A stretch of DNA of 64,000 nt from Candidatus Bathyarchaeia archaeon (GCA_038870975.1 JAVZJD010000001.1:512001-576000), one strand, 5' to 3'. Positions 1 through 64,000 are shown, counted from the stretch's first letter. A program made the numbers and translations. The notes: generated by a model not told the origin, from the sequence alone.

Positions 1-189
1 AAATATCCATGGAGGATTAAGATAGAGCTCGTGAAGCTTGGAACAGCCTCCTACGAAAGGCTTGTTGACAGGTTGAGTTTCGTTAAGAATAAAGGTAGAG
101 CTGGTGCGTACTTAATCGGCAGTCCAGCAAACTTTAAGAAGCCCATACCTGAGAAGGATTTCAAACTCATAGTTGAAAGCATGGAGTGA
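1..189 (+). CDS. EVE (PUA-like) domain protein, 3' part only (runs off window start)
   Basis: Not in ORF track. Frame 1 reads KYPWRIKIELVKLGTASYERLVDRLSFVKNKGRAGAYLIGSPANFKKPIPEKDFKLIVESME*, matching the YP.R.K...L.F..NK...I.E.DF.LI C-terminal pattern of archaeal EVE/UPF0310 proteins. Confidence 0.7.
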   Translation, partial: KYPWRIKIELVKLGTASYERLVDRLSFVKNKGRAGAYLIGSPANFKKPIPEKDFKLIVESME

Positions 190-195
190 AGCCAT

Positions 196-2385
196 TTGGT
201 CGATAAGCTCGTAGAAAAGTGGCTTCCCCTTTCTGAATTGAATCTACATGCTATGCTTGAAATGGCTTTTAGAGGAATGGCTGCAAAATATAAAAAAGAT
301 TTTGTCAAAATTTATGGAATTGAGCCTAAAAAGATAGGTGTAGGGACGACGCTTTTAAGGAACATTCACCCATGGCCTGCAAGGAGACCTACAGCACCTG
401 CACGTTTGTTAAACTTAGCTTCAATACTACCTTCAAACTTCAACCATGATTTTTTCAGAAAACTTTCAGGGTTGACTAACATCCCTAATTTAGCGAATCA
501 AGATATTCTTCCAATACTTCTACATGCAAAACCAACTGAAACAGAGCTGACGGAAGTCTTAATTAAAGAGTATAATCGAAAGCCTGAAGACTTTGTTATT
601 GTAGATCCTATGGCTGGTGGTGGCTCTATTCCTTTGGAGGCTTTGAGGCTTGGCTTTAGGACCGTGGCTATGGAGTATAACCCTGTCGCCTATCTTATCC
701 TTAAGGCTACTTTAGAGTATCCCGCTAAGTATGGTGCAAAGCTTTACGAGGAGGTTAAGGCTGAGGCTGAGAGGCTTATATGCTGGGCTAGGGAGGAGCT
801 TTGGAAGTACTATCCGGAGGACGCTATGAACTATATTATCGCCAGGGGGTATAGGTGTAGGTCTTGCGGGGGCTTAATTCCGATAATACATACTACCAGG
901 CTCGGTAAGAATGGTCCTTACATAAGATTCTCCTTCGATAAAGATAGGAAGAGCTTCACGGTAGATGTTTCTAGCGTAGAAACAGAGTTTGACAGGCTTA
1001 GATGCCCATACTGTAAATCGCCAGTAGTTGAAGACATAGCCCTTCGAGAATGGGTTTCCAGACATAAGCGGCTTTTAAGAGTTGCGTTAAATGGAGACTT
1101 TAAATCCGCTAGAGAATCGGTTGAAGAACTCAATCAGACGCACATACTCCTGGTTAAGCAAACAGGGAGGGGATTTAAAGCGACTGGGAAGGGGGATGTG
1201 GAAAAGTTTACCGAAGCATACCTAGACCTCGTTAGGTTGAGTGGAGAGCTTAAAGAGTATATACCTTCAGACCCAATACCCAAAGCCGAAAATGAAGTAT
1301 TCAAACCAGCGACGGACCTGGGAATAGAATACTGGTATGAACTATTCAACCCAAGACAGCTCTTAATCCTGTCAGAGCTCATAAAATACGTCAGAACGAG
1401 AGCCGGAGAATTAATAGAGAAAAAGGGTGAATTTGGAGCTGCAACGACCCTTTATTTAACGTTCGGAGTAGATAAAATAAATAATTACAACACACTTGCA
1501 TCCACATGGCATGAGTCTCACTCTGTCATCAGAGATCTAACTGGTCATTATGCTTCAAAAAGAGAGGTCGATTTCGGCCTCGAATACTGTGAGGCTAAAC
1601 GTATAGACTTAGCTCTAGGCTGGGTTTTTGAGCCTGACGTTGAGGAGCCTACTAAGACTCATGGAGGTATTTGCCCTGTCGTTAAATACTTGTGTTCTTG
1701 GCTTGATGGTTTGGGCGATAGGGTTAGAGTGTTTATGGCTGATGCTATGGAACTCTCTAAGGTTTTAGGTGGGAAGAGCGCCGATGTTATTAACGTTGAT
1801 CCTCCGTACTTTGATCAGCATACTTACAGCGATATAAGCGAGTTCTTCTGGCAAATCCTGAGGATCACGTTGGCTCCTGCCATAGACGCAGGCTATCTAT
1901 TCAGTAGAGGAGAGCCTAGTAGAGCTGAGCTGTTCGTCTCAGGTTGGAGCTCCATACTGTCAACAGTCCCAAGAGATAATGAGCTCATAGAGAGGAAGAC
2001 CGTTAAAGTCTCCGCTAAAGGGAGGAGTACTCTGGAGATTTTAGAACGTATGAAAACACCGCATAGTAGAGATTGGTATGTGAAAAACATGTGGAAATTC
2101 TTCCGTGAGGTTTACAAGAGCCTTAAAGACGGCGGCGTCCTCATAGTATGGTTTACCCACAGCGACCCTGAGGCTTGGGAGGGCATTCTAAGCGCTCTAT
2201 ACGCTTCAGGCTTTATTATCACTAAGGTTTGGACCATAAGGACGGAGATGGCTGAGAGGCGTGTAGCATTAGCGGGGTCTGCATTCTTCTCAAGTTTAGC
2301 GATCGTAGCTAGGAAAGCGGGCGAGAGAGTGGTCGTCGGCACCAGAAGCATTAGAGATCTATCGATGAATGAAGATGTTAAATAA
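196..2385 (+). CDS. DUF1156-family adenine-specific DNA methylase with Zn ribbons (N-terminal 729 aa; interrupted by in-frame TAA)
   Basis: HPWPARRP, DPMAGGGSIPLEALRLG (SAM binding), CRSC and CPYC Zn ribbons, LFNPRQL, DPPY catalytic motif, WFTHS. Confidence 0.9.
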   Translation: MVDKLVEKWLPLSELNLHAMLEMAFRGMAAKYKKDFVKIYGIEPKKIGVGTTLLRNIHPWPARRPTAPARLLNLASILPSNFNHDFFRKLSGLTNIPNLANQDILPILLHAKPTETELTEVLIKEYNRKPEDFVIVDPMAGGGSIPLEALRLGFRTVAMEYNPVAYLILKATLEYPAKYGAKLYEEVKAEAERLICWAREELWKYYPEDAMNYIIARGYRCRSCGGLIPIIHTTRLGKNGPYIRFSFDKDRKSFTVDVSSVETEFDRLRCPYCKSPVVEDIALREWVSRHKRLLRVALNGDFKSARESVEELNQTHILLVKQTGRGFKATGKGDVEKFTEAYLDLVRLSGELKEYIPSDPIPKAENEVFKPATDLGIEYWYELFNPRQLLILSELIKYVRTRAGELIEKKGEFGAATTLYLTFGVDKINNYNTLASTWHESHSVIRDLTGHYASKREVDFGLEYCEAKRIDLALGWVFEPDVEEPTKTHGGICPVVKYLCSWLDGLGDRVRVFMADAMELSKVLGGKSADVINVDPPYFDQHTYSDISEFFWQILRITLAPAIDAGYLFSRGEPSRAELFVSGWSSILSTVPRDNELIERKTVKVSAKGRSTLEILERMKTPHSRDWYVKNMWKFFREVYKSLKDGGVLIVWFTHSDPEAWEGILSALYASGFIITKVWTIRTEMAERRVALAGSAFFSSLAIVARKAGERVVVGTRSIRDLSMNEDVK

Positions 2386-2391
2386 GCTATT

Positions 2392-3222
2392 ATGTCAAGC
2401 ACTGTGGACGCCCTTCAAAGCGCCATAGAGTCGGGGGCTTCGGAGCACGAGAAGTACATCATGGCTCTAGCTGGCGCGATAGCAGGCGCCACGCGAATAT
2501 GGAACCCATCGATTGAAGCAGTATCGGTTAAACGTGGCGTTAGACCTATAGATGAGTTTGCTGAAACGGAGAATTTAGATGTGGAGGACGTATACAGGTT
2601 TGTCGTGATGTTGCAATTTTTCAGGGAAAGTCTATATCCAGTGGCTTTATACCACGGTGTTTCAAGAATCCTAGAGGGCACTCTTAAAGAGGCTTTTACG
2701 AAGGCTGGCGTTGAAAAAACCTTGGCTGAAAACATGGTTAACGACATACTCCTAGTGGATAATGACTCCAAAGCCTACCTACTCCTATGGATGTCTACAA
2801 GATTCTCCGAGGAATCAACCGTTGAATATGATTTTGGCGAGAAGATCTGTAAGGTTATTGGCACGAGCCTCGACAGACTTAAAAACTTAGGGCTATTGGA
2901 GACTAAAGGAGGAACTACGTGTAAAATAATCTACGGTAAAGAGGCGGCAGATCTTATCAAGCGTAGGGTTGAAATTCTAGATAAAACCGTTTCAGGCATG
3001 GCTTTAAGACTCACGAAAATTCTAGCTGATACCCCGGCTGTCGAAGAGACTGGTAGAGCTGCGGAGCGAGTAAAAACATTATTTCCATTCAGTAGGCAGG
3101 TTGTGGCTGTTGCACTATTCCTACTGCTCACCGCCAGGGAGGATGAGTTGGAGTCGTTCGGCATTACGAGGCTAAACAAGCCTTTCATAGAAAACGTGCT
3201 TAAACTCCTGTATGGGAGGTGA
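2392..3222 (+). CDS. C-terminal continuation of the DUF1156 methylase (same frame, after premature TAA)
   Basis: Same reading frame as 196..2385: GTT AAA TAA GCT ATT ATG. The joined product would be about 1008 aa. Confidence 0.65.
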   Translation: MSSTVDALQSAIESGASEHEKYIMALAGAIAGATRIWNPSIEAVSVKRGVRPIDEFAETENLDVEDVYRFVVMLQFFRESLYPVALYHGVSRILEGTLKEAFTKAGVEKTLAENMVNDILLVDNDSKAYLLLWMSTRFSEESTVEYDFGEKICKVIGTSLDRLKNLGLLETKGGTTCKIIYGKEAADLIKRRVEILDKTVSGMALRLTKILADTPAVEETGRAAERVKTLFPFSRQVVAVALFLLLTAREDELESFGITRLNKPFIENVLKLLYGR

Positions 3223-6200
3223 TGTTCTACATGTATATTCCGAGGCTGAAAGACATAGTCGAGCCAACTCAGCTTGTAGAGGCGTATAGTAGACTTAGCC
3301 CAGGCGAATACGTAGGTAGACTTGCACCAAGCCTCGGCATGATAATTGAACACGAGCTATTCGATTCTCGAGTCGTAGTCAGTGATGAATTTTTAGATAC
3401 CGTTACATTTCTATCGATAACTCATCTAGACCCGATGCTTGATGCTTTGAAAATGGTCAACGGAGAGCTTAAAGTCGTTCGAGAAGCCCCAGTTGCTTTA
3501 TCTTTAACGCAAGAGATGGGCTTTGGAAAGACGCACTTCCTCACATTGCTATGGCATCTTTACGCTCAAACATATCGGTGGGATGTCGATGATGTCAGCG
3601 AAGTTATATATCCCAATGTCCTCTGGAGAACCAACTACGATAGAAAAGTAGCTGAAAGGACGTTGGTATTCCCAATAGACATGCTGAGATATCCTAAAGA
3701 CCTCAAGCCTTACGATGCAATATTCGAGACGGCGGCCAGAATATTAGAGCGTAAATCCAAAACGCATGGAATCGAAACCCTAGACCCAGGTTTTCTGAGA
3801 GGCCTTAGTAAGCTTAGACCGATAGAAGCTGTCAAAACGCTCATTTCAAGTCTTAGGGAGGCGATGCCGATATTGGTCGTAGTGGATGAACTTTATGGAG
3901 GAGTCCTCAATATAATTGAGGGAGGCTCTACCGAGAGGATTAAAAGTTTAATGGACCTTATATCGTTTCTTAAGGAGCTTCTAGAATCGTCTAGAGGAAT
4001 GGTGCCACTAGTCTTCATATATGCATCTGCCCAACAGGATGTGGAAAGATGGTCTAAGGCGTCGAAATACCTCATTCAGTTGGAAACTGATAGAATCATA
4101 CCGCTCTTAGTAGATGCCATCGCTGAGTTGAATGATAGGGTTGGAAGACTTAAACCATCCACTCTGAAGCCATTAGAAATTGAAGACGTCTTAAACATAC
4201 TTGCTTTAAGGCTGTTACGATTTAAAGCAAAAAGACAGGATGTTGTGCAAATCCTTCAAAAATACATAGAGAAGGAGTTTGCGGGTTTAATCGGAAAAGA
4301 TGAAGTCCTCAATTTCACGAAGAGGCTCGATAAATTTTACCCGTTCTCGCCGAGCTATGAGGTTCTTCTACTGAAGTTCATACATCCTACGTTTGGAGCA
4401 GACCTTCCAAAGTCACAGCACATAAGGGACCTTCTGAAGGTCACGGCGTCGTTGATAACTAGGCTCATGGCTGCTAAGTGGTCTGAATGTACATTTATAA
4501 GCATAGCCCACTTAGCGTCTGAGGACTTCGGTTACGTTATGAATGAGCGTGTCGCAAGAGAGTGGATGAGGATCTACGATTCATGTGAGAGCATCATCCA
4601 GAAAGTTGGAGATGAAGACATCAGAGAGCTTATGCTAGCCATGTTATCAACGGTTTACGCCAAGTCTGTAACTGAAAACGTAGTTAAACTGCTGGATATG
4701 CTGAGAGCCCCAGAGGTACGGTCTAGAGTTGAGAGGGCTGAGGTAGAGCTTAGAGCCGCTACAAAGCTCGATATGGCTACAACGCTCATAGGTGCTGTAG
4801 CAGAGGACCGCTTCAAGAAGTTTAATGAAGCCTTCGAACAATTTAAGAAATTGCCATACTTGAACAGCTTTGAATACGGCGGTTTAGAATACTACATAAT
4901 CACTCTTCTTCCAAGCCCATCTGAATTGATAGATCAGATGACTGAAGAGGAACGTAAGAAGGCTGGCGTCGATAAGAGTGATTATAAGACCATGCTTGAA
5001 TACTTTAAAGACCATCTGGTCAATCAGTACCCGCTCACAGGCTTCTTTCAAAGTAAATCTGGTAGAGTAGCTCCTCCAAAACTCTACTTAATAGATTGGA
5101 CTAAACATATGGTCAGTTTTAAAGATAAGCCTGAGTTCATAGACTTCCTCGATAGGGATTCATTCACAATACTAACAGTATCGCCTTGGAGCATATTGGA
5201 GGCAAGTCTATTGGGAAAGCCCAAGGCAAATTACGTTGAGGAAGCTGAAGCAATTATACGAAAGTGTAGAAGCGAAATACCGTACGTAAACATGTTTGCC
5301 ATGGTAATTCCAGACGTCCTACCTGAACACCTCTCTAGGCTCTGTAGCCAGATAGCCTCCGTCAACGCAGCCTCCACAGCCATAAACTACCTCAAAATCG
5401 GTGAACCAGAGCAGGCCAAACGTAGGAGACTTGATATGATAAAGAGGAGTCCAACGATACCTACGCTTAAGGATTACTTTAGAAGCGAGCAGGAGTTTGA
5501 GGAGGTGCTCTTAGAGATAATGGAGCATATGCATAGGAAGATCGAAAGCTATGCAGCTAGCTTGGCTTCTTCAGCCATAAGCAATTACACGGCAGACCTC
5601 ATAAACCTCTTCAAAACAGTCGTCTATTACGACCCTACAACGGACTCCATAACACACGGAGATTTAAGAGTAACACCAGAGAGGACTGCAAACGAGTTTA
5701 AAGATATTTACGGCGAACTCCCAGCGTGGATTTTGAACGCCGTAAGCGGAAAATGCAATATACGGAAGACTCCAGACATAAAAGCCAGTCTCATAGAGTA
5801 TATAAAGAAGTATGCGGAAAAGCATAAATCTGTTCTCCTGGCAGATAGGAGGCTTGAAGTAGACTCCACGTACATAGTCGAATCTGTAGTGAAAGGATGG
5901 CCTGAAATACCGATAAAACCAGTATCTAAATCAGCTGTTGAAAGCGCTGTGAAAATACTAAGCGGTACATATTCCCTAATAGACCCTGAGATAAATGAGA
6001 TAAAGGTATCTATAGAGGACGCGAAGATTATGATAGAGCGTGTAAGACTACCCCTCCCTCCACCCCCTGAGGAGTACAACATAGTTGAAGTGCATGGAAT
6101 TAACAACGTCATTATAGTGGTAGCATATTTCGATAAGTTGAAACCCCATCTAAGTAATATTCAAGCTGTAGATTTCTCTCTAAACATTAGAGGGGGAAGC

Positions 6201-6401
6201 GTTAACTTGTCGAAGCTCCCCCTAGAAGTGGTTGAGGCACTTAACATCAAGAATCTACTGGAAAAGTTTAGAAGCAATGTGACAAACGTCTCTCTCACAA
6301 TGTATTTTGAGGAAAAGATGAAGAGAGAGAAAATGCTTGAACAATTTAGAAAGATAGGCGTAGATGAGAATATGATCAAGCTGAAGAAGACTGGTGGATA
6401 A
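3219..6401 (+). CDS. DUF499-type AAA+ ATPase of a BREX-related defence system
   Basis: Walker A MGFGKTHFL, Walker B ILVVVDE, FYPFSP motif, IRDLLKV; 1060 aa; coupled to the DUF1156 methylase. Confidence 0.8.
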   Translation: MMFYMYIPRLKDIVEPTQLVEAYSRLSPGEYVGRLAPSLGMIIEHELFDSRVVVSDEFLDTVTFLSITHLDPMLDALKMVNGELKVVREAPVALSLTQEMGFGKTHFLTLLWHLYAQTYRWDVDDVSEVIYPNVLWRTNYDRKVAERTLVFPIDMLRYPKDLKPYDAIFETAARILERKSKTHGIETLDPGFLRGLSKLRPIEAVKTLISSLREAMPILVVVDELYGGVLNIIEGGSTERIKSLMDLISFLKELLESSRGMVPLVFIYASAQQDVERWSKASKYLIQLETDRIIPLLVDAIAELNDRVGRLKPSTLKPLEIEDVLNILALRLLRFKAKRQDVVQILQKYIEKEFAGLIGKDEVLNFTKRLDKFYPFSPSYEVLLLKFIHPTFGADLPKSQHIRDLLKVTASLITRLMAAKWSECTFISIAHLASEDFGYVMNERVAREWMRIYDSCESIIQKVGDEDIRELMLAMLSTVYAKSVTENVVKLLDMLRAPEVRSRVERAEVELRAATKLDMATTLIGAVAEDRFKKFNEAFEQFKKLPYLNSFEYGGLEYYIITLLPSPSELIDQMTEEERKKAGVDKSDYKTMLEYFKDHLVNQYPLTGFFQSKSGRVAPPKLYLIDWTKHMVSFKDKPEFIDFLDRDSFTILTVSPWSILEASLLGKPKANYVEEAEAIIRKCRSEIPYVNMFAMVIPDVLPEHLSRLCSQIASVNAASTAINYLKIGEPEQAKRRRLDMIKRSPTIPTLKDYFRSEQEFEEVLLEIMEHMHRKIESYAASLASSAISNYTADLINLFKTVVYYDPTTDSITHGDLRVTPERTANEFKDIYGELPAWILNAVSGKCNIRKTPDIKASLIEYIKKYAEKHKSVLLADRRLEVDSTYIVESVVKGWPEIPIKPVSKSAVESAVKILSGTYSLIDPEINEIKVSIEDAKIMIERVRLPLPPPPEEYNIVEVHGINNVIIVVAYFDKLKPHLSNIQAVDFSLNIRGGSVNLSKLPLEVVEALNIKNLLEKFRSNVTNVSLTMYFEEKMKREKMLEQFRKIGVDENMIKLKKTGG

Positions 6402-7221
6402 GTTGAGGGTTGAATGGTCCTCATCTCTAAGCCTGCTCAGAGACTACGTATCCAAGCTCTCCAAATCGGTGGGACTATCTCTGAAAGATGGATTGTTGGA
6501 GAGGTATGTTCATATTCTCTTTACATGTTTATGCGCAGCCTACGGTAGACCAGAGTTCTGCGAACTGGTTTCCCACAACCCACTACTGGAGGAGCCGGCT
6601 AAAGTAGGCAAAGCCTTTATAGAGTCCATGAATAGACTATCCAAGGAGGGTTTAACTGTCTCTGGTGGAAGCATCCTCTACGCAACTGAAAAAGTTGAAG
6701 TTGCTCTTAAAACCCGTGAGAAAAAACCCTACGTGGTTTTATGCGACTGCCTATCCCTTCCAGAATACGTGTATATTTACGATAGATTCTCCAGAAGGAT
6801 TCATCTAGACGGACTACTATATTCAATAAACCCGGGCGGAGTGACTAGGACATATGAATACTTAACTTCCATAATCCTCAAGTCTCAAGAGGAGAAAATG
6901 ACGATGTCCACATTAGGAGAAGCGCTTAAGATTAAATTTAGAGCGGTAGGGTCTACTGTTGTGAGAGGTATGGATGAACTGGTCCATAGAACTCAGTGTG
7001 AGAAGTTTCCGAGTGCATCCGACATGGCTGTCAGCCTCTATAGAGCTGTTGAGGATATAGCGTTTAAAATATCTATTCTATCTGAGGATTACACTGTCCT
7101 AGTATTGTCCGACCACGGATACGATGTTTCCCTTGAACCAGATGGGTACTCTCTATTCCACATGTTCACGGGGGAGGGGGCTTGTTTAAGCCTATTCTCC
7201 GCAGCATTAATAGTGGGGTGA
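6394..7221 (+). CDS. Short PglZ-like alkaline-phosphatase-superfamily protein
   Basis: VVLCDCLSLPE, DELVH and VLSDHGY metal-binding motifs; overlaps the ATPase stop. Confidence 0.75.
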   Translation: MDKLRVEWSSSLSLLRDYVSKLSKSVGLSLKDGLLERYVHILFTCLCAAYGRPEFCELVSHNPLLEEPAKVGKAFIESMNRLSKEGLTVSGGSILYATEKVEVALKTREKKPYVVLCDCLSLPEYVYIYDRFSRRIHLDGLLYSINPGGVTRTYEYLTSIILKSQEEKMTMSTLGEALKIKFRAVGSTVVRGMDELVHRTQCEKFPSASDMAVSLYRAVEDIAFKISILSEDYTVLVLSDHGYDVSLEPDGYSLFHMFTGEGACLSLFSAALIVG

Positions 7222-7227
7222 GCTTTC

Positions 7228-7710
7228 GTGATCAAGACCGAGGGCGAATACTGGCTGATATATAAGCACTCGAAAAACCCCAAAAGATGTACGATGGGAG
7301 TAAAGTTTCCAAGCATAGAATCACGCTACTACGTTACGCTGGGAGGTAAAAGGGCATCCGAACTCTACAACTACATAATCTTAACTCTAGACGCCAATAG
7401 AATCGAATACTTGTTTGAAAAGAAAAACGGAAGAAGCTTTGTAAAACTTCCATGGAGTACTGGACTAGCAATAACCGTGTTTTTACTAGCCATATATGCA
7501 AGACGGAAACCTCTGATCTACGCTCATATACTAGATAGAATGCTCCAAGGTAGAATGCCGCTAATGCGCTATTTAACAAGCATGGTTGAACTAGCATTAG
7601 AGCTAACAGAGTATTTTAAAGATCGGCAGCAAAACAGATTAGTCTCAGACGCCAGCGCAAAAACAGTCTCAAAAGCCATGGGAGAGTTAATAAAGGCTGT
7701 CAAACTATGA
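7228..7710 (+). CDS. Hypothetical protein, last gene of the defence operon (possible DUF3780-like role)
   Basis: 160-aa ORF 6 nt after pglZ-like. Its position matches the small accessory gene of DUF499/DUF1156 loci; sequence resemblance is weak. Confidence 0.55.
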   Translation: MIKTEGEYWLIYKHSKNPKRCTMGVKFPSIESRYYVTLGGKRASELYNYIILTLDANRIEYLFEKKNGRSFVKLPWSTGLAITVFLLAIYARRKPLIYAHILDRMLQGRMPLMRYLTSMVELALELTEYFKDRQQNRLVSDASAKTVSKAMGELIKAVKL

Positions 7711-7789
7711 GGACTTTTACGGAAAAAGTCTTAATAGTCTATTTAAAATTTTCTACTTCTACTATAGACTAGGCATCTGATCATAATGT

Positions 7790-8302
7790 CTACCACTCTG
7801 GAATGTACTTATAGTACTGTATCATTCGTACCGCTGGGTTCGTAATGCCTCTAGTTCCAACGACCTCCTGCACCTCTTTAAGAACTTCTTCAAAACCTAT
7901 AACGGTTATACCCGTCTTCTTCAGCTCTTCAAACAGCTCTCTTCTAGCTTTTCTATCGGGCTTCACCCTTCCATAACTACCGTATATCATAACCCTTCTA
8001 TGGTGTTCTCCAAGCCTTTTAACAACCTCCTCCACGATGTACGGGTCTTCAAACTTCCTCACTATGTTCTTGACAATGAGTGAGATTGGATAGCCTATGG
8101 CTCTACTATAAGCAGCAACGTGTACTTCTATCTCGCCTAATCTTTCATCTGGCTTACTGAGAGTAATGGCTAAGAAGTCTATCTCCCTATTCTTCTTGAC
8201 TCTCAAGTTTCTCATGATAAAGTAGCCTTTAGAAAACAGCCAATACTCTACAACGTCCTCACCAGCTTCACTCAAACCATACTCCTCCCAGAAAATGTAC
8301 AA
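7790..8302 (-). CDS. PD-(D/E)XK restriction-endonuclease-like protein (likely true start TTG at 8275)
   Basis: GEDVVEYWL..KGYF...N...REIDFLAI...EIEV pattern of the restriction endonuclease fold; GGAGG upstream of TTG 8275. Confidence 0.65.
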   Translation of the reverse strand: MYIFWEEYGLSEAGEDVVEYWLFSKGYFIMRNLRVKKNREIDFLAITLSKPDERLGEIEVHVAAYSRAIGYPISLIVKNIVRKFEDPYIVEEVVKRLGEHHRRVMIYGSYGRVKPDRKARRELFEELKKTGITVIGFEEVLKEVQEVVGTRGITNPAVRMIQYYKYIPEW

Positions 8303-8495
8303 CCCTTAGAGCCCTCAGTACGGTCTCATGGACCGCGTCGAGTTTAATCACAATTCTATTCAACGTTATAGGCCACGGACAGCATCCCATATATCCCATC
8401 TCCACACGTGCTCAACTCATATAATGAATACGCACGATACCATATATAAGACTTATACTATGGAAACTTATCGACAGACCAACAATAGAATCAGC

Positions 8496-8550
8496 AGAAG
8501 AAAAAATAGGGGGTTTTGCGGGTGACTTCATCACACCAATTTTTTATAAT
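8496..8550 (+). repeat. Dispersed repeat (left-arm motif AAAAATAGRGGGTTTTGCRGG..), copy 1
   Basis: agaaaaaatagggggttttgcgggtgacttcatcacaccaatttttta; near-identical to 11222-11278 and related to copies at 54222, 54617, 55221, 56368 and 60844. Confidence 0.8.
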
Positions 8551-8879
8551 CTTTAAGTCATGTTTTATGCGTTCAATTTTAGAGGCTATACATTTCCGCT
8601 GTGGGAAGATTTTGGATGAATACGGTTACATTAAGCTTTAGATTTAGCGTAGAAACACTCACCGTTATGGCATTGCTCTGCTAGGTTGCAGGTCCAGCTC
8701 AAGGTGAAGTCTTCACCTTCAACCCTAACCTTGACAAGAGCTAAAACTATAGACCTATACTTAAGCCCCCACCATCTACGAAGCCCTCGCAAACGTCAGT
8801 ATTAGGCTGGATTGTTATTGAAACAGACGACGCCTCCCATGACATTGGAAAGCTTACCATGGAAAATAAAAATGGAGGT

Positions 8880-10931
8880 TTAGAATGGTATGTAAAATCT
8901 CACCATTCCAGCGATGCAACCGATTAGCGTCACAATAGCTATGCCTGCTGCGAAGCCTCCTACGGCTGGTGGAATCCACTCCTCGTATAGCCTGCTTCCG
9001 CCTATTCTGATAACTATCGTTTTAACTATCCAGGCTGCTAGGAAGACCGACCAAAGGCAGTTCCAGAATCCTCCGAAGTTTGTAGCTATTAGAAAGCCTA
9101 CTGGCTCGAAGGGAAACCATAGGAATCTAGCGTGCAGAATTGCTAAGGCTGTCACGATTATGAAGCCAGCAGCTCCATATGTTAGGAATGTTTCATTTGA
9201 TGGAAGAGAATATACATAGTTTAGACAAGTCTCACCTCTATCCATACCTAGATACCACGTTGGCAAACCAGCCCTCGTACCGTAAAGGTTTGCAAGCCAA
9301 ACCCTCGACGCGAATATAGTGGGCACTGATATTACCATGGCCATAGCACTGACCCAGAAAGTGTTCTTCAAACTTGTCTTCGTAAGGTCTGCCATCTTCA
9401 AGTTTAAGGCTGTTGTAAAGAAGCCGTTTCCAAATCCAAACGAAACGACGTTTGAACCCCAGAATGCCCACTGGTGGCTCATGACGAAGCTTGCGGTAGG
9501 CTCTGGTGGACGGGTGGGCCACCTAATCCTCATCGTCCAAACAGGCCAGATGCGGCAGTCAGATGCAATAAATGCGCCGTGACCGAACAATACGAGCATA
9601 GCAAGCCACGTAGTGAAGCAGTTGAACGCTATCAGTAGTAGTGAGGCCAAGAAGTCTATGTAGAGGAGTTGACAACTTATGATGCACGCTATGATCGATG
9701 CTACTAACATAATGTACATGGACCTATAGCTCATCGCCTCATTCTTTTCCCAATCTGGTGCAACCCTACCGAAGGCGGCTTTGATTGTAGTCAAAAGATA
9801 CCCTCTATTTAAGTAGATCTGCATAACGGCTAGAGCTAAGAAACCCCCAACCATGCTGAATAGATTCCATCTAAATGGAGCATCCCATCCAGGCGTGTTC
9901 TGATAGCAACACATCCTTGCCCAACTCGGCATGCCCAGTACTCCCGTGTAATAGCCCATCATGTATGCCGCCTGGTCAAGTATCCACATCACGAAGGTCC
10001 AGAACCACACATTGAAGGATACGCTGAGTGGAACCAGTAGAGCCATAGCGAAAGCTATCATATCTTTGCTATAGCCATAGTAGCCTACAACCGACTGAGC
10101 GATTATGTCCGTCTCAGTTACATGAACAGCACCGGATGGACAAGCTTCACGCCACGCGTAGATGTCTGGGAACCATGGGAACGTCCTAGCCATGAAGATC
10201 GGTATCCCGTAGGCGAAGGCCAGTACGAAGCCTATCCAGAACGGCCCAGCAAACCTCTTAGCCCTACCCTCTCCACCAGATTGAACCATCCTTACGATCT
10301 CATAACCAGCAAGCGCCAGTGGAAATGGAACCCTTTCTACGTCGAACCATGCATGTCTGAAGATCAGTACGACTGAAGATGTGAAGAAGAAGAAAGTAAT
10401 ATATTGCAGGCTCATGACGAAGACGATGGGACCCCAGTGAGCCCAATTCGTAGCAACGCCCCCTCGAACCATAGCTTGAACTTCCTCTAATGGAGGCATC
10501 CACCAAATGCCTCTGAAAATACCACGGGGATCCGTCTGTTGGAAGAAGGCCGGTCTGATAGACCAGTCTGTCGCAAGATACGCGAAGCCAAGCGTACAAG
10601 ATGCAATATTCCCGACGGACCATAAGTATGTGAGCAGACTATTGCTAACCTTAAACCACTTTCGAAGCGAATACATCAGAGTCAGTAGAAGGTATGACCA
10701 CACCACGTAACCCGTAACCCTTGAAATCATGCCCAGATTGTAGCCACATTGCCAAGCACCAGGCAACATGCCCAGCAAGCAGAAGGACAGCATCGTCAGA
10801 AATGATGTGATGAAGGATAATATAGCCAAGGGGATCCACGGAACCTTTTCTTCTAGTTTCTCACTGCCCGTTTTCCCACCAAATTCAGGTCTATGCTGAA
10901 TATATATATGTTTTTCGCCCTCCTTTTTCAC
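8880..10931 (-). CDS. DUF6785/DUF6784-like multi-pass membrane protein (OPT-like), paralogue 1
   Basis: W.DVE.VPFP motif, HARFLWFPFEPVGF, IRIGGSRLYEE, C-terminal RFYIPF; many TM segments. Confidence 0.75.
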   Translation of the reverse strand: MKKEGEKHIYIQHRPEFGGKTGSEKLEEKVPWIPLAILSFITSFLTMLSFCLLGMLPGAWQCGYNLGMISRVTGYVVWSYLLLTLMYSLRKWFKVSNSLLTYLWSVGNIASCTLGFAYLATDWSIRPAFFQQTDPRGIFRGIWWMPPLEEVQAMVRGGVATNWAHWGPIVFVMSLQYITFFFFTSSVVLIFRHAWFDVERVPFPLALAGYEIVRMVQSGGEGRAKRFAGPFWIGFVLAFAYGIPIFMARTFPWFPDIYAWREACPSGAVHVTETDIIAQSVVGYYGYSKDMIAFAMALLVPLSVSFNVWFWTFVMWILDQAAYMMGYYTGVLGMPSWARMCCYQNTPGWDAPFRWNLFSMVGGFLALAVMQIYLNRGYLLTTIKAAFGRVAPDWEKNEAMSYRSMYIMLVASIIACIISCQLLYIDFLASLLLIAFNCFTTWLAMLVLFGHGAFIASDCRIWPVWTMRIRWPTRPPEPTASFVMSHQWAFWGSNVVSFGFGNGFFTTALNLKMADLTKTSLKNTFWVSAMAMVISVPTIFASRVWLANLYGTRAGLPTWYLGMDRGETCLNYVYSLPSNETFLTYGAAGFIIVTALAILHARFLWFPFEPVGFLIATNFGGFWNCLWSVFLAAWIVKTIVIRIGGSRLYEEWIPPAVGGFAAGIAIVTLIGCIAGMVRFYIPF

Positions 10932-11221
10932 ACGTATTTGGGTTTTATGTGTCGGAGGCTGTTTTCATCAAATTGAGAAGTCTAGCCGAGGCTGTTCACA
11001 TGGTTTTCAACTCTTATATCAGATCTAAGCCACGCCTCATCCAGAGAAGATCGTGGATGTCTCAGTCAAGGGGTAGTTGCATCCAAGCTCTATCATCAGC
11101 CCCTCTATGCGTTTAAGCCTCTCCACAAGCCCATCCTTCAAATACCTTCTAAACGTCATGTATCCTATCAAATCATACAATGGAAGTAAAACTTCAAAAT
11201 AGATGGCTTCTAAAAAGCTTG

Positions 11222-11278
11222 AAAAGAAAAAATAGGGGTTTTTGCGGAGGAGACTTCACCACACAAATTTTTTATAAC
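11222..11278 (+). repeat. Dispersed repeat (left-arm motif), copy 2
   Basis: aaaagaaaaaataggggtttttgcggaggagacttcaccacacaaattttttataa; direct repeat of 8496-8550. Confidence 0.8.
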
Positions 11279-11440
11279 TTTATCTGACCATGAAGTTAAA
11301 AATGAAAAAATTGAACCTATTTTTTATTTTATTGTTTTTTTCTTGACTTTTTTTGGAAAAAAGGATATTTTTTAAAGATTTCTTATTTAGGATTATTCAG
11401 CTGAGGTAATGTTTAAATCTAACCTTTTAAATCTAAAATT

Positions 11441-11839
11441 TTGACCTCAATGCTGATTGAGAGAATAGTAGAAGAAGGAGTAAAAGCTCTAGGTAGACAT
11501 ATAATAGTAGAGGCCTTCGACTGCGATGTCGAGACTTTAAACGACACTGAAACACTAAGGTCGATGCTTCTAAACGCTGTTAAAGCGGCTAATATGACGG
11601 TTTGTGGAGAAGTATTCCATGAGTTTAGCCCACATGGCGTTACAGGAGTTGTCGTAGTTAAAGAGTCTCATATATCGATACATACGTGGCCAGAGTATTG
11701 TTATGCGTCTATAGACATATTCACGTGTGGCAACTATTCAAATCCATGGAAGGCATACCAACACATAGTTGAAACTCTTAAACCTAAGAGGATTCAAGTG
11801 ATGGAGCTGAAGAGGGGGGTGCTAAAACCGGGAGGTTGA
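11441..11839 (+). CDS. speD: S-adenosylmethionine decarboxylase proenzyme
   Basis: LGRHII, HEFSPHGVTG, ESHISIHTWPE self-cleavage motif, DIFTCG. Confidence 0.93.
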   Translation: MTSMLIERIVEEGVKALGRHIIVEAFDCDVETLNDTETLRSMLLNAVKAANMTVCGEVFHEFSPHGVTGVVVVKESHISIHTWPEYCYASIDIFTCGNYSNPWKAYQHIVETLKPKRIQVMELKRGVLKPGG

Positions 11840-11842
11840 GAA

Positions 11843-12757
11843 GTGGGAATTAAAAATAAGCGAATAACGTACAACTGGTTTGTAGAGATGCAAGCACCTG
11901 GAAGCGCCCACCTATACAACATACTTAGTGTATATTACGTAGGTTCAACTAGATACCAAGATGTCTCCATTTTAGAGCTTTCAGAGCTTGGAAAGACGTT
12001 AATTCTCGATGGAAAAGTGCAGTCTTCAATTAGAGATGAGCATGTTTACCATGAAGCCCTCGTTCAATTAGCCATGTTGACCCATCCAAACCCTACGAGA
12101 GTGTTAGTCATAGGCGGTGGCGAAGGCGCTACTGTAAGAGAGGTTTTAAAGCATAACACCGTGAGAGAAGTCGTCATGGTCGACATAGATCAAGAACTCA
12201 TAGAAATCATTAAACAGCAGTTTCCAGAACTCCATCAAGGCTCTTTCAACGACCCCAGAGTAAAACTAGTCTTCGACGATGGAAGAAAATTTGTCGAAAA
12301 ATGTGATGACGGCAGATTTGATGTGGTCGTATGCGACCTCACAGACCCATTAAAAGGCGGACCATCTGTATACCTTTATACTGTCGAATTCTATAGGGAA
12401 GTGTCTAGAGTTTTAAGTGGAGATGGAATAATGGTTACTCAAGCTGAAAACGTTAAATCCGCTGGCGAATGTTTTCAATCGATTTATAAGACGATTAAAC
12501 AAGTGTTCCCCATCACCGTGGCCTACACCATGTTTATAAGGTCTTTCGACACAGAGTGGGGATTTGTCATAGGCTCTAAACGTTTTAACCCATTTGATTT
12601 AAACGAGGAAGAGGAGGAGAAACGTATAAAGGAAAGAGGGGTAAGCCTCAAATTTTACGAGCCTAGGATTAAGAAGAGGCTTTTCACACTTCCAAAAGGC
12701 TTCTTAGACGGCGGAAGAATATCGACAGACTCAAATCCAATCTATGAGCCTGTTTAA
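11843..12757 (+). CDS. speE: Polyamine aminopropyltransferase (spermidine synthase)
   Basis: LDGKVQS..DEHVYHE, VLVIGGGEGAT.REVL, DLTDP; operon with speD. Confidence 0.93.
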   Translation: MGIKNKRITYNWFVEMQAPGSAHLYNILSVYYVGSTRYQDVSILELSELGKTLILDGKVQSSIRDEHVYHEALVQLAMLTHPNPTRVLVIGGGEGATVREVLKHNTVREVVMVDIDQELIEIIKQQFPELHQGSFNDPRVKLVFDDGRKFVEKCDDGRFDVVVCDLTDPLKGGPSVYLYTVEFYREVSRVLSGDGIMVTQAENVKSAGECFQSIYKTIKQVFPITVAYTMFIRSFDTEWGFVIGSKRFNPFDLNEEEEEKRIKERGVSLKFYEPRIKKRLFTLPKGFLDGGRISTDSNPIYEPV

Positions 12758-12853
12758 ACGGTTTTCTTCCCTAATTCTTACTGTAGTAAGAGATGTGACA
12801 CATCCTTTAAATTTAGAATCCAATCTTAACGATTTTTAAAGTCTACGTTTACA

Positions 12854-13351
12854 CTATATGAGCCCGAGGCTTTTCATAGTTTTCCAGAAAATGTCTCCAA
12901 CATGGTGGATGTTTTTAAAGCCTCGGCCTGTAGACATCTTGGAAGCTGTGTCGGAGGATATCAAGCTACGGGCTATCGCTAATATTTTCCCATACTTTTC
13001 ATCGACGACCGCTACTATACATCCTTCTTTAAAAGACCCTTCGATTTTGACGACGCCAGGCATCATTACATCGGCGCCGTTTACTATGTGTGGAATCGCC
13101 CCCATGTCAACAGTAACTTTTGGAGGTGAGGTTATTCCCTTTTCCACGCATATAATGGTTGGATATACTTCTCCATTAATTTGTATGAATAAAGGTAGAC
13201 CGTCTATTATGTATATTTGCCGTTTTTTATCGACTCTCACAGCCTCCCATGAGGCTTTCCGATTAAAGTCCAAGTTGAAAAGCTGTTTAATAAGCCGTGT
13301 AAGCTCTCTAGTGCTTCTAATGTTCAACCTACACCGGTATATTTTAGACAT
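12854..13351 (-). CDS. PUA-domain RNA-binding protein (DUF1947 + PUA)
   Basis: VTVDMGAIPHIVNGADVMMPGV and KNIHHVGD motifs. Confidence 0.85.
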   Translation of the reverse strand: MSKIYRCRLNIRSTRELTRLIKQLFNLDFNRKASWEAVRVDKKRQIYIIDGLPLFIQINGEVYPTIICVEKGITSPPKVTVDMGAIPHIVNGADVMMPGVVKIEGSFKEGCIVAVVDEKYGKILAIARSLISSDTASKMSTGRGFKNIHHVGDIFWKTMKSLGLI

Positions 13352-13362
13352 TTAAACACCAT

Positions 13363-14496
13363 CTAACAAACTTTAATAAGCGTATAATTCCTAGACCCCA
13401 GACCAAGCTTTTCCGCCATCTCAAGCATAAATGCCCAGTCTACTCTGGGATACAGCATTTTAAATTTATCTGAGCCTGGGTTTACGGCTCCAACTTCATA
13501 CGCCTGTGAGCCAGGTATAGCTGGAGCCGAGTTTACGAGGTCTATAGATGCTTTATCTATAGCAACTATGTCTTTAGAAGCAAGTATTCCTATATCTGGA
13601 ACAATAGGTAAGTCAGACCAGCCTAATTGTTGATGCTCACAGTCACATTTCCAATCGACCTCTAGGAGAAAGTTCACGTTTAGAATCTTGTTGAAACCCA
13701 TAGCTTTAAGAACCCCACACACAGCATCCAATACTCTAAGCTGAATCTCAGATGGATCTGAGATTCTTGTAGACTTTAAAGCTTTAACGGAACATATGGC
13801 TTGACATGCCTTGCATCCGTAGCACATATTTTGATTTAGCACAGCCATACAGTTGACCATTTGTATGGCTTTTACAGGGCAGATTTCAACACACTTACCA
13901 CATCCATCGCACAGCGTGGGGTCGACAGACGGCTTATCATAATAATGGATGAAGTATTTTGTCTCCTTACCTACGCAACCAACCCCTATGTTTTTAATCG
14001 CACCGCTGAAAGCAGTCATCTCATGTCCTTTAAAATGTGTTAAATTCAGTATGAAGTCAAAGTCCAGAAGGGATTTTGGTATCGATACCTCCTTAAGTTT
14101 AAACCCTTCAACTACAACCTTGACACAGTCTAATCCAAGTTCACCATCCATTATGAGTATTTCAGCACCCAATGTCTCCTTAGAGAAGCCGTGCATTAAA
14201 GCCACTTCGAGGTATTTTTTAGCCGTACCCCTAGGGTCTAGTAGTCCCAATCCTGTCGTTTCAACAACCGTAGGTTTAGCTCCCAGCTTCTTAACGTAAT
14301 CGACGGCTGTTCTAACATAAAAAGACCTTAAGTATCGTGTAGTTAAAGGTGCACCCATGTGAGTTTTAACGGCGATTCTATCGCCCGACTTCACAAGATT
14401 CGGAAGACCTACCCTATCCATAAGAAGCTCAAGTTTTTTAACAAGACTCTCCCCACTGTTTCGAGCCCTCGCGTCAACCATGAAGACACTAGACAA
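13363..14496 (-). CDS. DUF362 domain protein with 2x[4Fe-4S] ferredoxin domain
   Basis: AVKTHMG, THFKGH..F.GAIKNIG.GC, CDGCGKCVEICP, CYGCKACQAIC, CDC, D.VAIDKAS. Confidence 0.85.
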   Translation of the reverse strand: MSSVFMVDARARNSGESLVKKLELLMDRVGLPNLVKSGDRIAVKTHMGAPLTTRYLRSFYVRTAVDYVKKLGAKPTVVETTGLGLLDPRGTAKKYLEVALMHGFSKETLGAEILIMDGELGLDCVKVVVEGFKLKEVSIPKSLLDFDFILNLTHFKGHEMTAFSGAIKNIGVGCVGKETKYFIHYYDKPSVDPTLCDGCGKCVEICPVKAIQMVNCMAVLNQNMCYGCKACQAICSVKALKSTRISDPSEIQLRVLDAVCGVLKAMGFNKILNVNFLLEVDWKCDCEHQQLGWSDLPIVPDIGILASKDIVAIDKASIDLVNSAPAIPGSQAYEVGAVNPGSDKFKMLYPRVDWAFMLEMAEKLGLGSRNYTLIKVC

Positions 14497-14629
14497 GTCG
14501 ACACCTTCCGATAAGATAACCGACTAGGAAGACTTAACTTTTATCGTTTGGCACGAAAATTGAAGGAGTATAAATGGATGTATCTAAGTTATCGTTAAAG
14601 CATAAAATTTATATGTTTAAGCATCTCAA

Positions 14630-14884
14630 ATGAATTGTGTCTATATGCCTAGACGTACAACAGTATTGCTGGATGAAGAAGTGTATGAAGAACTGGTGAG
14701 GGAAAGTCTACGGAAGTATGGAACGGTTAAGGCTTTATCTAAAGTCTTAAACGAAATTCTCCTCAACTCTATTAGAGGAAGAAATGAACTGTTTAAATTG
14801 ATATACTCTGAAAAAGTTACGGAAACAACCGTTAAAGAGTTTGAGGAATTCCGCAGAAAATTGTCGAAAAGGTTAGAATCATGA
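14630..14884 (+). CDS. RHH/CopG-type antitoxin (VapB-like)
   Basis: RRTTVLLDEEVYEEL beta-alpha-alpha pattern; ATGA overlap with the PIN gene. Confidence 0.75.
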   Translation: MNCVYMPRRTTVLLDEEVYEELVRESLRKYGTVKALSKVLNEILLNSIRGRNELFKLIYSEKVTETTVKEFEEFRRKLSKRLES

Positions 14885-15318
14885 TAATAGACACTACATA
14901 TCTCTTACCACTCGCTAGAATTCGTATAGATGTTGATTTGTTAAGGGCTGTTGCTGAGGGAAAAGTTGAGTTAAAGTTAGAGGATATCGTTATTAACAGC
15001 ATCTCCATTTTCGAGCTACAAGCTAAAGCCGCAAAATTAAACGTACCAGTAGACTATGTAGTTGAAGCTGTGAGAGTCATTCTTAAAGCATTTAAAATTG
15101 AGGATTTCCATAAACCTGAGATAATAAGAATTGCCAACGATCTAAGAGGGTTTATACCAGACTACGTAGACTGTGTAATAGTTGCAACTTCAATCTCACT
15201 GAAGGATAATCTGCTAACTGAGGATTCACTGCTACTTTCTCTGAAGGAAGAGATAGAAGAAAGATACGGGATAAGAATATTTAAGTTCAACGAGCTAATG
15301 AAGAAAATAGGTGCGTAA
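14881..15318 (+). CDS. PIN-domain toxin (VapC-like)
   Basis: IIDTTYL, SIFEL, DYVDCVIVAT, LLTED. Confidence 0.85.
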   Translation: MIIDTTYLLPLARIRIDVDLLRAVAEGKVELKLEDIVINSISIFELQAKAAKLNVPVDYVVEAVRVILKAFKIEDFHKPEIIRIANDLRGFIPDYVDCVIVATSISLKDNLLTEDSLLLSLKEEIEERYGIRIFKFNELMKKIGA

Positions 15319-15384
15319 TTGCCCGGTTGAATTCACACCAACTTTAAAAATCAGTTTATCGAATAAAACCCGTAGTGTACCAAC

Positions 15385-16065
15385 GTGGAGAGAAGACAAT
15401 TGAAAGTGTTAATGGCTATTCTGTTAGTAATTACGATTGTACATGTAATTTTTAGAAGTTTTTCGAAGGATAGATGTTATCAGGACGTTTCAGTATACAA
15501 ATGTAGGAATTTAATCAATTATGCTTTAACTGAGGGAACTCCGAAGTCCCATAGAGATGATAGAGCTGATGAATTTGTACATAAGATCCAGTGGGATAAA
15601 ACCAGCGTTGAAGAGCTGAATTTCTCAACAGTAGGTGAAGCTTTAAGCTGGGTTCATGAGAACATCATCTACTGCTACGATGAGTTCTCCTATGGATGCT
15701 TAGAAGCTTGGGCAACTCCAGAAGCAACACTAACATTTAAAGTAGTCAATGGCTCCGAGGGACTCTATGGAGATTGTGAAGATTTAGCCATACTGTTAGC
15801 GTCTTTAATAAAGTTTCACACGTTGGAATTCAAACCTGAAGAAGACGATGCCTATGTGAGGTGTGGTTTCGTAGAGGTGGAGCCTGGAGTGTTTGGATTA
15901 CATGCTTGGGTGGTATTTTACGATGGAAGTGAACATAAGTGGTATGAGATAGATCCCACGAAAAACCATATGGAGTGTATACCGTATCCGAAAAATGGTA
16001 CGCTATGGTTTAACGACATGGGAGTGTTCGGTTTTCTACCGGGGTATTACCCGGAGTGTTATTAA
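15385..16065 (+). CDS. Secreted transglutaminase-like cysteine protease
   Basis: N-terminal TM; WVHENI.Y..D, W.TP.ETL, GDCEDLA, HAWV, IDPT catalytic triad. Confidence 0.8.
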   Translation: MERRQLKVLMAILLVITIVHVIFRSFSKDRCYQDVSVYKCRNLINYALTEGTPKSHRDDRADEFVHKIQWDKTSVEELNFSTVGEALSWVHENIIYCYDEFSYGCLEAWATPEATLTFKVVNGSEGLYGDCEDLAILLASLIKFHTLEFKPEEDDAYVRCGFVEVEPGVFGLHAWVVFYDGSEHKWYEIDPTKNHMECIPYPKNGTLWFNDMGVFGFLPGYYPECY

Positions 16066-16177
16066 CTATTTCTTCATCCTATGGATTTGCACTGTTGTCG
16101 TCTTTAACTAGAATTATCCATCTTCACAAGGTCTTGATTTACCAAAAAGTTTTAAGTGAATCCTTCAAGGAGAATAT

Positions 16178-16804
16178 TTGAAGGGTGATTTTATTTTGAA
16201 GAAAATGTTTTTGGGAGGTATACTTATCTCGGTAATTGGACTAATCATCTTAGCAGTCGGTCTACCCATAGGTTCTTCAGAAGCACCTATAGAAATGGAG
16301 ACGTGGGAAATCACTTGGTTTAGGATATTTTCAGTCCCCACTGAAATATCGCCCCTCAGTAATGTTGGAATTCCCGTAAATGAGTCTACTCTTCCAGCTA
16401 ACTTCGACTTTATTATGAGCGACCCAGACTTTGCAGTATATACAGGCTCCCAAGATGAAATAGGTCTTATAGCTAAGACGAAGATATATGTTCCTAATAG
16501 TGGAAAAGCCCGTTTTGAATTAGGTAGTGATGATGGGAGTGCTCTCTTTATAGATGGAGAACTTACAATAGACAATTGGGGGCTTCATGGCTACGAACCA
16601 GTGTCGAAAATAGTTGACTTAGAGAGCGGGGTTCATACACTGGAAATATGGTGGTTTGAATGGCATGGAGCAGCCGTGCTGAGTTTTAAAATGGATGAGA
16701 AGGTTACTTTTGGCGACCCTTGGTATGGTCGAGCAGTGGGTGGAGCTATTATCATCGCCGGACTTACCATAATGATAATTTCTAGACCTAGGAAGAGAAA
16801 GTAG
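16178..16804 (+). CDS. PA14-domain membrane protein, paralogue 1
   Basis: TM - GSDDGSALFIDG..IDNWG.H, G.HTLEI.WFE..G - TM, basic tail. Confidence 0.8.
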   Translation: MKGDFILKKMFLGGILISVIGLIILAVGLPIGSSEAPIEMETWEITWFRIFSVPTEISPLSNVGIPVNESTLPANFDFIMSDPDFAVYTGSQDEIGLIAKTKIYVPNSGKARFELGSDDGSALFIDGELTIDNWGLHGYEPVSKIVDLESGVHTLEIWWFEWHGAAVLSFKMDEKVTFGDPWYGRAVGGAIIIAGLTIMIISRPRKRK

Positions 16805-16857
16805 AAAATTATCTTCACTAAGCCCTTTTTACAATTTTTAAATCGCCTCTATTTAAG

Positions 16858-17445
16858 CTACATTTTCTTAGGTTTTAGTAGGAACCCCAATAATGCTAGA
16901 ATTATCCCTATGAATACTAATGCTCCACCTCCCGTCATTATACTCATAGCTTCCTGTTGCCCTGATACTGCCATGTTGAATAGTGCAGCGGGATCATCTT
17001 CTATTAAAACCTGGTAGTATTCGATTTCAAGTATATGTCTTCCAGCAGTTAAATATGCTTCGATGGATTGTTGAACGTTTGGATCTGGACATGGGAGATT
17101 CAACAAAACATCGCCATCTAGAAAGAGCGTTATATCGCCGTCGTCTCCTCCTATGGTGAATTGAACCGTCACATCTCTTGGAACATTTACTTCTAAGCGC
17201 GCTTTAAACCCTATGGGATCTTCCCTATAGGAGTATTCGAGTGGGTCGTAGCTGAAGATCGTTGGGAATCTACCAGTCGCTATAGCATCGCCCCAAACAC
17301 CGTAAGTATTCTGCATAGAGTACCAAGTGACTTGCCATTCACCAGCTTCTATACCGAATTGTTGACTGAGTTGAAGGCCAAAACCAATTATTACAGCGCC
17401 TAAAACTATTAAAACTAAACCGGGTATTAGGATAGATTTACGCAT
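16858..17445 (-). CDS. PA14-domain membrane protein, paralogue 2
   Basis: TM - W.VTWYS..YG.WGD, GGDDG..LFLDG, LTAGRHILEIEYYQ - TM. Confidence 0.75.
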   Translation of the reverse strand: MRKSILIPGLVLIVLGAVIIGFGLQLSQQFGIEAGEWQVTWYSMQNTYGVWGDAIATGRFPTIFSYDPLEYSYREDPIGFKARLEVNVPRDVTVQFTIGGDDGDITLFLDGDVLLNLPCPDPNVQQSIEAYLTAGRHILEIEYYQVLIEDDPAALFNMAVSGQQEAMSIMTGGGALVFIGIILALLGFLLKPKKM

Positions 17446-17700
17446 TCAAAAGTAGATTTAAACGATAGTATATTTAAAATTAACGGAAGGTAGAAATATT
17501 TTATAGAGGCTTTTGATAGTTTCCTTAATCTCTCTTATCGGAGGCTTCTAATAATCACGATAGCTTTAGCCATGGTAGTAGCTTTTACGGGTGCTTTGAA
17601 GTGGTAAACTCCTATGATGGTGGAAATGTTAAGCCCAATACAACTTTGAATGAAGTTAGACTTGAAAGGACTACAATACGATATGTACCAAGGGGAGTAA

Positions 17701-18414
17701 TTAAGATGAAGTGTTCAGGTTTTTACGTATGAGCTCTGTTTCGTTCAGTACGACTTTACACACTTTTCTCATCAAATCCATAACCTCATGCCCTTTCTTT
17801 TCAATACCAATCCATCGATTAAACATGCCCTCTAGAGTGATAACCCAGGTTATATTCTCTGGAGACTTGTAGAATTCAACCATGCCTTTCACTGCGGCAT
17901 TTTCATCTCTTGCAAAAGGCTGATACTCTATTGGAAGCGATAAGAGTGAGATTGAAAACTTGTCGGGCTTAACAGACCTTATTAGAGACATTATCTCAGT
18001 ATTTTGGTTGAGTTTATCTACAAGATTACTTGATGCTTTAAACTCAGGGATTAAACTCCTCATTTTCTCTAAGTAGGGAGATGATGTGAAAAACCAGTTT
18101 TTACGTATAAAGCCTCTACGTACAATGTTGCATTCTAGTGGTTTGAGCTTCCGGTATAGTTCAGCCTCTAAGCTGCCCATAGATTCCTTATTGACGTACT
18201 CTAAAACTCCAGAAACTATCCATATTCTATCGAAGAATCCTACGGTTCTAGATGATATTAAAAGCCTAGTATAACCGAGGGCTTTCTTAGGAGTACAGAC
18301 GACGAGGCCTTGATAGTCTTTCCAATCCTTAATGTAGTCTTTGAAGAGTTGAACTAGGAATGGGGTTGTCGCAGAGATTTTCTTCTTACGTCCCCTATGC
18401 TTCTTGAAAACCAA
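17701..18414 (-). CDS. Hypothetical protein
   Basis: 237-aa ORF with GAGGTG upstream; no recognised motif. Confidence 0.55.
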   Translation of the reverse strand: MVFKKHRGRKKKISATTPFLVQLFKDYIKDWKDYQGLVVCTPKKALGYTRLLISSRTVGFFDRIWIVSGVLEYVNKESMGSLEAELYRKLKPLECNIVRRGFIRKNWFFTSSPYLEKMRSLIPEFKASSNLVDKLNQNTEIMSLIRSVKPDKFSISLLSLPIEYQPFARDENAAVKGMVEFYKSPENITWVITLEGMFNRWIGIEKKGHEVMDLMRKVCKVVLNETELIRKNLNTSS

Positions 18415-18727
18415 TTATTCCACCTCTTTAACAACCTAGATGGAAAGTGTAACAGTACACTAAAATAGTTGTTCCGAGTTAGATATTTTAAAGTTTAAAG
18501 TTCCAAATGTTGGATAGACTTAGAACTTTAATAGCCTAAAGAGGTGATGTGGTTTAGACTCGGAAAAACCTAGGAGAAGGCCTAGAAGGAGAAGAGCTAA
18601 GACGCGTCGTGAGAAAGTACAAGCCATAGCTCTATCTATTCTGAAAGCCCTATATTCGGGTCTCAAGTGGTCGGGGCTGTGGCTTAAAGAGTTCTTCCGG
18701 AGGGCTGGACTCGTCGCAGTCAATCCT

Positions 18728-19429
18728 TTGAGAGCTTTCACGGAAATAAGTGAAAACCCAGATATAGGCGGCCCCATAGCAGTTCTAGTAATCCTTATAA
18801 TAGCTGATTTAGTTAACAGGCAACTTTTCATGCTTTTTAAGACGGACATATTGATCTTAAAGGGCTCCAACGTGTTAGAGCCTTACAAGTCTACTCTAAT
18901 GGATACTGCAACTGCTACACAGATAGCCGTGATGTCCCTAATAAACTATGGCTACTACATCCTTAGGAATAGTATCATATACTATATAATGGCTTGGATA
19001 CTTAAAACAGAAAAGCACTTTACCAGTATTCTAATGGCTACTGCATACGCTATGTTCACTTATGTACTCGGCAAAGTTATAGAGGCTCTAGCCATACTGT
19101 TTGTAATCCCCCCGTTGACAGTGGTAGTAGCAGTAGACACTTCCGTTGCTATGCTTTCATCATCTATAACACTCGTCTTGATAAACATAGGGAATATCGA
19201 AGCCGCTAATGCTATGACTAATACGTATAGAGAGGCTTGGGAGGGTCAACTAGCACCCAGAGTCCTCTCAAACATGGCATATGCCTTCTCAATATGGAGT
19301 TGTTTAATATGTACAATTGCTCTCTACGTTATGTTTAAAATGCCTAAGAGCAGAGCGATAATAGCTGGAATAACCCCTATAATCGTTGACGCAGTTCTTA
19401 GAATCGTTTTACTTGGAAGATTCTTTTAA
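18728..19429 (+). CDS. Yip1-like membrane protein (frame is open upstream to 18548)
   Basis: NPLRAFTEISENPD.GGPI signature of Yip1 N-termini; about 5 TM segments. Confidence 0.65.
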   Translation: MRAFTEISENPDIGGPIAVLVILIIADLVNRQLFMLFKTDILILKGSNVLEPYKSTLMDTATATQIAVMSLINYGYYILRNSIIYYIMAWILKTEKHFTSILMATAYAMFTYVLGKVIEALAILFVIPPLTVVVAVDTSVAMLSSSITLVLINIGNIEAANAMTNTYREAWEGQLAPRVLSNMAYAFSIWSCLICTIALYVMFKMPKSRAIIAGITPIIVDAVLRIVLLGRFF

Positions 19430-20171
19430 CAGCTATGAATATGGACGAAAGTAGGATTACAACTGTTACCGCTACTGGGACAGTTGAAGACTGTCTACCA
19501 GCCATTAGATTCGGTATGTTTGTAGAAGATATTAGTATGCTTGAAAAGTAGCTTTGAGATACTTTTCCACTTGGGTCTTTAAACTCTATATAGAAGCGAG
19601 AGCTTACGAGTATGCCGGTTTCACAGTCATAGCTTCTCTCGATAAATCCATCCATCGTTGCATTCTTTAAATCCCCTATGTTAAGTCCATTTATCGTGAA
19701 GGTTGCATTCGTCAGCCAGCAGGCTCTATCTATAAAGAGCCTCGAAGAAACTAGTCGTAAGTCTACTACCGTCGCTGATAGGTTTTCAAGCTGAATTACA
19801 TCACCTATTTTAGGGACGTAGCTTATCCAGAGATAGTTTGTAGTATTTTCCACGGTTTTACCATCTATCGTCTTTATTCGGTTGGAGAATGTATCTATTT
19901 TAAACGTCTTCTCGAAAGACATGTCTTCAATACGCATCTCATAGAGAATGTAAACATATCCATCCGTCAAATTTACAACAGTCCACTTAAAAGTCCCCTT
20001 CGTCGGAGCGTAAGGAGCACCCTTGTAGACGGATACATTACAACTATACTCTACATACGTGCCTGGGTTAAGCCAATTAGGCTGAAAAGCATTAGCTCTT
20101 TGAGGTCTAGTGACACCAGTTGTAGAGAAGGCAATCAAAATTAGCACGGCTATTGCTAACCCACGTTTCAA
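19398..20171 (-). CDS. Secreted, C-terminally anchored hypothetical protein
   Basis: Signal peptide, WLNPGTYVEY, YDCETGILV, C-terminal TM plus basic tail. Confidence 0.65.
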   Translation of the reverse strand: MKRGLAIAVLILIAFSTTGVTRPQRANAFQPNWLNPGTYVEYSCNVSVYKGAPYAPTKGTFKWTVVNLTDGYVYILYEMRIEDMSFEKTFKIDTFSNRIKTIDGKTVENTTNYLWISYVPKIGDVIQLENLSATVVDLRLVSSRLFIDRACWLTNATFTINGLNIGDLKNATMDGFIERSYDCETGILVSSRFYIEFKDPSGKVSQSYFSSILISSTNIPNLMAGRQSSTVPVAVTVVILLSSIFIAVKRIFQVKRF

Positions 20172-20271
20172 AATAAACCCTGAAATGAGAAAACAGGGAG
20201 AGACTTATAAAATTATCCTGAAAGTGTAAACTCATCGGGTTGAGTTAAAGAGTAGTCTTATAAGCCCGCAT

Positions 20272-21423
20272 ATGACAGATATTGGAGAGGTCACTATGAG
20301 CGTTAAATGCGGTGTTGTAGGTTGCGGTGTTATAGCTAATGAAGCCTATCTTCCCGCCATTAAGAAGTATGGAAGGCTTGTAGCCGTATGCGATGTTGTT
20401 GAGAAGAAGGCAGAGAGAGCTGCTAAACTTTGGGGTGCTGAAGAATACTATAGGGATTATGAGGAAATGCTTGAAAAATCTGATGTCGAAGCTGTATTCA
20501 TACTCACCGGTATGGGCGACCACGCTCGACAGACGGCTATGGCTGCTAACTTAGGTAAGCATGTGCTAGTTCAAAAACCTCTAGCTACAAACATGGATGA
20601 ACTTAAGAAGGCTGTAGATGCCGTTAAAAGATCTGGTGTGAAGGCTTTAGTTGAACCGTGTGTTCAAATGTTTCCAGAGTATGTTAAGGCTAAAGAGATC
20701 CTAAAAGAGATCGGTACAGTCTTCTGGTTTAGAGCTGGACTTGGACGGGGGCCGCCCATATGGGGTGCGGAGACGTTCTTTACAAAGAAAGCTGGAGGCC
20801 CTCTATTCGACCTAGGTGTATATGAGATATCTGCTTTAACGTTTCTACTAGGGCCTGCTGAGAAAGTGTCAGGATTAGCGAAGACTTCCATTCCAGAGGT
20901 GGATATAGTGCCTGACGACTGGTTTATTGAACACCTGTCTAAGTTTGATACTTATAGAAGTGTATGGCCTCTACTAGGGAAGGCGCCTAGGACTAAGAAA
21001 GTTAAAGTAGAGGCGGAAGATAATACATTGACCATCGTGGAGATGAAGTCTGGATGTTTAGGCGTTGTAATAGCCAATTTTGTAACACCCGACGGCCTTA
21101 GGGTTGACATTGGCATGTTTCCAGACATAGAGATCTACGGCTCAGACGGGGGTGTGCTTATAGGTAGTGGAGCCTACGCCTTCGCCTATAAAACCGTTAA
21201 AATGAGAGAGTGGTCTAAAATAGGCTGGGATGCGATAGGTAGACGTGGTTGGAGTTACTACGAGGCTTCAACTAGACACTTCTTAGAGTGTATAGTGAAT
21301 GATAGGGAGCCGATACCTAACATAGACTGGGGAGCCCATGTGAGTGAAATAATGATAAAATCCATAGAGTCTTCGAGAACGGGTAAGACCCTTAAAATAG
21401 AGACTACGTTTAAACCATACTAA
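20272..21423 (+). CDS. Gfo/Idh/MocA-family oxidoreductase
   Basis: GVVGCGVIA, GKHVLVQKPLA, GGPLFDLGVY. Confidence 0.9.
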   Translation: MTDIGEVTMSVKCGVVGCGVIANEAYLPAIKKYGRLVAVCDVVEKKAERAAKLWGAEEYYRDYEEMLEKSDVEAVFILTGMGDHARQTAMAANLGKHVLVQKPLATNMDELKKAVDAVKRSGVKALVEPCVQMFPEYVKAKEILKEIGTVFWFRAGLGRGPPIWGAETFFTKKAGGPLFDLGVYEISALTFLLGPAEKVSGLAKTSIPEVDIVPDDWFIEHLSKFDTYRSVWPLLGKAPRTKKVKVEAEDNTLTIVEMKSGCLGVVIANFVTPDGLRVDIGMFPDIEIYGSDGGVLIGSGAYAFAYKTVKMREWSKIGWDAIGRRGWSYYEASTRHFLECIVNDREPIPNIDWGAHVSEIMIKSIESSRTGKTLKIETTFKPY

Positions 21424-21470
21424 GAATTAGACTTCCGTAATCTAGCAACACAGACACATAGGGATGACGT

Positions 21471-22709
21471 ATGCATAGGTTTAGTGAATTCTATAGAAGC
21501 TGGGGTAGGAATGCTAAAGTCTTAGTCCTTACGGAGCCTCTATGGAGCATCCCCATGAGCTGGGTGTTCTTCTATAGACCCATATTCATGCGTAGCTTAG
21601 GTATTACCGAGGTTGAAATAGGTCTTATGATGACGCTATACTCTATCCTTCAGATATTCCTTCCCCTATTTGGAGGATATTTGGCTGATAGATTTGGCAG
21701 GAAGAGGGTTCTTATGCTATTCGATGTAGTAGGATGGACTACGGCTATGAGCCTATGGATTATGGCTAGAGAATTATGGCATATGATGCTTGCCATAATA
21801 TTTGAAGCACTGATAACCGTAATATATTCCGTGTGGGAGTGTATGCTTATTGAAGACACCGCCCCTGAATATAGAGCTAGTATATTCAGCACTATAAACC
21901 TGATTTACGTAGTTGGAAGTCTTTTAACGCCATTAGCTGGATTTATAGTTATGACGTATGGTATTGAGACGGGATGTAGAATACTTTTCACTGTAGCTTT
22001 GACAAGTTTATGCGTAATGTTTACCGTAAGACAGATCTTTCTGAGAGAGACTGAAGTCGGTAGTCTACTCTTGAGGGAACAGAGCGATCTGTCTGGTTTT
22101 AAGGGCTATAGGAAGGCTATTAGAATCGTCTTTAAAACGAGGATAATCTTCCTAGTGTTTATATGCAGTGTTCTAGGCGGCTTCTACTACACTGTGTCAA
22201 GTACTTATAGTGCACTATACCTTACTGATTCTAAGGGGTTAGGATTGAGCGGAGGACTTGCATCGATAGTTCCAGCATCTTCATCCGTAGTATCAATCCT
22301 CCTACTGACCACCGTACTACCTAGGGTAAAAGGGGAGAATAGTCTCCTCAAGGTTTTAGTTTTTGGATACATATTGGCCGCGTTGTCTGTAACTACACTC
22401 ATTGTAGCCCCCAACGGATGTTTAACTTTAGCTGTTCTAGCTGGCGTCTTGGGAGGTTTCTACATCCTTGTTTATCCAACCATTAGGACGATTCTCGTAA
22501 ATAGAATAGACATGGTGGATGAAAAAGCTAAAGCTAAAATACTATCGTTATCTACAACATCCTCAGCTCTCGTAAACTGGCTGACGCCGACTTTAGCGGG
22601 ATATGCTTATGTAATAAACCCTAAAATTCCATTCATAGTATCAGCTGGAATCTTGACGGTAAACGCTATCATAGCTTTTACGATTAAAACTTTCACAGGG
22701 AAGTCTTAA
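21471..22709 (+). CDS. MFS transporter
   Basis: GGYLADRFGRKR motif A; about 12 TM segments. Confidence 0.9.
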   Translation: MHRFSEFYRSWGRNAKVLVLTEPLWSIPMSWVFFYRPIFMRSLGITEVEIGLMMTLYSILQIFLPLFGGYLADRFGRKRVLMLFDVVGWTTAMSLWIMARELWHMMLAIIFEALITVIYSVWECMLIEDTAPEYRASIFSTINLIYVVGSLLTPLAGFIVMTYGIETGCRILFTVALTSLCVMFTVRQIFLRETEVGSLLLREQSDLSGFKGYRKAIRIVFKTRIIFLVFICSVLGGFYYTVSSTYSALYLTDSKGLGLSGGLASIVPASSSVVSILLLTTVLPRVKGENSLLKVLVFGYILAALSVTTLIVAPNGCLTLAVLAGVLGGFYILVYPTIRTILVNRIDMVDEKAKAKILSLSTTSSALVNWLTPTLAGYAYVINPKIPFIVSAGILTVNAIIAFTIKTFTGKS

Positions 22710-22759
22710 ATTCGGAAAGATTTTATAAGCCTCAATTAGAAAAATGAATATTGGGATTT

Positions 22760-23353
22760 TTAAACGGTCACTTTCGCCCTAGGTTTTAAAATAAACCCTA
22801 TTACTGTTATTATAGCTCCTATGAATATTATACCTCCGCCTGCGGTCTGTAAAGTTGTAGCTATACCCCATTCTTCAACATGCATTTCGAAAGAAGCTGC
22901 TTGACCCCCCTCCCACTCATACCACCATAATTCCAACTCGTGAGTTCCAGCTGTTAAGAATACGCTGGTTTCATCCACTGCGTATGCCCTTAGAACCCAA
23001 CTATTTATCACAGGCTGTCCATCGACAATCAATATAATACCATCGTCACTCCCAGCCCTGAATATAACCGTCTTATCTTCTCCGAGAGTCACGTATAATT
23101 TTGCTCTGAAGCCGAAGTGGTCAAACCAGTCCTCATAGCTGATTGGATTGTAGTAGAAGTTTTTGGGGAATCTTGAAGACCCTATTACATCGCCCCAAGT
23201 ACCGTAAGAATCTACTATGCTATACCAAGTTACATCCCATTCATCAGCCTCCAGTAGAGCGTCTAGAGAGCTTGCATATTGGAAGCCGAAAACGGTTAGA
23301 GCTATTCCAACGACAAGTATAACCAAACCTACTATGAAAACGGTTTTATGCAA
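22760..23353 (-). CDS. PA14-domain membrane protein, paralogue 3
   Basis: TM - WDVTWYS..YGTWGD, GSDDGIILIVDG..INSW, LTAGTHELELWWYEWEG - TM. Confidence 0.8.
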   Translation of the reverse strand: MHKTVFIVGLVILVVGIALTVFGFQYASSLDALLEADEWDVTWYSIVDSYGTWGDVIGSSRFPKNFYYNPISYEDWFDHFGFRAKLYVTLGEDKTVIFRAGSDDGIILIVDGQPVINSWVLRAYAVDETSVFLTAGTHELELWWYEWEGGQAASFEMHVEEWGIATTLQTAGGGIIFIGAIITVIGFILKPRAKVTV

Positions 23354-23463
23354 TATCCCACCGTTAGGTAATACGGGAATTCGTATTAAAAATTTTGCTA
23401 TTTTAAAATCTACCGGAAAGCATAAAAGTTAAACCCAGGTAATTTTATTCTGGGTGTTGTCTT

Positions 23464-25461
23464 ATGGCAGAACCTTTCGAGAAAGTCGAGAAAGTTTCAC
23501 TGCCCATTGTCGTCGTTTTCAGCGTTCTTCTAGCTCTTATAAGCATGGTCTGGATAAGTCTACTTCCATCTGGACTTTGGCACTTCTACAACCTAGGTAT
23601 TGTGGCGTGTCCTCTACAGCTTACTTCAGCACCATTCATACTGATCCTCTTAACCGCAGCTATTAGTAAAGCTGGATTTTTGAAGAAGCTTAAGACGGCT
23701 ACATTAGTCTACCTTTACATGGCGGCTGTCTCAGTAGCATGGTATACGGATTACGCAGCCACGTCTGAGTGGTATGCAGGCGTATGGCACAATAGGAGGT
23801 TCTACCCAGATATTACAACGCAATACGTACCATGGTATTTGGCTCCTCCAACAGAATACGTTGAGAGGCTTATAACCGGTGGAGCTGTAGACTGGGGTGT
23901 ATGGACTACTCCAATCCTCTATTGGACTATGCTACACATAGTATTCTACCTCTTCATGGCCTCAATAATAACCATATTCAGGAGAAACTGGATAGATGTT
24001 GAAAAAGTCCCATTTACACATGTATTAGCTTCACATGAAATCTTAAAGTACACGTTTAAAGAAGAAGCTACGACTTCTAAACTCATTAAACCATTTATCA
24101 TAGGCGTAGTATTAGGCTTAATTGTTCAATTGCCAATTTACATGGCCGTCATGTTCCCATGGTTCCCAGACGTCTACGGATGGCGTATAAATACCTGCGG
24201 ACACGGAGGCTACTGGATACCCGCGGGTTCACCTTTAGCCTCTATCGTCGGTTTAAGCATGATTCAGAAGCACCCAGTATTTATAGCCATAGGATATTTA
24301 GTACCTCTATCAACGCTTTTCAGCACATGGTTTTTCCACCTGGTCTATATAATAGCTGTTCAAGTGGCGTTTGTCCTAGGATACTACACGGGTCTTGATG
24401 CCATTGGAGGATGTGGTAGAGCTTGGTGTGGGACTGTTACGCCAAACTTCGGAGAGCCTTTTAAGTTTATGGCGCTTAGCTACGTCGGCGGATCTACCGC
24501 TTTAACGTTGATCTACCTAGTGTTAAATTGGAGATATGTTAGAGATACTTTGCTTGCAGCAATGGGGAAGGGGCCTCTGAAAGATTACGAGAAGGAAGAG
24601 GCTTTAACCTATAGGCAGGCGTATACTCTCCTACTGATATCCATAGTTTTGATTATGATTGTTCTATCCGGATGGGGTATGGGACCTGCAACATCGATAA
24701 TTCTGATATTCACCGTATTCATCTTCTGGATCGCTAATACCCGTATCTGGGGTTTAGCTGGCTGTACTCTTCAAGGCGCAGAACATGGCAATGCCTTCTA
24801 CAGACTGTTCGTATGGCCGCAGGCACCTCAACCTCCTACGATGGAGTTTATGGCTTCAGCTTACCTTTCAGAGTGGCTGGTTGACGTGCCAAAGTCTTTT
24901 GGAGGCGCGGCACTATCGTTTGCAGCAGGTTATAAAATGGCGAGTTTAACTGGTGTGAAAACTAGGGACGCATTTAAGACGGTGTTGGTCGCTGGGATCT
25001 TAGGCTATCCTATTGTCATGGCAACCTACGTCTTAATGTGTCACACGTTTGGCCTAGCCAAACTCCCAGTATGGGCTGAGAGTACGTATGACTCTCTCAT
25101 AGATAGATGCGGCAATCCTGACAATTGGAACGTTAGACCCGGCACAGAACCTTGGTGGCCCAATTTCCTAGCAGGCTTCATCATAGTGGCTCTGCTAAGC
25201 TGGCTTCACGCGAGGTTTATCTGGTTTCCACTTGAACCCATAGGCTTTATACTCGGCACAAGTTACATGTCCATACTTTGGGGCGTATGGTTCCCATTCC
25301 TTATCGCTTGGATTCTTAAGACGATAACTTTGAAAGTAGGAGGGACTAGAGGCTATGAAGAGTTTGGAATTCCAGTGGCTGTCGGGCTGATAGCGGGCTA
25401 CATGATCGCAGTACTTATCGGAGGCCTTGTAGGAATAGTAAGATTCTTCGTACCGTTTTAA
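23464..25461 (+). CDS. DUF6785/DUF6784-like multi-pass membrane protein, paralogue 2
   Basis: WIDVEKVPF, HARFIWFPLEPIGF, KVGGTRGYEE, C-terminal RFFVPF. Confidence 0.75.
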   Translation: MAEPFEKVEKVSLPIVVVFSVLLALISMVWISLLPSGLWHFYNLGIVACPLQLTSAPFILILLTAAISKAGFLKKLKTATLVYLYMAAVSVAWYTDYAATSEWYAGVWHNRRFYPDITTQYVPWYLAPPTEYVERLITGGAVDWGVWTTPILYWTMLHIVFYLFMASIITIFRRNWIDVEKVPFTHVLASHEILKYTFKEEATTSKLIKPFIIGVVLGLIVQLPIYMAVMFPWFPDVYGWRINTCGHGGYWIPAGSPLASIVGLSMIQKHPVFIAIGYLVPLSTLFSTWFFHLVYIIAVQVAFVLGYYTGLDAIGGCGRAWCGTVTPNFGEPFKFMALSYVGGSTALTLIYLVLNWRYVRDTLLAAMGKGPLKDYEKEEALTYRQAYTLLLISIVLIMIVLSGWGMGPATSIILIFTVFIFWIANTRIWGLAGCTLQGAEHGNAFYRLFVWPQAPQPPTMEFMASAYLSEWLVDVPKSFGGAALSFAAGYKMASLTGVKTRDAFKTVLVAGILGYPIVMATYVLMCHTFGLAKLPVWAESTYDSLIDRCGNPDNWNVRPGTEPWWPNFLAGFIIVALLSWLHARFIWFPLEPIGFILGTSYMSILWGVWFPFLIAWILKTITLKVGGTRGYEEFGIPVAVGLIAGYMIAVLIGGLVGIVRFFVPF

Positions 25462-25533
25462 ACTCTCCCCGCTCTTATTTTTCGATTCTCCTGGGGTAAA
25501 TATTAAAATGGGAGGATAGGCTATTCTACATGT

Positions 25534-26772
25534 ATGGCTAGGTTGGCTTTAAAAGGCGGTTTAAGAGAAGCTGAAAATCTGAGAAAAATAGTTCCACTAT
25601 GGCCCATTTACGATGAAGAAGATGAACGGGCTGTAGTAGAAGTTGTACGAAGTAGAAGGTGGTGTAGGCTCTATCCAGGCTCTAAGGCTGAAGTTTTTGA
25701 GAAGATGTTTGCCGAGTATCATCAAGCTAAGTATGGAATAGCCGTTGCAAACGGCACTGTTGCTCTTGAACTTGCCCTTAAAACTGTCGGCGTAGGTATT
25801 GGAGATGAAGTTATAGTACCCGCTGTAACGTTTATAGCTACCGCTTCAGCTGTTAGCGAGGTTGGAGCTATACCGATATTCGCCGACGTAGACCCTGAAA
25901 CAGCAGCTATAAGTGCGAAATCTATTGAAGAGAATATAACGGAGAAGACAAAAGCAGTTATAGGTGTTCACTATGCTGGCTATCCAATAAATTTCGATGA
26001 AATTCTCCCAGTAATTAGAAAACACAACCTGTTTCTAATAGAGGATTGCGCTCACGCACATGGATCTGAGTGGAGGGGGCGTAAAGTCGGTGCAATCGGC
26101 CATATGGGGGGCTTTAGCCTTCAAGAGAGTAAGACTTTAACCGCTGGTGAAGGCGGTGTTGTTCTAACGAATAGCGATGAGCTTGCCGAGAAGGCTAGAC
26201 TTATCCACAATATAGGTAGAGTCCTGGGGAAGCCCGGCTATATACACTATATTTTGAGTTCAAACTACAGGCTTTCAGAGATACAGGCCGGGTTGTTGAT
26301 ATCGCAGATGAGGAGGCTTAGAGAGCAAGTTGAGCTTAAACATGAGACTGGGGAGTATTTAGCCTCTAAGCTTAAGAAGATAGGCGGTGTTGAGCCTCTT
26401 AGAAGAGATGAACGAGTTACTAAGAGAGGCTACTACTACTTTGTAATCAGATACTATCCTGAAGAGTTTCAAAACGTTCCAAAGGAGAGGTTTGTAGCGG
26501 CTTTAAATGCAGAGGGGGTGCCTGCTGGCGTAGGTTACGGTATGCCTCTGTACAAACAGCCAGCGTTTAAGAAGGAGAATCTCAAAGGGATATTCCCAGA
26601 GGGCTGGGAAATTCCGAATTATGAGGATTTAAGCCTTCCAGGTGCTGAAGAATACTGTAGAAGAGAGGTAACACTTCCACATCAAATACTACTCGGTGGA
26701 AGAGAGGCGGCAGACCTCGTAGTAGCTGCAATAGAGAAGATAAAGGAAAATGTTGACGAGCTTTTAACCTAA
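25534..26772 (+). CDS. DegT/DnrJ/EryC1/StrS PLP-dependent sugar/cyclitol aminotransferase
   Basis: NGTVALELAL, TFIATA, IEDCAHAHG, SLQESKTLTAGEGG, NYRLSE. Confidence 0.92.
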   Translation: MARLALKGGLREAENLRKIVPLWPIYDEEDERAVVEVVRSRRWCRLYPGSKAEVFEKMFAEYHQAKYGIAVANGTVALELALKTVGVGIGDEVIVPAVTFIATASAVSEVGAIPIFADVDPETAAISAKSIEENITEKTKAVIGVHYAGYPINFDEILPVIRKHNLFLIEDCAHAHGSEWRGRKVGAIGHMGGFSLQESKTLTAGEGGVVLTNSDELAEKARLIHNIGRVLGKPGYIHYILSSNYRLSEIQAGLLISQMRRLREQVELKHETGEYLASKLKKIGGVEPLRRDERVTKRGYYYFVIRYYPEEFQNVPKERFVAALNAEGVPAGVGYGMPLYKQPAFKKENLKGIFPEGWEIPNYEDLSLPGAEEYCRREVTLPHQILLGGREAADLVVAAIEKIKENVDELLT

Positions 26773-26840
26773 ATACCTTACCTGTCGTCTGTAGTGAGGA
26801 CTCTCCATCTCTCTTTTTCTTAAAGGCTTTAATTCTAGCT

Positions 26841-26870
26841 GAGAAGTTGTTGCAAACCTCCTATTTCTTC
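26841..26870 (-). repeat. Degenerate left-arm motif copy (minus strand)
   Basis: Reverse complement gaagaaataggaggtttgcaacaacttctc resembles aaaaataggagctttgcaggtcttctc at 60844; lies just downstream of a vapBC pair. Confidence 0.45.
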
Positions 26871-26976
26871 CCGTCATTTACATCTTACTTTTAGATTCTC
26901 TGCGGATTGAGTTAAGCGTTCTTCCACTTGATGAATCCCTACGGTGGAAATAAGAGAAGCGAGTGTTAGCGATGCT

Positions 26977-27399
26977 TCATATTTTTGGTAGCGTTATAAT
27001 GTCCTCTAGTTTTTTAAAGTGTTTATCGAATGAGTATATTTCCTTTATCCCATGAGCTTTCATAAACAGATAGGCTAACGCATCGTTAACGCTTATGTCT
27101 TTTTCTCTTGCTATCAATAAAGTGTTTGCGTAATCTTTTGGACTGACCGGATAGACTTTAACATTTTCGCTTGCTATAATCCATGCTAAAAATCCAAGGG
27201 ATTCTTGAATACCAAGCCCTGTTTCAATTACGTTTACAACCTCCGAAACGTGTACAACCGTTGTAGCTACTTCCTCCCCTTCCTCCACCCTTTTCACAAC
27301 AGCCTTTGCCTCATCTTTAACCGTCTGCTCAGCTCTCGTTAGAGCCCTCCGAGGTGTTAGATAAGCATGAAGGAAAATATTTGAATCTATAAATCTCAA
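26977..27399 (-). CDS. PIN-domain toxin (VapC-like)
   Basis: FIDSNIF, SEV, NDAL, YSFDKHF. Confidence 0.88.
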   Translation of the reverse strand: MRFIDSNIFLHAYLTPRRALTRAEQTVKDEAKAVVKRVEEGEEVATTVVHVSEVVNVIETGLGIQESLGFLAWIIASENVKVYPVSPKDYANTLLIAREKDISVNDALAYLFMKAHGIKEIYSFDKHFKKLEDIITLPKI

Positions 27400-27638
27400 T
27401 GTTCCTCGAGCTCCAATAGGACCCTCTTAATGGAGTGGGGGTCGGTAAAATCGACTTTTTCAGATACTTTGATGGAGTCAAATAACGCTGAAGGTGGAAG
27501 TGCCTCTATAGAGATTATTTCAATCCTATCGTCGCGCTTTATCAATGCTAACTTACGAGATTTCCAATTTTTCCTCCAATGTATAGGAATGGATATTCTC
27601 CCTTGCGAGTCAATATCCTTAATAATGATTTCCACCAT
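27396..27638 (-). CDS. AbrB/MazE-type antitoxin
   Basis: IDSQGRISIP..WRK; overlaps the PIN gene. Confidence 0.85.
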   Translation of the reverse strand: MVEIIIKDIDSQGRISIPIHWRKNWKSRKLALIKRDDRIEIISIEALPPSALFDSIKVSEKVDFTDPHSIKRVLLELEEH

Positions 27639-27763
27639 TTATATCACTTTCACCAGATTATGACTTATAGTAAAATATAAGTTTTCTTCCAAAACTTATC
27701 ATGTCACCAATACGAGACTATTAACCCCATAAACTCGATACCTTCAGCGAATCACCTAAAGCT

Positions 27764-28360
27764 TTATTTCCTAGGCTCTTTTACAAGCCCATACATTAGA
27801 GCTGGAAGCCCTATAGCTATCATCGCCAATCCTACAGACAATACTTGGTTTTTAACAAGCGTTCTCTCCTCTCTCAGAGTTTCAAAGCAACCTGAAACAT
27901 ATCCTATTTTCAGGTTTACGGTTTTTGGGTAACATGAGGGGTAGTTATAAACAAGGAAGTAATATGTAGATGTCTCATTGACTGTTATGATGTGTTCATA
28001 GTACTCTTGGTGAGACCAAGATATTGGTTTAGATATATTCTCCACGAGTGGAATAATGTTCTGATATGTTTCAACATTAAGCTCTTCAACCCTTTTAAAG
28101 AACTCTTCAAACACTCCGCCAGTGTAAATCTTAAGACCTACACACATGTTTGCTCCTATTTTTGCGACAACCGTGACGTTCCGTGGGAAAGTAAATTTTA
28201 AAAGCTTAACCTCTTCACGTTTCATTTCGAATCTACCTTCATATATTAAAGTCTCCGATTCCAGAGTTTTAAGCTGAACATCTACTGTTAAAGAGACTGT
28301 GAAAAGTAGAGCCCCAACAGTCAATAACACCAATCCGAATGATGCCATCCACTTAAGCAT
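27764..28360 (-). CDS. Two-TM membrane protein with extracellular beta-rich domain (paralogue of 37441..37974)
   Basis: TYYFLVYN..SCYPKTVNLKIG and YGLVKEPRK resemble TYVVFLSN..QCFEKLVEVKIG and YGILKEKRS. Confidence 0.6.
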   Translation of the reverse strand: MLKWMASFGLVLLTVGALLFTVSLTVDVQLKTLESETLIYEGRFEMKREEVKLLKFTFPRNVTVVAKIGANMCVGLKIYTGGVFEEFFKRVEELNVETYQNIIPLVENISKPISWSHQEYYEHIITVNETSTYYFLVYNYPSCYPKTVNLKIGYVSGCFETLREERTLVKNQVLSVGLAMIAIGLPALMYGLVKEPRK

Positions 28361-28507
28361 TAGAAGCCTCCATCTAGTAGAAGACCACCCTGTCGTTTAA
28401 TTAAGTTTTATGTAGGAGCAGAACCATTTTTCCCTCCCAGACCTATGGAGGTGAATACTTCACTCTAAAGTATGGAGCATCCGTGAGGAAGGAAAAATAG
28501 AAAGGGT

Positions 28508-30565
28508 TTAGAATGGTATGAAGAATCTTACGGTTCCTATTAGGTATGCTATTAGGTTTGCCAGTGCGTATCCGGCTATTCCTCCGCTTACAAACGGTAT
28601 ACCGTACTCCTCGTAAGCTTTACTGCCGCCTATACGTAGGGTTAGGAATTTAGCTATCCAAGCTCCGAGCATAGCATTCCACTCTCTCATCCAGTTTGGT
28701 GCTACCCCCGTCGCCAGTATGAAGCCTATCGGATGTAGAGGCCACCATAGGAATCTAGCTCTTAGAAGGAATAGTATCATGACGATTACGAAGCCGACTG
28801 CTCCAGCCTCGAACTGGAATATAGCCGGTGGAGCCTGCTCATATCTTGCGAAGTCGTTGTCACACCAGGTTGTTACTGAGCAACTACCCCATATTGGGAC
28901 TCGGCCGACGCCTAGGAGGTTGATGATCCAGACTCTAGTGGCATTTCCTACGAATATTGCAATTATACTGGCTATGGTAGTTAGTATGAATACGTCTCTC
29001 AAGTTTATTTTAGCCATGTCTCCGATCTTAAGGTTCTGTATGGTGAGGTAAGCTCCTGTTTGAACACCGTGGGTTACGTGGTTAAGCCCTGTATGCATGA
29101 ATACGTGGCTCATAATCCAGTCTGCACTGTAAGCTTGAGGGGCTGTCGGCCATATCAGCCTTAGGGGCCAGCTTGGCCATAAAGCTCTCTCGTGTATGTA
29201 TCCGCATCCGCTAAGCCCTAAGACGTATGCTGCTGCAACCGTATTTATGAACGCCCCTACTATTAAAACGGCTAATGCTGTTCCGATGCTTAAGCCTGCT
29301 GAGAAGCAGAACGCTAATAGTATTATAGCGGATATTATTATGAACAGGTAGATCTGCCTGTATGTGAATGGTTCACGTGCTTCCTCGGGAGATTTTCCTC
29401 CACGCATAGCAAGTCTTATGGTTTCAGCAATGTAGCTTTTTGCATGGAATAGCATCATAACGGTCACCGCCAGCGTTCCACCTATCATAGTCACCCACAT
29501 CCAGTAGTACGGTGGACCAAAGAGCGGAGATATGTCTGATCCAGCCCATCCAAGAATTCTACAGCAACTTCCCATGTCGAAGACTCCAGTGTAATATCCC
29601 ATTATGTACGCTATTTGAGCTAAGATTACTATTATGATGAAGAATACCCATGCCGAGAGTAGTACGTCTAAAGGAGCTAGGTAGTACACTAAAAACGGTA
29701 GAATGTTCTTCGTATAGCCTGGCCACCATACAAGAGCACTTTCGACAGGGTCATTAGAGAATAAGCCTACACAACCCTGAGCACTTGTAGTGGTCGTTGC
29801 AGTACCTCTCCAGGCCAATAGGTCTGGCCACCAAGCCCAGACATTCGTACATAAGACTTGGACTTCGAAGATTAACGCTACTAGGAAACCTATGAGGAAC
29901 CATCTCATAGTCCTCTCTGAACCAGGTTCTCCAGATACCCTCCTTACGACATCATAAGAAGCGATTACGTATGGGAATGGGACTTTTTCAACGTCAAGCC
30001 ATCTACGCCTCAGCAACAGCATTACGCTTGAGCCAAACAGGTAGAATACTAAGAGGTATAGTGACCAGAATACTATGCTTCCAGCCCATGCACCCCAGTC
30101 TGTAGCAGCACCGCCAACGTTTATGCGTTGGACAACTTCAAGAGGAGGCATCCACCACCAGCTCTGAGCCATAGGTAAAACTTCAGGCTCCGTATACAGT
30201 AGGGTTCTACTGAAGCCGACAGGCCAGCATGCGAATGTTTCGTAGTGGCCTATGCCGTACATTCCAACCGCGGTGCCTACAACGTATATCGAGATTAGAA
30301 GAGATGGGGATAGCTTACCTTTAAAATACTTAAACGGGTAAGCTAGTAGGAGAACCAGCAGGGATATTACGGGTATTCCCATGGTTTTAGAAACCGTACC
30401 CCACGCATAGCGGCACATGAATACCTGCCCTACTGAGCCGTTTAAAGCAATCTCTACAGTTCCTATGAAACTCAGCAATGCCGATAGAATGGCTAGGGGA
30501 ATTAGTAGAGAAGGACTAATCCTAAACTCTTTGACTTCCTCAGTCATTTTCCCAGCATAATTCAA
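28508..30565 (-). CDS. DUF6785/DUF6784-like multi-pass membrane protein, paralogue 3
   Basis: WLDVEKVPFP, RARFLWWPLHPIGF, RIGGSKAYEE, C-terminal RFFIPF. Confidence 0.78.
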   Translation of the reverse strand: MNYAGKMTEEVKEFRISPSLLIPLAILSALLSFIGTVEIALNGSVGQVFMCRYAWGTVSKTMGIPVISLLVLLLAYPFKYFKGKLSPSLLISIYVVGTAVGMYGIGHYETFACWPVGFSRTLLYTEPEVLPMAQSWWWMPPLEVVQRINVGGAATDWGAWAGSIVFWSLYLLVFYLFGSSVMLLLRRRWLDVEKVPFPYVIASYDVVRRVSGEPGSERTMRWFLIGFLVALIFEVQVLCTNVWAWWPDLLAWRGTATTTTSAQGCVGLFSNDPVESALVWWPGYTKNILPFLVYYLAPLDVLLSAWVFFIIIVILAQIAYIMGYYTGVFDMGSCCRILGWAGSDISPLFGPPYYWMWVTMIGGTLAVTVMMLFHAKSYIAETIRLAMRGGKSPEEAREPFTYRQIYLFIIISAIILLAFCFSAGLSIGTALAVLIVGAFINTVAAAYVLGLSGCGYIHERALWPSWPLRLIWPTAPQAYSADWIMSHVFMHTGLNHVTHGVQTGAYLTIQNLKIGDMAKINLRDVFILTTIASIIAIFVGNATRVWIINLLGVGRVPIWGSCSVTTWCDNDFARYEQAPPAIFQFEAGAVGFVIVMILFLLRARFLWWPLHPIGFILATGVAPNWMREWNAMLGAWIAKFLTLRIGGSKAYEEYGIPFVSGGIAGYALANLIAYLIGTVRFFIPF

Positions 30566-30639
30566 TTACGGCTCAGTATTTAAAAAATTAACTGTGTTAA
30601 GCACGGAAACGACTGGGAAGGTTTAAAAAATATGCGGGG

Positions 30640-32592
30640 TCAATATGGTAGTAGCCACATGCTTCTACTTACTAGGATCAGTAGGGCACGTATAGACTCC
30701 ATTAGACTCCAGCCTATCCAACCGCCCATGTAGAATCTGTTCACGAATACGCCGTAGGATATGTTTGACCTTTTAGTTAAGATGCGGCTTACGACTTTAT
30801 TTCCAATTATTGAGCCTATGAGCATGGCCATCGTAGATTCAAGCTGCATACTGTATCCTAAGTAGGAGCCGAAGGCACCTGTTATGAAGGCCACTAAGAA
30901 GTAAGGCTTGTGGAATACTAGAGATGTCAATAGGTATATGGCTGAACCGGCGGCGAAACCGCCAAGGATAAGCTCTCTTCTGAAGAAGTAGCCCGTCCAC
31001 AGCCATACTTGCCATCTAGCCCAGTTCATCGCATCAACAGGCCAGTATATGATTGTCGCAGGGTATGCGCTTGACGGGATCGGTGAAAGACTCCACAGGT
31101 AGGATACGAACAGTAGAGTTACCAGTATTCCCGCGAAGAAAACTATTATATACGTCTTGATATACTCCGACTTGCTCGCCTGCAGTATGTCTGCTTGCAT
31201 GAACGCCTGAGCTACACCGGGGCCTCCCGTGTAGATGCTAACTGGAGCGAACCATATGCGTTTATCTGCCCAGCCGCTAGAGTATATCATCAGCTCTCTA
31301 AGCATTGGAACGTTAAAGCCTGTGAGAGTTACACCAGCTGCACTAGCGCCTAGAAATGATGCGAAGAATGAGCCTCCTATCATGAAGAGCGCTAGAATCC
31401 ATATTGGGAACCCTGTTAAAGAGTACACCAGTAGCATACCTCCACAACATGCCCCTATGAATGCTAACAGCAGTAAGTTGAGCGGGGGTCCCTCACCTTC
31501 TCCTCCTCTAGCCTTCCCTAGAGAGCTGAAAGCCCTTACGAACGTTTTAGGCCTTATTATGATCGGTAGGAATGCCGCCGCTAAGGCAAGACCTATTGTA
31601 AAGCTTGCGTAGAAGTAGAGTTGAGACCTCTGAACGAGCAGGTACATCGGCCATGAGCGGTCGTACGGGCTTTCTGCAGGCCAAAGGTTAAACCTCGTAA
31701 TCAGGTATGTTCCTACGGAGTAGTAGGAGAAAGCCCCTAGGAATTGAGCTAGACATATTTCTATGGGCAGTATGAAGCCTCCTACGAAGTACATTAGGTT
31801 TAGTGTGAAGCCGAAGCCGAACCCAGGTAGGAAGTGGGCGATTATAGGCGTCATATCATATGTCCCAGCTATTGGAAGTATCGTCGCGTATATCGCAATC
31901 CCCCCGCTAGACAAGTATGGTCCTAAGAGGTACGGGAGGAAACTTACGAACAGGTTGTACAGAGCTCCGAATAGTATTGAAAGCATTAAGATCCTCATCT
32001 GTGTCGGTTCCCTTTCTCCAAGCGTTAGTACGGTTTCCGCGGCTGCTCTAGCGGCGGGAAACTGAAGCTTCTCCACTTTAACGTAGAGGGAGTAGGTGAA
32101 ATACCCCATGGATATGTCTGCGATGAATCCAAATATCATTGCAAGCACTGTAATGCTGATTGGAAGAAGCCATACTGGGTCGAAATACAGGAAGCTAACC
32201 TCACGATATATTCTAAGCACTTCTGTTTCAGGTGGAATCCACCATGAGGGGACATACTGGGCAACGCCTAATGCATAGGATGGTTGGCTATAGGCCATAT
32301 ACATGTTCTTCAGGAAGTCGTATCCTCCACCCATACTATAGAGACCAGCATAGTACGATGCCATCCACTGGAAGCTGAGTAGGATGAAGAGCTCTTGTTT
32401 GGTTAGTGGTGACCCTAGATAGTGGGCTATTTCAGACCATAGCAGGATTACTATCCAAGCCTGTAGTGGAAACCACTGTCCACTTATCAGATAATAGTAG
32501 ATCATTACGGGTTGTACTAAGGCAAGGGAGAATGTTAAAGCTAGTAGAGACCTCCATGTTAATCCTCGACGGACTTCACCCTCCGAGGACAT
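30640..32592 (-). CDS. OPT/YSL-like putative peptide transporter
   Basis: GLTWRS, LTKQELF, VPSWWIPP, VEKLQFP.A.A.AE, PIPSSAYP...YWP. Confidence 0.7.
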   Translation of the reverse strand: MSSEGEVRRGLTWRSLLALTFSLALVQPVMIYYYLISGQWFPLQAWIVILLWSEIAHYLGSPLTKQELFILLSFQWMASYYAGLYSMGGGYDFLKNMYMAYSQPSYALGVAQYVPSWWIPPETEVLRIYREVSFLYFDPVWLLPISITVLAMIFGFIADISMGYFTYSLYVKVEKLQFPAARAAAETVLTLGEREPTQMRILMLSILFGALYNLFVSFLPYLLGPYLSSGGIAIYATILPIAGTYDMTPIIAHFLPGFGFGFTLNLMYFVGGFILPIEICLAQFLGAFSYYSVGTYLITRFNLWPAESPYDRSWPMYLLVQRSQLYFYASFTIGLALAAAFLPIIIRPKTFVRAFSSLGKARGGEGEGPPLNLLLLAFIGACCGGMLLVYSLTGFPIWILALFMIGGSFFASFLGASAAGVTLTGFNVPMLRELMIYSSGWADKRIWFAPVSIYTGGPGVAQAFMQADILQASKSEYIKTYIIVFFAGILVTLLFVSYLWSLSPIPSSAYPATIIYWPVDAMNWARWQVWLWTGYFFRRELILGGFAAGSAIYLLTSLVFHKPYFLVAFITGAFGSYLGYSMQLESTMAMLIGSIIGNKVVSRILTKRSNISYGVFVNRFYMGGWIGWSLMESIRALLILVSRSMWLLPY

Positions 32593-32596
32593 TCGA

Positions 32597-35500
32597 TCAC
32601 CTCTTTTCTACATCAGAACCTTTCTTAAACTCCTCAAGACCTATGAAGCCCTTCTTCTTAAACGTTTCTAAGCCCGTCTCAATATATTTCTCTTTAACAT
32701 CGGTTTTCAGTGTTCTCCAGATCAAAAGCTGCTTTCTCATGTTGTCTATAAACGGTCTGTTCGAGTTAACCCAATCGCTAAGCAGACCCGTGGTTCTACG
32801 TAGGTATATGGTAAGTCCGTAAGGCCTCTTTCTATGCGATTCTGCTATCAGTGAAACCTGCTGAGTGATTCCTACGTCGAAGGGGGCAAGTCTAACGTTA
32901 GCTGTAATGAGTTTAACATCTTTATCCTCCGCTATGTTCTCCTCAGATTTCCACTCAATGTCACCGAATGTGGCGAAAGCTCCTACACCCTCAGTTCTAT
33001 GGGCATCGAAGTACTCGTTTACGAACGCTAGGAATCCGTATATCTCACGACCGGAGAAGACGAAGGGCATTTTAATCTCCCACTCGTCTCCACGTGGCGG
33101 TGGAACCTTCCACTTACGCTCTAGAGATGGAGTTACAAGCTTAGACGCCTTGATAGATGGATAGACTGTTGAAATTATTGTTACTAGCGATGTAGACCCC
33201 AGCACGATGAATACGTAGAATGATGAGAAGTTCGGGTAGAATCCTTCAGGATACATGTTCAACGATGCGAATAGCCAGCATCCGATAACTCCGTATACAT
33301 AGCCCATTACCGCTCCGAGTAGAGCGTATACTAAAGACTCCGTTAGGAATAATACTGAAACGTGTAGCGGGGATAGCCCTACCGCCATGTATATCGATAT
33401 TTCCCTCGTCCTGTAGTATACGTTAGCTAGCATCATGTTTAGAATGGTAAAACTGCATATTATCGTTGGAAGTATGAATGTTTCAAAGCCGGTTATCGTG
33501 AACCATTGCCTATATCTAACCACTCCGAGCCTATTGGGGGCATCACTGTAGTATATGTCTGTAGTTATTCTTAAAGCTAAATCACGTGCGATGTCTCTTA
33601 TCGTCGCCGTATCGTAGGGTTTATATGCAATACTCACTATGTAAGCCCTTTCTCTTAAGAGCAGGCAGGCTTTAAGAGGCATTATCATTATCTGGCTTCC
33701 GGGGAAGTGGAAGGGTACAGCTCTACCAGCACCTGTAGTCACCAATGGCATTAGCGGAGTGATAGGTTCACCGTCAAGGTCTACTAGACCACTGCTTCCA
33801 GACCATAGCAAGTCTCCGTCGAATATACCTATGACTCTAAGTTCCATACCTAAGAAGGGTATTGTAGAGCCTATTGTTATCTCCCTACCGAGCTCCTTTG
33901 TAAGGTTGTCGGCTATTGTTTTACTTATTATACACGTGTAGACATCATCTGGACCGAACCAGTCGCTACCGGGCAATAATATTTCATCTACGTGGGAGAT
34001 CTCCTTCTCCTCGGGACTTAGAAATAGAACAGCTCCAACTTTCGTTATCAGCTTATCTGAAAATGCGAAGTATCCTAAACCTCTCTGTGGCGGCGGTGGG
34101 AATAGCCATCCTCTAGCCGAGTATATTCCGGTGCCTTTAAACTGGTTTATAACTTGGTAGTACATCTCCTCAGGAATCGCAGACCATACTGGCCTCCTTA
34201 TCAATATACCTTGATATAGTGGCGGTTCCTCCCCTTCTGATACCACTTTTACATCTTCCACTGGCCTTGGAGCAGCCATAAGCGATGTAAATGTCACCAT
34301 TGAGAAGACTAGGATGATTACCGATGATAGTGTTAATGCTGTCATAAAGCGTCTTCTCCTCATATTGCTGATAGATAGCGAAAATGCTTGGAAGGCTATG
34401 GCTGAACGGCTTATCTCCGCCGTGTGCATACCTACCATTCTCTCTTTCAAGGTCTTAGCACTCATCATAGCTTCTCTAATAACGAAGCCTAGAAGAGGCA
34501 GTATCACCATAGCTGAGCCGAATGCTAAGATTGCCATACCAGCGTTTGTAGCCAGGTGGAAGCCTGGGTGGAATATGTTCAATACGATTAACATGATTCC
34601 AAAGACTATTATAGTGGATGCTAGGAGTTTACGCTTTTCAAACCCTATGAGTCGGCTTATAGCATAGGCGAAGGGTATTGTAGCTATAGATATTACGACG
34701 ATCGTATATATTACCTGCATTATCAAATCCATCATCGAATAATACGCCATCTGCTCGTATGCCCAGGATGCGTAAGCTGCCGCATAGCTTAAACCGTAGT
34801 CTCTCATACGAGCCGCTGCTATGGCCTGATTGAAGTACTCCGTAGCTAGATTATGGAATAGCATTGTGACAGGATTGAACGTGTAGAATTGCGCAGCCAG
34901 CCTGACTCTACCATCATTCAACATATATATGTCTCTAGCGTAAATCAGAGGAGTAAACGGTATCATCAAAGTTTCGCCAGGTTTAACAGTATAACCGTAT
35001 CCAGCTGGGTTTTCAGCCGTACTGTTAAGTAGAAGACCCATTGGAAATCTCCCTCCAGCCCCACCTCCTCCAAAGGCGGCTCCGATAAATCCGAAGGTTC
35101 CAATTGCGACGCCACCACCTCCACCACCAGCAGCGGCGGCTCCATATGCACGTCCTCTCATTATGAGTATTTCAACGGGAGTGTTAGGTATGACGAAGCC
35201 CATAACGTCTCCATATGGGGACGCTAGAGCACTCTGTTGGATCAAGGGGCCGTGGGCTAATCTATTGTATAGTAATATGGCTGGCATTGAGCTTAAGTCT
35301 GTTGGATTAAAGAGGGCAAATAACACTATACTTGAACATCTAAAGATGGATACTAAGTATGATGCTTCTATGGTGGTTACGGAGGCGTAGTTTGACTGAT
35401 ACGGTGACCAGACACCTACATCTGTAGCCCATTCTATATGTCCATTTGTACTGTTGACTACAAAAGCGTTTACAGTTCCACCCGTGTAGGGTTTAACACC

Positions 35501-37297
35501 CTTAATTACAACTTCACCGTTACGGTTGGGTTTAACTACAACATCCAAAATACCTGCTAAGAAGGCTGCACCGAAGGCTGCGTAGGATGGTACTGCGGTG
35601 AGAGCGGGGGCTGAAGCTGATTGGTAATGTACGACCAAATCATCTATAGCTTCGGGGTGTCTAGTGGCGTCAAATGGATCCCAGTAGGCAGTCGTCATAT
35701 TATAGCTGACGACTCTTATAGTTAAACTGCAGTATCCCCACTCTCCCGTAGCCTCCATTCTTGAAGGTTGTTTTGGAAGATCTATTCTAGGCTCGTTTAT
35801 CAAGGCATATAGAGATGCGAATATAAACTGTACTTGAGGCCAGTAGTTTTTCCACTCGATTTTATCGAATGTATCAGCCGGAGTCTTCATAAAGTGTCTT
35901 GCGTCATTAGTTGTATGGAATGCAAATCCTCCACCGTAGCATGCTGCTACGAAGGGTTCAGAGTCGAAGTATGTTGCCCCCATGAATTCCGTCGGTGGGC
36001 ATGCGCTTATCCAGGGAGGATAAGTTAAAAGTATTTGGTCTAAGAAGTATTCGCCGTATCTAGCTCCAAGTATTTCCTTCAACGCTGGTAAATATGTCTG
36101 GAACAGTAGAGTTATCAGTTGAGTATATCTGCCGTTTAGAACCTGAAGGTTTGTATATGAGTAAACGTTGCCACGGTTGTATACGGCGAGTTGCTGACTT
36201 CCAGCAGACAGATCTAGGCTAACTAGAAAACCTACATTTCTAAACATTCCGAAGTGTCTATCAACCCATTCTCTAGCACCCCATAGGCTCTGCCAGTGTC
36301 CCGCAAATACAACAAGCATTACTGAGCGTTTAGGCGGGTTTTGAGCGAGAAGCTTAGCGAGGTTTAGCAGCGCAGATACACCTAGAGCGTCTGTCGCACC
36401 CGGGGCTAGAGCTGGTACTATAGACCATGAGTCTAGATACGCAGTTAATACGCATATTTCATTTGGATACTGTGTTCCAGGTATGAAGCCGACGATGTTG
36501 GGTACGCGTATGTTCTCCCATTTCATAAACGAATCTATCCATATTTTAACCTCACCCCTTCTCTCACAAAGCTCCTTCAGACGGAGACCTTCTTCAGGTT
36601 TCAAGTATATCCTTGGGAATGCCACTGGCAGGTTGTAGAGCTTCTGGAAAGCCTCCATTCTAGACTCTCTTCCACTACCGATGTATACGACGCCCTTGGC
36701 TCCGAACATCATAGCCAATCTAAAGAACCATCTGCTGTCGTCGAAGTCCATCAATACTACTCTACCTGTGACATTAACCTTTGATAGGTCGTCGAACTCG
36801 CCCTTACCAACATACACTAGGATATCGCCTTCAGAGGGGCTCTTATAGGGAGATGGGTTTACGAGGTTCGGCCAGAGGTTGTATCCTTCAAATGTTTCAC
36901 CATTTTCGAGGATTATCTTAGCACCGTAGTCAACTGGCACCGTGATTTCAAAGTATTCGAAGTATTCGTCGTCACCGTATGGTTGAATGCCGTAGCTTCT
37001 AAACTCAGACACAACGTAATCTACTGCTTTAAAGAAACCTGGATAGCCTGTAACTCTAGAACCACAGCTTGCGAAGAAAGCAATATGACGCATTATCTCA
37101 TCTTGGTCTATGCTACTCAAAACCTGTTTAAACATGGGGATTAGCTCTTCACTACGCTGAGGTATTAACTGTGAATAGGCTGGTGATACTACAGCAGACT
37201 CTAATAGGGCTAGTACGACCACCATAGCGAGGAAAATTGAGACCACTTTGGACTTTTGACGTCTTAGATCAACATCTAAACGTTTTGAATCTTTCAA
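32597..37297 (-). CDS. Large membrane protein: signal peptide, degenerate M28-peptidase/PA domain and FtsX/MacB-like permease domains
   Basis: SRVTGYPG, AYLDSWS.VP..APGA.DA, GHWQ.L.GAREW; NMRRRRF.T.LT and RTREI.IY.AVGLSP..V..LFL.ES (FtsX); PSLERKW. Confidence 0.8.
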   Translation of the reverse strand: MKDSKRLDVDLRRQKSKVVSIFLAMVVVLALLESAVVSPAYSQLIPQRSEELIPMFKQVLSSIDQDEIMRHIAFFASCGSRVTGYPGFFKAVDYVVSEFRSYGIQPYGDDEYFEYFEITVPVDYGAKIILENGETFEGYNLWPNLVNPSPYKSPSEGDILVYVGKGEFDDLSKVNVTGRVVLMDFDDSRWFFRLAMMFGAKGVVYIGSGRESRMEAFQKLYNLPVAFPRIYLKPEEGLRLKELCERRGEVKIWIDSFMKWENIRVPNIVGFIPGTQYPNEICVLTAYLDSWSIVPALAPGATDALGVSALLNLAKLLAQNPPKRSVMLVVFAGHWQSLWGAREWVDRHFGMFRNVGFLVSLDLSAGSQQLAVYNRGNVYSYTNLQVLNGRYTQLITLLFQTYLPALKEILGARYGEYFLDQILLTYPPWISACPPTEFMGATYFDSEPFVAACYGGGFAFHTTNDARHFMKTPADTFDKIEWKNYWPQVQFIFASLYALINEPRIDLPKQPSRMEATGEWGYCSLTIRVVSYNMTTAYWDPFDATRHPEAIDDLVVHYQSASAPALTAVPSYAAFGAAFLAGILDVVVKPNRNGEVVIKGVKPYTGGTVNAFVVNSTNGHIEWATDVGVWSPYQSNYASVTTIEASYLVSIFRCSSIVLFALFNPTDLSSMPAILLYNRLAHGPLIQQSALASPYGDVMGFVIPNTPVEILIMRGRAYGAAAAGGGGGGVAIGTFGFIGAAFGGGGAGGRFPMGLLLNSTAENPAGYGYTVKPGETLMIPFTPLIYARDIYMLNDGRVRLAAQFYTFNPVTMLFHNLATEYFNQAIAAARMRDYGLSYAAAYASWAYEQMAYYSMMDLIMQVIYTIVVISIATIPFAYAISRLIGFEKRKLLASTIIVFGIMLIVLNIFHPGFHLATNAGMAILAFGSAMVILPLLGFVIREAMMSAKTLKERMVGMHTAEISRSAIAFQAFSLSISNMRRRRFMTALTLSSVIILVFSMVTFTSLMAAPRPVEDVKVVSEGEEPPLYQGILIRRPVWSAIPEEMYYQVINQFKGTGIYSARGWLFPPPPQRGLGYFAFSDKLITKVGAVLFLSPEEKEISHVDEILLPGSDWFGPDDVYTCIISKTIADNLTKELGREITIGSTIPFLGMELRVIGIFDGDLLWSGSSGLVDLDGEPITPLMPLVTTGAGRAVPFHFPGSQIMIMPLKACLLLRERAYIVSIAYKPYDTATIRDIARDLALRITTDIYYSDAPNRLGVVRYRQWFTITGFETFILPTIICSFTILNMMLANVYYRTREISIYMAVGLSPLHVSVLFLTESLVYALLGAVMGYVYGVIGCWLFASLNMYPEGFYPNFSSFYVFIVLGSTSLVTIISTVYPSIKASKLVTPSLERKWKVPPPRGDEWEIKMPFVFSGREIYGFLAFVNEYFDAHRTEGVGAFATFGDIEWKSEENIAEDKDVKLITANVRLAPFDVGITQQVSLIAESHRKRPYGLTIYLRRTTGLLSDWVNSNRPFIDNMRKQLLIWRTLKTDVKEKYIETGLETFKKKGFIGLEEFKKGSDVEKR

Positions 37298-37440
37298 CTG
37301 GAAACACCTGAATTTAGAAGTAGAGAAAAAGTATATAAGGATTTTCTCCTACGGATGACTAATCTATGCTAATAGAGCTACCTAGGAAAAAATTAAAGGA
37401 AAACATTTAAATTTGTTTTTCAATCTATCTGTAGCCTGAA

Positions 37441-37974
37441 GTGGAGCGGAAGATAATATATTTAGGCATAGCTATACTAATTGTAAGTATATACGTGTTG
37501 TTAGCAGCGCAGTCTCTATCTACCGTAGTAAGCGTAGATGAATGGATATATGATAAAAATATAAGTTTACTTGAAAATGAAATCTATGCAATAGAAGATA
37601 GGTTTGATTCTAATATCACGATAGTTGTAAATGTAATAACATATGAACACTGTATAAATTTCAAGTTTATGGATGAAGTAAACTATGGTAGATTCCTAAG
37701 GGGTGAAGAATACAACAGTATAATCGATGTTGAACATACTGCCAACTATATGCTTACGTATTGGAATAGTGAAGCCAACAAAACATACGTCGTTTTTTTA
37801 AGCAACGTAGGTCAATGCTTTGAAAAATTAGTGGAAGTGAAAATAGGAGTAAGCAAAATGCCACCTAGAAACCCCACTGAGGAAAAAGCCATTCTAACAA
37901 AATCAGGCTTCGGAATGTTAGCCGGAGCCTTTTGGATACTCTTGTATGGCATACTCAAAGAAAAGAGAAGTTAA
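37441..37974 (+). CDS. Two-TM membrane protein (paralogue of 27764..28360)
   Basis: N- and C-terminal TM segments; MDEVNY..F..G..Y; shared motifs with 27764..28360. Confidence 0.6.
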   Translation: MERKIIYLGIAILIVSIYVLLAAQSLSTVVSVDEWIYDKNISLLENEIYAIEDRFDSNITIVVNVITYEHCINFKFMDEVNYGRFLRGEEYNSIIDVEHTANYMLTYWNSEANKTYVVFLSNVGQCFEKLVEVKIGVSKMPPRNPTEEKAILTKSGFGMLAGAFWILLYGILKEKRS

Positions 37975-38822
37975 ACGGTTTGAGACGCCCCTTTCTGAGG
38001 GGGCCATTCCCTCAAATACTTCATAATGGCTTTCACCTCATCCTGCGTTAAACAAACCCTTTCAATATCTGCCGTCAATACTTCACCGCTCCAAGCGCTC
38101 TGAAGCATCTTCACGACGTTTCTTATACACTCTGGACACGAGGATACTATGCCACTCCATTGCTCCAATCCATCTTCCGTCTCAAACTTGCTAATAACCA
38201 TAACTGTTCTATCGTCTGATACGAGTATTAGTGGCAGAGGCGCTGTGGTCTTTCTAACTTCAAAGCCTAGGCTTTTAGCCCTCTTTTCAAGTTCATCACT
38301 CTGAACAATAAGCCTAACGACAACATTCTTCTTGGCTAGTTTAGATAAAGCCGACAAGAGTTTATCATATGGAATCAGCTCGTAAATGGGTAACGATATT
38401 GAGAGTGATTTAGAGGTTTTAGAGATTGTTTTAGAGAGCACGCGGCTTATTCGACTTTTGCCTAGTACGTGGGTTCGACCGTAAAACCTCATCTTAGATA
38501 TCGCGGTGTAGAGTGGTGTAAGCTCCGATATCAAGAAGTCTGAAGTCTTATAGATGTCTTTAATTATCCTATCCCTAAGGTCTCCTATAGACTTAGACGG
38601 GGGCTCAACTTGAAACATTAAAGGCCTCTGTTCAACCACGCTTATTAGATTGAGGGATTTAAGTTTCTCAATAGAAGTATAGACCTTGGGATATGGAATG
38701 CCAGTTATCGAGCTAATTTCAGAAGCCGTTAATGCGCCAAACCTTAAAATGGCTAGGTATGCTTTAGCTTCATAAGATGTTAATCCAAGCTTTCTTAAGG
38801 AACTTAATAAGTCGTATTCCAT
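37971..38822 (-). CDS. TrmB-family transcriptional regulator
   Basis: LRKLGLTSYEAKAYLAIL...TASEIS..TGIP.PKVY. Confidence 0.9.
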   Translation of the reverse strand: MEYDLLSSLRKLGLTSYEAKAYLAILRFGALTASEISSITGIPYPKVYTSIEKLKSLNLISVVEQRPLMFQVEPPSKSIGDLRDRIIKDIYKTSDFLISELTPLYTAISKMRFYGRTHVLGKSRISRVLSKTISKTSKSLSISLPIYELIPYDKLLSALSKLAKKNVVVRLIVQSDELEKRAKSLGFEVRKTTAPLPLILVSDDRTVMVISKFETEDGLEQWSGIVSSCPECIRNVVKMLQSAWSGEVLTADIERVCLTQDEVKAIMKYLREWPPQKGASQTV

Positions 38823-38867
38823 TATAAAAAGGTTTATAGAAAACCTTTCATATTAAATTATCGGAAA

Positions 38868-39881
38868 ATGAAGGATGCAAGCACATTCGATGAAGTCAAA
38901 GAATTGAAAGTAGCGATTGAAGCTAGAGATTTAACCAAGCAGTACGGAGAATTCACAGCCGTAAACGGGTTGAACCTCAAAGTTTTCGATGGAGAATTCT
39001 TCGGCCTTCTTGGACCCAATGGAGCTGGGAAAACAACGACTGTTAGAATGCTTACTGGACTTATTAAACCCACTAAAGGTGAGGCGCTCATCATGGGCGC
39101 GAATATAATGGAGAGACCTCTCGACATTAAGAGGATCATAGGGGTTGTACCCGAGGTATCGAACATATACGTGGAGATGACTGCTTGGGAAAACCTCATG
39201 TTTGCAGCCGAGCTTTACGACGTCCCTCGAGGTGAAGCTGTTGAAAGAGCTAAAATGCTTCTAGAGGTTTTTGGTCTATACGATAGACGCCATGACAAAT
39301 CTGCTAACTTTTCTAAAGGTATGAGGAGGAGGCTGGCTATAGCCATGGCATTAATTCACAATCCAAAGGTTTTATTTTTGGACGAACCGACGAGTGGCTT
39401 AGACGTTCAAAGTACTAGAAACATCAGAGAGGTCGTTAGAAGACTCAATAGAGATGGAGTAACTGTTTTCATGACTACGCACTTCATAGATGAGGCCGAT
39501 AATCTATGCAATAGAGTCGGCATAATAAATAAAGGGCAATTGGTGACTTTAGATACGCCTGAAAAACTTAAACAGTCAATTGGGGGTAGACTAAGCGTTG
39601 AAATAGCGTTTCAACCCACACCAAGCTTAGAAGAGCTTAGAGAAATCTCAAGTGACATTGTGAAGACTGGAGATAAGTTTATAATTCACACGGAAAATCC
39701 ATCCACGACTCTATCTGGGCTTGTTAAACTAGCCAATACAAAAGAGTGGAGGATAGTATCAGTTAGAACTTTAACACCGAGCCTTGAGGATGTGTTTGTT
39801 AAACTCACAGGGCTTACGGCTGTTGACGTGGAACGGCTCGAGCTTGTCAGACCGTCTGGTAGAGGGAGGAGTAGAGAGTGA
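38868..39881 (+). CDS. ABC exporter ATP-binding protein (DrrA-like)
   Basis: GPNGAGKTT, FSKGMRRR, LFLDEPTSGLD, TTHFIDEA. Confidence 0.93.
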   Translation: MKDASTFDEVKELKVAIEARDLTKQYGEFTAVNGLNLKVFDGEFFGLLGPNGAGKTTTVRMLTGLIKPTKGEALIMGANIMERPLDIKRIIGVVPEVSNIYVEMTAWENLMFAAELYDVPRGEAVERAKMLLEVFGLYDRRHDKSANFSKGMRRRLAIAMALIHNPKVLFLDEPTSGLDVQSTRNIREVVRRLNRDGVTVFMTTHFIDEADNLCNRVGIINKGQLVTLDTPEKLKQSIGGRLSVEIAFQPTPSLEELREISSDIVKTGDKFIIHTENPSTTLSGLVKLANTKEWRIVSVRTLTPSLEDVFVKLTGLTAVDVERLELVRPSGRGRSRE

Positions 39882-40627
39882 AAATAGATATTTCTCCGAG
39901 GAAGGTATTCGCCATAGCGGCGAAAGACGTTAAAACTTATTACGGTAAGCCTCCTTCACTATTCTACGGTATTGTTTTACCGTTTGCACTCTTTGGAGCC
40001 TTCCTCGCTGGAAGACCCTGTGTAACAGAAGAGTATAGAGTTGTTGGGGTTACGGTTTTATCGACGTTCTTTGGTGGAACTACAATAGCGGCTGTAATTC
40101 TTCCTCTTGAGAGGAGGAGTGGAACCATAGATAGGCTTATTCTAGCTCCCGTCTCTTTCAAGACGCTTCTACTGGGGAAAAGTCTAGCTGGTTTCATGTT
40201 TAGCTTTCCGATAACACTTTTAGTTTTATCAATAATACTTCCATTCACGGGATTCTGGAACCTTAACCCCCTTCTCCTAGTGGCTTCCATAGCTTTATCT
40301 GTGCTATTCTCCTGCTCTTTCGGTTTAGCATTCTCAGCTTCGGCTAACGACGTGGCGGATGTCATGTGGCCTATGAATTTTGTTAGATTTTTAATGATAT
40401 TCTTCTCAGGGGTCTTCATGCCTATAGATGAAATATATCTCTACATGCCCTCTCTGAAGTTCATAGCCTACTTGCTACCTTTAACGTACTCTGTGGATGC
40501 AATCTACCAGTCTATAGTTGGAATAAACGATGCAATTATGTTAATCGCAGACTTCACAATACTGATAGCGATGACACTTGTGTTTTACTACGTAGCTTAT
40601 AGAAGGTTCATAAAAACCCTGACCTGA
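39878..40627 (+). CDS. ABC-2 type permease
   Basis: ERRSGTIDRLILAP, FFSGVFMP, PLTYSVD. Confidence 0.9.
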   Translation: MKIDISPRKVFAIAAKDVKTYYGKPPSLFYGIVLPFALFGAFLAGRPCVTEEYRVVGVTVLSTFFGGTTIAAVILPLERRSGTIDRLILAPVSFKTLLLGKSLAGFMFSFPITLLVLSIILPFTGFWNLNPLLLVASIALSVLFSCSFGLAFSASANDVADVMWPMNFVRFLMIFFSGVFMPIDEIYLYMPSLKFIAYLLPLTYSVDAIYQSIVGINDAIMLIADFTILIAMTLVFYYVAYRRFIKTLT

Positions 40628-40765
40628 AGAACCACTAGTATAGAGCTAGATAGAGGAATGACTGAGTTGTATTTTGCTCTTCCATAATTTCATCGATTTA
40701 TATCCATGTAGACGTTTGAACAGAAAAATTTATAACATTTAAAAGTTAAACATTAAAATGAGAAT

Positions 40766-42220
40766 ATGAAGAGAAAGTTTGTAGCGCTTTTTCTAATAGC
40801 GTTGGTTATTGCAGTCGCCTATTTCTTAGTCTATACAAAGCCATGGATTACTAAAATCTCCGTACTCTACCCTGAAGACGCAACAGACATAGTCAATGGA
40901 CTGAGGGCTAAGTTTGAAGAGGGAAACTGGTTTACGGGGATAGAGCTTAAGACATACGCTAGTAGTGAAGCTATCCATGAGATTTTAGGCTCAGAGAGGG
41001 TAGACGTTGTATTTGTAGACGGTATAAGCATCGCTGAAAGCTTATACGAAGATGGATACATAGATTGGTTTATAGAATTCGGGAATAGGAGTAGAAGCGT
41101 ATACTGTATAGCAACCGTTAAAGGCTCCGTCCATTCCACTCAGGCCTTAGAATTCGTGAGGTTTGTACTGGAAAACCCTGGGGTATATGCAGGTTTATGT
41201 ACTGTTGTAACACCAGCTAAAGGGTTTGGAAACGTTCCAGAGGAATTTCAGCAATACGTTGCAAAGTATAAAATTATCGTGGATTGGATTAATAGAAGCA
41301 TCGTAATACCTGAGAACGTTGGGAGAATTGTCAGCCTCGTTCCAGTGATCACAATTTCCATGATAATGATGAATGGTGGAGATTTACTGGTAGGCGTCGA
41401 TAGGATCTCCCCGACTTCTGAATTCCTACAAATAGTCTACCCGCGTATCAAAGATATACCCGTGGCCGGCTTTCTAACAGAGTTCGACGAAGAATACATA
41501 TTAAGCCTAAATCCAGACGTCGTTTTAGTGAAAGATCCTATTGTTGTTGAGAGGTTTGAAAAAATCGGAATACCCGTTATAGTGATCAACATGGGCGACC
41601 TTAACTATAACCAGCTTTATGACGCCCTTAGACTCATAGGTGACATTATCAATAGAAAAGATGAAGCAGAAGAACTAGTATCTTACTGTGAAAGTGTTAT
41701 AGAAGACCTGTTGAATGTAACGGCTAAAATCCCTAGGGAGGAAAAGCCGAAGGTTTACATTGCCATGGGTGACGGGTTGACGACACACATAACTCTTGTT
41801 TCAAAAGACACGATTCGAGTTGCTGGTGGTATATGTGTTGCTGAAAACCTCACAGCGCCCGTTGGAGCGCCTAGAGTGCAAGTATCTATGGAGACTATAC
41901 TTGAGTGGAACCCAGACGTCATAATAGCTTGGGACCCCAAGGTTAAACAACGTATTCTCTCAGACCCTAGGTGGTCTGCCGTCAACGCCGTTAAAAACGG
42001 CAGAGTTTACGTGCTACCTAGGGGTGTTAGAGAGTGGATTATACCTGAGCCTGAAGCCGTTTTAGGTGCTAAATGGCTTGCCGCAAAGCTCTACCCAGAC
42101 TTAATAAGTCCCTTAAGTAGGGATGACATTAGAGAGTTCTACAAGAGGTTTTTAAACTATACAGTTTCAGAAGAGGAAATCGATAAAATACTAAGTGGTA
42201 CATATGTCACAACGATATAA
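40766..42220 (+). CDS. Class III (Fe/B12/MolA-type) ABC substrate-binding protein with N-terminal WtpA-like half domain
   Basis: From about aa 170: VDWINRSIVIP..V.RIVSL, EYILSLNPDVV, SMETILEWNPDVII, W..VNAVKNGRVY. Residues ~30-165 resemble lobe I of WtpA/ModA. Confidence 0.82.
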   Translation: MKRKFVALFLIALVIAVAYFLVYTKPWITKISVLYPEDATDIVNGLRAKFEEGNWFTGIELKTYASSEAIHEILGSERVDVVFVDGISIAESLYEDGYIDWFIEFGNRSRSVYCIATVKGSVHSTQALEFVRFVLENPGVYAGLCTVVTPAKGFGNVPEEFQQYVAKYKIIVDWINRSIVIPENVGRIVSLVPVITISMIMMNGGDLLVGVDRISPTSEFLQIVYPRIKDIPVAGFLTEFDEEYILSLNPDVVLVKDPIVVERFEKIGIPVIVINMGDLNYNQLYDALRLIGDIINRKDEAEELVSYCESVIEDLLNVTAKIPREEKPKVYIAMGDGLTTHITLVSKDTIRVAGGICVAENLTAPVGAPRVQVSMETILEWNPDVIIAWDPKVKQRILSDPRWSAVNAVKNGRVYVLPRGVREWIIPEPEAVLGAKWLAAKLYPDLISPLSRDDIREFYKRFLNYTVSEEEIDKILSGTYVTTI

Positions 42221-43250
42221 ACGGATTCTTGAAAAGATCCGAGGAAGAAAAGCTTCAACAACTATTTTAACCCTACTACCCATACTTTTTTTCCTAGCGT
42301 CACTATTCATTGGTAGGTATCAGATTCCACCCGACATGGTGATCTTAACTCTCATATCGAAAATACTGCCGATGCCGCACCCACACAATATTCCTAAGCA
42401 GGTTGAAATAACGATAATTCAGATTAGACTGCCAAGAGCCATAGCAGCTACGCTGGTAGGTGCTACTTTAGCCCTCTCGGGAACAAGCTTTCAAGCCCTA
42501 TTCAGAAACCCTTTAGTCTCTTCTCAAATACTAGGTGTTGCTTCAGGCGCAGGCTTTGGAGCCGCTCTAGCTCTTCTCTTATCCGGAGATCTCGTGGTCG
42601 TTCAGATTTCAGCCTTCGGGTTTGGAATAGCAGCCGTAGCCATGTCCTATGCAATAAGTAGAATACATAAGGAAACACCAGTTCTCACGCTTGTTTTAGC
42701 TGGAATGGTTGTTGGAGCCTTGTTCTCATCTCTAACCTCGCTTATAAAGTACGTAGCCGACCCGTATGAAAGACTTCCTTCGATAGTCTTCTGGCTCATG
42801 GGAAGTCTCTCAGGGGTTTCATTTAGAGAGCTCTCCTGGAGCGTTATTCCAATGATAGCCTCATGTATAATTCTAGTTATGATCAGATGGAGGCTGAACG
42901 TCCTTTCGCTAGGAGAGGAGGAGGCTAAAGCGTTAGGTGTGGATGTTGAAAAGATGAGGATGCTTGTGGTAAGCTGTTGTACGTTGATGACGAGTGCGGC
43001 TGTAGCTATAGCTGGTGTAGTCGGATGGGTTGGATTGGTAATACCGCACGTATGTAGGATGCTGGTAGGTCCAGACCATAAGGTTCTTGTGCCAGCTTCA
43101 ATATCCATAGGGGCTACGTATATACTGGCAGTTGATAGTTTAGCTAGAGCGGTTTCAACGGTTGAAATACCCCTAGGCGTATTGACTGCTATAATAGGAG
43201 CACCGTTCTTCTTCTACCTTCTGAGGAGGGAGAGATTGGGATGGAGATGA
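42195..43250 (+). CDS. FecCD/BtuC-type ABC permease (MolB/HI1471-like)
   Basis: IRLPRA, FRNPLVS..ILGVASGA, FWLMGSL, EAKALGV, GWVGLVIPH. Confidence 0.92.
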   Translation: MVHMSQRYKRILEKIRGRKASTTILTLLPILFFLASLFIGRYQIPPDMVILTLISKILPMPHPHNIPKQVEITIIQIRLPRAIAATLVGATLALSGTSFQALFRNPLVSSQILGVASGAGFGAALALLLSGDLVVVQISAFGFGIAAVAMSYAISRIHKETPVLTLVLAGMVVGALFSSLTSLIKYVADPYERLPSIVFWLMGSLSGVSFRELSWSVIPMIASCIILVMIRWRLNVLSLGEEEAKALGVDVEKMRMLVVSCCTLMTSAAVAIAGVVGWVGLVIPHVCRMLVGPDHKVLVPASISIGATYILAVDSLARAVSTVEIPLGVLTAIIGAPFFFYLLRRERLGWR

Positions 43251-44080
43251 AAGTAGTAGACTTGCACTTTTCATATCCTACGGGTAAGGAGGTTATTAAA
43301 GGCATCTCATTTAAAGTGAATAGTGGAGATATCTTCTGTATATTGGGTCCAAACGGATGTGGTAAAACAACCCTTCTAAAGTGTTTATGCGGCATTTTAA
43401 AGCCTACCAAGGGTTTAATACTTCTAGATGGTGTAGAAGTGAAACCTACGTCTAGAGCTGAATATGCGAAAATCGTCGCCTATCTGCCTCAGGAGCATAG
43501 GTCTTTTCTCCCATATAGAGTCTTAGATTTTGTAGTCATGGGGAGGGTGCCGCACTTAGACATATTCTCAACGCCGTCGGATAAGGACTATAGGATAGCT
43601 GAAGAAGCGCTTAAGGAGGTTGATGCCTACCATTTGAAGGATAGGCCGTACGTAGAGTTGAGCGGCGGTGAGAAACAACTCGTACTGATTGCTAGAGCAT
43701 TAGCCCAACAGCCTAAAATCTTACTTTTAGATGAGCCGACTTCTCAGTTAGACCTGAAAAACCAAGCGATTGTGCTTAAAGTACTAAGTAGACTTGCACG
43801 ACGTGGCTTAATAGTGGTAATGAGTACACATTTCCCAACACATGCTTTTCTACACTCTAGTAGAGTGGGCTTAATGATGGATGGACGTTTCTTAGCATTA
43901 GGAGAGCCAGAGCAGATCATGACGGAGGAGAATCTCAGAAAGGCGTATGGTGTTGATGTAAAGGTTCTATCGGTAAGAAGTCCAATAGGTGATGGTTTTA
44001 TAAAGATGTGCATTCCGACCGAGGTTATCTTAGCACGCCGGTGCCTCTACGAGGGTGAGCGTAAAGAGGGAGATTCATAG
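43241..44080 (+). CDS. ABC transporter ATP-binding protein (FecE-type)
   Basis: GPNGCGKTT, LSGGEKQ, LLLDEPT. Confidence 0.93.
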   Translation: MEMKVVDLHFSYPTGKEVIKGISFKVNSGDIFCILGPNGCGKTTLLKCLCGILKPTKGLILLDGVEVKPTSRAEYAKIVAYLPQEHRSFLPYRVLDFVVMGRVPHLDIFSTPSDKDYRIAEEALKEVDAYHLKDRPYVELSGGEKQLVLIARALAQQPKILLLDEPTSQLDLKNQAIVLKVLSRLARRGLIVVMSTHFPTHAFLHSSRVGLMMDGRFLALGEPEQIMTEENLRKAYGVDVKVLSVRSPIGDGFIKMCIPTEVILARRCLYEGERKEGDS

Positions 44081-44083
44081 GTT

Positions 44084-44710
44084 ATGAGTTATTCTAACTC
44101 ATCTGTGGAAGGGGATATACCTCATCCTCCCCTCTTCCCATTGATCGTATATCAGGCTTTAGCACAGCAGATTATTGAAGATTGTGAAATCTTAGAGGGG
44201 CTGTGTGTTGACCTAGGTAGTGGTGTTGGCATGCTTGGGATACAGCTTGCCAAGCTGACTAAGCTTGAAGTCTTACTCCTAGATGTTGATAGAAACGCTT
44301 TAGTATGCGGTTTGGAAAACGCTGAGCATTTCAAGGTTAGAGAAAAAGTTTCAGCAATCCGAGCAGATGTACATAATCTACCGTTTAAGCCTAACTCGGT
44401 AGACTTGATAGTCAGTAGAGGATCCATACCGTTTTGGAGAAACCATGTTAAAGCCTTCAGAGAAATATATGAGGTATTAGCTAGAGGGGGAAGAACCTTC
44501 ATAGGTGGAGGATTAACCAAGAATCTACCGGAGCATGTGAGGAGGAAGCTTGGAGAGAGAATAAGACAGTTCTTCAATAGCTCTAGAGGTAGACAGTATC
44601 TAGCTCCAGAAGACTGGAGGATAGAGGATTGGCTTAGAGAAGCCGGGATCACGCAGTTTGAAGTAATTCGAGGAGACCCAGGCAGATGGATTGAAATTAT
44701 CAAATCTTAA
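44084..44710 (+). CDS. Class I SAM-dependent methyltransferase
   Basis: VDLGSGVG, ADVHNLPF, DLIVSRGS.PFW. Confidence 0.88.
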   Translation: MSYSNSSVEGDIPHPPLFPLIVYQALAQQIIEDCEILEGLCVDLGSGVGMLGIQLAKLTKLEVLLLDVDRNALVCGLENAEHFKVREKVSAIRADVHNLPFKPNSVDLIVSRGSIPFWRNHVKAFREIYEVLARGGRTFIGGGLTKNLPEHVRRKLGERIRQFFNSSRGRQYLAPEDWRIEDWLREAGITQFEVIRGDPGRWIEIIKS

Positions 44711-44797
44711 GCCATCTCTTCTGAAGATTTGAAGATTGCAACTTTCCAGTTTTCAATAGCATATTTTGTCTACAGGTTTTAATCGCACATCTAATGC

Positions 44798-45240
44798 TTA
44801 AACTCCAAAGTTTTCCCTCAAATAGTTACTTATAACTAGAAGAGCCTTCTCAGCGCTTCTAATGGCTTCCTCAGCCTGCTCACGTCTGTACTCTTTAGAT
44901 GGTTGCCAAATTCTCCTACCTCTGACTATCGGATACCTCGCTAACGTGTAGTGCTCGAAAAGCCAATATACTTCCCTCAGAACATCTTTTAGAAGCTCAA
45001 CCCAATTGCTTGGTGCTGATGTTATAACCTCCGAGGCGAAGTACGGTGAAACATCATGCTCATTACACCATGCATGGTTAAAGCAGATTTCATGGCTAGT
45101 TCAACGCATTGTTGGGCGTTGAAAACGGCTCTAGCATATCTTTCAGCTTTAAAATCGTCTTTAGCTGACTCTAGAAACACCTTAGCTTCTCCAATTTGAG
45201 CTCTAGCTAGTTCAATGTTTAGGCTTGATCCAGAGTCCAC
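44798..45240 (-). pseudogene. HEPN-domain protein, frameshifted
   Basis: ..RYARAVFNAQQCVELAMKS.L..HG, then a frame change near 45062 to EHDVSPYF...EHYTLARYP...EQAEEAIRSAE..ENFGV* (TAA at 44798-44800). Confidence 0.75.
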
Positions 45241-45724
45241 TCCACTTATACCTCCTCCATCCTTCCTCGCGTAAAGAAGCCTCCACCTCGTTTAAAAGCT
45301 CGCTCACTCCAAGTCTATCATATGTGACTTTATAACCTAATAGCACTCCAAGAATTAAAGGATGTTTTTGATCCAACATATACTTGAATTCGTCTACTGT
45401 GAATACTAGAGAGTCGATCGGTATTTCATACTCTATCATTATATTTTCAAGACCGCTACGGACATTTCTATCGCTCTCCGTAGCATCTGTGAGAACTACG
45501 ATTACGTCTAAATCACTTTCGAGCTTTCTTCTACCTTGAACTGTGGAACCGAAGAGAACGATCGATAAGAGTCTATCTTCATACTTGACTTTTAAACGTT
45601 CAACGATTTCTCTGCAAACATCCTCAAGATACGTCAATTCACAGTGAAAAGTTCTTTCGCGGTAATTAAAGCTATTGTCGGATCTGAGAAGCGAGGAAAA
45701 ATGGAATTGGAAGTCTAAATCCAA
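45212..45724 (-). CDS. Minimal nucleotidyltransferase (MNT antitoxin)
   Basis: VLFGSTVQG....SDLDVIVV; true start probably downstream of 45724. Confidence 0.85.
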   Translation of the reverse strand: MDLDFQFHFSSLLRSDNSFNYRERTFHCELTYLEDVCREIVERLKVKYEDRLLSIVLFGSTVQGRRKLESDLDVIVVLTDATESDRNVRSGLENIMIEYEIPIDSLVFTVDEFKYMLDQKHPLILGVLLGYKVTYDRLGVSELLNEVEASLREEGWRRYKWSGLWIKPKH

Positions 45725-45775
45725 GATAAAAGCATGCCCGTTATCAGAAGTGTGAGCTATTATGCTTTCAATTAC

Positions 45776-46480
45776 CTACTCTTCAGCTCTTCGTTTGACT
45801 TCCATCTTTAGTCTACCTATGTAGTCCTTCACTTTAGTAAGCCACATGTTAAACTCACGCTCTAAGTTTTCTCTTGGATAATTTCCACGGTAGAAGTATT
45901 CTACGTGCAACTTCTCTATTATCTGCTCAAACTCCTCTGCATACGGGTTTGGAAGCATCCTCCTCACCATCCCCCATCTTGTCACTTCAGTCGACAGGTA
46001 GACCATCGATGCTATTCTAGCGGCGTGGAATAATGCGTCAAAAGCCTCCCGTATCCTCCTATCCTTATCTAACGAGTCTACCGCCTCCTTAGAAAGTTTA
46101 AAATCTTCTAAAGCACCCCTAATGTACGACTCAGCCTGATCAAACGTCGGATCGCCGAGGCTTTTAGAGAGGCTTCTAATGCAATCCCCACTACCGTAAA
46201 GTATGTTAAAGGCACCCAATATATTTCTTAAGAGGTCTTCCCTTAGCGTTTCCCCGACCTCATGGACTATTATGTCCACGCTTATTGGCGCATCACATGG
46301 ATTGGCTAAGTCGAAGTATCTACCATAATCCTTTTTACGCTTAGTTACTATGAAAAGGTCTACATCTCTAGCATACTTAGGAGCGTAAACAGACGAGCCG
46401 AACTGCACTATTTCAACTATGTCAGGGTCGAATTCTACGAGCTTCTTACATAAACTACTTACATAGGATTTAATATCCAA
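45776..46480 (-). CDS. MNT-HEPN fusion protein
   Basis: QFGSSVYAP..ARDVDLF N-terminal MNT; helical C-terminal domain with ALFHAAR and LH..YFY.G.Y. Confidence 0.7.
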   Translation of the reverse strand: MDIKSYVSSLCKKLVEFDPDIVEIVQFGSSVYAPKYARDVDLFIVTKRKKDYGRYFDLANPCDAPISVDIIVHEVGETLREDLLRNILGAFNILYGSGDCIRSLSKSLGDPTFDQAESYIRGALEDFKLSKEAVDSLDKDRRIREAFDALFHAARIASMVYLSTEVTRWGMVRRMLPNPYAEEFEQIIEKLHVEYFYRGNYPRENLEREFNMWLTKVKDYIGRLKMEVKRRAEE

Positions 46481-46980
46481 ACTGTAACTAACTACTTTAA
46501 TGTACTCTTAAAAAGATTTTAGAAGATGGAAGTTATTGCTTAAAATACCTGCGGATAAACTCTCCAGGTCAGCGGAGCAAGAGATGGTATAAATTGGAAT
46601 CCTCCATAAATCTAAAACTAAAATGCATAGGGAAGTGCCTCCAAAGGTTATCATATCAAATCTATTCTATCATAGTTTAATTGTTATCCCTTTTACACCC
46701 ATAAACCGCCTCTACTGCTTTCTGTGTTAACAACACCATCAACAGTTGAGGGGAGCCGTCTCCAGCTCTTACAGCTTCTATAGGTTCACTGGGGTTCTTA
46801 AAACTGCACGTACAGCATAAAAGTGGAACACCAGAGTACTGTGTGAATCTGAGTTTTAAAGCAACTATGTACTATGAGAGACTGACCCATATGAAGCTTA
46901 AGAAGAGAAGTAAAGAAGTCTAGGCAAATCAACATTCATTATGGAGGAGGACTATGGCTGTTTAAGAGTTATATTCTCGT

Positions 46981-47277
46981 TTATTTAGAACAGGGACCTC
47001 TCGGACACAGATATACGTGGACTCTTTTCATACGCTCTTCCATAGATAGGCCACTGACGAACCTTCGAATATAATCCTCCACTATTTTAAATTGTTCTTC
47101 CGTTAATTTTAAAGTTGCAAACCCCGTCTTTTCAGCCTCCCTTTCATACCATCCGCAGAGTCCAATGCAAACATATCTATGTAAAAGACGTCTGGCTTCC
47201 TCCCAAGATATGTTCAACTGTTTGGCAATAGCCTCTATGACGTTCTCCACCCCACCATTGTGCGAAGACATCCGCAT
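46981..47277 (-). CDS. Small hypothetical protein with Cys pairs
   Basis: CIGLCGW and CPRGPC; GGAGG upstream. Confidence 0.55.
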   Translation of the reverse strand: MRMSSHNGGVENVIEAIAKQLNISWEEARRLLHRYVCIGLCGWYEREAEKTGFATLKLTEEQFKIVEDYIRRFVSGLSMEERMKRVHVYLCPRGPCSK

Positions 47278-47316
47278 AAACCTCCATTTTTAAAAGAGTG
47301 GATCTCTATGGAATCT

Positions 47317-48060
47317 TCAGCTTTTAGCGGTATTAGCCTTTTTTCTCTCTTCAGCTATTTTACGGACCAGGGGGTTAAACATGCATCTTTCCATGAGGCA
47401 GACCGGGTTCTCCTTCCATAGTGTACATCTACCTACGAGCCCGCCTGGGCTTGGTGTGGATAGTTTGTAGCCAAACTCCTTCTCAAAGACTCTAACGGCA
47501 TGCAGTATGACAACGTAAGATGCAAGCCTACAACAGTGAGGACCCCCATGTCTAGCCACCAATGTAATCGCTTCAGCCGAGTACTTTAAAGTTAAACTTC
47601 TCTCCTTATCATGGTATGGTGTAGCTTTGGTGATTATGCTTACAGCTATGCCCAGCCCAACGGCGGCTCCACACGCCCCAAGGAAGCCGCAAGCCGCGGC
47701 TGGGACGAGGGAGCCTCTTTTTAAAGCTTCTTCTACATCTTCATCTGTAAAGGGATAGCCGTTATTTCTTAGGGAGGCTATTAAAACTCCTGGGACGATT
47801 GCATGATGCCAGGGTCCGCTTACGGGCATCCTAGGCGAGAGATTCCACAATCCTCTAAGCTCATCGATGACTCTCTCAAACATGATGACTGGGTCTTTCT
47901 CCCTCGCGGCTAAAACCGTGTTGAAAACAGTGGGTAGAAACTCTACGTAGCGTCCAGGCTTTGGAGAACCCTTCATCATAGCAGACATCTTCCTATAGAG
48001 TTCATACCTTGGGGTATTCTTCAACTCCTCTATGGTAACTTCTTTAACCTCTTCACTCAA
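47317..48060 (-). CDS. DUF5714-like Cys-rich protein
   Basis: GPWHHAIVPG, CGFLGACGAAVG.G, GGPHCCR, C....N..C...RC.F. Confidence 0.75.
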   Translation of the reverse strand: MSEEVKEVTIEELKNTPRYELYRKMSAMMKGSPKPGRYVEFLPTVFNTVLAAREKDPVIMFERVIDELRGLWNLSPRMPVSGPWHHAIVPGVLIASLRNNGYPFTDEDVEEALKRGSLVPAAACGFLGACGAAVGLGIAVSIITKATPYHDKERSLTLKYSAEAITLVARHGGPHCCRLASYVVILHAVRVFEKEFGYKLSTPSPGGLVGRCTLWKENPVCLMERCMFNPLVRKIAEERKKANTAKS

Positions 48061-48134
48061 GAGGATACACCATGTATTAGTGGTTTCTACGTTAATTTAA
48101 GTATTTCAAATTGTTAACTTCGCGTTGGAGTAGG

Positions 48135-49391
48135 TTAACGGACCTCCGATAGAAGTCTCAGCGACTCCTCTACAAGCTTCTCTCCAGTACCCTTCTCAAC
48201 TATGCACGTTGGGAATGACGCTTCGTATCCACCTTCATCGTATGCTTTTTCAACCGGAATGTATCCGAAGTATCCATTACAATATCCAACTACTAATGTG
48301 TTCTTAAAGGGAGAGTATTCTTTTATCTTAAGTCCTACCTCGACTAGTATCTCACTTGGGAGCATTACTAAAGCCGTATTGTCGGATAACGCTAGAACAG
48401 TTATCGGAAGATCTAAGTATTCCACGTTTCTGAACTTCTCTAAGACATAGATTTTAGTCTCGACGATGTAACGTCTATATGCGTCTAAAGATTCTCCAGA
48501 CTTTTCTAAAGCTTCAAGCTCCTGTTTAGCCTCTTCAATCGTCAAAGGCTTCCAAACCTTGGCTTTAACAGTCGAGCTTCTCATCCTTAAATTAGGCGTC
48601 TCAGGTGTAGATAGCTCAGCGGTTTTAACGGCTTCACACGCGAGGATACGACCCATCCAATCTACATCCTTAAAAGTCCCAATGCTTCTATCGTAGACCC
48701 TGTTTAAATCTGTCCCAAGCGTCAACGGGTTTATATCTCCACATGTACCATTGAGGAACAGTGGGAAGCCTCCGGTGAGCATTTTCACATAGCGGTTTAA
48801 AGCACCTGGATAATCTGCGCTTATATACAGGTTGTTATGCCCCATGACTACGGCGTGACATGTAAAATTGACTAGCAATGCCTCATATGTTGAATCATGT
48901 TTGAAGGAGACTACGTGAACTCTAGGGTCTATTAAGCCGGAGCTTGGATTCCGCCTATTCACTACGACTTTTTCAGCAGATCCAATTCCAGAGTATAGTT
49001 GGACCTCCTTAAGCTCTCTACTAGCCATGTAAACCGTTCCAGCGGCCACCTTAGCAATGTATTCGTTAAGCCACTGGTTGGGTTCCGGACCGGCATGAGT
49101 ATGAGTAGCGGCTATTGCAAGTTTGGATCTATCTACACCCAATGCCTTTGAAGCTAGGCTCTGGAAGTCGTCTAAAAGCCCAGAGCTTACCCCAATGAGG
49201 TCTAAGACAACTATTGCGAAGACTTCACCGTGGTCTTCAAAGTATAGTGCACGACACGTTAAATCATCATGTACCCCCTCAGACGGTTGAACTCTAGACG
49301 CATAACCTGAAAGACGTACTCCAACTGGAGGGGTTATTATAGATAGTGCATATCCTATTTTCAAAGGAGACACCATTATCAGATAGTTCAT
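48135..49391 (-). CDS. Neutral/alkaline ceramidase-family hydrolase
   Basis: LSGYASR, GVHDDL, ATHTHAGP, NFTCHA, SADYPG, GTCGDINP, GYIP....Y.EGGYE. Confidence 0.85.
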   Translation of the reverse strand: MNYLIMVSPLKIGYALSIITPPVGVRLSGYASRVQPSEGVHDDLTCRALYFEDHGEVFAIVVLDLIGVSSGLLDDFQSLASKALGVDRSKLAIAATHTHAGPEPNQWLNEYIAKVAAGTVYMASRELKEVQLYSGIGSAEKVVVNRRNPSSGLIDPRVHVVSFKHDSTYEALLVNFTCHAVVMGHNNLYISADYPGALNRYVKMLTGGFPLFLNGTCGDINPLTLGTDLNRVYDRSIGTFKDVDWMGRILACEAVKTAELSTPETPNLRMRSSTVKAKVWKPLTIEEAKQELEALEKSGESLDAYRRYIVETKIYVLEKFRNVEYLDLPITVLALSDNTALVMLPSEILVEVGLKIKEYSPFKNTLVVGYCNGYFGYIPVEKAYDEGGYEASFPTCIVEKGTGEKLVEESLRLLSEVR

Positions 49392-49442
49392 TCTAGTGGA
49401 GAATATTAAACTATCTTCTTATACATCGAGGTATCGATCGGG

Positions 49443-50252
49443 TTAGAGTCTAACTGGCACTCCGTGTCTGGCGAGGTATTCTTTAACTTCTCTAACTGTG
49501 TATTGTCCGTAGTGGAATATACTGGCCGCCAAAGCAGCGTCAGCCTCTCCAACTGTTAAGGCTTTTAAGATGTGGTCTAGATCTCCAGCTCCACTACTAG
49601 CGATTATAGGTACAGATACTCTTTTAGAGAGTTCTTTTAGAAGGGTTAGATCGTATCCCTGCTTTGTCCCATCGAAATCCAACGATGAAACTAAGAGTTC
49701 ACCCGCTCCAAGTTTAACAGCTCTCTCAGCCCACTTTAAAGCATCCATATTCGTAGATTGTCTTCCACCATAGATGTATACGTCCCACCAGCAGAGTCCT
49801 TTTTCCGACTCTACAGCCGTTTTATCCGTAGACTGCCGTTCATCTACGTAGACACGTTTAACATCTATAGATATCACTATACACTGACTTCCAAATACTT
49901 CAGACGCCTCTTTGATGAGATTTGGGTTCTGTACAGCCGCCGTATTTATGGAAACTTTATCTGCACCAGCGTGTAGAATCCTATGGATATCGTCTATACT
50001 TCTTATACCACCACCGACTGTGAAAGGTATGTACAGTACATCTGCAACCCGTTCTACGAGCGATATAAGTGTACCTCTTCCTTCGTAGGATGCGGTTATA
50101 TCTAGGAAGACGAGTTCATCAGCACCCTGCTCATAGTATTTTAAAGCTAGTTCAACGGGATCTCCAGCGTCTTTAAGGTCTTTAAATCCTATGCCTTTAA
50201 CTACTCTACCCTGTTTAACGTCTAAGCATGGGATTATCCTCTTCGCAAGCAT
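49443..50252 (-). CDS. hisF: Imidazole glycerol phosphate synthase cyclase subunit
   Basis: [44 protein letters not shown]. Confidence 0.97.
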
Positions 50253-50258
50253 AGCCGT

Positions 50259-50921
50259 CTACCTTTTAATGTACTCTATGAAGTTTTTAAGTATTCTAAG
50301 TCCAATCTTCCCAGACCTCTCAGGGTGGAATTGTGTTGCGAAGACGGATCCTTTAGATACAACCGAGGGGAAGACGACACCGTATGTGGTCTCTGCGTCG
50401 ATATTATCGATTTCTACTTCTGATATTTTAGCGTAGTATGAGTGGACGAAGTATAGGAAACTTCCGTCTGGAACGCCATCTAGAAGAGGACATCCAAAGT
50501 CTCTTATCTCAATGGTATTCCAGCCTATATGTGGAATCTTAACATTCGACGGGAGTTTCACAACTATACCTTTAAAGTAGTCTAAGCCCTTGTATAGTCC
50601 ACCTTCAGTACTCACCGTGAATAGTAGTTGCATACCTAGGCATATTCCAAGTAAAGTTCCTCCACCAGCCATGAATTTTTTAATGGTATCTATGGCGGGG
50701 TTTAACCGTCTAATAGCCTCTGGGAAAGCACCGACACCTGGAAAAACAAGGGCATCTGCCTTTTCGATTTCGGCTATTTCACTAGTAATCGAGACTTCTG
50801 CACCGGATTTTTCCAAACCGTTTTTTATGCTCCTAAAGTTTCCAACAGCATAGTCGAAAACGACTACTTTAACCAACTTTAATTTTAAAGTCGAAGTTTC
50901 ACTATTAAATCTTTCCAACAA
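50259..50921 (-). CDS. hisH: Imidazole glycerol phosphate synthase glutaminase subunit (likely start TTG at 50876)
   Basis: DY..GN, PGVGAF, GICLGMQ, PHIGWN, YFVHSY, QFHPE.S. Confidence 0.96.
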
Positions 50922-51075
50922 ATTATTCCCACGACTATTTTCACCTACTTAACTTGTGTCGACATACCCCTTAAACCAGCCAGCTCCCACTGTGTCCTAT
51001 GTAGTAGCCTTAGTTAGAATCTATACCTCTAGCCGCCTAGGAAATTGAAGCAAACACCACCGGAAAATCCCTACA

Positions 51076-52125
51076 TCATGGTTTAAGTTTCCTCCACCTC
51101 TCCTCATGCAGTTTAATCACTCTTAATACATTCCTATAAGCCATATCTTTTAGAGCTTCTTCAGTTAATCCAGCTTCAGCTAATGCATCCCACAGATTAC
51201 TCAACTTCGATATATCCTCTAAGCCTTGTGGTGGTTTTGCGGCTATCAATCCAAAGTAGTCTGTCCCTAGCGCTAGGAGCCTTGAACCATAGTTTTCGTA
51301 GACGTAACTTATGTGTTTAACCAAGTCTTTCACAGTGGGGTTGTCGGATATTGTGGAGGGTATGAACGTAAAGCCTACAACACCCTCCTTCGCACTTAGA
51401 GCTTCTAAAACCCTGTTGCTTAAGTTTCTAACGTGATTTTTAACGGCTTTCACATTCGCATGGCTCGCTATAACCGGTAGTTTAGATGCCTCTATCAGTT
51501 CTAAGCTCGTTTTTTCACCCGCATGTGAGATATCCAGTATAACACCGAGCCTATTGGCTTCCTCCACAAGGGCTTCACCGAAACCCGTTAATCCGTAGTC
51601 TCTAGCGCTCATACATGCGCCGCCATATTTAACGTCGTAATTCCAAGTCAGCTGGAGGCTTCTAACGCCAAGCCTGTAGAATATCTCTAGATCGCCAGGC
51701 TCATCTAAGGCTTCCGTTCCCTCTAAAGCTATTAGAAAACCTATCTTCCCATTTTCTAATAGCTTCTCAACATCACCCCTCTCAGAAATCGGCTCCAACT
51801 CTGAATGTGAAGCCATAAGCCTATGGTATATTTTAAGCTGCTCTATAACGTTCTCTTTGACAGCTCTTGGAGAATTTACGAAAGGCAGAGGTTTAACTTC
51901 ATAGCCTCTCCAAACAATTCTAGACAGACTTGGGTTGAAAGAAGGCATGAGTGGGAAGATGGATGCGAAGACGAGTCTAACATTAGCCTTGAGATACTTA
52001 GGTATATCTCCATGTCTACCTGGAAGGTCTACCGAGAAATCTTCAACTGGAAATCCATCATGTCCATTAGTAGCGTAGTAATAACCAATGTCTTCATGCA
52101 GATCTACAACGTGCTCCAATATCAA
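51076..52125 (-). CDS. Membrane dipeptidase (peptidase M19)
   Basis: VDLHED, LEG, LGVRSLQLTWN, DISHA, ASHAN, RNL, LGTDY.G. Confidence 0.9.
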   Translation of the reverse strand: MILEHVVDLHEDIGYYYATNGHDGFPVEDFSVDLPGRHGDIPKYLKANVRLVFASIFPLMPSFNPSLSRIVWRGYEVKPLPFVNSPRAVKENVIEQLKIYHRLMASHSELEPISERGDVEKLLENGKIGFLIALEGTEALDEPGDLEIFYRLGVRSLQLTWNYDVKYGGACMSARDYGLTGFGEALVEEANRLGVILDISHAGEKTSLELIEASKLPVIASHANVKAVKNHVRNLSNRVLEALSAKEGVVGFTFIPSTISDNPTVKDLVKHISYVYENYGSRLLALGTDYFGLIAAKPPQGLEDISKLSNLWDALAEAGLTEEALKDMAYRNVLRVIKLHEERWRKLKP

Positions 52126-52646
52126 TCAGACCTCCATTAGGAATAGAAGAAAGAAAGAATAAAAACCTAAAGGTAAAATCCGTAGAGAGACACCTACTAA
52201 GAACGTGTTCTCACCTATGGAGAAAAACAGTCGACATTAAACCAGTTAAAGAATGAACAACTTCTAAACTTTAGGATATTAAGCCTCCATAGAGGCTTAA
52301 TAGTCGAATTCCGAAGGAATCCAGAGTTTACGTTTCTGAAGACAGCATTAGCAAGCTAACCGTATAATTATTATTTCTAAAATCCACTACGACCAACATC
52401 CTCAACTTGAAAACGCTTCTTACTCGAAATTCTTTAACTCCTCCCCTTAGGGGCTTTATTCTTCTCCATGGTTTTTATGGCATTTCCCATAGGTTTTAGA
52501 GCGAAGCCCATTGTTTTCACTTCTAGACTATGGATTTTTGCAAAGATGAAAGATCTCTTCAGTTTGAAAGTTTTCAGCGAAAGAATATGGGAAGATCGAA
52601 AAAACTTTAAATCCGAGAATAGCATGGAGTACTTATAGCTTCTCTA

Positions 52647-52720
52647 GCCGCGGTAGCTCAGCCTGGGAGAGCGTCCGGCTGAAGACCGGATTGTCGCCGG
52701 TTCAAGTCCGGCCCGCGGCA
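52647..52720 (+). tRNA. tRNA-Phe (GAA), intronless, CCA not encoded
   Basis: GCCGCGG-TA-GCTC..GAGC-G-TCCGG CTGAAGA CCGGA-TTGTC-GCCGG TTCAAGT CCGGC-CCGCGGC-A forms a full cloverleaf. Confidence 0.97.
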
Positions 52721-52966
52721 CTTTCTTCCATCAGAGCCTCCATTCTCTTGAAGAGAAAGTTTCTCTCTTAATCTTCTGGGGTATACCCTAACTCCATCTT
52801 TACTAGTAAAATTGCATTGTTTACTAGTAAACTCTTGATCTGCCAGTAACGCTTTAACGAATTGCTGAAGACTGTTGAAGCCGAGCATTTTAAGCTTTTC
52901 CATAAGTATTGGATATTCCTCCTCTCTTACGGATACTCCAACAGCCTTCCAACCCCTAACCGGCAT
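52658..52966 (-). CDS. RHH-domain ORF reading antisense into tRNA-Phe (intN-like fragment)
   Basis: VGVSVREEEYPILMEKLKMLGFNSLQQFVKALL is RHH-like, and the 3' end overlaps the tRNA, as for split SSV-type integrase N-fragments. Confidence 0.55.
   Translation of the reverse strand: MPVRGWKAVGVSVREEEYPILMEKLKMLGFNSLQQFVKALLADQEFTSKQCNFTSKDGVRVYPRRLREKLSLQENGGSDGRKCRGPDLNRRQSGLQPDALPG
52799..52831. promoter_or_regulatory. Paired palindrome TTTACTAGTAAA-N9-TTTACTAGTAAA (putative protein-binding site)
   Basis: Perfect 12-bp palindromes at 52799-52810 and 52820-52831; the same pair at 54341-54373; a single copy at 56496-56507. Confidence 0.6.
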
Positions 52967-53093
52967 TTTACTTCCCTCTATACATCTTCTTAATTTTCAT
53001 GATTTTTTCATAAAATGCTTCCCTTCTTCTCCAATTATTCTCTCTTTAACCGTCATCCACTTCTTTCCCTTCCTCAGAAGATTTTCCAATATT

Positions 53094-53276
53094 TTGTATA
53101 GGAGGAACGCTTTTATAAATTCATCATCAATCTTTATAGTTGATGAAAAGTTATGGGCTTGGGCACACTACGGAGCCCGTTCCTTAGGTTTAAGAGGTGT
53201 AGCCGATTACATTTTTGAATTGATCCGAAGAGACAAAGCTGAGGCTGAGAAAAGGTCTAAGCCCTCAAATCTTTAG
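53094..53276 (+). CDS. Small RHH-like DNA-binding protein (TTG start)
   Basis: SIFIVDEKLWAWAHYGARSLGLRGVADYIFELIRRD beta-alpha-alpha pattern; divergent from the intN-like ORF. Confidence 0.45.
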   Translation: MYRRNAFINSSSIFIVDEKLWAWAHYGARSLGLRGVADYIFELIRRDKAEAEKRSKPSNL

Positions 53277-53566
53277 ACCATATCCTACGGAGGCTTTTTC
53301 TAGTCTTTCCATTAAAATCCATAATCTTCCATTTTTATGGTAAATTTTATGGGTGTTTTTATGGTTAGTTAGACCCCCTCCCCCCTAGGTTTTTCCATTA
53401 TATTTTTACGGTGCTTTTCCATAAATATGTCCCGAAAATAATGGAAAATGTCCATTATTTAGCGAATAATTTAAGCATATTTTCATCCGCATTCCGCCGT
53501 TTAAGAAGCGTTATATATGAAGACGGTTAAGTATCTGAGAGAGACGCATATAGCGGTAGTCATCCC

Positions 53567-53869
53567 ATGAAAGACGAGGAATTTATAATCTCCAATAATG
53601 TCGTGAAGCACGTGTTTAGAAGACATAGAGATTGGATTAGTATGTTAGGTTTACGGAGTATTGAGGAGATAAGAATATTTATGGTAGATGTATTGAGGAA
53701 GCCCGATGAGGTTTATAGAGATGTTTTCCATGATAATGTGAGGTATTTTCTTCGAAGGATGAGCGGTGATCTCTGGCTATGCATTGTGACTGTTGGCCCT
53801 GAAGTCCACACAGCATATCTTATAAGCCAGAAGAAATACAATAAGTACAGGGTTACAAGATGGTTATAA
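53567..53869 (+). CDS. RelE/BECR-fold putative toxin (DUF4258/PBECR2-like)
   Basis: KHVFRRH, VLRKPDEVY, CIV....V.TAY; coupled to DUF2283. Confidence 0.65.
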   Translation: MKDEEFIISNNVVKHVFRRHRDWISMLGLRSIEEIRIFMVDVLRKPDEVYRDVFHDNVRYFLRRMSGDLWLCIVTVGPEVHTAYLISQKKYNKYRVTRWL

Positions 53870-54138
53870 TGTCTCTGTTAGATATTGATATGCGGATGCT
53901 TATTGAGGGTATTGAAAGAGTCTGTGGCATAAGCCTACCTAGAAGGGTGACGGAGACATACTTAGATCCGGAAGCCGGAATCTTATATGTAAGGTTCTCG
54001 GAGCCTAAAAGAGTGGAAACCGGGGAGCCACTACCATTAAAAGCTTTAGCAACCATCTTTAGAGATGAAGACACGGGTGAGATCACAGCAATAGAGATTC
54101 TGAAGCCAGAGGAGCTTCTAAACGAACTCAACCTATAA
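53860..54138 (+). CDS. DUF2283 putative antitoxin
   Basis: YLDPEAGILYVRFS ... D..GEITAIEIL. Confidence 0.8.
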   Translation: MVIMSLLDIDMRMLIEGIERVCGISLPRRVTETYLDPEAGILYVRFSEPKRVETGEPLPLKALATIFRDEDTGEITAIEILKPEELLNELNL

Positions 54139-54221
54139 TTTAGCGCCCCTATCGACCCTCTTCGTAGCCTAGTTTCAAAATCACGCCCCTACTCTTTACC
54201 TCCAATGGAGGACAGACCACT

Positions 54222-54423
54222 AAAAAATAGGGGGTTTGCAGGGGGATTTCTCCATCTATCCTTGGTTCAAGTCCGACCCGCGGCACCTTCACCATACAGC
54301 CTCCATTAGTTAAGCGGTGGAGACGGTCTTCTTTCAACTGTTTACTAGTAAACCAAGATAATTTACTAGTAAAAGCTGGCTCGCTTAGTAATGCTATGGT
54401 AAGCTGCTGAAGATTTTGAAAGC
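54222..54423 (+). repeat. Junction repeat: left arm + tRNA-Phe 3' copy (54264-54285) + right arm with palindrome pair
   Basis: The right arm (cagcctccatt, paired TTTACTAGTAAA, tgctgaaga..ttgaa) is homologous to 52721-52885 downstream of the tRNA. Confidence 0.85.
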
Positions 54424-54616
54424 ATTTAGGTAAATAAAAACAAAATATTTTGAAACGATGTTCAAAAACAAATAGGGTAAAATATTATTTTCTTGTCTCA
54501 AAATTTAAAATATGAAGGTAAAGCTTACCAATATAGTGCGGCTCCTACCTATTAAGGCTTATGTTAAATGCTTTATAATTTGATTCCAATAGTTAAATCC
54601 CAAGATATCGCTAAGA

Positions 54617-54643
54617 GAAAAAGAGGGGGTTGCGGGGGATCTC
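54617..54643 (+). repeat. Partial left-arm motif copy
   Basis: gaaaaagagggggttgcgggggatctc. Confidence 0.55.
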
Positions 54644-54744
54644 GTTAATCATTTTTGCATATAATAGGGTTTATAGGTTTAAATACGAGAGAATGTAAAA
54701 CTTTAATTTAGACATTCTAATAATCATCTTTAGGTGTTAAAGAG

Positions 54745-54951
54745 TTGGATGTATCTGTTTCTGAAAGCCAATTGAGGCTTATATTAAATAGATTGGATAT
54801 GGTTAGGCTGGAGCTTTTGAGGCTTAGAGCCATGCTTCTACCTGAAGAGGAGTTGAGTGAGGAAGAGAGGAGAGAGCTTGAAGAGGCTCGAAGAGAGATA
54901 GCTGAGGGCTTCAGCGTAAGCCTTGAAGATCTCATTAAGGAGATAGGCTGA
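54745..54951 (+). CDS. Archaeal RelB-like antitoxin
   Basis: LRAMLLPEEELSEEERRELEEARREI..G..VSLEDL acidic pattern upstream of RelE. Confidence 0.75.
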   Translation: MDVSVSESQLRLILNRLDMVRLELLRLRAMLLPEEELSEEERRELEEARREIAEGFSVSLEDLIKEIG

Positions 54952-54957
54952 CAATAA

Positions 54958-55221
54958 ATGTTTCAGATACTCGTATCCCAGAGAGCTAGAAAATCCATTG
55001 AGAAACTTCCTGGGTACTATAAAAGAAGGATCATTGAGCTACTACTAATTTTCCGTGAAAACCCGGTTCCAGCCGAATATTACGACGTCAAAAAGCTTAA
55101 AGGATACACTGATACTTATAGAGTTAGAATCGGTAACGTTCGGGTAATCTACGAAATATTATGGGATTCTAAGAAGGTTCATATTTTATTAGTCGAATGG
55201 AGAGAAAGAGCCTACACTTAA
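54958..55221 (+). CDS. RelE/ParE-family toxin
   Basis: ARKSIEKLP, KKLKGY.DTYRVRIG..RVIY, RERAY. Confidence 0.9.
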   Translation: MFQILVSQRARKSIEKLPGYYKRRIIELLLIFRENPVPAEYYDVKKLKGYTDTYRVRIGNVRVIYEILWDSKKVHILLVEWRERAYT

Positions 55222-55293
55222 AACAAAAAGAAAGAGGGATTTTGCGGGAGATTTCTCCAGCCGTCTCTGATTCGAACCCCGCCTGGTCTACCA
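55221..55293 (+). repeat. Left arm joined to a different (tRNA-Ala-like) 3'-end fragment
   Basis: aaagagggattttgcgggagatttctccagccgt (near-identical to 56377-56414), followed by TTCGAACCCCGCCTGGTCTACCA (55271-55293). Confidence 0.7.
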
Positions 55294-55510
55294 CTTATAT
55301 ACTCCTTGATGAACTCCTACAGCTTTAATCTTTTAAAACAATAATCTATGTTTTCCCACGACAAAGAACCGAAATGGATGAGGAAGAAATCACCATCACT
55401 AGTCAATGGCAGGTTCGAACCTATCCCCGTATATCATGACCCACGCAATTCCACCTTAGCATTTCAGGCTTATTTCAGCAACCACTCTTTTCTTTTGGCA
55501 AGCTTAATCG

Positions 55511-55867
55511 TTAATTTGCGACCTCTTCAATTTCTTCTAGTATTTTTGAGAACTGCTCTTTAAGTCTTGGTAGATCTCTCTTCACGGTCTCCCAAACTAA
55601 GTCTAGGTTTACGCCAAAATACTGGTGGATTAATTTATCCCTCATCCCAGCAATCTCCTTCCATGGAACCTCCGAATACCTTGATTTAGTTTCTCTACTA
55701 ATGTTCTTTGCCGCCTCTCCAATTATTTCGAGTCCTCTTAAGACCGCGTACTGCTTTTCAACGTTGGCAAGAAAATCCTCTTTACTGATACCTTCAATAA
55801 ACTTCTCTATATTTGATGCTGCCTCCACTATATGCTTGAGGTATGCTTTATCTCTTCTTGTAGACAA
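55511..55867 (-). CDS. HEPN toxin (DUF86/HepT)
   Basis: [35 protein letters not shown] (RX4HXY). Confidence 0.92.
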
Positions 55868-56183
55868 TTATCATTTCCCTCTTTACATCATCGATTATGT
55901 GCGGGTTTATGCTGCTGAAAATCCCAAGGTCAACCTTCCTCCCAAAGACCTCGCTCATCTCCTCCTCAATCCTTATGAGATCAAGGAGAGATTTCCCACT
56001 ATCTCTATCAAATTCTATGGCAACATCTATATCGCTCTCCGACTTCTGCTCCCCTCTAGCGAAGGAGCCGAAAATAGCCATAAAAACTATATTATTTCTC
56101 TCACAAACCTCAATCAGCTTCTCTTCTAAACCTTCTTTCATTAAATCTTTTGGTAAATCCTGAATCTTGCTTTTAGGAAGCAC
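55848..56183 (-). CDS. Minimal nucleotidyltransferase (MntA antitoxin)
   Basis: [23 protein letters not shown]. Confidence 0.92.
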
Positions 56184-56367
56184 GTCTTTTATCTTCTATC
56201 TCCTTAAATTTAATCCTTTTTCTCACTAAGCACCCCGCTATTTAGGACTTCTATCTAAGTCTAAGTGAGACGCACGGAAAATGGGGAAGCTCAAGGCTAA
56301 TAAAACATTAAGATAAGATGCTTCTTACACCATTAAAAACCATTTCTTAAAGCGGAAATATAAACGC

Positions 56368-56507
56368 AAAACAGAAAAAGAAAGAGAGGTTTTGCAGGAG
56401 ATTTCTCCAGCCGTTTTTAGTTTAAGTCCGGCCCGCGGCACTTTCACCATACAACATCCATTAGTTAAGTAGGGATAGAGGTCTTCTTTCAAATCTTTAC
56501 TAGTAAA
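56368..56507 (+). repeat. Junction repeat: left arm + tRNA-Phe 3' copy (56419-56440) + right arm with one palindrome
   Basis: Aligns with 54222-54352 (caccataca..ccattagttaag..ggtcttctttcaa..tttactagtaaac). Confidence 0.85.
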
Positions 56508-56592
56508 CTCGAATAATGTATAAGCCCAGGGTATCACACTATAGTATGGCTATGGGAGGCAATTAAGCTGTGCAAGCAGCTAGACATTCCAC

Positions 56593-56940
56593 GTGATCAA
56601 GAGAGGATCTAAAAGCTTAGGCGGTATGATAGTTGGCGTGTATAAGGCTGCTTCAACATGGTTTGGAAAGGATAAGCCTCTATGGCTAGATGGGGTTAGG
56701 GTCATCGAGGAGTATGAGGAAGAGAAGAAAAGTGGAGAGCTAGAGCTGGTAGGCTGGAGGATGCTGAGAGAGCTGGAGACAGATGAGATTCGAGGTATAC
56801 CTTACGAAGAAAGCCATAATATAACTAAATCCTCCCAAGAGAACAAGCATACCAACAGTGGCGGATATGTAATAGATAGAACAGCCGCAATAAAGGCTTT
56901 TGTTAACCCCTTTACCTCAAGGTATAGAGTATCTGAATAG
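56593..56940 (+). CDS. Hypothetical protein (possibly a fragment)
   Basis: 115-aa ORF with no recognised motif. Confidence 0.3.
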   Translation: MIKRGSKSLGGMIVGVYKAASTWFGKDKPLWLDGVRVIEEYEEEKKSGELELVGWRMLRELETDEIRGIPYEESHNITKSSQENKHTNSGGYVIDRTAAIKAFVNPFTSRYRVSE

Positions 56941-57067
56941 AAAATGCTTGAAGTGGCATGGGCAGGCCGGGGATGGAGGTCGACGCCTAAGGCTCCTTAT
57001 GCTTGAACAGTTCCCTGCAATACCTTAACCTTAATTATCGGAAGACGACAAAATGTTATTGAGGCGT

Positions 57068-57622
57068 CTAAATATGGACCGTGGAATTGTTCGTAGGTTT
57101 TAGCTCGCAGAGGATTCTGCGGTATAATTCTGGGCTTATTCTGAACCCGGCTTTTAGGAGCTCGTCTAGGATTTGGACTGCCTCATCCCTCATTATTGTT
57201 CCCCGCTTATAAGCCTTGATTATTACGCCGCATGTTCCGATCGGCGTTACATTAAGCATCCTTGAGACTCTCCTCGCTTCTCTATCGTCCGCTATAAGAT
57301 ATTTTATGTCTAGCTGCTTGCACAGCTTAATTGCCTCCCTCTCCCCTGAACCGAGCCTCACATTTGTGTCCAGGAAGCGGTATTCAGCGTCTATCTTAGG
57401 CTTTACCCGCTCCCTAATTATCCATGCTCCAACAGCTCGCTCAATAATGAACGCATCACTAATGTTAAGAGCTTTCCCCTTGACCACCGCCTCCTCAAAG
57501 ACGGCCTCGGGGATAAAGATTCTCTCAAAGAGAGATCTAAGTATGTCAAGCTTGCCGACCTTCGCCAGATAGATTAGTGGTGTGGAGTTTGAGACTGCGT
57601 AGGTAGGCTTATCCTCGCTCAA
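57068..57622 (-). CDS. DUF3368 PIN-like protein
   Basis: VSNSTPLIYLAKVG.L, IPEAVFEE, LGSGEREAI, DDREAR, GT.GV, GFRIS. Confidence 0.88.
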   Translation of the reverse strand: MSEDKPTYAVSNSTPLIYLAKVGKLDILRSLFERIFIPEAVFEEAVVKGKALNISDAFIIERAVGAWIIRERVKPKIDAEYRFLDTNVRLGSGEREAIKLCKQLDIKYLIADDREARRVSRMLNVTPIGTCGVIIKAYKRGTIMRDEAVQILDELLKAGFRISPELYRRILCELKPTNNSTVHI

Positions 57623-57935
57623 GCGCCCTCAGATCCTCTTCCAAATCCTCAACGCTATATTGGAGTGTAACCTTCTTCTGCGCCAATACATCAATCATCT
57701 CCCATATTGAGATGCCAGCAATCTCGGCAGCTCTTGAAAGCGTAACCAACCCATCCCTATACAATTCCACAGCTTTCCTAAGCCTCCACTCACGCAAGTA
57801 ATGCTCCAAAGCTCTCTCCAGAATGGTCGACTTATCCACCTTCTCCTCCTTGGCTATCTCCTCTATGAAACGCACTATTTCCTTAGGCAGCCTAGCCGAA
57901 ACCACCTCAGACAAGGATAGACCCCCCGTATACAA
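57609..57935 (-). CDS. UPF0175-family (RHH-HTH) antitoxin
   Basis: VSARLP, AVELYRDG.VTLSRAAEIAGIS.WE, Y..EDLEED. Confidence 0.88.
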   Translation of the reverse strand: MYTGGLSLSEVVSARLPKEIVRFIEEIAKEEKVDKSTILERALEHYLREWRLRKAVELYRDGLVTLSRAAEIAGISIWEMIDVLAQKKVTLQYSVEDLEEDLRALERG

Positions 57936-58069
57936 TTTAAAACCATGTTTACATATTTAAACATTAACTATAACCATGCATCATCTCTCTAGGAAACATT
58001 CTTAAATATTGGGGCGATATTAAAAATGTTATTGGGTGCCCAGACGTGAGCGATGGTTCCACCCATGTA

Positions 58070-58183
58070 ATGAAGGGCACCAGCCTCTAGGGTTTAAATC
58101 CCTTCTTCTTTTAAATCCAGAAGTAATGAGTTTAGCGTGAAGAGCACTATTTATGATCATTATGAGAGACTTAATGATCATAA
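58070..58183 (+). repeat. Second-type junction: ATGAAGGGCACCAG + T-arm remnant + palindrome pair TTATGATCATTA-N9-TAATGATCATAA
   Basis: 14-nt identity with 62583-62596 in the same register to a GGTT T-arm remnant; inverted arms at 58151-58162 and 58172-58183. Confidence 0.55.
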
Positions 58184-58214
58184 CTATCTTCATTTTTACT
58201 CCCTCAGTTTAAGA

Positions 58215-58793
58215 TTAGGTTTTGTAGTTTCTTGCGTAAAGGACTATGCCTACTGCTAGAATATCCATGCATGAGGCCGCGACGACCATTATATCAAATA
58301 ATATTGTTAGACTCGTGATGGACGCTTCCCTTAAGAAAAGCGAGGTTAAAGCGTCGGTAACATAGTAGCTAGGTACAAATTTGCTGACCACTTGAGCATA
58401 GGAGGATAGCGAGGCACCAACAAATGTGCCTAAAAATAGTTGTGGAAGCACAAAAAGAAAGGCTATTCCCGTTGCTGCATCGAATGTTTTGGCTAGGACG
58501 GCTGTAATTAAGCCGAAGCCTACATTAGATAAGGAGAAGATTAGCACAAGGAGGAAAGCCATGACGTAAACCAGAAGTCCTACATTCGGCCTGAAACCCA
58601 TAAGATAAGTTGCGATAAAAACGAGAGCCGCCTGAATTAAGGCTATGAGCATGTAAGATAAAACATGGCTCATAATGAATTCAGTTGGAGTCATAGGAGT
58701 TAACCTTATTCTCCTCAGCATACCGTTCTCTCGGTCTTGGGTAAAGGACTGAGCAACAACCATTAGGATGAAAATAGATGCGAAAGTGAGCAT
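58215..58793 (-). pseudogene. 5'-truncated ABC-2 permease
   Basis: DRENGMLRRIRLTP, PQLFLG, PSYYVTDAL; lacks the N-terminus and has no partner ATPase; two hairpins at the break. Confidence 0.7.
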
Positions 58794-58836
58794 CTATTTT
58801 CACTTTCTTCACTTCTTCAAACAAGTGAAGAAAGTG
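58770..58836. repeat. Two abutting perfect inverted repeats (12-8-12 and 14-8-14)
   Basis: gaaaatagatgc-gaaagtga-gcatctattttc (58770-58801) and cactttcttcactt-cttcaaac-aagtgaagaaagtg (58801-58836). Confidence 0.75.
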
Positions 58837-59244
58837 GTTTTTATCCCCGCTTCACAAGTTAGTAAAGCTCACTAATATGATGCTACTCGTACTTATTAAA
58901 GCTTATGTTAAGTTAAATGCCAGCCCGATGGTTGCTCCATAATGTGTGCCGTATGCTATTAACACTTTCACAATCTTACCTGGACAATAGTTCTTAACAA
59001 AAAATAAAAAGATATAAGATTATCTTGACTGATAGAACACTTCACGTTCTTTACGAATCAAATGAAAATCTGGAAATTTAAAGGGATTGGTTGAAGAGTA
59101 AAATGATAGCTTAGAGGGGGAGGTCTAAAAGTCCATACAAAGTTCATACAAAACCAAAAAGCTCTAAACGAGGAGAGAGCAACTTGAGTACTTTCCATTG
59201 TAACATAGTTGTTTTTCACTAGCTCAGTTATCAGTCTGACGGAT

Positions 59245-60214
59245 TTAGCGAACTTCGCATACTCCTCCTGGATCTCGCAGGCCATATAGCGCTGTACGAC
59301 GCCTAATTGATAGCCCATAAGCACTCGTCACAATTACTTTTTCAATGAACCTCGTTAATTCACTAGCAAATCTTGTGGCCAATTTAGCGTCCACGCCTAT
59401 TTTTTCCACCATATACTGTTGTATCCGTTCAGCGCTTGAATCTCTGTCATAACCACAGGCATACATTATTTTCCCGATTTGCCACACTAGACTGTCAAGC
59501 CTTAGCAATGATATGTTGCCGCCTACTCTTTCCTTCAAGCTTTTGAGGACAAGTATCCAAGCTTTCCTGAAAGACTCATCGCTTCCATAATGCTCCAGTA
59601 ATCCGGCACTAACTGTAACATTTTTGACGTGAAAATCTACTGGGATAGGAATATCCCAAGGAAACTTAGCGTAATCACCGAAACAAATCACATGGGAAAT
59701 ATCAAATGCCTTCATGGCAAAGACCATGGTTTTCCGCTCCATTCTGCTTTCAATGGTTTCCGATAGCCTTTTCCAAAGTAGAACGGGGTTTTCCCTTATC
59801 CTCTCATAATTCTCAACAAACCATTTTCCAAACCCGGAATTAAAAATCTTCCAGATTCTGGCAACCTTTATCCGCAAACTACGTACATTTATGGGCTCAT
59901 TGAGGAAGACTTTTATTAAAAATTCAACCTGTTTTAAATTATTCAGGTTATCGAAGCCGCTTGCAACTCTAGCTAACGTTGCCCAAAAAATTATCTGCGC
60001 CGCCGTGACCAAGCTGAAAGTCGATGATTCCCGTACAAATAGATATTAGACCCAGAAACTCCGGCTTCACTCCCCTCTCTCGAATGGCTTTTAGGGCTTG
60101 ATACTCAGGTTCCAGCATATCGAACTTAACGATTTTATCGAGTCCTAATTCGCAGAATAAATCTGCAATAACTTTAACACGCTCAAGATTAACGTCAACT
60201 TCTTCCACAGACAT
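59245..60214 (-). pseudogene. AGOG-family N-glycosylase/DNA lyase, +1 frameshift in a T6 run
   Basis: IIDFQL..GG..FW, KTMVFAMK, IPIPVD.HV, LDSLVWQIG. Removing one A at 59985-59990 joins ORFs 59969..60214 and 59245..60012 (ADNFWATLAR). Confidence 0.8.
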
Positions 60215-60231
60215 CCCAAATTACTCCCGAA

Positions 60232-60690
60232 CTAACAGTCAAAAGGATCATTATTTTCGATAGCCCTTCTCACATTTGCCATGGCCTCACCTAGGCGAAG
60301 TCCTGAAGTCGGTGCGATAACCTCTACCCTAAAATTCTCAAAAGCCCTTCTAACGATCTCAACGTAATCTCGACCGCCTAGTACAACCACCTTGTCAAAT
60401 CTACTAAGATTCTTCTCCTTAATCTGCTCTTTAAGCTTCTCCAAGCTAACAGGTTTGGTCTGGGGTTTCTTAAAGGTTACATTATAATTTTCAGGAATAA
60501 TGGAATCTGGGTCGATAAAACCATATTTAGCGGAGAGAATCACCCATCGGTCTGCAAACTTCTCTGCATACTCTCTATTGGTTTTGAAGAAAGCACTAAC
60601 ATATGTATCCCTCGCCGGCTTAGGACCAGCGTCTGGCTGGAGGTCCCAGATTTTCTTAAATCCACACGAAACTACCACTAATACCGCCAT
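60232..60690 (-). CDS. DUF6884 (YaaA-like) protein
   Basis: VVSCGFKKIW, PARDTY.S..F, WVILSAKYGFI.P...I..YNVT, LGG.DY, GL.LGE. Confidence 0.75.
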   Translation of the reverse strand: MAVLVVVSCGFKKIWDLQPDAGPKPARDTYVSAFFKTNREYAEKFADRWVILSAKYGFIDPDSIIPENYNVTFKKPQTKPVSLEKLKEQIKEKNLSRFDKVVVLGGRDYVEIVRRAFENFRVEVIAPTSGLRLGEAMANVRRAIENNDPFDC

Positions 60691-60843
60691 CCAAAACCCA
60701 ATCTAGCTAATTAAAACCTTCTTATTTCAGTATAAATTAAATTGAGCTTAAACGCCTTTTAAATCCTAGTCTCAACATCCCCTACAAGCGCTTCTCAGAG
60801 AACCTATATTTGGAAGAAGACAATCTTGTTTAACTGTGAAAAT

Positions 60844-60870
60844 AAAAATAGGAGCTTTGCAGGTCTTCTC
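60844..60870 (+). repeat. Degenerate left-arm motif copy
   Basis: aaaaataggagctttgcaggtcttctc, between the AGOG/DUF6884 pair and vapBC. Confidence 0.5.
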
Positions 60871-61059
60871 GAATTGGGTAAGCCGCAAGCTCCCTCAGAC
60901 CTCCTAGAATCGGAAAGAGGGGTTGGACCTCGTTAGAATCTTCTTTCCACGTATCACTCTGGTTTGGAAACAGCCTTAGAAGTCTGGATTTGATAGAGGA
61001 TGCAGACGTTTCCTCAAAAGTGAAAATTGCAGACACTCTGATAAGCAGTTTTCTCTTAA

Positions 61060-61440
61060 TTATTGTAGAAGTTTAAGGCCGAAATTCTTGAAAATACTGA
61101 AGTGCTTTAAATCGAATGTGTAGAGGGATGCTCCTCTATTTAACACTATGGCTGCAATCATGACATCTGTCCTTCGTACAGGTGTTCCTAAACTTTCCGC
61201 TTTTAGCTCTAATTCGGCGGATAACTGGGCATCCCTCTTTGTATAATCAATTATTGGTAGGAGCAGAACATCTCTAACAGGCTTCGCATACTTTTCAAGA
61301 CCATATAAAATTTCATGGAGATTAATCACTGTTGTGGCAACATCCTCGCCTCTCTCAATAAGCTTCCTTAAAGCCTCATCGCCCCTAGCAGACCGCCTAT
61401 CAAAGATCTCAATTAAAACATCCGTATCTAAGACGATCAT
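61060..61440 (-). CDS. PIN-domain toxin (VapC-like)
   Basis: VLDTDVLI, INLHEI..G, DVMIAA, YTFDLKHF. Confidence 0.9.
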   Translation of the reverse strand: MIVLDTDVLIEIFDRRSARGDEALRKLIERGEDVATTVINLHEILYGLEKYAKPVRDVLLLPIIDYTKRDAQLSAELELKAESLGTPVRRTDVMIAAIVLNRGASLYTFDLKHFSIFKNFGLKLLQ

Positions 61441-61664
61441 AATCTACGCTCAGCCCTCGTAGCATAAATTTCCCTTAGCAGAACCTCTTTATCCCTAAAC
61501 TCCACGCAGCCCCTAAGATTCTTTAAGACTTCAAGGGGGCTAGTGCGCTCAATAAGCCTCTCAAATAACTCACTAAAGCTCTCACCCTCACGCTTAATCA
61601 TCAACAACTTCCTATATACGTCATCCCTAATCGTTATTGTTTTAACCAACAAATTCACCATCAA
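61437..61664 (-). CDS. VapB-family antitoxin (UPF0330-like)
   Basis: KTITIRDDVYRKL..IKREGESFSELFERL. Confidence 0.88.
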   Translation of the reverse strand: MMVNLLVKTITIRDDVYRKLLMIKREGESFSELFERLIERTSPLEVLKNLRGCVEFRDKEVLLREIYATRAERRL

Positions 61665-61947
61665 AGAAAATGTTTAAACATACATTTAAACATTTATTTA
61701 GAGCGCTTGAAATAGAATATTTGAAGAAAGCTCAACGTATCGATAAGGTGTTCATTAGAGAACATGAGGAGACGATTCTTCCCAAGTCATCTATCACCAA
61801 ATCTTGATAATAAAACCATCTTCCATTGATGGTTGCCATTGAAATTTGTACCCAGACAATTCTTTTAGAACATCTTTAACTTGGCTAAAAGAGGATAATA
61901 TTCCCTTTGTTGTTAGTTTCGTGCAACTGTACTCTAAGAACAAAAAA

Positions 61948-62199
61948 TTAAAATTCTCCGTGCGGGAAAGTTTTCGCTTTTTTATCTGGATATTCCAAAA
62001 GAGCTTCCCTAAAATGCAAGAAAATTTTCTTAGTTTCACCATCCTGCATAAATAATGTGGCAATATTATGAACCAGTACGAGGTTAATCTCTGGATCAGA
62101 CTCCAGCAATTTTAACAGTTCTTCAAACGCCTGCTCCTGCTGATCTTCTGAGAAACAGCATATCACATAAATGTTGTCTAATGCAGCAGCCGGATCCAT
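61948..62199 (-). pseudogene. RadB/Rad51-like internal fragment fused to the Cdc6 relic
   Basis: DP..ALDNIYV...F..DQQ...F..L..L......LVLVHNIATLF resembles the region before Walker B of RadA/RadB. Confidence 0.4.
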
Positions 62200-62561
62200 C
62201 CCTCCAGGGCTTAAGCTCCGTGAAGCTATAGCTGGAGCCGCCTTCTCCAGCAATTTCCTATAGAGCAGGTATCTGCTGACCCCCTCAACCTTCGCGTTAA
62301 TATAGACATGCTTTAGTGAAATGTCGAGTTTAGATGCCTCGCTCGTAATACGCTTGCCGTATTACGAGCGTATGGCGGTGCATGTTTTCCAGTTCCAACA
62401 CCGCAGACAATCTGCGTAACCTGAAGAAAAGCGTTCTCTGGATCTTCTAATACATGCTCATATAAGGAAAGTAAAACCCCAATCTGCCCTTTGCGGTGGG
62501 GTAGCCTCTCTGGAATGTAACGAGGTGAAAGCTTGCTCCTATCCTTAAATATTGAAACCAT
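62200..62561 (-). pseudogene. Orc1/Cdc6 N-terminal fragment, frameshifted
   Basis: MVSIFKDRSKLSPRYIPERLPHR..QI..L...GVGTGK, then a frameshift, later HVYINAKVEG.SRY.LY..LL. Confidence 0.8.
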
Positions 62562-62582
62562 AAACTTACACAAAGTAGATGC

Positions 62583-62643
62583 ATGAAGGGCACCAGAACC
62601 AGGGGTTTTGATCCGGCCTGCGGCACTTTCACCATAAAACCTC
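62583..62643 (+). repeat. Terminal junction: second-type arm + tRNA-Phe 3' copy (62604-62625) + ctttcaccata
   Basis: ggttttgatccggcctgcggca, 17/22 to the tRNA 3' end; trailer shared with the 54286 and 56441 copies. Confidence 0.7.
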
Positions 62644-62785
62644 ACTCTCTAGGACTGGGGTTAACTTCTTTTAACCACTCCCCCAACCTTCCTCACGTCC
62701 TCTTCATCTTTTTTAAGATATGTCTAAAAACGGGCGAATTGTGTTATACTGTAACTTTTTTATTTTCCTCGCTCTACTATATGAT

Positions 62786-64000
62786 GTGCATCAAGCAATT
62801 ATTCTTAGAGAAGGCTGGGCTATTAAGTCGTCAGCTGAGGTAAAGGTTGATGGAGGAGTTATATCTACTCTTAGTTTCTCTCCAGACGGTTGGTATGCTA
62901 CATCCGTTCCCAGTACGGTTTTAGCAGCTCTCGTCAAAACTGGTGTCTATCCAGACCCGTATTATGGTACGAATATACTGAAGATAGGGGGTAAGACCGC
63001 ATCGAATGTTTCCATAGTCCCTCCGTTCGATGTCCCGTGGTGGTATCGAACGGTGTTTAAATTACCAGCCGATTATAAGGGGAAACGTATTTGGCTAAAT
63101 CTTCAAGGTATAAACTACGCCGCGGAGGTCTGGCTCAACGGACGTTTAGTGGCTGATAGAAGCGCCATTGAAGGTCCGTATAGAATATTTCAACTTGAAA
63201 TAACTGATTATGCGTTGCCTGGAGAGGAGAATTGTCTGGCGATGAAGATATTCCCTCCTAGAAGCACATATCTAGACCTTACAATCGCTTGGGTAGATTG
63301 GAATCCAACACCTCCCGACCTAGATATGGGTATTTGGTACCCCGTGAAGATCACGGCAAGCGGACCAGTGAAGATGAGGAATCCTTTCGTCGCTACAGAC
63401 CTTGACTTGCCATCCCTTGACGTAGCACACCTAGAAATCTCCGTCGAGTTAACCAATCTACTTACAGAGCCAGTAAATGGAGTCTTATACGGCGAGATTT
63501 CGAACGTCAATAATATCGACGAGGGGGGAACATCGATAGGAGGGCCTGAAGTTATCCAGTTCTCCATAGAGGTCTCACTTGAGGCATGTGAAACTAAATT
63601 GGTTAAACATAAGTTAGATATCCCTAATCCACGCATATGGTGGCCTATTCATAGAGGCACTCAACAATTGTATGATTTGAAGTTGAGCTTCCTAATAAAC
63701 GGAGAAGTGTCTGACGCTGAAAAAGTCCGCTTTGGAATCCGCAAAGTCACTTCTTGGATGAACGTTTTTAATGGTAAGAGGACTAGAGTTTTCCAAATCA
63801 ACGGTGAGAACATAGTGATAAGGGGTGCAGAATACGCAGATGATATGATGATGCAGTACTCGCCTGAAATGGAGGAGGCGGCGGTTAAATATGCTGTAGC
63901 TATGAACCTCAACGCACTTCGACTAGAAGGGCCACGAGGCTCAGACCACCTATACGAGCTCTGCGACAAGTATGGGATATTAATTATGGCTGGTTTATGC
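62786..64000 (+). CDS. Glycoside hydrolase family 2 (exo-beta-D-glucosaminidase/beta-mannosidase-like), runs off window end
   Basis: Not in ORF track. GTG start; VPSTVLAALV..GVYPDPYYG.N, WWYRT.F, GINY.AEVWLNG, WVDWNP.PPD..MGIW, FGIR, FQINGE...IRG, MNLNALRLEG, LCDKYGIL. Confidence 0.9.
   Translation, partial: MHQAIILREGWAIKSSAEVKVDGGVISTLSFSPDGWYATSVPSTVLAALVKTGVYPDPYYGTNILKIGGKTASNVSIVPPFDVPWWYRTVFKLPADYKGKRIWLNLQGINYAAEVWLNGRLVADRSAIEGPYRIFQLEITDYALPGEENCLAMKIFPPRSTYLDLTIAWVDWNPTPPDLDMGIWYPVKITASGPVKMRNPFVATDLDLPSLDVAHLEISVELTNLLTEPVNGVLYGEISNVNNIDEGGTSIGGPEVIQFSIEVSLEACETKLVKHKLDIPNPRIWWPIHRGTQQLYDLKLSFLINGEVSDAEKVRFGIRKVTSWMNVFNGKRTRVFQINGENIVIRGAEYADDMMMQYSPEMEEAAVKYAVAMNLNALRLEGPRGSDHLYELCDKYGILIMAGLC

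Follow-up and report, generated by a model that had tools for sequence, protein, structure and literature searches.

Tandem integrase-less modules, probably non-autonomous, stacked downstream of tRNA-Phe in a Bathyarchaeia archaeon

The DNA that follows tRNA-Phe in a Bathyarchaeia archaeon (source genome G000, 1.85 Mb) is best explained as an array that arose by tandem accretion of CIME-like, non-autonomous integrative modules, which lack an integrase and are probably moved in trans, a reading to which we assign a probability of a little under 0.6. It lies in a window of 64,000 nucleotides, the whole stretch of DNA that was analysed, from whose first letter positions are counted. The modules (~0.4 to 2.2 kb) have direct repeats of the target gene's 3′ end at their borders, and their anatomy comprises a tRNA-side att copy that runs from the T-loop of tRNA-Phe to its 3′ end, a right arm (RA) with an antisense RHH-like gene and paired TTTACTAGTAAA palindromes, a cargo of mostly toxin–antitoxin (TA) genes, and a left arm (LA). 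The first-pass annotation had described miniature elements that keep only att plus arms; discrete integrase-less modules bounded by att and conserved arms are indeed present, whilst part of the distal 6 kb reflects ordinary decay, as seen in a cdc6 relic, a frameshifted AGOG gene and a truncated ABC-2 permease.

The array starts at the tRNA-Phe (GAA) gene (52647..52721, plus strand; ARAGORN; Rfam RF00005, 67 bits). The final 22 nt of the tRNA call (att0, 52699-52720, plus strand) are repeated at 54264 (21/22), 56419 (20/22) and 62604 (17/22), confirming that identity drops with distance; shuffled sequences gave an expectation of 0, and no other G000 tRNA has a downstream repeat of its final 21 nt (up to 3 mismatches, within 60 kb). 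Junction 1 (54220..54285, plus strand) is made up of LA_b (54220-54255), a 9-nt spacer and att1 (54264-54285), and junction 2 (56372..56440, plus strand) of LA_d, again a 9-nt spacer, and att2 (56419-56440); the arms reported around these two copies are conserved, with 75-81% identity over 133-144 nt (54222-54365 vs 56377-56520). Junction 3 (62604..62643, plus strand) holds the oldest att copy and, as had been noticed, its left side is unlike the other junctions and the common part is limited to a short trailer of ~18-20 nt. Past it, the core gene GH2 starts at 62720, its flank being conserved in the related genome G002. Further pieces of junctions are found inside the array: an LA copy with no att behind it (54612..54643, plus strand; nhmmer E 0.005), a weak LA copy at 60844, a possible additional decayed junction at 58070-58101, and LA_c (55221-55260) followed by a tRNA-Ala-like T-loop and 3′ end termed attX (together 55221..55293, plus strand), the best tRNA match of which is G000 tRNA-Ala (17/22).

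Right arm 1 (52658..52966, minus strand) contains a small RHH-like ORF of 102 aa whose frame crosses att into the antisense strand of the tRNA. RHH DNA-binding proteins dimerise and have an N-terminal strand-helix-helix of ~45 aa; a moderate AF2 model places two helices after an extended segment (pLDDT 77-92 over residues 1-45), the matches to RHH families are weak (AvtR, E 0.1; ORF56 and MatP below significance) and Pfam returned no match for the ORF. The exact 12-bp palindrome TTTACTAGTAAA has five copies in the right arms of the window and only one elsewhere in the 1.85 Mb, behind tRNA-Gln. Two of the five, at 52799 and 52820, lie in the linker of the RHH-like ORF; right arm 2 (54286..54400, minus strand) has lost the RHH domain and retains the tail frame with copies at 54341 and 54362; and right arm 3 (56441..56553, minus strand) has one at 56496, homology there stopping at 56553 against B-type strains and at 56554 against G004. 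Upstream of the RHH gene, iteron-like TTTTATGG/CCATAAAA repeats and a G/C palindrome were recognised by inspection of the sequence (53290..53460, unstranded), with homologues at six other G000 sites and beside a second RHH gene at C1:494 kb.

A profile of the RA ORF, searched against 1.84 billion proteins, found 39 homologue clusters, all of 61-123 aa except for one weak 320-aa match that consists of repeated short matches; the homologues end in antisense-tRNA peptides of many tRNAs, and genes of this type are located behind tRNA-Phe, Gln, Val and Asn. In SSV-type integration the att lies inside the integrase ORF, so that the integrated element has int(N) on one side and int(C) on the other; the fused form occurs in free elements. 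Archaeal class I (SSV-type, ‘suicidal’) integrases share with the present ORF a position across the tRNA 3′ end at attL; their elements become fixed, and tandem integrations are known (PMC7253208, PMC8371274). The ORF was considered as such an int(N) and rejected: it is a stand-alone small protein with short homologues only, the profile search revealed neither an RA–integrase fusion nor a fused full-length form among the 1.84 billion proteins, and a word-based search returned no longer RA-containing protein. It also differs in that the associated integrase family stays uninterrupted on integration (a class II-like layout).

Of the five TA pairs claimed by the first-pass annotation, four lie above Pfam cut-offs as type II pairs: ParE/RelE, HepT–MNT, VapBC and UPF0175–DUF3368. 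The exception is the cargo of cassette 1 (53567..54138, plus strand), a putative TA pair of 100 and 92 aa in which DUF2283 is matched under the cut-off (E 0.0048) and the partner, called BECR, has no Pfam or NCBIfam match; this cassette is compact, with intact ORFs, and homologues of the pair (75-77%) are carried on tRNA-Thr-bearing contigs of G001 and G003. Cassette 2 (54745..55221, plus strand) encodes a RelB-like protein (68 aa, no Pfam match) and a RelE/ParE toxin (87 aa; PF05016, E 3.5e-7), and has a paralogue (81%) with LA at C2:60865-61231. The HepT (HEPN) toxin and MNT antitoxin follow (55511..56183, minus strand; PF01934 2.5e-31, PF01909 2e-18), and then a module restricted to G000-type strains (56554..58101, unstranded), which is found neither in B-type strains nor in five congeners and carries a 34-bp inverted copy (56554-56587) of 57306-57339, a 115-aa ORF, the UPF0175/DUF3368 pair (57068-57935, minus strand; Pfam E 1.5e-17 and 4.3e-13) and the possible decayed junction. 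In the decaying cargo beyond it (58215..60690, minus strand) Pfam identified a fragment of an ABC-2 permease (58215-58793) and both of the cargo genes named earlier, AGOG (59245-60214, frameshifted) and DUF6884 (60232-60690); in conspecific strains the permease is intact (385 aa) and has its ATPase, and AGOG measures 322 aa. VapC (PIN) and VapB (61060..61664, minus strand; PF01850 1.2e-12, PF02697 6.6e-16) precede the relics that had been noted in the array, which left of 62604 represent a decayed, frameshifted orc1/cdc6-like AAA+ gene (61794..62560, minus strand), recognised by eye in translated frames from an N-terminal motif with a GTGK Walker A, the fragments having no Pfam match.

Six-frame searches of the genome with PF00589 and PF16795 confirmed that the array contains no tyrosine-recombinase catalytic domain: none was detected in the window, the nearest integrases are >100 kb away, and there is neither a recombinase domain or significant remnant at 52.6-62.8 kb, nor a catalytic domain left of any junction, nor an intI with attI beside the array. 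The first-pass annotation had held that decayed intC beside each junction would point to ordinary proviral decay, and none adjoins the G000 junctions. LA, by comparison, is widespread. It measures 35-45 bp, ends 8-15 bp before the following att, and has the consensus of an A-run followed by GGGGkTTTGCGGGAGAttTCTCCA, which includes a 12-bp imperfect palindrome. There are ten significant copies in G000, and it was found in 5/5 congeners and in another family, against 0 for a control with the pattern reversed; half of ~22 copies are followed by the T-loop and 3′ end of a tRNA (Phe, Pro, Ser, Leu or Ala-like). LA terminates islands elsewhere in G000 and related genomes, and in particular small elements that carry Zn-ribbon, Xer-like tyrosine integrases with the integrase beside the tRNA. 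One 2.3-kb element (L018) consists of tRNA-Leu, an integrase with in-frame stops, RelBE, LA and att; at another locus (L021) LA is followed after ~65 nt by the integrase stop; and in a 13-kb element of G000 the 432-aa integrase frame is uninterrupted and accompanied by LA and a 15-bp core, this intact member of the family being located at a protein-gene core. At 34/80 loci of the family the integrase 3′ end faces a convergent tRNA, and integrase C-terminal remnants adjoin tRNA-Pro and an att in module X of the B-type strains.

Movement of the modules in trans is plausible because LA also terminates these integrase-bearing elements. The modules may be non-autonomous kin of such elements, much like bacterial CIMEs or satellites, and a helper integrase of the Zn-ribbon, Xer-like family, acting in trans, would excise them and put them back wherever an array offers an att or LA junction. 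A role as regulator or directionality factor is possible for the RHH protein with its palindromes, and the TA genes may contribute either to the stability of the module or to defence; the array would then grow at the tRNA-proximal att and at internal junctions while its distal part decays. Several observations run contrary to this reading: no intact tRNA-Phe-specific integrase was found in G000, the RHH profile gave no match near loci of the Xer-like integrase family, the evidence for the RHH fold is a moderate model with weak matches, and LA lies within 6 kb of only 2/80 more distant integrase loci.

Comparison of relatives for gain, loss and order revealed that the array is variable. B-type strains are 99.17% identical to G000 over 8.7 kb of core, and their cassettes run C2-C1-X-MNT/HEPN against C1-C2-MNT/HEPN in G000; cassettes 1 and 2 are swapped between these conspecifics, X is a further module of 875 bp that retains a remnant of an integrase tail, and the breakpoints between A- and B-type arrays fall exactly at att or LA. 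Four congeneric species carry four different tRNA-proximal modules, and G002 has a 3.8-kb island of different content with a decayed LA and att at its end. Identical order of cassettes in all relatives, which the first-pass annotation had named as contrary to its reading, was thus not what the comparison showed, but its ‘ordered, newest-first’ stack gives way to one in which internal insertions or deletions at LA also occur. Neither an excised circle nor an empty site was observed, which counts against mobilisation; one candidate circle, the contig L108 (1595 bp), is accounted for by a 31-nt repeat instead.

A possible though doubtful account of this variation is that full integrative plasmids or viruses integrated serially at tRNA-Phe and shed their integrases and most of their genes, with reordering only by homologous recombination between the 45-130-bp junction repeats and no module ever mobilised. 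The clear distal decay and the integrase tails in module X and the tRNA-Pro island are in keeping with it. The crossovers lie at att in some events and LA in others, that is, at differing parts of the LA–spacer–att unit, and one att SNP (GAC/GGC) is incompatible with any single fixed crossover, for which homologous recombination is the better match; recombination between junction repeats alone could be the source of the reshuffling. Within this account the identity of the cassettes between A- and B-type arrays (~99.1%), which equals that of the core, makes the swap an internal rearrangement. The swap would nevertheless still require excision and re-insertion, or a duplication and two deletions. 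The integrase-less RA, with the same RHH gene across att beside many tRNAs in many lineages (the 39 clusters), does not result from random deletion, and cassette 1 is compact and intact. Furthermore, cassette 2 in G004 has 97% nucleotide identity against ~83% (79-86%) in core DNA, implying recent transfer of an integrase-less module between species.

It is improbable that the array is a true functional analogue of an integron, in which LA would be attC-like and a dedicated recombinase would swap cassettes (att relic, gene, LA) by LA × LA exchange among several tRNA-anchored arrays. Such exchange would suit the identical 45-nt LA copies on both sides of the B-type MNT/HEPN module, one of them left of attX, the RelBE-LA-attX junction of G000, which is an exact LA_c × LA_x recombinant, the tRNA-Ala-like relic within a Phe array and the LA pairs at 8.5 and 11.2 kb of the window, on either side of a DUF6785 gene, but every LA × LA event could be homologous recombination. 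Integron cassettes are co-oriented, promoterless and expressed from a common Pc, and attC sites are imperfect inverted repeats that fold as single-stranded DNA. The array has in common with mobile and chromosomal integrons that its cassettes are short and have a conserved site at one end, that there are TA cassettes among them, and that content and order vary between close strains (99.1% core identity). It differs in having no intI, attI or Pc at or near it, in its anchor, a tRNA gene, and in its cassettes, which lie in both orientations (RelBE on the plus strand; HepT/MNT, VapBC and UPF0175/DUF3368 on the minus strand), so that a single common promoter is unlikely. Nor is LA a folded attC-like site: the variable positions of its palindrome do not covary (18 copies), and shuffled sequences fold as well as the junctions do (z -0.7 to +1.1). 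The integron analogy of the first-pass annotation thus fails in the strict sense. That the G000 order is an assembly artefact is most improbable: repeats of 22-130 bp could mislead short-read assemblers, but GCA_038871795.1 (439-kb contig) has the same order and is 100% identical over 12.3 kb, the LA_c-attX junction and its alternative share only ~12 nt, too short for a misjoin, and at least nine sample or assembly records contain contigs with the B-type order.

The array is not an integron and resembles more closely the bacterial ‘cis-mobilisable’ elements. CIMEs are bounded by attL and attR, lack integration genes, stack by site-specific integration into a resident att and are thought to be mobilised by the integrase of a related element (PMC5704250); they and their tandem accretion are known at the 3′ ends of tRNA or other genes in Firmicutes (Pavlovic 2004; Bellanger 2011; reviewed in PMC5704250). 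The present modules are likewise att-bounded, integrase-less and stacked, with direct-repeat bounds (0 expected) and an RHH protein that could be an accessory factor; LA is shared with integrase-bearing elements, an integrase tail adjoins a Phe att in module X, and an intact Phe-specific integrase, which could act as helper, was not found in G000. They differ from CIMEs in being far smaller, in possessing a conserved end module of their own (the RHH gene across att) rather than mere deletion scars, and in their archaeal host and lack of a conjugation module, their movement in trans being inferred. Tycheposon-shaped islands of Prochlorococcus are also tRNA-anchored, with scattered partial tRNAs, integrase remnants and a cargo described as adaptive; newcomers push older ones inward, and subpopulations with excised or tandem elements are reported (bioRxiv 10.1101/2020.12.28.424599). 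Tycheposons, however, carry their own integrase, and according to the same preprint the parts of the islands without one are degenerate and have no conserved ends (bioRxiv 10.1101/2020.12.28.424599).

More tentatively, Bathyarchaeia might possess a form of cassette exchange that is integron-like but differently built, in which LA would be a universal end site on tiny integrase-less modules, a Zn-ribbon, Xer-like integrase encoded elsewhere would move the modules between arrays on many tRNA genes, and strand exchange at the LA/T-loop junction would let one module family use any tRNA. If so, the tRNA-Ala-type relic would have been left in the Phe array by such traffic.

The tRNA-Phe gene behind which the array lies was placed by ARAGORN and Rfam at 52647-52721 of the window (positions 512001-576000 of contig C1 of the 1.85-Mb, two-contig genome G000). 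Repeats of its 3' end had been reported in the first-pass annotation and were borne out: copies of the last 22 nt (att) are found at 54264, 56419 and 62604, matching the gene at 21, 20 and 17 of 22 positions respectively, and shuffled sequence yielded none. For no other tRNA of the G000 genome do the last 21 nt recur downstream (up to three mismatches, within 60 kb). The arms around junctions 1 and 2 share 75-81% identity over 133-144 nt. Most of the gene content that had been read from the sequence alone stood above Pfam cut-offs, namely ParE/RelE, HepT-MNT, UPF0175-DUF3368, VapBC, AGOG and DUF6884; DUF2283 fell below its cut-off, and the identification of its 100-aa partner as 'BECR' was dropped, nothing in Pfam or NCBIfam matching this protein. 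Domain searches agreed with the earlier reading that the window holds no tyrosine-recombinase domain. An orc1/cdc6-like gene, frameshifted and decayed, was recognized by eye at 61794-62560, immediately left of the oldest att copy, and this relic suggests, as the oldest element, a plasmid or virus that encoded its own replication initiator. A 50-nt repeat (54518-54567 and 58862-58911, 82% identity) includes a TTAAGGCTTATGTTAAAT-like box that occurs a third time at 54768, within the RelB frame; the box may be a common promoter or operator.

The end site that recurs before att, the left arm (LA), consists of an A-run followed by GGGGkTTTGCGGGAGAttTCTCCA. Ten significant copies were found in the G000 genome using nhmmer, seven of them in the window (8496, 11222, 54220, 54612, 55221, 56372 and a weak copy at 60844), and the motif is present in all five congeneric genomes as well as in another family of the order; the reversed pattern, used as a control, gave 0 matches. 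Behind about half of 22 LA copies, at a distance of 8-15 nt, lie the T-loop and 3' end of a tRNA: Phe, Pro(ggg) (one mismatch), Ser(gga) (no mismatches), Leu, and an Ala-like end at 55265 (attX). The possibility that LA or its junction is a structured or known RNA was rejected, as Rfam matches tRNA only, the LA/att junction folds no better than shuffled sequences, and the palindrome GGAGA-nn-TCTCC varies without covariation. Away from any tRNA, two LA copies in direct orientation (8496-8533 and 11222-11262), both trailed by CACmAATTTTTTATAA, bracket a 683-aa DUF6785/DUF6784 gene on the minus strand (8880-10931), and the same LA subtype is found beside another DUF6785 gene in the congener G004 (locus L012); the region 8496-11262 may be a further LA-bounded cassette. 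At the start of contig C1 of G000 (positions 515-554), LA is accompanied by a perfect 3' repeat of tRNA-Ser(gga), the gene for which lies at position 2248, at the start of contig C2, and it is probable that another LA-terminated island bridges the gap between these contigs.

LA was also found at the far ends of elements that bear integrases. A 2.3-kb element in the relative G012 has the order tRNA-Leu, a convergent integrase with in-frame stops, RelB-RelE, LA and a tRNA-Leu 3' repeat. G000 itself has an uninterrupted 432-aa integrase frame at 679610-680905 of contig C1, with an IS1-type Zn-binding N-terminus and a Xer-like catalytic domain. This integrase bounds a 13-kb element on one side; on the other the element closes with LA and a 15-bp core that repeats the 3' terminus of a methyltransferase gene. 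In a hot-spring MAG, LA is followed after ~65 nt by the stop codon of an integrase, and remnants of an integrase C-terminus adjoin tRNA-Pro(ggg), with LA and att at the far end of that island, 12 kb off. In this LA-associated integrase family a tRNA is convergent on the integrase 3' end at 34 of 80 loci, one of them tRNA-Phe. The idea that LA marks the whole family was set aside: it lies within 6 kb at only 2 of the 80 loci (integrases 40-60% identical), a count that says little, since elements may extend beyond the flanks compared. Other recombinases of G000 are an SSV-type integrase adjoining tRNA-Gly(gcc) (contig C1, 49828-50310; PF16795, E 1.5e-37, 355-aa open frame) and two serine recombinases, at 316 kb and 681 kb of contig C2.

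The right arm behind att (RA) carries a minus-strand ORF that begins MP..G, continues through ~45 residues of strand-helix-helix character and a linker to ..TNGGxMVK, and then runs antisense into the tRNA. The FTSK in the linker is a translated palindrome (pairs TTTACTAGTAAA in the right arms), and the ..TNGGxMVK segment is conserved, with variation of synonymous type. The ORF adjoins tRNA-Phe in the congeners G002 and G005, and tRNA-Gln, Val and Asn at other sites. Its profile, searched against 1.84 billion representative proteins, gave 39 matches of 61-123 aa, many of which terminate in antisense-tRNA peptides, and one further weak match of 320 aa with repeated short matches; none of them is joined to a recombinase. 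The RA product is therefore a small stand-alone protein, and the alternative that the ORF is the int(N) part of a split SSV-type integrase was rejected on account of the same short, unfused homologues and the lack of integrase remnants in the island. AF2 models residues 1-45 with confidence. Structural hints, all weak, are to the ribbon-helix-helix (RHH) proteins AvtR, ORF56 of pRN1 and MatP, and Foldseek with the RHH model returned no significant match. That the RHH gene is a component of integrase-bearing elements was also rejected: its profile is absent near the 80 family integrases and beside the integrase of G000, and thus RA-type modules are a lineage of their own and not fresh deletion products. 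Iteron-like TTTTATGG repeats and a GACCCCCTAGGGGG-type palindrome lie beside RHH genes (53290-53460; contig C1 of G000, 494273-494337); such stretches also occur at six other sites of the G000 genome and in the G002 island, and the TTTTATGG repeats may serve as operators or as an origin.

The congeners share 77-86% identity with G000 in core DNA. In G004, cassette 2 (RA2, RelBE, LA) stands directly behind tRNA-Phe at 97% identity to G000 and is followed by att and RA3, with cassette 1 and the HepT/MNT module both missing. The G002 island (3.8 kb) differs in content from that of G000: another RHH ORF stands at its start, and a decayed LA and att close it ahead of a conserved GH2 gene. The G005 island opens with an RA only 74% like RA1. 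No congener matches the distal 6 kb of the G000 island. Two observations point to true horizontal movement of these integrase-less modules: cassette 2 is 97% identical between species, and the RA architecture occurs at many tRNAs and in many lineages.

Conspecific contigs were reached through an exact-protein look-up of an RHH homologue; the species is present in samples JGI 3300025089, 3300025090, 3300007999 and 3300022544, SRR7540159, ERZ27245617 and ERZ27245628. Contigs with a swapped order (B-type) match G000 at 99.17% identity along 8.7 kb of core flank. The B-type order, found in at least nine sample or assembly records, is tRNA-Phe, cassette 2, cassette 1, module X (875 bp, starting with a 16-residue integrase-tail remnant), LA-attX-HepT/MNT-LA, att and RA3; that of G000, which recurs at 100% identity in another assembly, is cassette 1, cassette 2, attX-HepT/MNT. 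The breakpoints between the two orders fall exactly at att or LA. The HepT/MNT module is bracketed by identical 45-nt LA copies in B-type strains, and the RelBE-LA-attX junction of G000 is a recombinant of two LA copies. A flavodoxin gene and the complete ABC transporter, both lost from G000, persist in B-type strains, which also have an intact 322-aa AGOG gene; in G000 (59245-60214) AGOG is broken into frames of 255 aa and 81 aa. An exact 34-bp inverted copy (56554-56587) of a segment inside the DUF3368 gene (57306-57339) begins where the G000 match ends, at 56553 for B-type strains and 56554 for G004, and therefore marks a rearrangement breakpoint. No excised circle or empty site was seen. 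Contig L108 (1595 bp) is not evidence for a circular form of cassette 1, its 30-nt terminal overlap being equal to the 31-nt LA-tail/att repeat found at both ends of cassette 1 in B-type strains. A B-type array is also found at 99.9% identity over 8.5 kb behind an intron-bearing tRNA-Phe (L110/L123; ENA ERZ27245617, k141_107202), where the 5-kb left flank (Pus10, L21e, Rpb4) has no good match in any genome of this order; as a lead only, either the entire array passed very recently to a distant archaeon or the contig is a chimera.

Modules with common ends, variable in presence and order, are established. The analogy to an integron, proposed in the first-pass annotation, is not supported in the strict sense: the array departs from integrons on three of four criteria. 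The closest systems are bacterial CIMEs and tandem accretion (PMC5704250), along with tycheposon-shaped tRNA-anchored islands (10.1101/2020.12.28.424599). Tandem integration and integrase loss are already known in archaea (PMC8371274, PMC7253208), and nothing in the literature searched describes small integrase-less modules of archaea whose ends are conserved. The intraspecific changes could stem from RadA-type recombination between repeats at the junctions: the crossover falls in att or in LA depending on the event, and one att SNP is incompatible with any single crossover point. In a CIME-like array built by tandem accretion, a helper integrase of the LA-associated family would move the modules. 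Descriptions of integrated elements in archaea usually concern whole viruses or plasmids, or their debris. Here, pieces that lack an integrase show a conserved anatomy in their own right, with a predicted small DNA-binding gene spanning att and a common end site of 35-45 bp; they recur at several tRNAs and in several lineages, and are arranged differently in near-identical strains. If a helper integrase does move them, they would provide short substrates on which recombination by an uncharacterised integrase family can be tested, and would give uncultured Bathyarchaeia a compact means of assembling and reshuffling toxin-antitoxin genes and possibly genes for defence.
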